DNA of 30,011 nucleotides from an uncultured Candidatus Saccharibacteria bacterium. Its GTDB lineage: Bacteria; Patescibacteriota; Dojkabacteria; SC72. This document shows, in pieces, positions 1 through 30,011 of this stretch. The stretch's first letter is position 1; the number at the start of each line of letters is the position of its first letter. Made by a program: the position numbers and the translations under genes. The notes under the pieces were generated by a model. The model saw only the letters and a list, made by a program, of their open reading frames with translations. It did no database searches and had not been told where the DNA came from. The stretch is taken from assembly GCA_964388655.1 (NCBI GenBank), contig CAYMBI010000001.1, positions 1 to 30,011 of the forward strand, read 5' to 3'.

Positions 1-57
1 GGGCCGGCGTTGGCGTCGTCGCCGCGGACGATGGCCCGGTAGTCTCCGCCCGAGATC
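1..57. other. GC-rich foreign fragment, probable chimeric junction at GATC (54-57)
   Basis: 43 of 57 bases are G/C by my count, against about one third in the rest of the window. Plus frame 3 reads AGVGVVAADDGPVVSARD with GC-rich third positions. The switch falls at GATC and interrupts the flippase frame. Confidence 0.7.
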
Positions 58-1126
58 CTGTATTGATTACTAAAACAGGTATAGCTTTTGCAGAGGTAAG
101 AGCAACAGGTAAAAGTAATGCCATCAATATACCATTAGCATACTGTGGGAAGAGAATATCTATTCCTACCTTAGTTAAAAACATCGCGATTGGAACAAAG
201 AGAATAGCTAATGTAAAAAAATATATTAAAGATCTTTTAAACAATCTTCTTACATTCTCATACTTCTTTAAAGAAAACATCTCTACAACATTAGGAGCGA
301 GTACCTGTCCAAGTACAGTGAAAGGTATTAAATATATTGCAAATATCTTGTTTAGAAGTTCATATACTGCAATCTCTTCTAAGAGATTGTATCTACCTAG
401 TATTAAGATATTTACTTTAGAAAAAAGGAAATATCCAAGTGTAGCTATACCAAAATATACTGAGTAAGAGACAATATCCTTTATTACCTTAGAATCATAT
501 TTAAACTCATACCCCTTATGAAGTAGTAAAAGAACTACTGCATACAAGGAGAAGAATACTACCTGAGTTAGTACTGCACCAATAAGGCCATATGTTGTAA
601 CAAGAATGTATGATGAAAGAATACCCAATACACCTGTACAGATTGAGACAATAGCTAAGGTCTTAAATTTCTTTAGACCTCTGTATATGCCATCTAGTAA
701 AGAAGTCAATGGATATATGAATATGAATGGTAATGCATAGTAGAGATATATGTAATACTCAGAAAAAATACTTTTAGCATATATAGCCATGAAGAGAATT
801 ACTAACATAGATACAAGAAATATTACTAATCCTGAGTTGAAAAGTACCCTACCTACCTTCTCTTTACTGATAGTATTGTACTGAGCTACATATTTAGAAG
901 TAGCAGTAGATATACCGAAATCTGCAAAGGCAATCATTAAAAAAAGTACTGAAGACATGTAATTGTATATACCCATTTCACCCTTGGTGAGAAAGTAAGT
1001 TGCAATGAAAAACATTAATGCACTACTTCCTTGTTTAGTTAGTATTTGGGTTAGTCTCCATCCAAAGGAATAGGAGAGTTCTTTGTTGTTTTGATATTTA
1101 GTAGTGAAGAAATCTTTAATATTCAT
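2..1126 (-). CDS. Wzx/MATE-like oligosaccharide flippase, 3'-truncated by the window edge or chimera
   Basis: Manual translation from ATG at 1126: MNIKDFFTTKYQNNKELSYSFGWRLTQILTKQGSSALMFFIATYFLTKGEMGIYNYMSSVLFLMIAFADFGISTATSKYVAQY... It has many hydrophobic helices, the Wzx-typical DFGISTA segment and no stop before the edge. It starts 9 bp after the kinase stop. Confidence 0.85.
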   Translation of the reverse strand, partial: MNIKDFFTTKYQNNKELSYSFGWRLTQILTKQGSSALMFFIATYFLTKGEMGIYNYMSSVLFLMIAFADFGISTATSKYVAQYNTISKEKVGRVLFNSGLVIFLVSMLVILFMAIYAKSIFSEYYIYLYYALPFIFIYPLTSLLDGIYRGLKKFKTLAIVSICTGVLGILSSYILVTTYGLIGAVLTQVVFFSLYAVVLLLLHKGYEFKYDSKVIKDIVSYSVYFGIATLGYFLFSKVNILILGRYNLLEEIAVYELLNKIFAIYLIPFTVLGQVLAPNVVEMFSLKKYENVRRLFKRSLIYFFTLAILFVPIAMFLTKVGIDILFPQYANGILMALLLPVALTSAKAIPVLVINTGSRAETTGPSSAATTPTPA

Positions 1127-1135
1127 TCAACAATT

Positions 1136-3343
1136 CTATTTCTTTAATCCAAGCTTTTCAAACATATTGCTTGAGTCACTACTTCCAATCTCTTGGCCTT
1201 TATATATTGGTAGAGTAAAAGAAAATGTACTTCCCTTGCCTATCTCACTCTCGACCCATATATCACCACCCATAAGTCTTACAAGACCAAATGTAACATA
1301 CAAACCAAGTCCCGTACCACCAGGTCTCACTATTTCAGAACCAAGGTAGTTATCTATTCTATAGAACTTCTCTCCTAATTTAGGGATATTTTCTTTTGGT
1401 ATTCCCTTACCTGTATCTTGTATTGTTACAGTAACAAAATTATCATCATATTTGGTACTTACTGTGACTGAACCTCTCTGTGTATATTTAATTGCGTTGC
1501 TAATTAAGTTGTTAAGTATTTCAACTACCCTTACCCTATCTGCATACACATTTGGAGTATTTGGATTTACATTGTTATTAAATTGGATTCCCTTTTCTTC
1601 AACATCTATCTCATGACCATGAGCTGCCATCTCTATTTCTGCTTTAATATCTACATTGTCATGTCTTATCTCAACCTTGTTCCCCTCTAATTTTGCAGAT
1701 GTAAGTAATGTATTGATTAATCCTATTTCAGTTTCTACAGACTTTTTTATTCTATCAATATATTTTTTAAATTCTGCAGGGTTACTCTCTATGAATTTTT
1801 CAAGAAGTTCTACATTAAGCTTTACAACTGTAGCTGGTGTTCTTAATTCATGCCCCATTATATCTATCATATCTGCTTCTTTCCTTCTTGCTTCTTCTAA
1901 TTCTTTAACCTTAATTTGTAATTCTTTGGTTTGTTCATTTACTTTCTCTTGAAGAGACTTATTAAATACTTCAACTTCTTGATACAAGAAAGCTCTTTGC
2001 AAAGAGATTGCCATAGAAGATCCAACTGATCTAATATATTCTAAATCCTGAATAGAGTATGTTTTTGCTGCTTTACCATCTTCAATTGTAATATACACAT
2101 TCCAGTCAATTAGGCTAGATTTTTGGATTGGAAAAATTACTCGAAGATTATATTTCTCAAAGAGATGTCTGAATGATTCTTTCCCATCAACATGCATTAG
2201 CTCATCTTTTATTAATGGTTGTTTAATTGTCTCTAAGAGTTCTAAATCTGCAATATCATTCAACGAAAGCCCATACGATTTAAAATCCTCCAATATTTTA
2301 CCGTTTTTCGTTATCAAAATCTTTGTTGGAGAATTAAATATTCTTTTAAGTAAATTTTGAGTTCTATCAAGAATTACACTTACATCTAAGGTATCATTGA
2401 AAACAATGATTAGTTTCTCCTTTTCCTCTTGCATATCAATATTGTAATCGTAAAAAACTTTCTTAACTATTACATCTAATTTCTCATTCGCAAATACAAA
2501 AAGGAAAACAAAAAGTGCAGAGTACAAATATCCTGTTACCAATGCTTCGGGTTCATATATTCCACCCCAAACGATATTTTGCACAAAGGAAACAAGATGA
2601 AATATTGCATATGGTACAATCGAGATAAAGAGAACATATACCAGTTTACTCACTATTAGTTTTGTACTTGGAAATCGATATCTTAAAATTGCATAGTAGG
2701 TTGCAAGGATGAAAAAAATTAGGCTTAATGGTCCTAATGCTCTAATTTCGTTAAATTCAAGTATTGGAAATATTAAGTTTGTACTAAAGGAACTAAGTAT
2801 AGAAAGCATAGAACCAAGGAAGATGTAGAATATTTGTGCTTTTGTTACAAGGTTCTGCTCTCTTTTGTAAGCTGCGAAGAACAAGATTGCAGAGTAACAG
2901 AAAATTATTCCTGTATAGATGACGAAATATATATTAAAGTCACCTCTAATTGATTGTAGGTGATTTTCGGAATATACAACATCCTTAACTATTCCGTCCG
3001 TAATTGAAAGAATTACAAATACAAAAGAAATAATACCCCAAAAAATCTTTCCAAGAAGAGCGTGTTTCCCTTCATAGTAAGTTCTTACGAAAAGATAGTA
3101 CCAATATCCAATAAGGGCAGAGGTTACAAATGAAAATCTAGACGCCCAAAGAGCCACTGTGTGGTTCTGGCTAAAGAGATCTGTAACTAAAATAGATAGT
3201 GACCAAAGTATAACCCAAAAGACTAATATCGAGAAGGTTTGCCTTTTCTCTGCATTAGAGAGATTCTTTTCTTTAAGTACTTTGTAAATAATAAAAGTAC
3301 AAAGGAGAATGATTATAGATAACGCTATAAATCCTAATATCAT
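1136..3343 (-). CDS. Membrane sensor histidine kinase: N-terminal multi-TM (HisKA_7TM-like) region, GAF-like region, HisKA, HATPase_c
   Basis: H-box GHELRTP, N-box LNNLISNAIKYT, G1 QDTGKGI and G2 GGTGLGL. The first ~290 aa are polytopic membrane. There is no receiver domain. Confidence 0.92.
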   Translation of the reverse strand: MILGFIALSIIILLCTFIIYKVLKEKNLSNAEKRQTFSILVFWVILWSLSILVTDLFSQNHTVALWASRFSFVTSALIGYWYYLFVRTYYEGKHALLGKIFWGIISFVFVILSITDGIVKDVVYSENHLQSIRGDFNIYFVIYTGIIFCYSAILFFAAYKREQNLVTKAQIFYIFLGSMLSILSSFSTNLIFPILEFNEIRALGPLSLIFFILATYYAILRYRFPSTKLIVSKLVYVLFISIVPYAIFHLVSFVQNIVWGGIYEPEALVTGYLYSALFVFLFVFANEKLDVIVKKVFYDYNIDMQEEKEKLIIVFNDTLDVSVILDRTQNLLKRIFNSPTKILITKNGKILEDFKSYGLSLNDIADLELLETIKQPLIKDELMHVDGKESFRHLFEKYNLRVIFPIQKSSLIDWNVYITIEDGKAAKTYSIQDLEYIRSVGSSMAISLQRAFLYQEVEVFNKSLQEKVNEQTKELQIKVKELEEARRKEADMIDIMGHELRTPATVVKLNVELLEKFIESNPAEFKKYIDRIKKSVETEIGLINTLLTSAKLEGNKVEIRHDNVDIKAEIEMAAHGHEIDVEEKGIQFNNNVNPNTPNVYADRVRVVEILNNLISNAIKYTQRGSVTVSTKYDDNFVTVTIQDTGKGIPKENIPKLGEKFYRIDNYLGSEIVRPGGTGLGLYVTFGLVRLMGGDIWVESEIGKGSTFSFTLPIYKGQEIGSSDSSNMFEKLGLKK

Positions 3344-4614
3344 TTCTTTTCAACTAAATCATATATAAATTGTACAACAGTTTTTCTTGGTTTGTAATTC
3401 TTTGCCTTTAATCTTAATGAATATTCATATGCATTCTTTGTATATACTGGATTTTTTAATATCTCTGATACTGCTTCCAATATTTTTGCTGGAACAGTAT
3501 CATCCTTTATTTGATAGCTTTCTCTTTTAGAAAACTTCAATATACTAGTTTTGTTTACATTAATACCTAAGCCCATTTCTTCTAATCTGTTTGCAAAATA
3601 TGCCTGATCTATACCTACTGGGAATGATACAACTGGCTTACCATTTTCTAATGCTTGCATTATTGCCCCCTGAGAACCCGTATTTACAATCACATCTGCG
3701 TATTTAGAAACTCTTAATCCTGGAATAAAAGTCCTTATTATCAAACTATCATTGTCCTTCTGGAATTTTTCCCTTGGGAAATTTGGACCAAGAGCAACAA
3801 TTACCTTTGCATCTAAGTCTTTAATGAAATTAAGAATTCTACGATATGTTTCTAATTCAAATACACTACCTCCAAAGTTTATAAGCACCAATTTTGAGTT
3901 TCCCTTGAATTCCTCAAGTTTTTTTTCTGTTAAATCTGTTTTCATCTTTTCGAAACCATTCCAGAATATAGGTCCGACATATTTAGTTCTACCATCTAAT
4001 TCTAGCTGTGGTTCAAATTCGTCATCACCAGGTATGAGTACATGCATTGGAGCATAAAGCTCTTCTCTACTCTTTATCTCTTGGGTTATACCCAATTTCC
4101 TGTAAGCATCTAATATTTCAGAAAGATAGTTCTTAACAAAAGATTTCTTAAATACAGGATTAAGTAATTTTCTCAAAATTTTGTGTTTTGTACTATCAGT
4201 AGCCAAGGAAATACCCATTAAACCTTTAGACTTAGGTAGATATTGTCCATTCATTAAAGCTACTACAGGTATTTCAGTTGCAAATGCTACTTGAGGACCA
4301 AAGAATCCAGGTGAAGTAATCACAACATCTGCTTTAACTTGTTTTGCTGCCTCTATCTCGGCGCCCAACCAATCAATCATTTCTTCTTTGTGTGTTGCTA
4401 AATAGTTTACAGATTGATCTTTAGGGTCATTAAGATTAAAAGGTTTGTATGTTCTTACAATTTCATATCCTTGGTTTTCGATAAAACTTGCCTTACTTGT
4501 ACAGGATGTGAAATACACTTTGTCTCCATTTTTAAGGAATTCTTCTGCTAATGCAAAACTTCTAATAACATGAGCTATAGAACTACTAGTGATAGGTGTA
4601 AAAAGAATATTCAT
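3340..4614 (-). CDS. GT1-family (UDP-glycosyltransferase/MGT-like) glycosyltransferase
   Basis: N-terminal SSIAHVIRSFALAEEF with catalytic-His position. C-terminal VIVNTGSQGAIMQALENGKPVVSFPVGIDQ resembles the UDPGT signature. Start moved to ATG 4614 (MNILF); the track start at 4650 is a GTG. Overlaps the kinase start by 4 bp. Confidence 0.8.
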   Translation of the reverse strand: MNILFTPITSSSIAHVIRSFALAEEFLKNGDKVYFTSCTSKASFIENQGYEIVRTYKPFNLNDPKDQSVNYLATHKEEMIDWLGAEIEAAKQVKADVVITSPGFFGPQVAFATEIPVVALMNGQYLPKSKGLMGISLATDSTKHKILRKLLNPVFKKSFVKNYLSEILDAYRKLGITQEIKSREELYAPMHVLIPGDDEFEPQLELDGRTKYVGPIFWNGFEKMKTDLTEKKLEEFKGNSKLVLINFGGSVFELETYRRILNFIKDLDAKVIVALGPNFPREKFQKDNDSLIIRTFIPGLRVSKYADVIVNTGSQGAIMQALENGKPVVSFPVGIDQAYFANRLEEMGLGINVNKTSILKFSKRESYQIKDDTVPAKILEAVSEILKNPVYTKNAYEYSLRLKAKNYKPRKTVVQFIYDLVEKK

Positions 4615-4664
4615 TTGTACTTTCCAATCATATATGTAAAGTAAGAACACAACATACAGGTATC

Positions 4665-5861
4665 TTACTTGATTGAAAATTCTTTGTAAACAGATTTAAA
4701 AACCTCAATTGTCATATCAGTAGTATTTTCCCAGGAAAATTCTTTACCTCTTTGTAAACCTTTTTTTATTAATTCATCTCTAAGCTTCCTGTCTTTGTAT
4801 ATTTTGTACATGCTCTCTCCTACCTCTTTAGGGTTCTGACCGTTAACAAGTATTCCTGCATCTTCGAGCACTTCAGGATAGCAAGATCCATTGTGAGCTA
4901 TTACAGGTGTACCTGATTTCATTGCTTCTACTAGTGCAATACCAAATCCTTCATACAATGAGAGATGTATAAAGGAGATTGAGTTACTAAGGAGTGGTTT
5001 TACATGAGAATCCTCATAGAAACCAGTAAAGATTACATTCTCTTTTAGTCCTAAACATTCAACCTTGTCTCTAAATTTTACAACCCTTTTATCGACTTCT
5101 TTTGTAAAGTTTTTCCCAGCAATTACCAAGTATGGAGCCTTACTATCATGCTTTACCTTAGTAAGAAATTCTCTGTATCCTTTTACTACTCCTTCAGAAT
5201 TTTTGTTAAGACCTGGTGTTCCGCCCATATATATGAAGTATCCTCTCTCTTTGTAATCTTTAGGTAAAGAAGAATCCCACCCTTGTGTGTCTTTAGATTC
5301 TTGTACTTCTCCATCTAGATATATTGGGTATATATTCTGTTTAGGGTATTTAGGGAAGTATTTTCTAAAATCTTTTGCTGTATATTTGGAGTTTGTAATT
5401 ATGGCTTTACAATATTTAGCTTTGTACATCTCCATCCAATACTGTATACCTCTAAATATATTGTGAAATATACTTTGCTCAGAATATATATTGAATATTG
5501 GTAATATGAAATCATGTACCATTAGTACTGTGGGTATATGTAGTGATGGTATCCCTATCCAGAAGTAAGGACAGAAATATATACTGTCTTCTCTTTTGTA
5601 CTGTTTAATAGCGGGGAGTATTTTGAATGTATATGTAAGAAAATTTTTGTAATCAGAGGGTTTTACTTTTCCTAATCTGTGTATGTGTATATTCTTTCCT
5701 TTAAGGTATGGATCTAGTGTAGATTCCCCATCAAACATGAGTAACGTTATATCTATATCTTTCTTTTCTAGTATTCTACTTACAATGTGCTTAGTATATT
5801 GACCAATACCATTGTATTTAAGTTGATTTTGAGTAGTTGTACAATCAATTATTAAATGCAT
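4665..5861 (-). CDS. GT4-family glycosyltransferase
   Basis: NGIGQYT N-terminal motif and SLYEGFGIALVEAMKSGTPVI (EX7E) motif. The likely start is ATG 5861 (MHLIID); the upstream extension in the track runs into the structured leader. Confidence 0.9.
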   Translation of the reverse strand: MHLIIDCTTTQNQLKYNGIGQYTKHIVSRILEKKDIDITLLMFDGESTLDPYLKGKNIHIHRLGKVKPSDYKNFLTYTFKILPAIKQYKREDSIYFCPYFWIGIPSLHIPTVLMVHDFILPIFNIYSEQSIFHNIFRGIQYWMEMYKAKYCKAIITNSKYTAKDFRKYFPKYPKQNIYPIYLDGEVQESKDTQGWDSSLPKDYKERGYFIYMGGTPGLNKNSEGVVKGYREFLTKVKHDSKAPYLVIAGKNFTKEVDKRVVKFRDKVECLGLKENVIFTGFYEDSHVKPLLSNSISFIHLSLYEGFGIALVEAMKSGTPVIAHNGSCYPEVLEDAGILVNGQNPKEVGESMYKIYKDRKLRDELIKKGLQRGKEFSWENTTDMTIEVFKSVYKEFSIK

Positions 5862-6024
5862 GGTATATATTAGCAGATGGGAGAATGAGTACCAAGAGGT
5901 GTCCCTACCCCCAAGGTTTCCCAAGTGAGGTAGGGAGGTCTCGACCTAGGGTGGAAGACTTGCACTTCGTACATGGTGAGTCCTATCCTCACAGCACCCT
6001 ACAGAAGCTTTCGCTTCTGTACAA
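5862..6024 (-). ncRNA. Candidate structured RNA / 5' leader of the GT4-GT1-kinase-flippase operon (family not recognised)
   Basis: Abutting helices on the minus strand: ACAGAAGC-GAAA-GCUUCUGU (6001-6020); a three-way junction closed by UAGGGUG/CACCCUA (5995-6001/5947-5953); AGGU-CGAG-ACCU (5936-5947); and UCCCUACCUC...GG-GAAA-CC...GGGGUAGGGA (5902-5936). GAAA tetraloops and G-U pairs favour the minus strand. Confidence 0.5.
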
Positions 6025-6028
6025 CCCT

Positions 6029-6057
6029 ATTTTAACGATATTTTCTTGGAATTCCAA
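6029..6057 (-). promoter_or_regulatory. sigma70-like promoter TTGGAA-N17-TAAAAT
   Basis: -35 at 6052-6057 and -10 at 6029-6034 with a 17-nt spacer. The predicted start is just upstream of the first hairpin. Confidence 0.5.
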
Positions 6058-6068
6058 ACTACTAATTA

Positions 6069-6905
6069 TTATTCACCCAAATATTCTTTTAACATCTCTC
6101 TCCATGATCTCATTTCAGGTAATTTTGTATTAATTAATTGAGACCTATTTGGCACTACTGCCTTCCTTCCAAAATCTTTTAACTTAGACTCTTTTACAGG
6201 TGTTTTTATACCTTGCATATTTAATATTTCCTTTGCAAATTCATTTCTTGAACATGTATCCCTACTTGATATGTGGTAAATATCTGGTTTAATGTCACCC
6301 TGAATTGCAGAAAGAATAGATTGACTCAAATCTCCTACATATGTCGGACAACCTACTTCATCTGTAACAACCTTTAGTTCTGGTAACTCCTTAGCATATT
6401 TAGTAATCTTCTCTATGAAATTTGTAGCATTGGGACCAAACAACCACGATGTTCTAAAAATATATATCTTCCCTCCCACTTCTAAGATATTCTTCTCTCC
6501 CATTAATTTGGATTCACCATATACATTAAGTGGTTTAAAATTTTTGTAGTCTTCTCTATATCCTTCCTTTAGATTTTCACCAAATACATAATCTGTGGAT
6601 ATATGCACAAAGGGGATATCTAACCCCTTACAAACCTGTGCCATATACTTTGGAGCATTAGCATTTACCTTAAAAGCCATCTCTTTTTCTTCCTCGGCTT
6701 TCTCTACATTTGTATATGCACTACAATTTACTACAACGTTGGGATTAGATTTTAAAACAACACTTTTTACCTGGTCTTCCAAAGTAATATCAATACCACC
6801 ATCAGCTCTGTCATTTCTCTCTACCTCATATCCTTTCTCTTCCAGAAATGAAGAAAGGAAATTACCAAGCATTCCACTAGAACCAAATATTAGAATCTTT
6901 TTCAT
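6069..6905 (-). CDS. rmlD: dTDP-4-dehydrorhamnose reductase
   Basis: GSSGMLG Rossmann motif, NCSAYTNVEKAE, HISTDYVF, YGESK (YxxxK), RTSWLFG; located in the rml cluster. Confidence 0.95.
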   Translation of the reverse strand: MKKILIFGSSGMLGNFLSSFLEEKGYEVERNDRADGGIDITLEDQVKSVVLKSNPNVVVNCSAYTNVEKAEEEKEMAFKVNANAPKYMAQVCKGLDIPFVHISTDYVFGENLKEGYREDYKNFKPLNVYGESKLMGEKNILEVGGKIYIFRTSWLFGPNATNFIEKITKYAKELPELKVVTDEVGCPTYVGDLSQSILSAIQGDIKPDIYHISSRDTCSRNEFAKEILNMQGIKTPVKESKLKDFGRKAVVPNRSQLINTKLPEMRSWREMLKEYLGE

Positions 6906-6922
6906 TGTTAACTGCTAAGAAA

Positions 6923-7471
6923 TTAGAATAAGTCTTCAGGTTTTATATCCTTAAGCATTGGATTTGATTTATCCTTTTCAGAAAGTATTGGATCATCTAT
7001 TTGCCAATCTACTCCAATATCAGGATCATTCCAAAGAAGGGCACCTTCATTTTCTTTAGAGTAAAAATTACTTACTTTGTATTCAAAGTCCGCAATTTCA
7101 CTCAAAACTAAAAAACCATGTGCAAAACCCTTAGGAACAAGGAATACAAAGTGGTTTTCATCGGACAGCTCAACTGCTTCATACTTACCAAAAGTTGGAG
7201 AATCCCTTCTAATATCTACAGCAACATCAAGCACCTTTCCCGTTGCAACTCTTACGAGTTTATCCTGAGCATATTCACCCTTTTGCCAATGAAGACCTCT
7301 TAACACTCCCTTGGAGGATCTTGAGTGATTATCTTGCACCCATTTAATATCTATACCATTCTCTTTAAAAATCTTCTCATTGTATGTTTCCTTAAAAAAT
7401 CCTCTATTATCACCAAATACATTAGGAGTAATCAACACTAAATCTGGAATACTTAATCTTTTAAATTCCAT
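6923..7471 (-). CDS. rmlC: dTDP-4-dehydrorhamnose 3,5-epimerase
   Basis: FGDNRGFFKETY, QDNHSRSSKGVLRGLHWQ, VPKGFAHGF motifs. Confidence 0.96.
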   Translation of the reverse strand: MEFKRLSIPDLVLITPNVFGDNRGFFKETYNEKIFKENGIDIKWVQDNHSRSSKGVLRGLHWQKGEYAQDKLVRVATGKVLDVAVDIRRDSPTFGKYEAVELSDENHFVFLVPKGFAHGFLVLSEIADFEYKVSNFYSKENEGALLWNDPDIGVDWQIDDPILSEKDKSNPMLKDIKPEDLF

Positions 7472-7488
7472 CCTCTTTCTATATCAAT

Positions 7489-8571
7489 TTATTTATGAAT
7501 TTCAACTTTCGAATCATCTCCGATGAAGAGTCTGTCTGCTTTAGGATGACCATTTTTACTTGTTACTTCTGCATTCCATCCTATTAAACAGCTATCTAAT
7601 CTCCTATCTAAATCATGGACATTACAGTTTCCCATTAGGATACTGTTTTCTATCTCAACATTTTTAACTACACAGCCTTCACCAATTGATGTAAAAGGTC
7701 CTATGTATGAATCTTCTACTACGGCATTCTCAGCAATAGAGATAGGACCTCTTAGTATACAATTCTTTATCTTAGCACCCTTTTTAATCTCTACATTCCC
7801 CTCTATATTTGAATCTACTACCTTACCTTCACATGTATCTAACACCTCTCTTTCAAGTATTAGTCTATTAGCAAGTATTAGATCTTCTGGTGCCCCTGTA
7901 TCTTTCCACCACCCTGTTACCTCTGATGCTGTCATTGTATATCCATTCTCTATCATCCAGTTGTTAATTACTGGTGGATAGTATTCTGGTTTTCCTGTTC
8001 CTTTAGGATCTATTGGTTTTACATGATCAAAGGCTTTGAATACCGCAGGTGTAAAGAAATATATTGCAGAAAGGACCAAATCACTTACAAACTCTTTAGG
8101 TTTCTCTACTGTCTTTACTATCTTTCCATCCTTCATTACAGCTACACCAAAGTTTTGATAGTCAGGTCTTTTAACTACTAATACATGAGCATCTGATTTT
8201 TTCTTTTTAAAATCTTCATAGTGTTGTTTAAGACCACCTGTTAGGATATTGTCTCCTGCTGAGAAGAGAAATTCATCATCCCCGATTAATTTCTCTGCTA
8301 ACTTAATTGGATACATCATTCCATTTGGTTCTGGTTGTTCAATGTAAGAAATCTTACATCCAAATCTCTTACCATCACCTAAGAGCTCTCTCATTTCAGT
8401 ATCGCCTACATTTACATTGATGATTACATCCTTTATTCCTAAATCCACTGCATCTAATATTATCCTCTCTATCATTGGCCTATTCCCTATTGGTAGAGCA
8501 TGTTTGTTTTTAGTATGTGTAAGAGGTCTTAGTCTTGTTCCTCTTCCTCCTGCTAGTATGAGTGCTTTCAT
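7489..8571 (-). CDS. rmlA: Glucose-1-phosphate thymidylyltransferase, long form with C-terminal beta-helix
   Basis: LAGGRGTRLRPLT, GDN and VEKP motifs, WWKDTG, and hexapeptide repeats in the C-terminus; lies between rmlB and rmlC. Confidence 0.9.
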   Translation of the reverse strand: MKALILAGGRGTRLRPLTHTKNKHALPIGNRPMIERIILDAVDLGIKDVIINVNVGDTEMRELLGDGKRFGCKISYIEQPEPNGMMYPIKLAEKLIGDDEFLFSAGDNILTGGLKQHYEDFKKKKSDAHVLVVKRPDYQNFGVAVMKDGKIVKTVEKPKEFVSDLVLSAIYFFTPAVFKAFDHVKPIDPKGTGKPEYYPPVINNWMIENGYTMTASEVTGWWKDTGAPEDLILANRLILEREVLDTCEGKVVDSNIEGNVEIKKGAKIKNCILRGPISIAENAVVEDSYIGPFTSIGEGCVVKNVEIENSILMGNCNVHDLDRRLDSCLIGWNAEVTSKNGHPKADRLFIGDDSKVEIHK

Positions 8572-8593
8572 TGTTTAAAGAATATATATTAAT

Positions 8594-9607
8594 TTAAATT
8601 CTTTTAGAGAGATATTTCTCTGCTTGAATATCTGCTTTAGGCTTAAGTGGTTTCCACCAATCTTCATTGCTAACATACCAATCAATGGTATCCTTTAGCC
8701 AATCATCTACTGATTTACTAGGTTCATATCCTAACTCTTTCTTAGATTTAGAGAAATCGATTGCATACCTCAAATCATGTCCTTTCCTGTCTCCTACATG
8801 AACTATTAGTGATTCTGGTTTCTTTAGATATTCTAATACCTTCTTTACAATCCATATATTTGGTTTTTCACCATTACCTCCAAAGAGATATGTTTCTCCA
8901 ATGACTCCCTTAGTAATACACAACTCAATACCCCTACAATGATCTTCTACATGTATCCAATCTCTTACTTGCATACCATCTCCATATACAGGTAATTCTT
9001 CATCCATTATTGATCTGGTAATCATTAGTGGTACCAATTTTTCTGGGAATTGATATGGTCCGTAATTGTTAGAACAGTTAGAGATTGTAATGGGAAGTTT
9101 GTGTGTATGGAAATATGCTCTTACTAGATGGTCTGATCCTGCCTTAGATGCAGAGTAAACACTTTTAGGTGCATACCCCATCTCTTCATGGAATTTCGCT
9201 TTAGGATCATCTAAAGGTAGTTCTCCAAATACCTCATCTGTAGATACATGATGGAATCTAATACCTCCATTAGCTAATGCTGCTTCTAGTAGATTGAGTG
9301 TTCCTTCTACATTTGTTTTAACAAATTCTTCAGGTCCTTCGATACTTCTATCTACGTGTGATTCTGCAGCGAAGTGAACTATGATATCCATTCCTTTAGT
9401 AATGTCCATTACTAACTGTTTATCACAGATGTCTCCTTTAACAAATTTGTAATTGGGATTGTTTTCTATGTCTTTTAGGTTTTCTAGATTTCCTGCATAT
9501 GTTAGTTTATCTAGATTTGTAATATGGTCCTCAGGATATTTATTTAACCAATATCTTATGAAGTTAGATCCTATGAATCCTGAGCCACCTGTTATTAGGA
9601 GTTTCAT
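8594..9607 (-). CDS. rmlB: dTDP-glucose 4,6-dehydratase
   Basis: TGGSGFIGSN, DKLTYAGN, HFAAESHVDRSI, STDEVFG, YSASK, NNYGPYQFPEKL. Confidence 0.97.
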   Translation of the reverse strand: MKLLITGGSGFIGSNFIRYWLNKYPEDHITNLDKLTYAGNLENLKDIENNPNYKFVKGDICDKQLVMDITKGMDIIVHFAAESHVDRSIEGPEEFVKTNVEGTLNLLEAALANGGIRFHHVSTDEVFGELPLDDPKAKFHEEMGYAPKSVYSASKAGSDHLVRAYFHTHKLPITISNCSNNYGPYQFPEKLVPLMITRSIMDEELPVYGDGMQVRDWIHVEDHCRGIELCITKGVIGETYLFGGNGEKPNIWIVKKVLEYLKKPESLIVHVGDRKGHDLRYAIDFSKSKKELGYEPSKSVDDWLKDTIDWYVSNEDWWKPLKPKADIQAEKYLSKRI

Positions 9608-9719
9608 GTATTTATATACAGTTACAAATTATATGGCCTATATTGTGAAATAGGGTACTATATCTAATTGTAGAATAAAAGACTTCAAATTATATCGTAG
9701 AAATTATAAAATCTTTGAT

Positions 9720-10553
9720 ATGTCTCGAACAAAATATTATGTCCTAGATCATCATTCTATATGGGGATGGGAAAAAACAAAAGACACTTTAGAAGATGCA
9801 GCAATTGTCTTCGTATGGAATGATTTCACAATGGAGGAAGATGTAAGAAAATGGCAAGAGCAAGGTAAAAAGGTTATTTGCTTTGAACATGGGTGGAATG
9901 CTTTTTTTGATTATGAATACAATAATAGGCCACTAATTGCAGATGGGTACATATCACTCGGACATAGTACCTCAGAAAGCCTTTTTTCATGGGGTTTAGA
10001 CAATAGAAAGCTACTTGTTTCTGGCAACCCTAATTTTGATTCAATTGTGTACCAATCGCCTAGCAATAATATCCTTCCAAAAATTTTATACACTGCTCTC
10101 CATTGGACAAAAGATATGAGAGATTATAATAATTCCAAATTGAATGAAATAATAAGTGTCCTTTCTCCGTTTTCGGAAATCTCAGTAAAAACAATAGAGA
10201 AGAGCAAAATAGATATCCCAGAAACCATCAAGGAATGGAGGTCTAATATAAATGATAATACAAACTTATTTGCAGAAATAAAGGAAGGACTGAAAGAATA
10301 TGACATCATCCTAACTCCCAAGGAAAGTACTTTTGATTTCATAGCAATAAAAATGGGGAAGAAGGTCTTTCGAGTTGGCAAGAAAGAAGAATATGCAGTA
10401 GAAGGAGATCCAAATACGAGAAATATTCTGCAATTTTCAGAGATTTCAACAGACCTACTATATTCTAATACTCAACCTATGGTAGATTTAAATCATGAAA
10501 TCAGTCAAAGTCTTAAAATAGATGAAATTATTAAATGGGCAATAAATCTGTAA
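9720..10553 (+). CDS. Hypothetical glycan-biosynthesis protein, possibly GT-B / TagF-like fold
   Basis: 277-aa ORF with CFEHG and SGNPNFD motifs, reminiscent of the HG and GxPRxD motifs of CDP-glycerol transferase-like proteins. It overlaps the start of the next gene. Confidence 0.6.
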   Translation: MSRTKYYVLDHHSIWGWEKTKDTLEDAAIVFVWNDFTMEEDVRKWQEQGKKVICFEHGWNAFFDYEYNNRPLIADGYISLGHSTSESLFSWGLDNRKLLVSGNPNFDSIVYQSPSNNILPKILYTALHWTKDMRDYNNSKLNEIISVLSPFSEISVKTIEKSKIDIPETIKEWRSNINDNTNLFAEIKEGLKEYDIILTPKESTFDFIAIKMGKKVFRVGKKEEYAVEGDPNTRNILQFSEISTDLLYSNTQPMVDLNHEISQSLKIDEIIKWAINL

Positions 10554-13231
10554 AATCAATTTGGTCCTACAATAGCCCAACCTTTGAATTCACAAAAGAA
10601 TTACCTGTTAACTCTTCCGCCTGGAGTGGTCACTACTTCTTTGCATATGATCTTGTATCAAATGTAAAACCAAAGATAATAGTGGAACTTGGTACTCACA
10701 AAGGAAACTCCCTATTTTCATTTGCACAAGCAATAAAAGATAACAAACTTGATACGGAATTACATGGGATAGACTCATGGGAGGGTGAGAAACACGCAGG
10801 ATATTATGATGAAAGTGTATACGAAAACTTTTTAAAAATTTCTAAAGAATATTATAAAAATGTAAACATTGTTGCTCACAAAATGTATTTCGATGATGCT
10901 GTAACCAAGTTTAAGGATAGTAGTATCGATATCTTACATGTTGACGGACTACATACATATGATGCAGTAAAACACGATTTTGAAACATGGCTACCGAGAG
11001 TAAACAAAGAAACAGGAATTGTACTTTTCCATGATGTTTGCGAAAAATCTAGAGACTTTGGAGTATATATTCTATGGGAAGAATTAAAGAAAAGATACAA
11101 AACTATAACCTTTGATCATTATCATGGCCTTGGAGTTCTTTTTGTAAACAAGGGTTATAAAATAGTAGATGAAAGTGTTGAACAGTTATGGACAAAATAC
11201 TACCCATCGTTATCAAAGATTCAGGATTTAGAGGAAGAGATATATGATAAAGAGAATCATATTAGAAATATAACCTCGGAGAATCTTGCAAGATTAAAGA
11301 TGACGAAAGAGTTATTGGCAGAAAAGGATATATACAAAAAAGAAGCAAAAGAGTATCAATCCTTTAAACAAACAAAAATATGGAAAGGTTTAACAATCTA
11401 CAGAAAAATAAAAAGATATTTTAAGAACTTCTTCATAAATATCGTTAAAGATGGACCAATCATTACTATAAGGAGGATTATTAAAAGACTCAAAAATGTA
11501 TATGAATACAGACAGCAACTAGAGAAGAACAGAAATCCATACAAATATTGGCTTAAAAAGCACGAGATTACATTTAAGAAAAGATTCCAAATAAAAAGAG
11601 ACTTAGAAGATTTAGAATATAAGCCCCTAATTAGTATAGTTATGCCTGTATACAACGTTGATGTAAAGTGGATAAAGGAAGCAGTTAAGTCCGTAAAGAA
11701 ACAAATATATACCAACTGGGAACTATGCATAGCAGATGATGCTTCTACAGATCCAGAGCTTAAAAAATATTTAAAAAATATTTCAAAAGATTCAAGAATA
11801 AAAGTTACATTTCGAAAAAAGAATGGGCATATCTCTGAAGCCTCAAATTCTGCTTTAGAGTTAGCAGAAGGAGAATTCATAGCATTAATGGATAACGATG
11901 ACATAATACACCCGCATGCGTTAGCAGAAGTAGTGAAGTTGCTAAATGAAAAACCAGACACAGATTTTATTTATTCCGATGAAGATAAGATAGATATGAC
12001 AGGTAAAAGAGTAGAACCCTTCTTTAAACCTGATTGGTCACCAGATCTGTTTATGTCAACAAATTACATGTCTCATCTCTCAGTTATAAGGAAAGAACTA
12101 ATTGATAAAGTTGGGGGTTTTAGAAAAGGATACGAAGGTTCACAGGATTACGATCTCTTTCTAAGAATAGTTGAAAAAACAAACAGAATAGAACACATTC
12201 CTGATGTACTGTATTCATGGAGAAAAATTCCAGGATCTACTGCATCAGAATATTCTGATAAAGTATATGCCCAAGACACGACAATAAAGGCATTACAAGA
12301 TTCACTTAAAAGAAAAAATCTTAAAGGAGATGTTTATCAGGGACTTTTCCCTGGTTCTTTCAGGGTAAAATACAATATTAAGGGTAATCCACTTGTTAGT
12401 ATTATTATCCCCACTCTTGAAAAATATGAATATCTAGAGAGGTGTTTATCTTCAATACTCGAAAAAACTACATACGACAATTTTGAAATTATTATCGTAG
12501 ATACTGGAAGTAAAGAACAGAGGGTTCTTGAGTATTATGAATTATTAAAACAAGACAAACGAATTAAAATACCAATCTGGAAGGAGCGTTTTAACTACTC
12601 GGGAGTTAATAACTTTGGAGTAAAGCATGCCAAGGGTCAATATCTTCTTCTTCTAAACAATGATACTGAGATAATATCTCCCAATTGGATAGAAGGTATG
12701 TTGGAACATGCACAAAGGAAGGAAGTTGGTGCTGTGGGAGTTAAACTACTCTACCCTAACAATACCATCCAACACGCAGGGGTTATACTAGGTATTAATG
12801 GTGGTACAGGCAAAGGAGTTGCTGGTCATGCTTTCAAGTACTTCCCAAGAGAGATACAAGGTTTTCCCGTACAAAAAGATATTATTAAAAACTATTCTGC
12901 AGTAACTGCAGCCTGCCTAATGATAGATAGAAAAAAGTATGAAGAGGTACGTGGACTTGAGGAGAAATTTAGAATCGCTTTCAATGACGTTGATTTCTGT
13001 TTAAAACTTCTAAAGAAGGGGTACTATAATGTATACACTCCCTATGTAGAACTGTATCATCATGAATCCATTTCTGTTGGTACTCCAGAATCAAAGACCA
13101 GGGATAATGATGAATTTAGCAAAGAGATCGATTTGATGTACAAAAAGTGGGAGAAAAACTTACTTAATGATCCCTTCTATAACAAGAATTTATCTCTTAA
13201 GTCAGAGGATTTTAAAATATCAATAGAATAA
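10535..13231 (+). CDS. Fusion of class I SAM methyltransferase, coiled coil and two GT2 domains (WsaE-like architecture)
   Basis: MTase motifs VELGTHKGNS, GIDSWEG, DILHVDGLHTYDAVKHDF and VLFHDV; a charged helical linker; GT2-1 with ISIVMPVYN, DDAS and MDNDD; GT2-2 with VSIIIPT, LLNNDT and SAVTAACL. Confidence 0.9.
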   Translation: MGNKSVKSIWSYNSPTFEFTKELPVNSSAWSGHYFFAYDLVSNVKPKIIVELGTHKGNSLFSFAQAIKDNKLDTELHGIDSWEGEKHAGYYDESVYENFLKISKEYYKNVNIVAHKMYFDDAVTKFKDSSIDILHVDGLHTYDAVKHDFETWLPRVNKETGIVLFHDVCEKSRDFGVYILWEELKKRYKTITFDHYHGLGVLFVNKGYKIVDESVEQLWTKYYPSLSKIQDLEEEIYDKENHIRNITSENLARLKMTKELLAEKDIYKKEAKEYQSFKQTKIWKGLTIYRKIKRYFKNFFINIVKDGPIITIRRIIKRLKNVYEYRQQLEKNRNPYKYWLKKHEITFKKRFQIKRDLEDLEYKPLISIVMPVYNVDVKWIKEAVKSVKKQIYTNWELCIADDASTDPELKKYLKNISKDSRIKVTFRKKNGHISEASNSALELAEGEFIALMDNDDIIHPHALAEVVKLLNEKPDTDFIYSDEDKIDMTGKRVEPFFKPDWSPDLFMSTNYMSHLSVIRKELIDKVGGFRKGYEGSQDYDLFLRIVEKTNRIEHIPDVLYSWRKIPGSTASEYSDKVYAQDTTIKALQDSLKRKNLKGDVYQGLFPGSFRVKYNIKGNPLVSIIIPTLEKYEYLERCLSSILEKTTYDNFEIIIVDTGSKEQRVLEYYELLKQDKRIKIPIWKERFNYSGVNNFGVKHAKGQYLLLLNNDTEIISPNWIEGMLEHAQRKEVGAVGVKLLYPNNTIQHAGVILGINGGTGKGVAGHAFKYFPREIQGFPVQKDIIKNYSAVTAACLMIDRKKYEEVRGLEEKFRIAFNDVDFCLKLLKKGYYNVYTPYVELYHHESISVGTPESKTRDNDEFSKEIDLMYKKWEKNLLNDPFYNKNLSLKSEDFKISIE

Positions 13232-13233
13232 AA

Positions 13234-14094
13234 ATGATAATCACTCATCTTAAAGGTGGATTAGGAAATCAGATGTTTCAATATGCATGTGGATATGCAC
13301 TTGCAAAAGATTTTAACAGTATTCATAAACTAGATACCTCCTACTACTCTTCTATCCCATCTAATCATACAAAAAGAACTTTCGAATTATCCTTATTTAA
13401 TATTTCTTCACATGTTCTTAAAAAGTCAGAATTAGAAAGAATCCTTTCGAAGAAAACAAAATTGGATAAATATATGGATGATATTAAATCAAAATTTTAC
13501 ACAATATTCACAGGTATTTATCCAATTGAGAAATACTTTGGTGTAGAGAATTTGTATTTAGAAGGATATTTCCAAAGTGAAAAATTCTTTGTTAAGTACC
13601 GAGAAGATATTCTAAAGGAGTTTTCTCTAAACGGTAATCAAGGAGAAGAATACAATAGAATTTCAAAAAAGATTACAAACGAAAAAAGATCAATATCGAT
13701 GCATATAAGGAGAGGAGATTATGTAACAGATATCAAAGCCTCAAAGCATCATGGTGTTTTAGGGGTAGAATATTACAAAAAGGGGTTAAATATTTTGAAT
13801 ATAAGGAATCCTAAGATTTTTGTTTTTTCTGACGATATCGACTGGGTAAAAAAAGAATTTACTTTTCTTCCCAAAGATACGTATTTTGTATCTAAACATC
13901 ATTTCAACTCCGCCCAAGAAATAATCTTAATGAGTTTATGCAAACATAATATTATTGCAAATAGTTCTTTCTCTTGGTGGGGAGCATGGTTAAATCAGAA
14001 TAATAAAAAGAACATAATTGCACCTAAAAGATGGACTCAAAGCATACTTGCTGTCAATACAGATATTGCACCAAAGGATTGGTACAGAATATAA
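13234..14094 (+). CDS. GT11-family (alpha-1,2-fucosyltransferase-like) glycosyltransferase
   Basis: GGLGNQMFQY, EGYFQSEK, MHIRRGDY, VFSDD, NSSFSWWGAWL. Confidence 0.92.
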   Translation: MIITHLKGGLGNQMFQYACGYALAKDFNSIHKLDTSYYSSIPSNHTKRTFELSLFNISSHVLKKSELERILSKKTKLDKYMDDIKSKFYTIFTGIYPIEKYFGVENLYLEGYFQSEKFFVKYREDILKEFSLNGNQGEEYNRISKKITNEKRSISMHIRRGDYVTDIKASKHHGVLGVEYYKKGLNILNIRNPKIFVFSDDIDWVKKEFTFLPKDTYFVSKHHFNSAQEIILMSLCKHNIIANSSFSWWGAWLNQNNKKNIIAPKRWTQSILAVNTDIAPKDWYRI

Positions 14095-14193
14095 TTAAAT
14101 ATCTTTAGAATATTGCCTCGCGTTATAACCCATGAGAAAAAAGGTTGCTATATATATGGTTGTGAAAAAATAAATCCTGTATAATTCCTTCAA

Positions 14194-14877
14194 ATGAATA
14201 AATCCAACACATACATAACCATACCTCTATACAACGATGAGAAAATGATTCTCAAAGTAATAAAGTCTCTTCAAGATCATGGATATAAAAATATTGTAGT
14301 AGTAGATGATGGAAGTAAAGATAATGGATATGAGGTAGTAAAAAAGAATACAGATGTAATAATTGCAAAACATATAATAAACAGAGGACAAGGAGCAGCA
14401 TTACAAACGGGAATGGAAATAGCAATAGAAAGAGGAGCAAGATATATAATCAACTTTGATTCTGATGGGCAACACGATGTAAAAGACCTAGATACAATGC
14501 TAGATACATTAATAAAAGGTAAATACGATATTGTATTAGGATCTAGATTCTTACAAGAGAATGATATCCCATTAAAAAAGAAAATACTTCTTAAAGGAGC
14601 AATAATATTCACATACCTACTCTCTAGAATATGGTTAACTGATGTACACAATGGTCTAAGAGCTATGACATCAGAAACTGCAAAGAAATTAAACATTCAA
14701 CACGACAGAATGGAACATGCTTCAGAGATATTAGACAAGATTAAAATACTAGATCTTAAATATACAGAAGTACCAGTAACAATACATTACACAGAATACT
14801 CAATGGCTAAAGGACAGAGCGTGTTTAACAGTATAAATATTGCGTGGAGATTAATTTCTGCAAAATTAAGAGAATAA
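14194..14877 (+). CDS. DPM1-like GT2 (polyprenol-phosphate glycosyltransferase)
   Basis: IPLYND, VVDDGSKD, NRGQGAALQTG, FDSDGQHD, GSRF, TDVHNGLRA. Confidence 0.9.
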   Translation: MNKSNTYITIPLYNDEKMILKVIKSLQDHGYKNIVVVDDGSKDNGYEVVKKNTDVIIAKHIINRGQGAALQTGMEIAIERGARYIINFDSDGQHDVKDLDTMLDTLIKGKYDIVLGSRFLQENDIPLKKKILLKGAIIFTYLLSRIWLTDVHNGLRAMTSETAKKLNIQHDRMEHASEILDKIKILDLKYTEVPVTIHYTEYSMAKGQSVFNSINIAWRLISAKLRE

Positions 14878-15206
14878 TGGCTATCCAATATATCGCAACA
14901 TTCATCATCGCATTATTCATGGTTCAACTCTTTATCAAATTCTATAAAGATAAAGTAATATTTGGAAAGATTCTCGTTTGGATGACCTTCTGGGGTATTG
15001 CTTTATTTGTAGTGTGGTTTCCAGAAATAATCTGGCAAATTGGACAAGTGTCTGGAGTTGGAAGAGGTGTAGACGTGTTAATTTATCTATCAATTATATT
15101 TTTATTCTTTTTTCTTTTTAATCAAAATACAAAAATTGATAATTTGAATAAACAAATAACTAAAATTGTTAGAGAGGTCGCAAAAGAGAATGCAAAAGAA
15201 AGATAA
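14877..15206 (+). CDS. DUF2304-type small membrane protein (GacJ-like partner)
   Basis: Three TM helices, a GVGRGVDVLIYL motif and a C-terminal coiled coil. It starts at a TAATG overlap with the GT2 stop; start moved from 14844 to 14877. Confidence 0.8.
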   Translation: MAIQYIATFIIALFMVQLFIKFYKDKVIFGKILVWMTFWGIALFVVWFPEIIWQIGQVSGVGRGVDVLIYLSIIFLFFFLFNQNTKIDNLNKQITKIVREVAKENAKER

Positions 15207-16020
15207 TCCCCTAGTCTCAGTATTGATGACAGCATACAATGCTGAGAAATACGTAGGCTTAGCAATTGAGAGCATCTTAGAACAAACATATAAGAACTTT
15301 GAGTTTATAATAATCGAAGATTGCTCAAAGGATAATACTTGGGAAGTTATTGAGAAGTATTCAAAAAAGGATAAACGAATAGTTGCAATAAAAAACGAAT
15401 CAAATTTAAATGCAGGAGGATCATCAAACAAAGGTTTAAAACTTTGCAAAGGTAAATATGTTGTGAGAATGGACGCAGATGATTGGAGCTTCACTTATAG
15501 GATAGAAAAACAGGTTGAGTTTATGGAGAAACATCCTGAAGTCGTTGTTTCAGGCGGTTCAATGGTAATTTGCGACGAAGATTTCAATACGATGGGAATT
15601 AGGAGATATCCGCTCTCAAATGGAGAGATCAGAAATATAATATTAAGGTTTAATCCTGTTCCTCACCCAGCCTCAATATGGAGAAAGGAAGCTATAGATA
15701 AAACAAATGGATACCCCAGCAAACTTGGTATTTCTGAAGATTATGCTATTACCCTTGATATTTCTCAGTTTGGTGATTTAGCGAATATTGAAGACGAATT
15801 GGTGAAATATAGAATACATAGAAAATCCGCCACAAATGCTCGAATGAGATATATGCAGGCTGTTACTATCTACCTATCCTTTAAAGCAGAGTTTGAGTAC
15901 AAATTTAAACCTAAGTTTGGAGATCAAGTATGGAGATTAATACAGTTGCTAAGTATGTACACAATTCCCGTATTTGTGAAAAGGCTTCTTTTTAACCTTG
16001 CCTACTTTAAAAAGAAATAA
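15190..16020 (+). CDS. GT2-family glycosyltransferase
   Basis: VSVLMTAYNAEKY, IIEDCSKD, RMDADD and EDY motifs; likely start ATG 15190. Confidence 0.9.
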   Translation: MQKKDNPLVSVLMTAYNAEKYVGLAIESILEQTYKNFEFIIIEDCSKDNTWEVIEKYSKKDKRIVAIKNESNLNAGGSSNKGLKLCKGKYVVRMDADDWSFTYRIEKQVEFMEKHPEVVVSGGSMVICDEDFNTMGIRRYPLSNGEIRNIILRFNPVPHPASIWRKEAIDKTNGYPSKLGISEDYAITLDISQFGDLANIEDELVKYRIHRKSATNARMRYMQAVTIYLSFKAEFEYKFKPKFGDQVWRLIQLLSMYTIPVFVKRLLFNLAYFKKK

Positions 16021-16029
16021 TACGACAAA

Positions 16030-16806
16030 TTATTTCTTTTTCTTAAATTTGAACATCCCAAGTGAATATTCATTTTGCTTGTAATCACCTATCTTTACAT
16101 TTTTATGCAATTTCCCTAAATCATCTACGACATTAAATTCCACTAATTCAAGACCTTCGCAATAATCTAAGATTGTGTAAGGATTAAAAACGTGATGAGC
16201 ATTAAAGCAAACTCTTTCTCTACCGATCGGTGTTGATAAATAGAGATATCCTCCAGGTTTAACAACTCTGGACAACTCTCTGCATGCAATCTCTGGCCCA
16301 TCAATATTTAATCGGTCACCATACCTACCAAGACCTATATGCTCAATAACATGAAGGCAAGATACAGATTCAAGAGAATTATCTTCAAAGGGAAGATTCT
16401 CAATCTCTCCTTCAAGTAGCTCTAAATTTTCGATATCAGCTTGGACAGGTCTGATATCCAAGAAGTGAGCATTCGTAATACCTGCTAAGTAACCGCTCAT
16501 TTGATATGTAGAGCTAATATCGTAATGATCTTTCGGTTTTATCTTATTAACGTTATTAAATACCCAAAGCTGTTGGTATAGATATTGATAATCTACTCCA
16601 GTAATCTTTGTTTTTTCGTCTAGTATTGGATAAAGATCGAGATTGATTAACCAGGTTCTAGATTTAATCATATATTTGAATAGATCTCTTATATACCAGA
16701 AGATTCCATACAAGGAAGCCAAGAACTTGTTCATATCGACAAAGGGTAACAAAATCCTATACAAAAATAGTAATGGTTTTATACGTTCGACTGTTTGTTT
16801 GTTCAT
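16030..16806 (-). CDS. DUF268-like class I SAM-dependent methyltransferase
   Basis: LPFEDNSLESVSCLHVIEHIGLGRYGD and RVVKPGGYLYLSTP; likely start ATG 16806 (MNKQ). Confidence 0.75.
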   Translation of the reverse strand: MNKQTVERIKPLLFLYRILLPFVDMNKFLASLYGIFWYIRDLFKYMIKSRTWLINLDLYPILDEKTKITGVDYQYLYQQLWVFNNVNKIKPKDHYDISSTYQMSGYLAGITNAHFLDIRPVQADIENLELLEGEIENLPFEDNSLESVSCLHVIEHIGLGRYGDRLNIDGPEIACRELSRVVKPGGYLYLSTPIGRERVCFNAHHVFNPYTILDYCEGLELVEFNVVDDLGKLHKNVKIGDYKQNEYSLGMFKFKKKK

Positions 16807-16872
16807 ACTTATAATTAACAAGAAATTATTATATATTTATAAGGTAAAATCCTAAATTATAATACACCACAG

Positions 16873-18828
16873 ATGAAACAAATAAAACCGTTCTTATTCC
16901 CATTATTCTTAATAATTGCTACTCTAGTACTTTCACTAAATGGTATTCATGGATCCTCAATTGGGCTCTTTGACGGAATCGGCGGGGAGAGAGTTGATAG
17001 CAATGCAGTAATCTTTGGTAAACCTAGACCGATCCGCAGCGATGAATATTTGGTATCAACACCGACCTTAATTTCTCAAGATATTAACGAACAAAAAACC
17101 ATTAATCCAGATATTGGATATGGTACGAATTTCGGATTCCACTACAATCTCCCTACTGATAATATCTTTTCCCTCTTCAAACCTGCAACATGGATATTTT
17201 TCCTTACAACGCCCGAAAACATAGAATTCTCTTTTAGCTTCTTCTGGTGGATAAGGATTACACTAACACTAATATCCGCATACCTACTTCTCATGGTAAT
17301 TACCGAGAAAAGGATTCTTGTCTCTATACTGGGATCTATTATGATCTTCTATTCACCATTCATGCAATGGTGGTTGGCAATAGATACACTAACACCAATA
17401 TTTTTTGGGATATCTTTATTCATACTTCTAGTTAAGGAGAAGATTTTATTTAAGGAAATTTTACTAGGAATACTGCTTACCTATTGGATAATTTCATTTG
17501 CAATTATTGTATACCCACCTTTTCAGATACCTCTAGTTTGGATTTCTATCTTTATTGCTTTGGGTACAATAATTAGCCAACGGAAAACACTTGACCGAGA
17601 AAAACTCATCAGACTGGGAATTATCTTACTCGGATCAGTAATAACAGTTGCACTATTCTTGCTTCTTTTCTTCAGAATGTTCCAAGATGTAACAGATACT
17701 ATGATGAATACAACATATCCAGGTTCAAGATTTATCTCCGCAGGCCTAGGCAATGTAAACCACCTACTAAACGGATTCTTTAACATTTTAATGCAGAAAG
17801 ATTCTAATGGTGCACCATATGCAAATCAATCAGAGGCTTCTAACTTTTTAATTCTATTCCCCTTCTTATCTCCTTGGTTTATTTACAAAGGGATTGTTGA
17901 TTATTTAAAGAATAAAAGAATTGATTGGTTTGGAGTCTCGGTTGTATGCGCTTTAGTACTTTTCTCAGCTTGGTATTTCTTGCCTCTACCAGACTTTTTT
18001 TCAAAATATACAGGGCTATATCTAACACTACCCCAGAGATTATTTATTGGCTTCGGAGTTGCCAACTATTTACTTATAATCCACATGATCTTAAATGAGA
18101 AATACCACTTAGATAGAAAAAATATATATGACATAATTATTACTATTCTTTTAAGCATATTTACAGGTATCGTATATTTCAATGTAGGTAGATATTTGTA
18201 TAATCTAAGACCAGAATTCTTCTATTGGCCAACTTTCCTAGATCCTACATTTAAAATTCTCGGTGTTGCAATTCTTACCCCAGTAATACTATCCCTTATT
18301 ATTTCTGGTAAAAGACTCGCCTTATACCTAATGGTTTCATATACCCTGATATCCACAATTATGATAAATCCACTTTACAAAGGTCTAGATGTTTTAAAAG
18401 ATACTGATATGGCGAAATACATGCAACAAATTAACGGGGACAATCAAGATCTTTGGCTTGTATATGGGGATCATCACTATGCCCAGTATCTCATTGCAAA
18501 TGGTGGACATGTATTAAATGGTATACACATGTATCCACAATTTGAGTTGTGGGAAATTCTTGATAAAGATAAAGAGTATTATGAAATATACAACAGATAT
18601 GCACATATCTTTTTGTCAGATTATAATGAGAATGATGATCTTGTGGTTTTAAAGCAAATGGATGCGATAGAGATAAACATATCCCCTTGTGATTCGAAAT
18701 TAGAGGAAATCGGCGTTAAGTATGTACTCTCAACAGTTGATTTACAAGATACAACTTGCCTAATACACTTGGAGACCTTTGGAAATGCAAACATCTATGA
18801 AAGGAAGGATATTACAATCCAACCCTAA
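16873..18828 (+). CDS. Polytopic membrane protein, probable GT-C-fold glycosyltransferase
   Basis: N-terminal TM, an extracytoplasmic loop with the acidic motif PRPIRSDEY, more than 10 TM helices and a soluble C-terminal domain. Confidence 0.65.
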   Translation: MKQIKPFLFPLFLIIATLVLSLNGIHGSSIGLFDGIGGERVDSNAVIFGKPRPIRSDEYLVSTPTLISQDINEQKTINPDIGYGTNFGFHYNLPTDNIFSLFKPATWIFFLTTPENIEFSFSFFWWIRITLTLISAYLLLMVITEKRILVSILGSIMIFYSPFMQWWLAIDTLTPIFFGISLFILLVKEKILFKEILLGILLTYWIISFAIIVYPPFQIPLVWISIFIALGTIISQRKTLDREKLIRLGIILLGSVITVALFLLLFFRMFQDVTDTMMNTTYPGSRFISAGLGNVNHLLNGFFNILMQKDSNGAPYANQSEASNFLILFPFLSPWFIYKGIVDYLKNKRIDWFGVSVVCALVLFSAWYFLPLPDFFSKYTGLYLTLPQRLFIGFGVANYLLIIHMILNEKYHLDRKNIYDIIITILLSIFTGIVYFNVGRYLYNLRPEFFYWPTFLDPTFKILGVAILTPVILSLIISGKRLALYLMVSYTLISTIMINPLYKGLDVLKDTDMAKYMQQINGDNQDLWLVYGDHHYAQYLIANGGHVLNGIHMYPQFELWEILDKDKEYYEIYNRYAHIFLSDYNENDDLVVLKQMDAIEINISPCDSKLEEIGVKYVLSTVDLQDTTCLIHLETFGNANIYERKDITIQP

Positions 18829-20686
18829 TCCTAAAATCCTCATGTGCATATGAGAAGTTCGGGTTAAAGAAAGGATCATCTCCACCCATATATTCAATAT
18901 ATTGAGGCCATCTATCTCTTAACTTCAGAGCATTCTCCTCATCCCTCTCTAACCTCTCCTTAGTATTAAACCTAGTAACAGATTCATAATGGATTAGCTC
19001 TGCATAAGGAGTATATACATTGTATAACCCCCTCTCAAATATTCTAATACCCAAATCTACATCCTGATAAGCAGGATCAAACTGAATATCAAAACCTCCC
19101 ATCTCAATAAACAAGTCTCTCCTTACTAATACACAAGCCCCAGTAACAGCTAAATAGTTTCTAACATTAACAATAGCCCCATTGTAACCAAAATCCTTAC
19201 CATCACATAACCTATGACTATGAGCAGCAGCTCCCCCCGCCCCCACTATTACACCAGCATGCTGAATTCTACCATCCTCATAGTAAAGTCTAGCACCTAC
19301 ACTACCTACCTCAGGTAATTGTCCAAACTCTAACATAGATTCTAACCAACCATCATTTAACACCTTAATATCATTATTAAGTATCAACATATACTCTCCA
19401 TCTACCTGTTTACTAGCCCAGTTATACAACTTCCCAAAATGAAAAGGCTGATTAAAATCAATAACCCTAATATTCTCTTCCTTAGATATCTTCTTAAAGT
19501 ACTCCTTTGTCTCTTCCTCCTCTGACCTATTGTTAACAATAACTATTTCATAGTTACCATATTTAGTATGTTCTCTAATGCTATCAATAGCTCTACTTAA
19601 GTACTCAACCTTGTCCTTAGTAGGAATAACAATACTAACTTTGGGGTTACCAATAATATCAAACTTAACTCTCCAACTACCTTCAAAAGGTCCCTCTATT
19701 ACCTTGCCCTTTAATCCTCTTCTCTCTAAATATCTCTCCAATACCTTTCTCTGATTCTCATATGCCCAATCCTTAGCCCCGCTATTAGCCAATGCTGTTG
19801 ATCCAGGATACACTCTCCAATGGTAAAGAATCTTAGGTATATGTACTACATTCCAATTACCCCTAGTTACATACCTTAGAACTAAATCCCAATCCTGTGC
19901 TCCTTCTGTACCTTTAACTAATCCACCTAACTCTTCAACTACATCTCTTCTGTAACAAGTAACATGAGTTGTATACATCTGTGCAGTTAAAGTATGTGGA
20001 GACCAATCAGGCCAGAAAGAAGGATCAAATCTCTTTCCCTTCTCATCTATTTTGTCAAAATCACTGTACAGGAACTCTACCTTAGGATTCTCATTAATAC
20101 TCTTAGCTAGCTCTAGTAAACAATTTACAGATATCTCATCATCACAATCCATAAATACTACATATTCTCCAGTCGCTAGTGAAAGAGCATTGTTGCTGTT
20201 CTCAATAATGTTAATACCTTTTACATCTATAGTTGAGAACTTAACCTTACCCTCATACCTACTCACATACCCCTTTAGAAACTCTCTTGTCTCCTCTACA
20301 TGTTCACTAGATCCATCTGAGATACATATCTCCCAATTCTCATATACTTGATTTACAATGGAGTTAAGAGCTTTAGAGAGCATCTCCTCACTCTTGTTCC
20401 ATACAGGAAATATTATACTGAACTTAGGCTTACTCTTAAGCTTACTTAAATCCTCTAACATACTCTCTTCATTGAGATATTTACTCTCTACATTACTCAT
20501 CCATTCTCCATATGTAATATCTAAAAGCTTTGATGCTTTACCTCCACTTACAACAAACCTATATATCTTCTTAAATACTTTTTTAAATGTAAAAAGTAAA
20601 CCCTGTTTTCTTACTAAAGTTTTAAACTGAATGAAATATATTGGTAATCTACTAACTACCCTTTGGAAAATATCTAAAATCTTCAT
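18812..20686 (-). CDS. Tandem GT2-GT2 glycosyltransferase (rhamnan polymerase-like)
   Basis: FSIIFPVWN, FMDCDD, EGAQDWDL and LYHWR; second domain VSIVIPTKD, LNNDI, IQHAGV and AVTGAC. It is paralogous to the GT part of 10535-13231. Confidence 0.9.
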   Translation of the reverse strand: MKILDIFQRVVSRLPIYFIQFKTLVRKQGLLFTFKKVFKKIYRFVVSGGKASKLLDITYGEWMSNVESKYLNEESMLEDLSKLKSKPKFSIIFPVWNKSEEMLSKALNSIVNQVYENWEICISDGSSEHVEETREFLKGYVSRYEGKVKFSTIDVKGINIIENSNNALSLATGEYVVFMDCDDEISVNCLLELAKSINENPKVEFLYSDFDKIDEKGKRFDPSFWPDWSPHTLTAQMYTTHVTCYRRDVVEELGGLVKGTEGAQDWDLVLRYVTRGNWNVVHIPKILYHWRVYPGSTALANSGAKDWAYENQRKVLERYLERRGLKGKVIEGPFEGSWRVKFDIIGNPKVSIVIPTKDKVEYLSRAIDSIREHTKYGNYEIVIVNNRSEEEETKEYFKKISKEENIRVIDFNQPFHFGKLYNWASKQVDGEYMLILNNDIKVLNDGWLESMLEFGQLPEVGSVGARLYYEDGRIQHAGVIVGAGGAAAHSHRLCDGKDFGYNGAIVNVRNYLAVTGACVLVRRDLFIEMGGFDIQFDPAYQDVDLGIRIFERGLYNVYTPYAELIHYESVTRFNTKERLERDEENALKLRDRWPQYIEYMGGDDPFFNPNFSYAHEDFRIRVGL

Positions 20687-20697
20687 AGATTGTAGAG

Positions 20698-21429
20698 TTA
20701 AAATGTTTTACTATATGCTCCGACCATATCCTCAGGTTTCCCTATCTCATATGTCTTGTCTTCCTTTAACCAAAGTACTCTGTCTGAATATTTTTTTACA
20801 GATTCAAGTGCATGCGAAACAAACAATATTGTCTTTTTACCCCTAATATTCTCAAAATAGTTATAACACTTCTTTTGAAACTCACCATCACCTACTGCGA
20901 GTACTTCATCAAGTATTAGAATATCTGACTTCACTCTGATAGCTATAGAAAAGGCAAGCCTTACCTGCATACCCGAAGAAAAATTTTTTATATTCATATT
21001 GGCAAAATCTCTTAATTCTGCAAAGTCAAATATGTCATCAATATATCCATCTAATTCTTTTTTTGTTAAACCTAATATGGTGCCATTGAGGTATACATTT
21101 TCCTTTGCACTTAAATCAGGATTAAATCCTACACCTAATTCTAAGAATGGAACTAATTTACCATTAACATAAACTCTTCCCTCATCAGGAACATATATCT
21201 GAGAAACAATCTTTAGTAATGTAGATTTACCAGCACCATTAGGACCAATAACACTAAAAAATTCCCCCTTCTTTACATCAAAAGAGAGATTCTTCAATGC
21301 CTTAAATTCTCTATACTCAACCTTTCTAAAAGGATTAATAAATCTTTCTTGTAATGTATTAGCATGACCATTAACTGGTATCTTAAATTCTTTACTTACA
21401 TTTTTTACACTTATCGCAATATTTTCCAT
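20698..21429 (-). CDS. wzt: Polysaccharide ABC exporter ATP-binding subunit (Wzt), without a C-terminal CBM
   Basis: Walker A GPNGAGKST, FLELGVGFNPDLS, signature FSSGMQVRLAFS, DEVLAVGD and SH switch; 243 aa only. Confidence 0.93.
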   Translation of the reverse strand: MENIAISVKNVSKEFKIPVNGHANTLQERFINPFRKVEYREFKALKNLSFDVKKGEFFSVIGPNGAGKSTLLKIVSQIYVPDEGRVYVNGKLVPFLELGVGFNPDLSAKENVYLNGTILGLTKKELDGYIDDIFDFAELRDFANMNIKNFSSGMQVRLAFSIAIRVKSDILILDEVLAVGDGEFQKKCYNYFENIRGKKTILFVSHALESVKKYSDRVLWLKEDKTYEIGKPEDMVGAYSKTF

Positions 21430-21430
21430 A

Positions 21431-22204
21431 TTAGAAGTACTCAGCTATCTTTAAAATATTCTTCTTAAAATACATTCTTCCAATTAATACTAGGATTATT
21501 GAACATATTAACGAAATAATTACAAATTTAAAATTTACAATTTCCTGATGTATAAGGGCTTCTCTAACTGATTGTATAAAAAGTGCAATGGGATTGTACT
21601 GTACAATGAATCTGTATTTTTCCGGAATCATTGCAACAGGAAAAAAGACAGCAGAAGCATAGAACATGAGTTGAAGTACTAACTCTGAGATATGTGCTAA
21701 ATCTCTAATGTGTACCATCCATATACTTGTAAAAAACGCTATACCATACATACCGATAAACATAGTTAAGCAAACTAGTAGGATATATCCAGCAGCAAGC
21801 AGAGAAATATTTATACCAAGAAATATTGCCACCACAGAAATGATAAAGAAATTAATAACAAGATTAATTAATGCCATGGTAAGAGCACTGATAACAACAA
21901 TTTCTCTTTTGAAGTTAATTTTCACTATTAAGCTAGAACGCTCCATAATAGAGCTTAGACCCCATGTAATACCTTCATTAAAGAAGGTATAAATGATTAA
22001 ACCCGAAAGCAGATATACTGCATATTGATTTGGGGTGATATCGGCAATTGCACTCGAGAAATTAGAAAAAACAATGTACAAAATCAGAAAAAGGAAGAAA
22101 GGTTTTAGTAATACCCAAAGAAATCCAAGAAAAGATCCTTTGTATCTCATCTTAAAGATTGTCTTAACAAACTGTTTGTATAGGTCTATATCGTTCTTAT
22201 TCAT
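21431..22204 (-). CDS. wzm: Polysaccharide ABC exporter permease (Wzm)
   Basis: RYKGSFLGFLWVLLKP, FYASAVFFP and YNP motifs with about 6 TM helices; adjacent to wzt. Confidence 0.93.
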   Translation of the reverse strand: MNKNDIDLYKQFVKTIFKMRYKGSFLGFLWVLLKPFFLFLILYIVFSNFSSAIADITPNQYAVYLLSGLIIYTFFNEGITWGLSSIMERSSLIVKINFKREIVVISALTMALINLVINFFIISVVAIFLGINISLLAAGYILLVCLTMFIGMYGIAFFTSIWMVHIRDLAHISELVLQLMFYASAVFFPVAMIPEKYRFIVQYNPIALFIQSVREALIHQEIVNFKFVIISLICSIILVLIGRMYFKKNILKIAEYF

Positions 22205-23052
22205 TGTTTTCTTTCTAAATATTTTCTTAGAGTAATCCTCTTAGAATATATTAATTTCCATACTAACCAATGGAAAATATACCAAATGGTTTCCGTTAAT
22301 CCTACCAGAAAACCCAACCTGCTTCCAATACTCAAATACCTATTTTTCATGCTCATAAAATTTCTTTTAAAACTACCCATTTTACCTGTACTACCCATAT
22401 GATCATGATATACAATACTCTTACCACAGTAATAAAGTTTAAAACCGAAATCTCTAAGTCTTAGTGAAATATCTACATCTTCATAGTACATAAACATATG
22501 AGAATTAAAACCACCTATCATGTCCCAAGCTTTTTTAGTAATAAGTAATGCTCCACCACATAGGGCATCTACCTCTTCAATTACATTGTATTTCTCATTA
22601 TCATACTCTCCAGCATATCTGTCATATCCCATGTAATGTTTGTCCAGTTCAATACCTGCAGAATTAATTACATACTTACCTTCTTTCTTTTTAGAGTAGA
22701 GTATCTTAGGTCCTACTGCTCCTACATTCTCTTTTTCTTTTACAACAGATATTAATTCTTTTAACCAATCTTTCTCTACACTCATATCATTGTTAAGAAA
22801 TACATATGCATCATATTCGGGATATTCATATACCCCTAAGTTATTACCTCTACCAAATCCTAAATTTTCTTTGCTTCTTAGAACCTTTATTTGGGGATAG
22901 TAATTTTTAAGAAAATCAACAGATCCATCAATAGATCCATTATCTACGACCAATACCTCAAAGTTCGGATACTCGGTATTTAATACTGAATCTAAATGCT
23001 TCTGTAAGAGAGTAAAACCATTGTAATTAACTATTACTATTAATACTTTCAT
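22201..23052 (-). CDS. GT2-family glycosyltransferase (WbbL-like rhamnosyltransferase)
   Basis: IVNYNG, VDNGSIDGS, NLGFGRGNN, FLNND, MYYEDVD; likely start ATG 23052. Confidence 0.88.
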   Translation of the reverse strand: MKVLIVIVNYNGFTLLQKHLDSVLNTEYPNFEVLVVDNGSIDGSVDFLKNYYPQIKVLRSKENLGFGRGNNLGVYEYPEYDAYVFLNNDMSVEKDWLKELISVVKEKENVGAVGPKILYSKKKEGKYVINSAGIELDKHYMGYDRYAGEYDNEKYNVIEEVDALCGGALLITKKAWDMIGGFNSHMFMYYEDVDISLRLRDFGFKLYYCGKSIVYHDHMGSTGKMGSFKRNFMSMKNRYLSIGSRLGFLVGLTETIWYIFHWLVWKLIYSKRITLRKYLERKQ

Positions 23053-23053
23053 A

Positions 23054-24001
23054 TTAATCATCATACCTCTCTTTCTTTAATTCATACAGTATTCTCTCTT
23101 GATTAACTCTTACTCTGTTAAACATATTAGCTAATAGACCAACTATTACTAACAACAATCCAAAAACTAAAAATGCAAACCCGGTAAAACCAACAAACTT
23201 AAAAGGAGTAAAATCACCAGACATTAAATAATGAATACCTAAAAATATCTCCATAACTAAACCAATAGATATTAATATAGCACCAATGCCACCAAAAAAT
23301 ACCATAGGTTTGTAATCTCTAAGAGTACTTAAAATGATATTTAGTGTTCTAAAAGCATATTTAAAAATACTACCCGCTACTCTAGACTTTCTCTCTTTAA
23401 AATATATTACATCTACTGGAAACTCTACTACCCTTAAACCCTTAAAAACCATATCTAAAATACTCTCCTGTGTGTATGTAAAGGCACCAAAAAGATTTAA
23501 CCTCAATAATGCTTCTCTACTGTAAGCCCTAAAACCACAAGACACATCTCTAAACCTTTGACCAGTAATAAAGGATATTAGTTTAGACATCTGAGCATTA
23601 CCCCAATACTTACTCTTTGGCATATTCTCAGGAATACCCTTCTCAAACCTATTACCAGTGACCATATCTGCATTGTTGCTAAGTATAGGTTCAATTATTT
23701 GAGGTATCTGATTACTGTTAAACTGCCTGTCTGCATCTATACTTACCAATATATCCCCACCTTCCTCTAATACATACTGAACTGCACTCTGAAATGCTTT
23801 ACCTACACCTTTGTTTACAGTATGACTTACTACCTCTGCACCACTCTCTTTTGCAATCTTTACAGTATCATCTGTACTACCATCATCTACAACCAAGACT
23901 CTAATCTCCTCTATCCCATCTATCTCTTTTGGTAATGATTTGATTACATCTGCAATACCTTCCTGTTCATTTAAAGCAGGCATATATATGATTAATTTCA
24001 T
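23054..24001 (-). CDS. DPM1-like GT2 with two C-terminal TM helices
   Basis: MPALNE, VVDDGSTD, NKGVGKAF, SIDADRQ, DVSCGFRAYSR and a C-terminal hydrophobic hairpin; likely start ATG 24001. Confidence 0.9.
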   Translation of the reverse strand: MKLIIYMPALNEQEGIADVIKSLPKEIDGIEEIRVLVVDDGSTDDTVKIAKESGAEVVSHTVNKGVGKAFQSAVQYVLEEGGDILVSIDADRQFNSNQIPQIIEPILSNNADMVTGNRFEKGIPENMPKSKYWGNAQMSKLISFITGQRFRDVSCGFRAYSREALLRLNLFGAFTYTQESILDMVFKGLRVVEFPVDVIYFKERKSRVAGSIFKYAFRTLNIILSTLRDYKPMVFFGGIGAILISIGLVMEIFLGIHYLMSGDFTPFKFVGFTGFAFLVFGLLLVIVGLLANMFNRVRVNQERILYELKKERYDD

Positions 24002-24119
24002 CTCTAATACAGGTAAATTTACGCTCCAATTATACCCCAAAAAGTAATCCAAAATATATACACTCCTCTTTTCCATTGTGATATATTAGAAGTAGATATA
24101 ACTTTAAGGACAAAGAGCA

Positions 24120-25241
24120 ATGTTTAAATTAAAAGGTAAGTTACTTTTACTTCCTTTCTTAGCAATACTTCTTGCTGCTGTATTTCCTTTTGCTGCATAT
24201 GCTGCGCAGTTTGAAAAAGGAGATTACATATTAGAAACAGAATCCATTGTTGAGGATGACTTGTATATAGCAGGAGACAATGTAATGATAAGAGGAGTAG
24301 TAGATGGAGATTTAGTAATCTTTGGCCAGAATGTAACAGTAGATGGAACTGTAACAGGAGATTTGTATGCCTTTGGTAACACTGTAAGTATTGCAGGTAG
24401 CATATACGGAAATGTACTTGCATTAGGTTCAAATGTGAGCCTTAAAGGAACACTAGGACAAAATGTATATGTAGGAAGTATGATGGTAGATATTGATGCC
24501 AATATTGGGAAGGATTTAAACATTGCTTCTGGTACAACAAAGATAGCAGGAAGTGTTGGAGATGATGTAAGAGTAGCAACAGGACAACTCTCTTCAGATG
24601 CCTCTGTAGCAGGAGATTTCCTAATCTCAAGCGAAAGCTTTAATATTGCAGAAGAAAAGATAAGTGGAGAATTAGTAATTTCAACAAAAGAAACTAAAAT
24701 ATCTCAAACTCCTAAATTTGAATTTAGGAAGGGTGACTTCTTAGGATTTAATCTAGGTCTTGCAATGGTAAGCTTTGTAGGAATGTATATTGTAGGTTTA
24801 CTCTTAATCTATATAGCACCTGTAAAGACATTAGCTATAGAGAGAAAGATCACTACATCATGGGAAGAATTACTTAAGAGTTTTGCAATTGGTTTGGTAA
24901 TTCTCTTTGCAATACCACTACCACTCTTCATCTTAGTTCTAACGCTAGTAGGAGCACCACTAGCATTCTTAATTACAGCAATCTTAGTATTCTTAGTAAC
25001 ATTTGGTACCCTTTGGACAGAGACAGCAGTAGGTCACAAAGTACTTACTTTAGCAAAGCAGAAAGATGATAGGAGATTCCTTTCGCTTCTTGTTGGTAGA
25101 TTGATAACAGTCATTATAAAACTAATTCCATTAATTGGAGCTCTTTACTCATTAACTTTGAGTATGGTTACTGTAGGTGCGGTAGCTAGAATGAAATATG
25201 ATGCATTTCAAGCTTGTAAGAATGTGAAAAAGAAGAAATAA
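24120..25241 (+). CDS. Membrane protein with bactofilin-like (polymer-forming) beta-helix repeats
   Basis: Signal peptide ending AYA, repeated GD(L/V)xxxG..V.I.G.V units (aa ~35-190), then 4-6 TM helices. Confidence 0.8.
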   Translation: MFKLKGKLLLLPFLAILLAAVFPFAAYAAQFEKGDYILETESIVEDDLYIAGDNVMIRGVVDGDLVIFGQNVTVDGTVTGDLYAFGNTVSIAGSIYGNVLALGSNVSLKGTLGQNVYVGSMMVDIDANIGKDLNIASGTTKIAGSVGDDVRVATGQLSSDASVAGDFLISSESFNIAEEKISGELVISTKETKISQTPKFEFRKGDFLGFNLGLAMVSFVGMYIVGLLLIYIAPVKTLAIERKITTSWEELLKSFAIGLVILFAIPLPLFILVLTLVGAPLAFLITAILVFLVTFGTLWTETAVGHKVLTLAKQKDDRRFLSLLVGRLITVIIKLIPLIGALYSLTLSMVTVGAVARMKYDAFQACKNVKKKK

Positions 25242-25262
25242 CCAAGAAAGATATAAAAAAGG

Positions 25263-25287
25263 AAAGGGAGCTTACGCTCCCTTTTTT
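25263..25287. terminator. Bidirectional intrinsic terminator
   Basis: AAAGGGAGC-TTAC-GCTCCCTTT followed by a T-run, with an A-rich tract on the other side; lies between convergent genes. Confidence 0.85.
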
Positions 25288-25304
25288 ATTCCTAACCCTT
25301 CTCC

Positions 25305-26057
25305 TTACTTGAGATATTCCTTAAGGATTTGCTCAAATGATGCAAAAGGATATGCCCCTGCAATTAATTTCCCCTTAACATTTCCATCCTTATCCAATAC
25401 ACCTACTACAAATCCAGGAGTACCCTGAACACCAGCCTTCATACCATCTGAAAGACCTTGATCTATCTTGTCCGCATATCTTTCTTCTGTCATACATGTA
25501 TTAAACTTGTTCATATCTATTCCCAAATCTTGAGCAGCCTTAGTTAATGCTTCATTGTTTTCAACCATAAAGATCTTAGAGTGATATTCAACAAACTTAC
25601 TTATACCACCGATCTCATTTACACAAAGTGCTGCATTTGCACTATCAATAGCTATCTGACCATGGAAATCAAGTGGAAAATCTCTGAATACATATATTGC
25701 CTTACCTGTATCCACATACTCTTTTATCAACTGACTCTTGGTCTCTTGATCATGTCTTTGACAGTAAGGACATTGATAGTCTGTGTATTCTACTATTGCT
25801 ACTTTTGCTTTACTCCTATCACCAAGAAAAGGTGCATCACTAATTGTTGTCTCTGCTGCTGGGAACTCCTCCTGTGCAGCATTGTTTGGATTGCTAGTTC
25901 CTTCTACACTGGGATTTCCATTCTTGCTGTTTGTCAAGAATATTGCACCTGCAATTATTACTCCAGCAAGCACTATGGAAAGAGGTACTACAAAGGAGTC
26001 TAAATTAAGTACAATTTCATCACTCTCTTGAGCTTTTTGCTTCTTCTCTTTAGGCAT
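25305..26057 (-). CDS. Membrane-anchored DsbA/BdbD-like thioredoxin-fold oxidoreductase
   Basis: N-terminal TM, EYTDYQCPYC (CXXC), FRDFPL and GVQGTPGF cis-Pro loop. Confidence 0.9.
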   Translation of the reverse strand: MPKEKKQKAQESDEIVLNLDSFVVPLSIVLAGVIIAGAIFLTNSKNGNPSVEGTSNPNNAAQEEFPAAETTISDAPFLGDRSKAKVAIVEYTDYQCPYCQRHDQETKSQLIKEYVDTGKAIYVFRDFPLDFHGQIAIDSANAALCVNEIGGISKFVEYHSKIFMVENNEALTKAAQDLGIDMNKFNTCMTEERYADKIDQGLSDGMKAGVQGTPGFVVGVLDKDGNVKGKLIAGAYPFASFEQILKEYLK

Positions 26058-26102
26058 AATTTGGTAAAGTATAATATATTAATTCGAGGGCAATTAAATA
26101 TG

Positions 26103-26131
26103 ATAATATTTCAATTAGCTAAGTATGTCAA
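26103..26131 (-). promoter_or_regulatory. sigma70-like promoter TTGACA-N17-TATTAT for the DsbA gene
   Basis: Consensus -35 at 26126-26131, 17-nt spacer, -10 at 26103-26108. Confidence 0.6.
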
Positions 26132-26153
26132 TTCTTGAAGTGTATGATATACT
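26125..26153 (+). promoter_or_regulatory. sigma70-like promoter ATGTCA-N17-(TGa)TATACT for the hydrolase gene
   Basis: Extended -10 TGnTATACT at 26145-26153 and -35 at 26125-26130. Confidence 0.5.
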
Positions 26154-26172
26154 AAAGTAGGTGGGGCAATAT

Positions 26173-27003
26173 ATGGATAACAAGATAAAAGATGTTTTAA
26201 TAAACATACTACTCTTCATAGTACTTGTACTTTTACTTCTCGTTCCAGCCTACCTTTGTTACAAGGTATTCCTCGTTGATACAAAAGCTAATAATGAAGC
26301 CTCACAAACAGAAAATATTGGGATACAGCAAGAAAACCTTGTTGAAGAGGATATCGCAAAAGGACCTTTGTATATAGAATTATTCCCTATCATAGATGAT
26401 GAACAAGTATATGTAGTTGTACCTACAAATATAGACAGGAGTAATCCCCCTACATTGATAATATACAGCCATGGTTCCAATGCAAATGTGACTCAGAATA
26501 TGGAGGACCAATTTATGAAAGATCTCCTTGAATATGGAATATTTTTTACCCAATACAACTATATATTTGCTGCATCAAACCAACACGGAGTTAATTGGGG
26601 TAATCAAGCTTCTGTAAGGGACACACTTAATCTAAAACAGTGGGTCATGCAAAACTATGATATCAAACCAGACATATATATGATTGGTTTTAGTATGGGA
26701 GGTTTACCTACAATGAATTTTGCTTCCGAAAATCCTGAAATGGTAAGAAAGATAGCATTACTTGCTCCTACTACTAGGGTTTCAGAATGGAATCAGGTTC
26801 GAGTAGATAAGATTAAAGGAATAGAGATTAAAATATGGCATGGTAATGCAGATGTGAATGTTCCATATTCCAACTCTGTAAACTTTGTCAATGCAATGAG
26901 CAGATTAGGTAAAGAGATAACGCTTGTAACCTTACAAGGTAAAACCCATTGGGATGTTGATACAGAATATATGGAAGATATATTAGATTTCTTCTCTAAT
27001 TAA
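26173..27003 (+). CDS. Membrane-anchored alpha/beta hydrolase (esterase/peptidase-like)
   Basis: N-terminal TM, YSHG oxyanion segment, GFSMGG nucleophile elbow, WHGNAD (Asp) and KTHW (His); likely start ATG 26173. Confidence 0.85.
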   Translation: MDNKIKDVLINILLFIVLVLLLLVPAYLCYKVFLVDTKANNEASQTENIGIQQENLVEEDIAKGPLYIELFPIIDDEQVYVVVPTNIDRSNPPTLIIYSHGSNANVTQNMEDQFMKDLLEYGIFFTQYNYIFAASNQHGVNWGNQASVRDTLNLKQWVMQNYDIKPDIYMIGFSMGGLPTMNFASENPEMVRKIALLAPTTRVSEWNQVRVDKIKGIEIKIWHGNADVNVPYSNSVNFVNAMSRLGKEITLVTLQGKTHWDVDTEYMEDILDFFSN

Positions 27004-27409
27004 GCATACTCAACTCTTTAACTATTCCTTCCATTTCCTCCTTAGAGTATTCCTTCCTATGATCTACCTCAGATACTACAGTTGTTCCGTTGTATACAGG
27101 CTTAATATGGAAATGTATGTGAAATACCGATTGCCCTGCCTTCTCTCCATTGTTCTGCCTAATTACAATTCCTTCAGGTTTGTATACTTCTTTAATATTT
27201 CCTGAAATTCTTTTTAACACTTTCATCAGATTACATAGATCTTCTTCTGAAATGTCATAAATATCTTTAAAATGTTTTTTGGGAAGAACCAATGTATGTC
27301 CTTTACTCAATGGGCGTATATCTAAAAATGCTATTACATTTTCATCCTCATATGTCTTGTAACAGGGTATCTCCCCCCTCACTATTTTACAAAATATACA
27401 ATCTTCCAT
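26996..27409 (-). CDS. HIT-family nucleotide hydrolase
   Basis: DCIFCKI, FLDIRPLSKGHTLVLPKKH and GQSVFHIHFH histidine triad. Confidence 0.93.
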   Translation of the reverse strand: MEDCIFCKIVRGEIPCYKTYEDENVIAFLDIRPLSKGHTLVLPKKHFKDIYDISEEDLCNLMKVLKRISGNIKEVYKPEGIVIRQNNGEKAGQSVFHIHFHIKPVYNGTTVVSEVDHRKEYSKEEMEGIVKELSMLN

Positions 27410-27412
27410 TTT

Positions 27413-28003
27413 TTAAAGATGAAATATTACTACTCTACTCCAAAAGGTAAGAGTCTCTTTGTTGGTTTTCAGATAGTCTAAACTTACAAATCCAATATCT
27501 TCTAAACCCTCTTCTCTAATATGTACGTCTGTACCATCTAAGTCAAAAACATAGAAAAGACCAACATGAACATGGTTAACAGGATTTTCATCCTCAATAT
27601 ATACAAGACCTAAGAAGTCTTTCTTTACTATTTTAGAATTAATATCTGCTTCTTCATGTAGCTCCCTATCCAGTGCTATTTCAAAAATATCTTTGTCTTT
27701 GACTAAATCAAACTCCTCAATATGCCCTCCCAATGGTAGTGGACAGAGAGAGTTCAATCTCTCTTCAGTTCTGCTTACCTGTTTATGTAAAAAGTACTTG
27801 TCTTTGTATCTTAGAATTACCTGGGCAATAATTTGCTTGTATGAAGGATCTTCCTCTAATTCAGCTCTTACTCTGAATTCACTCTCTTCTCTGAGAATTT
27901 TTAGATATTTATCCAAATTCTCTGTCTGAAGACCATTCCACTTCCCAAGTGAAAAAAGCTTATCACTCTTTATACAAAGAATCTTCTCTTGATGCTTGGA
28001 CAT
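27413..28003 (-). CDS. NUDIX-family phosphoesterase (YmaB-like)
   Basis: EEDPSYKQII, a variant Nudix box GGHIEE...RELHEEADI, and NHVHVG; likely start ATG 28003. Confidence 0.75.
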   Translation of the reverse strand: MSKHQEKILCIKSDKLFSLGKWNGLQTENLDKYLKILREESEFRVRAELEEDPSYKQIIAQVILRYKDKYFLHKQVSRTEERLNSLCPLPLGGHIEEFDLVKDKDIFEIALDRELHEEADINSKIVKKDFLGLVYIEDENPVNHVHVGLFYVFDLDGTDVHIREEGLEDIGFVSLDYLKTNKETLTFWSRVVIFHL

Positions 28004-28007
28004 ATTC

Positions 28008-28211
28008 TTAATCCTCAATAACAATGGCTGTAACAGGACACATACCATGGGCTTCAAGAACCTTTTCTTTTAATTCCTCAGGTATCTCTTTTCCTTTCCA
28101 TTCTTCTTTAACATCAACCGTTCCATCCTCTTTCATTTCAAATACTTCAGGACAGATAGCTACACATGAACCACATGCAATGCATTTAGTATGATCTATT
28201 GAAACTTTCAT
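28008..28211 (-). CDS. Single-cluster ferredoxin
   Basis: CIACGSCVAICP and C-terminal CPVTAI; 67 aa, acidic. Confidence 0.92.
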   Translation of the reverse strand: MKVSIDHTKCIACGSCVAICPEVFEMKEDGTVDVKEEWKGKEIPEELKEKVLEAHGMCPVTAIVIED

Positions 28212-28264
28212 ATTCTAGTTTCTCAATTTATATACCCAATTTTTTCAAAAATCAGAGAAGATAT

Positions 28265-28433
28265 CAACTGTCGGGAAATGGAATCCGTTCTTGCTACGGA
28301 TTCCATATCAGTGGAAATTACTTTCACACCGCCCGAGCAGTTGTTTGACTAAAGAAAACGTCTTTTCTTTAGTACTTTGTACTAGCGATCAACTAGTACA
28401 AAGGTTAGGTCGGTTTAACAAAAAACCGACCTA
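28265..28433. repeat. Array of inverted repeats: four perfect 11-bp hairpins plus a three-way junction
   Basis: Stems 28278-88/28296-306, 28348-58/28363-73, 28375-85/28393-403 and 28406-16/28423-33. Closing helix CAACTG-TCGGG/CCCGA-G-CAGTTG (28265-75/28332-43). Confidence 0.85.
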
Positions 28434-28446
28434 GTTGGCCGGTTTT
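28417..28446 (-). terminator. Intrinsic terminator (minus strand)
   Basis: Minus-strand RNA CCGGCC-AACUA-GGUCGG followed by UUUUUUGUU; the stem needs a G-U pair that exists only on the minus strand. Confidence 0.7.
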
Positions 28447-28482
28447 AATTCGTCGTATGACGCAAGGCGTTGTTACTACCTA

Positions 28483-28511
28483 TTTATATCAAATATTACG
28501 TATTTTCTCAA
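28483..28511 (-). promoter_or_regulatory. sigma70-like promoter TTGAGA-N17-(TGa)TATAAA
   Basis: -35 at 28506-28511 overlapping the upstream stop codon, 17-nt spacer, extended -10 at 28483-28491. Confidence 0.45.
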
Positions 28512-28912
28512 CTCAAAAACCTTACGAACCCTCTCTCTCCAACAATTTCAAAATTGAAATCTTCAGCTAAGTCAGAAAGTAAAACACCATTACTTGCTAA
28601 CATCTCACTAGGTCTTACCCCTCCATCTAAAGCCTCCTGTACTTCATCTGTTGGTATACCCAATGTAATACTTAACATATTAACCATCTTAGACCTGTTA
28701 GAATCAAATCTACTGTACTGCCTATCTACATCAAAATTGTAATCATATGCATACTCTTCTTCCGATAGAGGAACCTTAGTAATATATTCTGATGCTACAA
28801 CGAACTTAGGAACTCCTATGTCTTGTTGTAAAGGATTGAAAGCAGTAAAAAGGGAAAATCCAAATACTGAAATGAAGATTGAGAGCATAACTACTCTTTC
28901 TTTGTTTGTCAT
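28508..28912 (-). CDS. Hypothetical membrane-anchored/exported protein
   Basis: N-terminal TM (VVMLSIFISVFGFSLFTAF) and an acidic helical C-terminal segment; likely start ATG 28912 (the track start is TTG). Confidence 0.7.
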   Translation of the reverse strand: MTNKERVVMLSIFISVFGFSLFTAFNPLQQDIGVPKFVVASEYITKVPLSEEEYAYDYNFDVDRQYSRFDSNRSKMVNMLSITLGIPTDEVQEALDGGVRPSEMLASNGVLLSDLAEDFNFEIVGERGFVRFLS

Positions 28913-29225
28913 ATTAAAGATACATGACAATTTATTTATAACTATATGATATATATATTAAATATGTATTACCAGCATTTTTAAGTTATAGATAAGCTAT
29001 ATTGATTAATTGAAATCTATTACAAACCTTTAATAAGGGGAAATCATGAATTAGCACTTAAGGCTATAAGCTGATGAATTCCTCTTTGTGATTACAAATA
29101 ATTAAACACATAAACAATAAAAAGAAATAAGGACTCATAGCGTAATTCATAGCAATAAAATACAAACATTACAAAATACAATTATTGCTATATAATTACT
29201 TAATAACATCGAAATATTAAAACCT

Positions 29226-30011
29226 ATGGATCCAATTTTTGACAATGATAATACTCTAACAGCTGACCAAGAAGCAATTGTTCTACTATCAAGGGGGGAT
29301 ATGACCGAAGATATTAGACAAAAAATAAAGACGAAATCCATTTCAACCTTCTCTACAGATGACCTTATGGAGTTAGGCACACTCGGTTTATTAATTGAAG
29401 AAAATTCTCTTTTATCAACCTCCACTAAAAAGTATAGTTCATACCTTGTCCCAGATGAGTCAACAGATAAAAATTCAGGACTATATAGAATAGTTGTAGA
29501 GGATGGAAAAACTGGAATAGAAGTAATGTGCCCATTAAACCAAACTGTAAGAATTTTTAAATATGAAGACGAGATTTCTTTACAGCAAGTAAAAGAGTTG
29601 TCTTCTGACTCATCATATATTGGAAAGTTGAAATTAGCTATGGCTTTAGAAAGTGTGTGGATTAAAATTGGTTCAGAAGGAAACACAGAAGAAATGAAAG
29701 CACTCTCAGAAACTATGGAAGACCTTTTTGGTACTCCAGTTGTTTCAGGTTCAGATTTCAATAGTCTTATGGACTCACTTGAAAGCTTTACAGCGGGAGA
29801 TGATACACTCCCTGCAATTGAATATTTTATAGCTTTGAAACATTGCGAGAGAGTTAGAGAGCTTCTTGATAGTAGTTCAATTGACTTGAATGATGCTGAA
29901 GCAATTTTAGAATATTTAATTGAGAAATTTGTATTACCTACTGAGGTAGCAGCTGGTGTATTAAGAGGTTTATATAGAGATGAAAAATACACTAGTATCG
30001 TAGAAGAAGCT
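29226..30011 (+). CDS. Acidic hypothetical protein, 3'-truncated by the window edge
   Basis: Manual translation from ATG 29226: MDPIFDNDNTLTADQEAIVLLSRGDMTEDIRQKIKTK...GVLRGLYRDEKYTSIVEEA, 262 codons with no stop. The codon usage looks natural and it explains the antisense ORF 29147-29992. Confidence 0.8.
   Translation, partial: MDPIFDNDNTLTADQEAIVLLSRGDMTEDIRQKIKTKSISTFSTDDLMELGTLGLLIEENSLLSTSTKKYSSYLVPDESTDKNSGLYRIVVEDGKTGIEVMCPLNQTVRIFKYEDEISLQQVKELSSDSSYIGKLKLAMALESVWIKIGSEGNTEEMKALSETMEDLFGTPVVSGSDFNSLMDSLESFTAGDDTLPAIEYFIALKHCERVRELLDSSSIDLNDAEAILEYLIEKFVLPTEVAAGVLRGLYRDEKYTSIVEEA

What the first reader, a model, noticed from the sequence alone, without database searches (positions are those of the whole stretch)
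5862..6057. Unrecognised highly structured RNA leader between rmlD and the GT4 operon
Seen: a ~50% GC island in an AT-rich genome, downstream of TTGGAA-N17-TAAAAT. It folds on the minus strand into directly abutting helices: a GAAA-capped 8-bp hairpin, a three-way junction (P1 UAGGGUG/CACCCUA, P2 GUGAG/CUCAC, P3 UGUAC-GAA-GUGCA with a G-U pair), a short AGGU/ACCU hairpin and a 10-bp helix topped by GG-GAAA-CC. It ends ~40 nt before the GT4 ATG. GNRA loops and G-U pairs specific to one strand point to a functional RNA. I could not match it to T-box, SRP, RNase P, tmRNA, 6S, group I/II intron or the common riboswitch consensus sequences. Inference: a new cis-regulatory RNA (for example sensing a nucleotide sugar or second messenger) or a standalone ncRNA hosted in a glycan locus.
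Basis: partly seen in the sequence, partly recalled or inferred. Interest (0 to 1): 0.78.

Follow-up and report, generated by a model that had tools for sequence, protein, structure and literature searches.

The report
Orphan tRNA-shaped small RNA gene
The GC-rich island between rmlD and the glycosyltransferase gene is a real folded RNA, but it is not a riboswitch: it is one copy of a previously undescribed family of tRNA-shaped, anticodon-less small RNAs found only in Dojkabacteria (candidate phyla radiation), often next to a tiny beta-sheet protein gene.

Summary
The structure is real. Homologues occur in 13 of 100 species genomes of one Dojkabacteria (WS6) family. Compensatory changes occur in 26 of 32 pairs. 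No Rfam family matches.

It is not a leader. The same RNA sits in more than ten unrelated contexts and is often followed by a convergent gene.

A 61-72 aa protein family with no Pfam match always has this RNA 70-130 nt downstream, once in a phage-like contig. This window and genome lack that gene.

More distant homologues of that protein are followed by a longer RNA with a cloverleaf fold: an 8-bp acceptor-like stem, D-like and T-like arms, and a variable middle arm with no anticodon. This form is in 43 of 120 genomes of the order, sometimes as tandem triplets. It occurs twice more in this genome.

The window element is therefore a short orphan paralogue of a lineage-specific tRNA-like RNA superfamily. 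Its function is unknown. The best guess is that tRNA-processing enzymes excise it and that it acts in trans, with the small protein where that is present.

An earlier run of this scan saw the same family on another genome.

The parts
6029..6057 (-). Sigma-70-like promoter candidate (TTGGAA, 17 nt, TAAAAT). It would start transcription near 6022, just before the 5' hairpin.
   Evidence: Consensus scan, (3 sites found against 4.5 expected by chance in the region, so weak on its own). Identical in G068. Other RNA-only copies have their own -10 boxes.
6001..6020 (-). Lineage-specific 8-bp hairpin with a GAAA loop, directly abutting P1. Found only in this genome and G068. Other copies carry a different long hairpin ('P0') about 10 nt upstream, or none.
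   Evidence: Sequence; alignments.
5897..6004 (-). Conserved core of the small RNA ('type S'). It comprises P1, P2 with loop GAUAGGA, P3 with loop UGCAAGU, hairpin P4 and the long helix P5.
   Evidence: Covariance models R1 and R2 score it 105.7 and 109.4 bits.
5947..6001 (-). tRNA-like three-way junction. P1 is a 7-bp acceptor-like stem (6001-5995 / 5953-5947). P2 is a D-like arm (5992-5976, loop 5987-5981). P3 is a T-like arm (5968-5954, loop 5964-5958).
   Evidence: P1 has 7 of 7 pairs with compensatory changes; P2 and P3 have 3 of 4 each. Homology to the cloverleaf 'type L' form comes through the shared upstream protein family.
5937..5946 (-). P4 mini-hairpin: 3 bp plus a tetraloop.
   Evidence: Covaries (GGU/ACC, GAC/GUC, AGC/GCU) with register shifts in some copies.
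5903..5935 (-). P5 long helix with a conserved CUCAC / GGGG segment (one bulged A), tandem U-U mismatches and a GAAA loop. Several homologues have a U-tract after it (terminator-like); this copy does not.
   Evidence: 10 of 14 pairs show compensatory changes. 3' flanks are.
4665..5861 (-). Downstream GT4-family glycosyltransferase gene (neighbour, not part of the RNA).
   Evidence: Pfam Glycos_transf_1 / Glyco_transf_4.
6069..6905 (-). Upstream rmlD-like gene (neighbour, co-directional).
   Evidence: Pfam RmlD_sub_bind, E = 7e-73.

Best explanation
Window 6004-5897 (minus strand) is a gene for a roughly 105-nt structured small RNA. It is an orphan, shortened paralogue ('type S') of a Dojkabacteria-specific superfamily of tRNA-shaped RNAs that have no anticodon.

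Shown: the fold covaries; the RNA occurs in many unrelated gene contexts; it always follows one small beta-sheet protein family when that gene is present; and a longer cloverleaf form ('type L') lies behind more divergent members of the same protein family, with two further copies in this genome.

Inferred: the RNA is made either from its own promoter or by read-through from rmlD. Its acceptor-like stem, T-like arm and D-like arm make it a substrate for tRNA-processing enzymes (RNase P at the conserved A-U|G junction, then 3' trimming), which cut it out of the surrounding transcript. The stable product then acts in trans through its tRNA-elbow-like surface and the conserved CUCAC/GGGG segment of P5, as a ribonucleoprotein with the small protein where that protein is encoded. 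It does not sense a ligand to control the GT4 gene.
For: The fold is real: in 19 distinct sequences, 88% of cells pair, 26 of 32 pairs show compensatory changes, 0 of 500 shuffles reach this, and slid controls collapse.

Distribution of type S: 13 of 100 family genomes, with 2 copies in a closed genome; 0 of 20 in other families of the order; 0 of 145 in other Patescibacteria.

Contexts are unrelated.

The small protein family has 18 clusters in 5.8 billion proteins. The RNA lies 70-130 nt downstream in every locus examined.

Divergent protein homologues are followed by a cloverleaf RNA. In 35 distinct sequences of that form, 95.7% of cells pair and 19 of 28 pairs are compensatory.

Type L is in 43 of 120 genomes of the order. 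It forms tandem triplets with 1-nt spacers, and G000 carries copies at C47:135-253 and C55:1033-1151.

The only hit of the type-L model outside the order is a genuine tRNA-Gly, an objective sign that the family resembles tRNA. Some copies carry the canonical T-loop GGUUCAAGUCC.

The upstream gene is co-directional in 17 of 22 type-S loci and 17 of 23 type-L loci, often only 4-30 nt away. This is the pattern of tRNA genes embedded in operons.

Half of this genome's tRNA genes lack an encoded CCA, so the machinery for maturing CCA-less tRNAs must exist. RNase P RNA is present.
Against: No expression or end-mapping data could be obtained.

Neither ARAGORN nor the Rfam tRNA model recognises either form, and the type-L model does not score the window copy. 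The S-L link therefore rests on shared context and shared motifs, not on a significant alignment.

Processing by RNase P, a trans function and binding to the small protein are all untested inferences.

This genome lacks the small protein gene, although contig C47 begins only about 130 nt upstream of its type-L copy, so the gene could be cut off there.

In type S the base before P1 faces a G rather than a C, so its acceptor-like end is less tRNA-like than in type L.
Confidence: 0.5

Rival explanations
1. A pure processing or 'punctuation' element. The tRNA-like fold exists only so that RNase P/Z cut the polycistronic transcript here. This would give the upstream mRNA a hairpin-protected 3' end, as in MALAT1-mascRNA. 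The released RNA would be a by-product with no function of its own.
For: A stable hairpin sits just 5' of the tRNA-like stem in the protein-linked copies (P0) and, directly abutting, in this window. The RNAs usually lie right behind a co-directional gene. Tandem units have 1-3-nt spacers.
Against: Many copies have their own consensus -10 boxes and U-tract terminators and stand between divergent or convergent genes. P5, and loop bases that cleavage would not require, are strongly conserved. Near-identical type-L sequences across genera argue for a function of the RNA itself.
Confidence: 0.2
2. A protein-RNA addiction or defence-type module of phage origin, broadly like a toxin-antitoxin system. 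The RNA would neutralise or control the small protein, and orphan RNA copies such as this one would be retained as antidotes.
For: There is an asymmetry: the protein gene was never found without the RNA, while the RNA is often found without the protein. Distribution is patchy. One module lies in a phage-like contig with an Erf/Rad52-like gene and a replication initiator.
Against: The protein has no similarity to any toxin or any other family. The type-L module is syntenic across genera, which suggests vertical inheritance. It lacks the RNA repeats and endoribonuclease typical of type III systems.
Confidence: 0.12
3. One reading: a ligand-sensing cis-regulatory leader (riboswitch) for the GT4 operon.
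For: It lies 38-40 nt upstream of the GT4 start with no U-tract between them. The RNA-GT4 pairing is kept in close relatives (G068, L081, L100).
Against: More than ten unrelated downstream genes follow it, and convergent genes follow it in a third of loci. No conserved junction pocket or alternative terminator/anti-terminator is present. The family is multi-copy and can be tandem.
Confidence: 0.05
4. A decaying tRNA-derived repeat or pseudogene with no present function.
For: It has a tRNA-like outline, multiple copies, variable middle arms, and one clearly degenerate copy (L097).
Against: There are many compensatory changes and invariant loops across genera. Promoters and terminators are maintained.
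Confidence: 0.05

Closest known systems
tRNA-like structures that mimic the acceptor/T-arm and elbow (mascRNA of MALAT1/MEN-beta, the tmRNA tRNA-like domain, plant-virus TLS)
   Same: An acceptor-like closing stem of 7-8 bp, a T-like arm with a 7-nt loop closed by G-C, a D-like arm with GG, and no decoding anticodon. In the protein-linked copies a stabilising hairpin lies just upstream of the putative RNase P site, as in MALAT1.
   Different: No sequence or CM similarity was found. The RNA is bacterial, multi-copy and sometimes tandem. It has either a long variable middle arm (type L) or a 3' two-hairpin extension (type S). There is no encoded CCA, no tag ORF and no G3:U70. Processing has not been shown.
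Bacterial Y RNA-like YrlA with Rsr (Ro60)
   Same: A small RNA with a tRNA-like module, encoded next to a protein partner.
   Different: In YrlA the 5'/3' ends form the Ro-binding stem and the acceptor-like stem is closed by a loop. Here the ends form the acceptor-like stem. The partner is a 61-72 aa beta-meander, not a TROVE protein. No Rfam YrlA hit was found.
tmRNA-SmpB
   Same: A tRNA-shaped RNA without an anticodon, paired with a small dedicated protein.
   Different: A canonical tmRNA is already present in this genome. There is no mRNA-like module, no alanine identity pair and no SmpB-like sequence.
Purine-type three-way-junction riboswitch aptamers
   Same: A P1-closed junction with two hairpins that have 7-nt loops.
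   Different: Junction strands vary in sequence and length and can even hold an extra hairpin. There is no fixed downstream gene class and no expression platform.

Membership tests
Any Rfam 15 family (T-box, SRP, RNase P, tmRNA, 6S, riboswitches, YrlA, mascRNA, TLS) | Covariance-model score at or above the family's gathering threshold | tested here: not met
   0 hits in the window at gathering. Nothing overlaps the element at E <= 10 in the window, in 13 homologous loci or in 5 type-L loci, while real tRNAs nearby were found.
Riboswitch / cis-regulatory leader | Consistent position upstream of one functional class of genes | tested here: not met
   Downstream genes are unrelated, and 7 of 21 are convergent.
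Riboswitch / cis-regulatory leader | Conserved ligand pocket (junction bases) plus an expression platform | tested here: not met
   J2/3 varies in sequence and length. Conservation lies in the loops and in P5. No alternative pairing is conserved.
tRNA | Anticodon arm with a 7-nt loop, U33 and a constant anticodon; recognised by tRNA finders | tested here: not met
   ARAGORN finds none, even allowing introns. The Rfam tRNA model is silent. The middle arm is absent from the window copy, and where present its tip varies.
tRNA-like structure (elbow/acceptor mimic) | 7-8-bp closing stem, D-like arm with GG, and T-like arm with a 7-nt U-N-C-R-A-N-Y-type loop closed by G-C | tested here: met
   Covarying P1, P2 and P3. 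The loop is UGCAAGU, or UUCAAGU in some type-L copies. The D loop is UUGGUAGAAG in type L. The type-L CM picks up a true tRNA-Gly.
tRNA-like structure (elbow/acceptor mimic) | Cleavage by RNase P/Z, CCA addition or aminoacylation | not testable with these tools
   Only indirect evidence: a conserved A-U before G+1, RNase P RNA present, and 18 of 36 tRNA genes lacking an encoded CCA.
SRP RNA | Helix 8 with the symmetric/asymmetric loops, plus an Ffh partner | tested here: not met
   RF00169 and RF01854 give no hit. No SRP_SPB or SRP54 domain is present, and tblastn with E. coli Ffh finds nothing in G000. The RNA is present in only a minority of genomes.
Type III toxin-antitoxin | Tandem antitoxin RNA repeats upstream of an endoribonuclease toxin | tested here: not met
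   The protein is upstream, is 61-72 aa and matches no family. The RNA is a single unit in the modules.

The most novel reading that the evidence does not exclude
Dojkabacteria maintain a private class of anticodon-less tRNA-shaped RNAs that are matured like tRNAs (RNase P, CCA addition) and possibly aminoacylated. Together with a dedicated 61-72 aa beta-sheet protein they would work as a tmRNA/SmpB-like or non-ribosomal aminoacyl-donor system. The window copy would be one specialised paralogue.
Probability: 0.07. Interest if true: 0.9.

Novelty: new variant of a known kind. Interest (0 to 1): 0.6.

Why it matters
Candidate-phyla-radiation bacteria have tiny genomes, so a multi-copy, strongly conserved, lineage-specific RNA family with a dedicated small protein is unlikely to be idle. 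If these RNAs are processed or charged like tRNAs, they would be a new bacterial use of the tRNA shape outside decoding. If they are only punctuation marks, they would be a bacterial parallel to MALAT1-mascRNA 3'-end formation. Either way the family is missing from Rfam and could be added as two new models. It also cautions against calling GC-rich structured islands in AT-rich genomes riboswitches on position alone.

Tried and rejected
Housekeeping RNA identities were rejected. SRP RNA is excluded: there is no Ffh or FtsY in the genome, and the RNA is in only a minority of genomes. RNase P, tmRNA and 5S are found elsewhere. 6S gave no hit.

Pseudoknots were considered and dropped. L3 with the P5 5' strand, and the P2 5' strand with the CUCAC segment, are complementary in the window but not in homologues.

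The viral-contig pattern scan gave 0 matches.

Of the 25 loci matched in the metagenome pattern scan, seven (two distinct sequences) lie in GC-rich sequence that looks like coding sequence. These were judged chance matches because the CM does not score them.

Expression could not be assessed. Only assembled contigs of two runs could be laid, they do not bridge the element, and they show no ends. No conclusion was drawn.

Synteny with G067 (same genus, rmlD 79% identical) shows a different downstream arrangement, so insertion and deletion could not be told apart.

Fold searches with the small protein gave only generic four-stranded sheets (Foldseek E >= 1.2; VIA Z <= 6.2). PC4/Pur-alpha-like rows at Z of about 5 are a lead only. 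The ESM Atlas gave nothing above the noise level. Profile-versus-PDB search gave 0 matches.

The literature searches that bear on this RNA (CPR or Patescibacteria with 'tRNA-like') found nothing.

Full report
OBSERVATION. The intergenic region between the rmlD-like gene (stop at 6069) and the GT4 gene (ATG at 5861), both on the minus strand, contains the described GC-rich island. The promoter-like site TTGGAA-17-TAAAAT is present. So are the GAAA-capped 8-bp hairpin (6020-6001), P1, P2, the small hairpin and the long GAAA-capped helix. Single-sequence folding is only mildly better than shuffles: z = -2.4 on the minus strand and -1.5 on the plus strand. Rfam gives nothing at gathering or at E <= 10, and ARAGORN gives nothing.

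HOMOLOGUES AND COVARIATION. The element is single-copy in its own 637-kb genome. BLASTN within the family found a 98% copy in G068 and 68-71% copies in two other genera. An exact-motif scan of species genomes named the carriers as Candidatus Dojkabacteria (WS6).

Two covariance models found the RNA as follows:
- 13 of 100 species genomes of the family, with two copies in a closed genome;
- none of 20 genomes from the other families of the order;
- none of 145 other Patescibacteria.

A metagenome scan added further variants. On 19 distinct sequences, 26 of 32 pairs show compensatory changes. All 7 pairs of P1 do, as do 3 of 4 in P2, 3 of 4 in P3 and 10 of 14 in P5. No shuffle and no slid control comes close.

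The conserved P3 is a 4-bp stem closing the invariant loop UGCAAGU. The P2 loop is GAUAGGA. The strand between P2 and P3 varies and holds an extra hairpin in some copies.

NOT A LEADER. Flanking genes are unrelated from locus to locus: TrmD/tRNA-Glu and GreA, an amidase, NusG, histidine kinases, Dus, an SDR, DHH/ABC-2, and PNPase/RsmB. The next gene is convergent in 7 of 21 loci. RNA-only copies carry their own -10 boxes, and several have a U-tract after P5. The pairing with GT4 is kept only in close relatives.

A SMALL PROTEIN PARTNER. In at least eight distinct loci a 61-72 aa hydrophilic protein gene lies 70-130 nt upstream on the same strand. A long purine/pyrimidine hairpin (P0) and a conserved A-U-G lie just before P1.

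The protein family is tiny: 18 clusters in 5.8 billion proteins. It has no Pfam, PHROG or PDB relatives. It is confidently predicted as a four-stranded antiparallel beta meander (pLDDT 87.5), with no fold match above noise.

One module sits in a phage-like contig with a replication initiator and an Erf/Rad52-like gene. The protein gene was never seen without the RNA, whereas the RNA often stands alone. One RNA-only locus (L059) still keeps the 3' half of P0, which shows truncation. The window's genome lacks the protein gene.

THE WIDER SUPERFAMILY. Weaker homologues of the protein are followed by a longer RNA whose minimum-energy fold is a cloverleaf. Its parts are:
- an 8-bp acceptor-like stem starting with G paired to C;
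- a D-like arm whose loop reads UUGGUAGAAG;
- a long, variable middle arm with no constant loop;
- a T-like arm, CGG-UGCAAGU-CCG, which in some copies is the canonical GGUUCAAGUCC;
- a 3' A.

A third model finds this 'type L' form in 43 of 120 genomes of the order, at 1-3 copies per genome. These include tandem triplets separated by a single base, and two copies in the window's own genome at C47:135-253 and C55:1033-1151. On 35 distinct sequences, 95.7% of cells pair and 19 of 28 pairs are compensatory.

Outside the order the model's only hit is a genuine tRNA-Gly. Rfam and ARAGORN do not recognise type L either. Taking type S and type L together, at least 47 of 120 genomes of the order carry a member.

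The type-L model does not score the window copy. The homology of S and L is therefore inferred from four shared features: the same upstream protein family, the P0 hairpin, the A-U-G leader, and the shared P1/P2/T-loop motifs. In this genome the P2 stems of the S and L copies are identical.

MECHANISM (inference). The conserved parts are those a tRNA uses for recognition by processing enzymes and by partners that read the elbow, not those used for decoding. The RNAs usually sit directly behind co-directional genes: 17 of 22 for type S and 17 of 23 for type L, often only 4-30 nt away. They can also be tandem with 1-3-nt spacers, like tRNA genes in operons. RNase P RNA is present, and half of the genome's tRNA genes need CCA addition.

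I therefore think the RNA is excised like a tRNA and persists as a small stable RNA. It would work in trans, with the beta-sheet protein where that protein exists. A pure punctuation role and a phage-derived protein-RNA addiction module are the main rivals. A riboswitch is unlikely.

LIMITS. No transcript evidence could be obtained. The genome searches used prefilters and strict Infernal filters, so the prevalences are lower bounds.

PRIOR NOTICE. An earlier follow-up of this scan on another genome reached a similar reading: an orphan tRNA-elbow-like RNA behind a tiny protein gene. The cloverleaf type-L superfamily, the extra copies in this genome and the tandem arrays were not in the summary of that note that I was shown.

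IN PASSING. I found no SRP system:
- no small or large SRP RNA;
- no SRP_SPB domain in 100 family genomes or in a 151-genome sample of the phylum;
- no SRP54-type GTPase in G000 or in five near-complete Patescibacteria genomes, three of them single-contig;
- no tblastn hit with E. coli Ffh in G000.

Noticed in passing
whole genome G000; family and phylum samples: No signal recognition particle system is detectable. Bacteria_small_SRP RNA: 0 of 100 family genomes. SRP_SPB (Ffh M domain): 0 of 100 family genomes and 0 of 151 in the phylum sample. SRP54 GTPase domain (Ffh/FtsY): absent from G000 and from five near-complete Patescibacteria genomes (three single-contig). tblastn with E. coli Ffh finds nothing in G000. 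All controls on 14 model genomes were positive. I found no paper stating this.
   Followed up: partly
G000:C47:135-253 (+) and G000:C55:1033-1151 (+), outside the window: Two copies of the longer cloverleaf 'type L' relative of the window RNA lie in the same genome (141 and 135 bits with model R3). C55 follows a NUDIX gene. C47 starts about 130 nt after the contig end, so the small protein gene expected upstream may be cut off.
   Followed up: partly
G037:C8:5157-5527 (L151:258-628), G039:C55:2982-3227 (L150), G032:C17:14874-15112, G038:C1:54133-54377: Tandem doublets and triplets of ~120-nt tRNA-shaped units are separated by a single base. The middle arms differ between neighbouring units, reminiscent of tRNA gene arrays.
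   Followed up: partly
L068:2362-2445 (G067, same genus): Downstream of the orthologous rmlD sits a different hairpin-rich element: a TGnACAAT -10 box, then a stem closed by AGGAGG...CCCUCC and a U-tract. It may be an unrelated small RNA in the same position.
   Followed up: no
G000, contig not recorded (ARAGORN coordinates 2861-2935): ARAGORN calls a 75-nt tRNA with a CUA anticodon ('tRNA-Pyl'), that is, a possible amber-reading tRNA. No tRNA-Asp was found in this fragmented assembly.
   Followed up: no
window 6046-6057: The -35 hexamer is part of a perfect 12-nt palindrome, TTGGAATTCCAA. It is also present in G068.
   Followed up: no
L104 (JAGVTY010000044.1, 31369-36443): The small-protein-plus-RNA module sits among phage-type genes: an O-like/DnaD-like replication initiator, an Erf/Rad52-like annealing protein and many small ORFs.
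   Followed up: partly

Follow-up and report, generated by a model that had tools for sequence, protein, structure and literature searches.

We found that four perfect hairpins clustered in a 296-nt spacer of the Dojkabacteria source genome belong to the helices of what comparative analysis indicates is one uncatalogued, promoter-driven non-coding RNA of about 215 nt, read from the minus strand, which is also the strand of the neighbouring ferredoxin gene. The RNA is composed of two modules, module A (about 28478-28420), which contains a predicted promoter-proximal pseudoknot and terminator, and module B (28403-28265), which contains two free-standing hairpins and a three-way junction. Positions refer to the window, that is, the whole 30,011-nt stretch of DNA that was analysed, and the features are listed in Table 1. 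With a probability of roughly 0.5, judged from sequence comparison, we read module A as a conditional terminator (a riboswitch or a factor-dependent attenuator) that would gate a lineage-specific RNA domain.

Table 1. Positions of the promoter, module A, module B and the flanking ferredoxin promoter in the window
Feature	Position	Strand	Sequence	Remarks
-35 hexamer	28506..28511	-	TTGAGA	overlaps the upstream 140-aa ORF at its stop codon
Extended -10 element	28483..28491	-	TGATATAAA	17 nt after the -35 hexamer
PKa	28475..28478	-	UAGU	5' pseudoknot strand, at or next to the RNA 5' end
J1	28463..28474	-	AACAACGCCUUG	conserved single strand
P1 hairpin	28451..28462	-	CGUC-AUAC-GACG	length and sequence variable
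J2	28446..28450	-	AAUUA	conserved joining strand; UUA invariant
Terminator hairpin T	28420..28445	-	AAACCGGCC / GGUCGGUUU	loop AACUA, then U6 (28425-28420)
PKb	28432..28435	-	ACUA	terminator-loop strand, pairs with PKa
H4 (hairpin 4)	28406..28433	-	GGUCGGUUU + downstream AAACCGACC	loop 6 nt; excludes T and the pseudoknot
H3 (hairpin 3)	28375..28403	-		loop 7 nt, with nearly invariant GAUC
H2 (hairpin 2)	28348..28373	-		loop 4 nt, GACG
Three-way junction	28265..28343	-		Pb and Pc inside an outer stem (28343-28332 with 28275-28265)
Pb	28331-28309	-		conserved bulged U
Pc = H1 (hairpin 1)	28306-28278	-		junction arm; loop 7 nt
Ferredoxin promoter	28239..28267	-	TTGATA-17-TGAAAAAAT	outside the RNA, marks its 3' boundary; from promoter scan

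The four hairpins span 28278-28433, and each consists of 11 Watson-Crick pairs with no mismatch; 1 nt separates hairpins 2 and 3, and 2 nt separate hairpins 3 and 4. These values reproduced the positions, loops, gaps and perfect pairing given in a preliminary description of this DNA. Across the source genome (636,992 bp in 113 contigs), we counted 10 perfect 11-bp hairpins and 16 of at least 11 bp (loops of 3-10 nt), from which an estimated 0.004 or so such stems would be expected in 156 nt, and four of them lie within one 156-nt stretch. Given this genome-wide rarity of 11-bp stems, the cluster is far beyond chance. The remaining stems of this type in the genome mostly resemble ordinary A-tract/T-tract terminators. 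Against dinucleotide shuffles, the folding z scores of the spacer were -8.7 (minus strand) and -9.2 (plus strand), and its G+C content was 0.40-0.43 against about 0.3 in the surroundings.

The preliminary description had further proposed selection on an 11-bp geometry and had implied four equivalent stems, and neither idea agreed with the minimum-free-energy folds of 33 homologues. In these folds, H2 had 11 bp in the largest Dojkabacteria clade (hereafter the core clade), where its sequence is nearly invariant, and in the other homologues either 3-6 bp or, with internal loops, about 17 bp; H3 had 9-13 bp, with a single 4-bp outlier in G009; H1 had 10-13 bp or was branched; and H4 was absent in about 12 of 32 homologues. 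Four perfect 11-bp stems occurred in the source genome only, among the homologues folded. Since stem lengths vary in this way, 11 bp is not selected, and the equal length is a coincidence of the source genome, not a constraint. As to equivalence, hairpin 1 is an arm of the three-way junction, hairpins 2 and 3 stand free, and hairpin 4 is an alternative pairing.

In a BLASTN search of 60 relatives, matches to the spacer at 75-92% identity came from eight of nine genomes of the same genus and from several other genera; the neighbouring 140-aa protein, at 38-93% identity, was less conserved than the spacer. In the consensus fold of 18 aligned homologues, compensatory changes were present in 39 of 57 pairs. 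When these 57 pairs were read on the minus strand, G-U wobbles filled 86 cells and A-C mismatches, which would be G-U on the plus strand, filled 8, indicating selection on an RNA transcribed in the direction of ferredoxin. A plus-strand RNA, which one G-U pair in the source genome had suggested, was ruled out by this 86:8 asymmetry together with the promoter. The Pb helix, with its bulged U, lies in a different register on the minus strand from its plus-strand version. The transcribed strand, the promoter, the terminator and the pseudoknot are features beyond the reading of the preliminary description.

The RNA appears to be driven by its own sigma-70 promoter: the pattern TTGNNN, 17 nt, TATAAN, mostly with an extended -10 TG, was located 12-17 nt 5' of CGCCUU in 27 of 28 homologues. 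Transcription would start at about 28479-28476. The conserved single-stranded motif of module A, in J1, is ACGCCUUG. Among 32 Dojkabacteria sequences, its CUU was invariant and the preceding ACGCC was conserved in at least 90%; CGCCUU was invariant throughout in alignments of 17-18 sequences, and ACGCCUU(G/A) was found in 28 copies from other CPR lineages. All four pairs of P1 showed compensatory changes, and the segment between the conserved flanks (P1 plus a few bases) measured 14-30 nt in the other lineages and 70 nt in one. Terminator hairpin T has a 5' arm, ACCGGCCA, that is invariant in sequence, so that only the 3' arm varies, from G-U to G-C pairing. In the 32 sequences, 96.5% of T stem cells were paired, four pairs never varied and the U tract was invariant, and in all Dojkabacteria copies T was followed by UUUUUUGUU. 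T has the form of an intrinsic terminator (a stem-loop running directly into a U tract on the transcribed strand), with a folding energy of -13.2 kcal/mol, and is a predicted terminator; a simple terminator scanner skipped it, the maximal stem taking in part of the U run. Apart from the invariant 5' arm, T resembles the other intrinsic terminators of the source genome. Altogether, module A has about 27 invariant nucleotides around the variable hairpin P1. By eye, a closing stem between J1 and the RNA 3' end reached at most 3 bp, as did antiterminator pairing of J1 with either terminator arm, and no alternative pairing was found 5' of the terminator that could serve for co-transcriptional antitermination.

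PKa comprises four nucleotides positioned 4 nt 5' of ACGCC and is complementary to the first four terminator-loop nucleotides after a conserved CCA. Across 60 sequences, PKa and PKb were paired in 180 of 240 cells (75%). When the loops were swapped among sequences, the mean was 102.8 ± 7.1 cells (43%; maximum 127), and 0 of 5000 shuffles reached 180, a count that is not a probability because the sequences are related. Slid registers gave 73-75 paired cells (about 31%). We found at least 11 fully complementary 4-mer variants, namely UAGU/ACUA (source genome), UAGG/CCUA, UAGA/UCUA, AAGA/UCUU, CAGA/UCUG, ACAA/UUGU, UCUC/GAGA, UUCU/AGAA, AGAU/AUCU, GGAC/GUCU and AGAC/GUCU. This covarying pairing between the 5' end and the terminator loop indicates that module A is an H-type pseudoknot, in which J1-P1-J2 is predicted to form the long connecting loop and the terminator the second stem. 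In the core clade, only 2-3 pseudoknot pairs are possible, and in the source genome transcription, the start of which is itself placed by prediction, may begin inside PKa. No linker follows PKb in Dojkabacteria, so the top one or two terminator pairs are probably open in the pseudoknot there; most copies of other lineages have a 1-40-nt linker.

Hairpin 4 shares 28433-28423 (11 nt) with T and PKb, and at -16.0 kcal/mol it is 2.8 kcal/mol more stable than T. In the 32 sequences, about 64% of its cells were paired, and it occurred in about 20 of these homologues. A double compensatory change was seen in G003 and wobbles in G005 and G009; the hairpin was absent from the G014, G030, G047 and G017 type. 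Because H4 lies beyond the U tract, it could exist only in read-through transcripts, and its position 3' of that tract would leave it unable to prevent termination. The four-hairpin picture of the preliminary description would be an alternative conformer of the read-through RNA.

In module B, H3 showed changes on both sides in 7 of 10 pairs, with 96.4% of cells paired, and its loop sequence was kept even where the stem sequence differs completely. Compensatory changes were present in 9 of 11 pairs of H2 and in 20 of 22 pairs of the junction helices, whose cells were 95-99% paired. Pair 43-83, in H2, was G-U in 13 of 39 sequences, for which the plus-strand equivalent would be A-C. For the whole module, 39 distinct sequences gave 96.3% paired cells and compensatory changes in 37 of 44 pairs, against 36-50% in slid controls, figures that are somewhat flattered because the alignment was fitted to the model. 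The structured non-coding RNA that the preliminary description had suggested is thus borne out by stems retained through compensatory changes in homologues; it had also proposed to look for these changes together with a conserved stem length, and the first was found but not the second. By eye, no separate promoter was seen between the terminator and H3. CsrA-type GGA loops were rejected because the H3 loop of the source genome reads UUGAUCG. Kissing of the H2 and H3 loops through UGAUCA is possible in some clades, not in that of the source genome.

We searched with two covariance models, R1 for module A and R2 for module B. Among 120 genomes of the order, both matched the same 33, spread over 10 of 39 genera, and R1 gave one additional, weaker match with module A only (G043). 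In every locus checked with both models, modules A and B lay 8-20 nt apart on one strand, and each genome carried one copy of the element. At the source locus, the neighbours are ferredoxin, a Nudix protein, a HIT protein and a 140-aa protein without known family (orf140), with a partial 262-aa ORF further on. We discarded orf140 as a partner protein; genomes lacking the RNA also encode it, and it was not found in genera that carry the RNA.

Outside Dojkabacteria, pattern scans of 185,000 species genomes plus metagenomes, filtered with R1, revealed 28 copies of module A without module B. The hosts were Amesbacteria, Gottesmanbacteria, Shapirobacteria, Chisholmbacteria, Woesebacteria and unnamed Patescibacteria (Microgenomates-group CPR and others), with two copies per genome in two cases. 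A promoter was located 5' of each copy, and the nearest downstream ORF on the same strand started 0-143 nt past the U tract in all but one copy on a short fragment (L242), a co-orientation that is partly expected in these genomes. The ORFs that follow are mostly small and often membrane-spanning, and almost all were without a match in Pfam, PHROGs and NCBIfam; the matched genes encode a PMR1-like P-type ATPase and a VTT/DedA protein, with an SPFH protein further downstream. Of the first 15 copies, 12 had an AUG (9 copies) or a GUG no more than 4 nt from the U tract, but only 1 of 13 further copies did, and a nearby start codon is therefore not a defining feature. A loose pattern scan yielded mostly chance matches in unrelated phyla, which R1 removed, and a phylum-wide R1 sample yielded ordinary terminators only.

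The preliminary description had recognised no named element in this layout and had proposed an Rfam search. At gathering thresholds, Rfam 15 gave no match anywhere in the window; with the cut-off relaxed to E 10, the region 28100-28600 gave only four chance-level matches (E 2.6-6.4), and six loci of other lineages gave only two tRNAs. ARAGORN returned nothing, and a literature search found no paper on the RNA. A divergent SRP RNA was rejected because the lineage is without Ffh and FtsY: RF00169 and RF01854 were absent, and three closed genomes had no Ffh or FtsY domains, with SecY present; a weak ffh match was an AAA+ ATPase. A 6S RNA was rejected as well: RF00013 gave no match, and the consensus fold is multi-hairpin with a three-way junction. 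RNase P RNA and tmRNA were also rejected as identities, the genome's own copies being located elsewhere (contigs C84 and C27). REP, MITE, IS-end and CRISPR identities were rejected on the single copy, the unrelated stems and neighbours without transposase or cas, in agreement with the earlier view that the stems are neither repeats nor CRISPR. A retron msr-msd was rejected after Pfam found no RT domain in orf140, the partial 262-aa ORF, ferredoxin, Nudix or HIT.

Module A has the layout of a putative riboswitch, with a conserved aptamer-like 5' leader overlapping an expression platform. In the HMP-PP (thiS) riboswitch, the aptamer is embedded in a terminator of conserved sequence and the loop takes part in a pseudoknot, and module A resembles this riboswitch in its very small size, conserved nucleotides carried by the terminator, an extra upstream hairpin, a terminator-loop pseudoknot and a position as 5' leader (Atilho et al. 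2019, PMC6478431). Identity with this riboswitch was rejected, with no Rfam match and no adjacent thiamin genes. Unlike it, module A has the extreme 5' end as pseudoknot partner and no link to thiamin genes, shows no alternative ON-state pairing that we could find, and in Dojkabacteria is followed by a structured RNA, not an ORF. H-type pseudoknots are also the aptamers of the preQ1-I/II, SAM-II/V, fluoride and guanidine-III riboswitches, with which module A shares a compact pseudoknot, conserved joining strands, a variable hairpin, the 5' leader position and overlap with the expression platform; however, their Rfam models gave no score up to E 10, the conserved sequences are different ones, and the genes associated with module A hint at no ligand. 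EutX/Rli55 and AspocR are non-coding RNAs controlled by B12 riboswitches, and the arrangement proposed here would be similar, with a conditional terminator 5' of a non-coding RNA body and short and long isoforms, but their aptamers are known, whereas sensor and RNA body are both uncharacterised here. RybB and OmrA/B are trans-acting sRNAs that run from promoter to terminator with a 5' seed. With these sRNAs module A has in common a promoter, a conserved 5' motif that stays unpaired, a hairpin and a terminator of the Rho-independent kind; unlike them, its 5' end is tied to the terminator loop, its conservation continues beyond the terminator, and no targets were found.

In the proposed mechanism, the 5' nucleotides of the RNA would pair with the loop of the terminator hairpin to form a pseudoknot-terminator, and this folded state would decide between read-through and a polymerase stop at the U tract that would yield an RNA of about 55-60 nt. 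In Dojkabacteria, read-through would lead into module B (H3, H2 and the three-way junction with H1), and in the resulting RNA the terminator 3' arm would re-pair with AAACCGACC to form H4, leaving module A unfolded. In other CPR lineages (Microgenomates group), module A would gate read-through into protein genes. Both termination at the U tract and its conditionality are what we infer; the 5'-leader position, the invariant nucleotides, the pseudoknot, the conserved terminator arm, the alternative pairing of H4, the attenuator-like layout of two copies outside Dojkabacteria and the HMP-PP precedent together favour a conditional terminator. Against it stand downstream genes that are heterogeneous, mostly without Pfam family, and suggest no ligand, factor or regulon logic; the arrangement in Dojkabacteria, where RNA, not an ORF, follows the terminator and the next gene is served by a promoter of its own; the failure to find an upstream antiterminator pairing, H4 lying 3' of the U tract; and a core-clade pseudoknot of just 2-3 bp. 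A narrower version, which we put forward tentatively and would not expect to hold, makes module A a new CPR-specific riboswitch class, whose aptamer, a pseudoknot of about 60 nt embedded in the terminator, would sense some small molecule or ion, and here too a coherent set of downstream genes pointing to a ligand was not found. The main rival to the conditional terminator, possible but doubtful, is a trans-acting sRNA with two isoforms, in which module A would be a complete sRNA binding target RNAs or a protein through the 5' seed ACGCCUUG, and modules A and B together a second isoform with protein-binding hairpins, such as H3 with its GAUC loop. The strong promoter of its own with a terminator about 55-60 nt downstream, the invariant unpaired 8-mer near the 5' end, the single copy independent of any one neighbour gene, and the H3 loop conserved over completely different stem sequences all agree with such an sRNA. 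Yet sequence conservation and RNA-level covariation extend past the terminator, the copies outside Dojkabacteria are placed as 5' leaders before a co-oriented ORF, and an invariant terminator 5' arm is more typical of an overlap between aptamer and expression platform than of an sRNA terminator. In addition, CAAGGCGU occurred only three further times in the source genome, none resembling a ribosome-binding site, and no conserved target was found. The target search with the complement of ACGCCUUG was uninformative.

Three further readings received much lower probabilities. It is improbable that CGCCUUG and P1 form a boxA/boxB-like (nut-like) site loading NusB-NusE-type factors, by which polymerase would resist the terminator and Rho over the untranslated RNA. 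BoxA elements protect rRNA and CRISPR transcripts, and a pyrimidine-rich CGCCUU with a hairpin does stand just after the promoter, before a terminator and untranslated RNA. However, the boxA of this lineage's own rRNA leader is GCUCCUUAAAAG, which shares only 5 of 7 positions with ACGCCUU, and the pseudoknot and the invariant terminator arm are foreign to nut sites. The RNA adjoins ferredoxin directly on its 5' side and on the same strand in most Dojkabacteria, and the genes that follow other copies include those for Fe/Mn superoxide dismutase and radical-SAM Elp3, which would suit a dedicated, for example iron- or redox-responsive, 5' leader of the ferredoxin-Nudix-HIT operon. Such a leader is very unlikely: the ferredoxin gene is separated from the RNA by a conserved promoter of its own, and a 99% complete genome of the same genus (G002) keeps this promoter and the operon without the RNA, which largely refutes the idea. 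Other copies precede LemA, an epimerase or no gene, and module A of other lineages stands before unrelated genes. The intervening promoter, the genome lacking the RNA and the varied downstream genes show that the RNA is not tied to ferredoxin. Hardly any credence was left for an element acting as DNA (cruciforms, a single-strand origin, the relic of a mobile-element end, or an array of operator palindromes), even though the stems of the source genome are perfect palindromes and some loops hold the palindrome GATC. The wobble asymmetry favours one RNA strand, stems are maintained by compensatory changes despite sequence divergence, and a pseudoknot has no meaning in DNA; the element is also single-copy and has neither repeats nor a transposase at its flanks, the one exception being an unrelated IS200-type insertion in G073. 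The cruciforms and mobile-element relic entertained in the preliminary description were dropped on the 86 G-U against 8 A-C cells and the single copy. Both the ferredoxin-specific leader and the DNA-level readings are largely excluded.

Gene regulation and non-coding RNA are almost unstudied in CPR bacteria, which are not growable alone and have very few recognisable regulators. The RNA family described here is well supported and well delimited, has a promoter, pseudoknot, terminator and three-way junction, and is absent from Rfam, and its module A core is common to several CPR classes, where it fronts otherwise unannotatable genes. As a riboswitch or attenuator, it would offer a handle on a signal and on these orphan genes; if the new riboswitch class were true, it would control a Microgenomates-group regulon of orphan small and membrane proteins and, in Dojkabacteria alone, the production of a 150-nt structured RNA domain. 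As an sRNA, it would be, to our knowledge, an early example conserved across CPR classes. Module A may also serve as a compact test case for terminators with a loop tied to the 5' end. Among the copies outside Dojkabacteria, L091 and L100 showed a four-segment 1:2 / 2:3 / 3:4 layout with a second terminator and a 2:3 alternative pairing, the arrangement of a classical attenuator.

The hairpin loops of module B of the minus-strand RNA were compared among divergent homologues. The results showed that in several of these homologues two or three different hairpins share one palindromic loop, either UGAUCA or GGAUCA, as observed in the H3, H2 and Pc loops of loci L061, L062, L078 and L059. The GAUC of the H3 loop was nearly invariant across the RNA family. 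These repeated GAUC loops could serve as a kissing or dimerisation site, or as a protein-recognition site.

We searched Dojkabacteria genomes for components of the signal recognition particle (SRP) pathway, using SRP protein models that scored in all 14 of 14 control genomes. Neither the Ffh M domain (PF02978) nor the SRP54-type GTPase domain (PF00448), which covers both Ffh and FtsY, was found in G000, G004 or G006, and TIGR00959 had no match in G000, G004, G006, G110 or G014. Similarly, the small and large SRP RNA models returned nothing in G000, G004, G006, G007 or G014. SecY was readily detected. Judged from these searches of up to five genomes, three of which are closed single contigs, the SRP pathway seems to be absent from Dojkabacteria. 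The sole weak ffh match was an AAA+ ATPase. Additionally, in the rRNA operons of G004, G006 and G110 (L255-L257), the 16S rRNA has ...GGCUGAAUUACCUCCUUU at its 3' end in place of the usual GGAUCACCUCCUU, a boxA-like GCUCCUUAAAAG is present in the rRNA leader, and a second AGCUCUUAAGGA lies in the spacer 3' of the 16S gene.

The features located around the RNA and module A are listed in the table below. The 140-aa protein encoded upstream of the RNA occurs in five genera of the family, and neither it nor the neighbouring ORF was assigned to a family by Pfam or PHROG. The transposase gene beside the RNA in G073 probably marks a recent insertion. In the genome bin G021, the whole RNA-ferredoxin-Nudix locus is present twice, on contigs C6 and C34 (L007 and L013); one of the two hardly differs from the G034 locus, which points to a mixed bin and not to a duplicated locus.

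Positions of features at the RNA locus and at module A copies outside Dojkabacteria
Feature	Sequence	Position	Strand	Remark
140-aa protein	window	28508-28930	-	N-terminal membrane anchor
ORF of 262+ aa	window	29226-30011	+	neighbour of the 140-aa protein
IS200-type Y1 transposase gene	L064 (G073)	1003-1446		directly downstream of the RNA, before a radical-SAM gene
Module A, second terminator, GC-rich ~200 nt	L091	5970-6300		non-Dojkabacteria genome
Module A, second terminator, GC-rich ~200 nt	L100	320-610		non-Dojkabacteria genome
Module A, first of two divergently oriented copies	L181	654-750	-	Microgenomates genome; copies ~800 bp apart
Module A, second of two divergently oriented copies	L181	1535-1618	+	same genome

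The genomes carrying L091 and L100 comprise one labelled as Gottesmanbacteria and one mislabelled as Gammaproteobacteria. Their GC-rich stretch, which comes after the second terminator, is conserved between the two loci, looks structured and had no Rfam match; it may represent a different "module B". In L181, each module A copy runs into the gene for a small membrane protein, one of 88 aa and the other of 103 aa, neither belonging to a known family. At 0-3 nt past the terminator U tract, an AUG is present in 9 of the 28 non-Dojkabacteria module A copies (L091, L093, L181, L229, L233, L240, L252, L253 and L270). This AUG starts a real ORF in some copies (a P-type ATPase, 88-aa and 160-aa proteins) and a mini-ORF of 2-13 codons in others.
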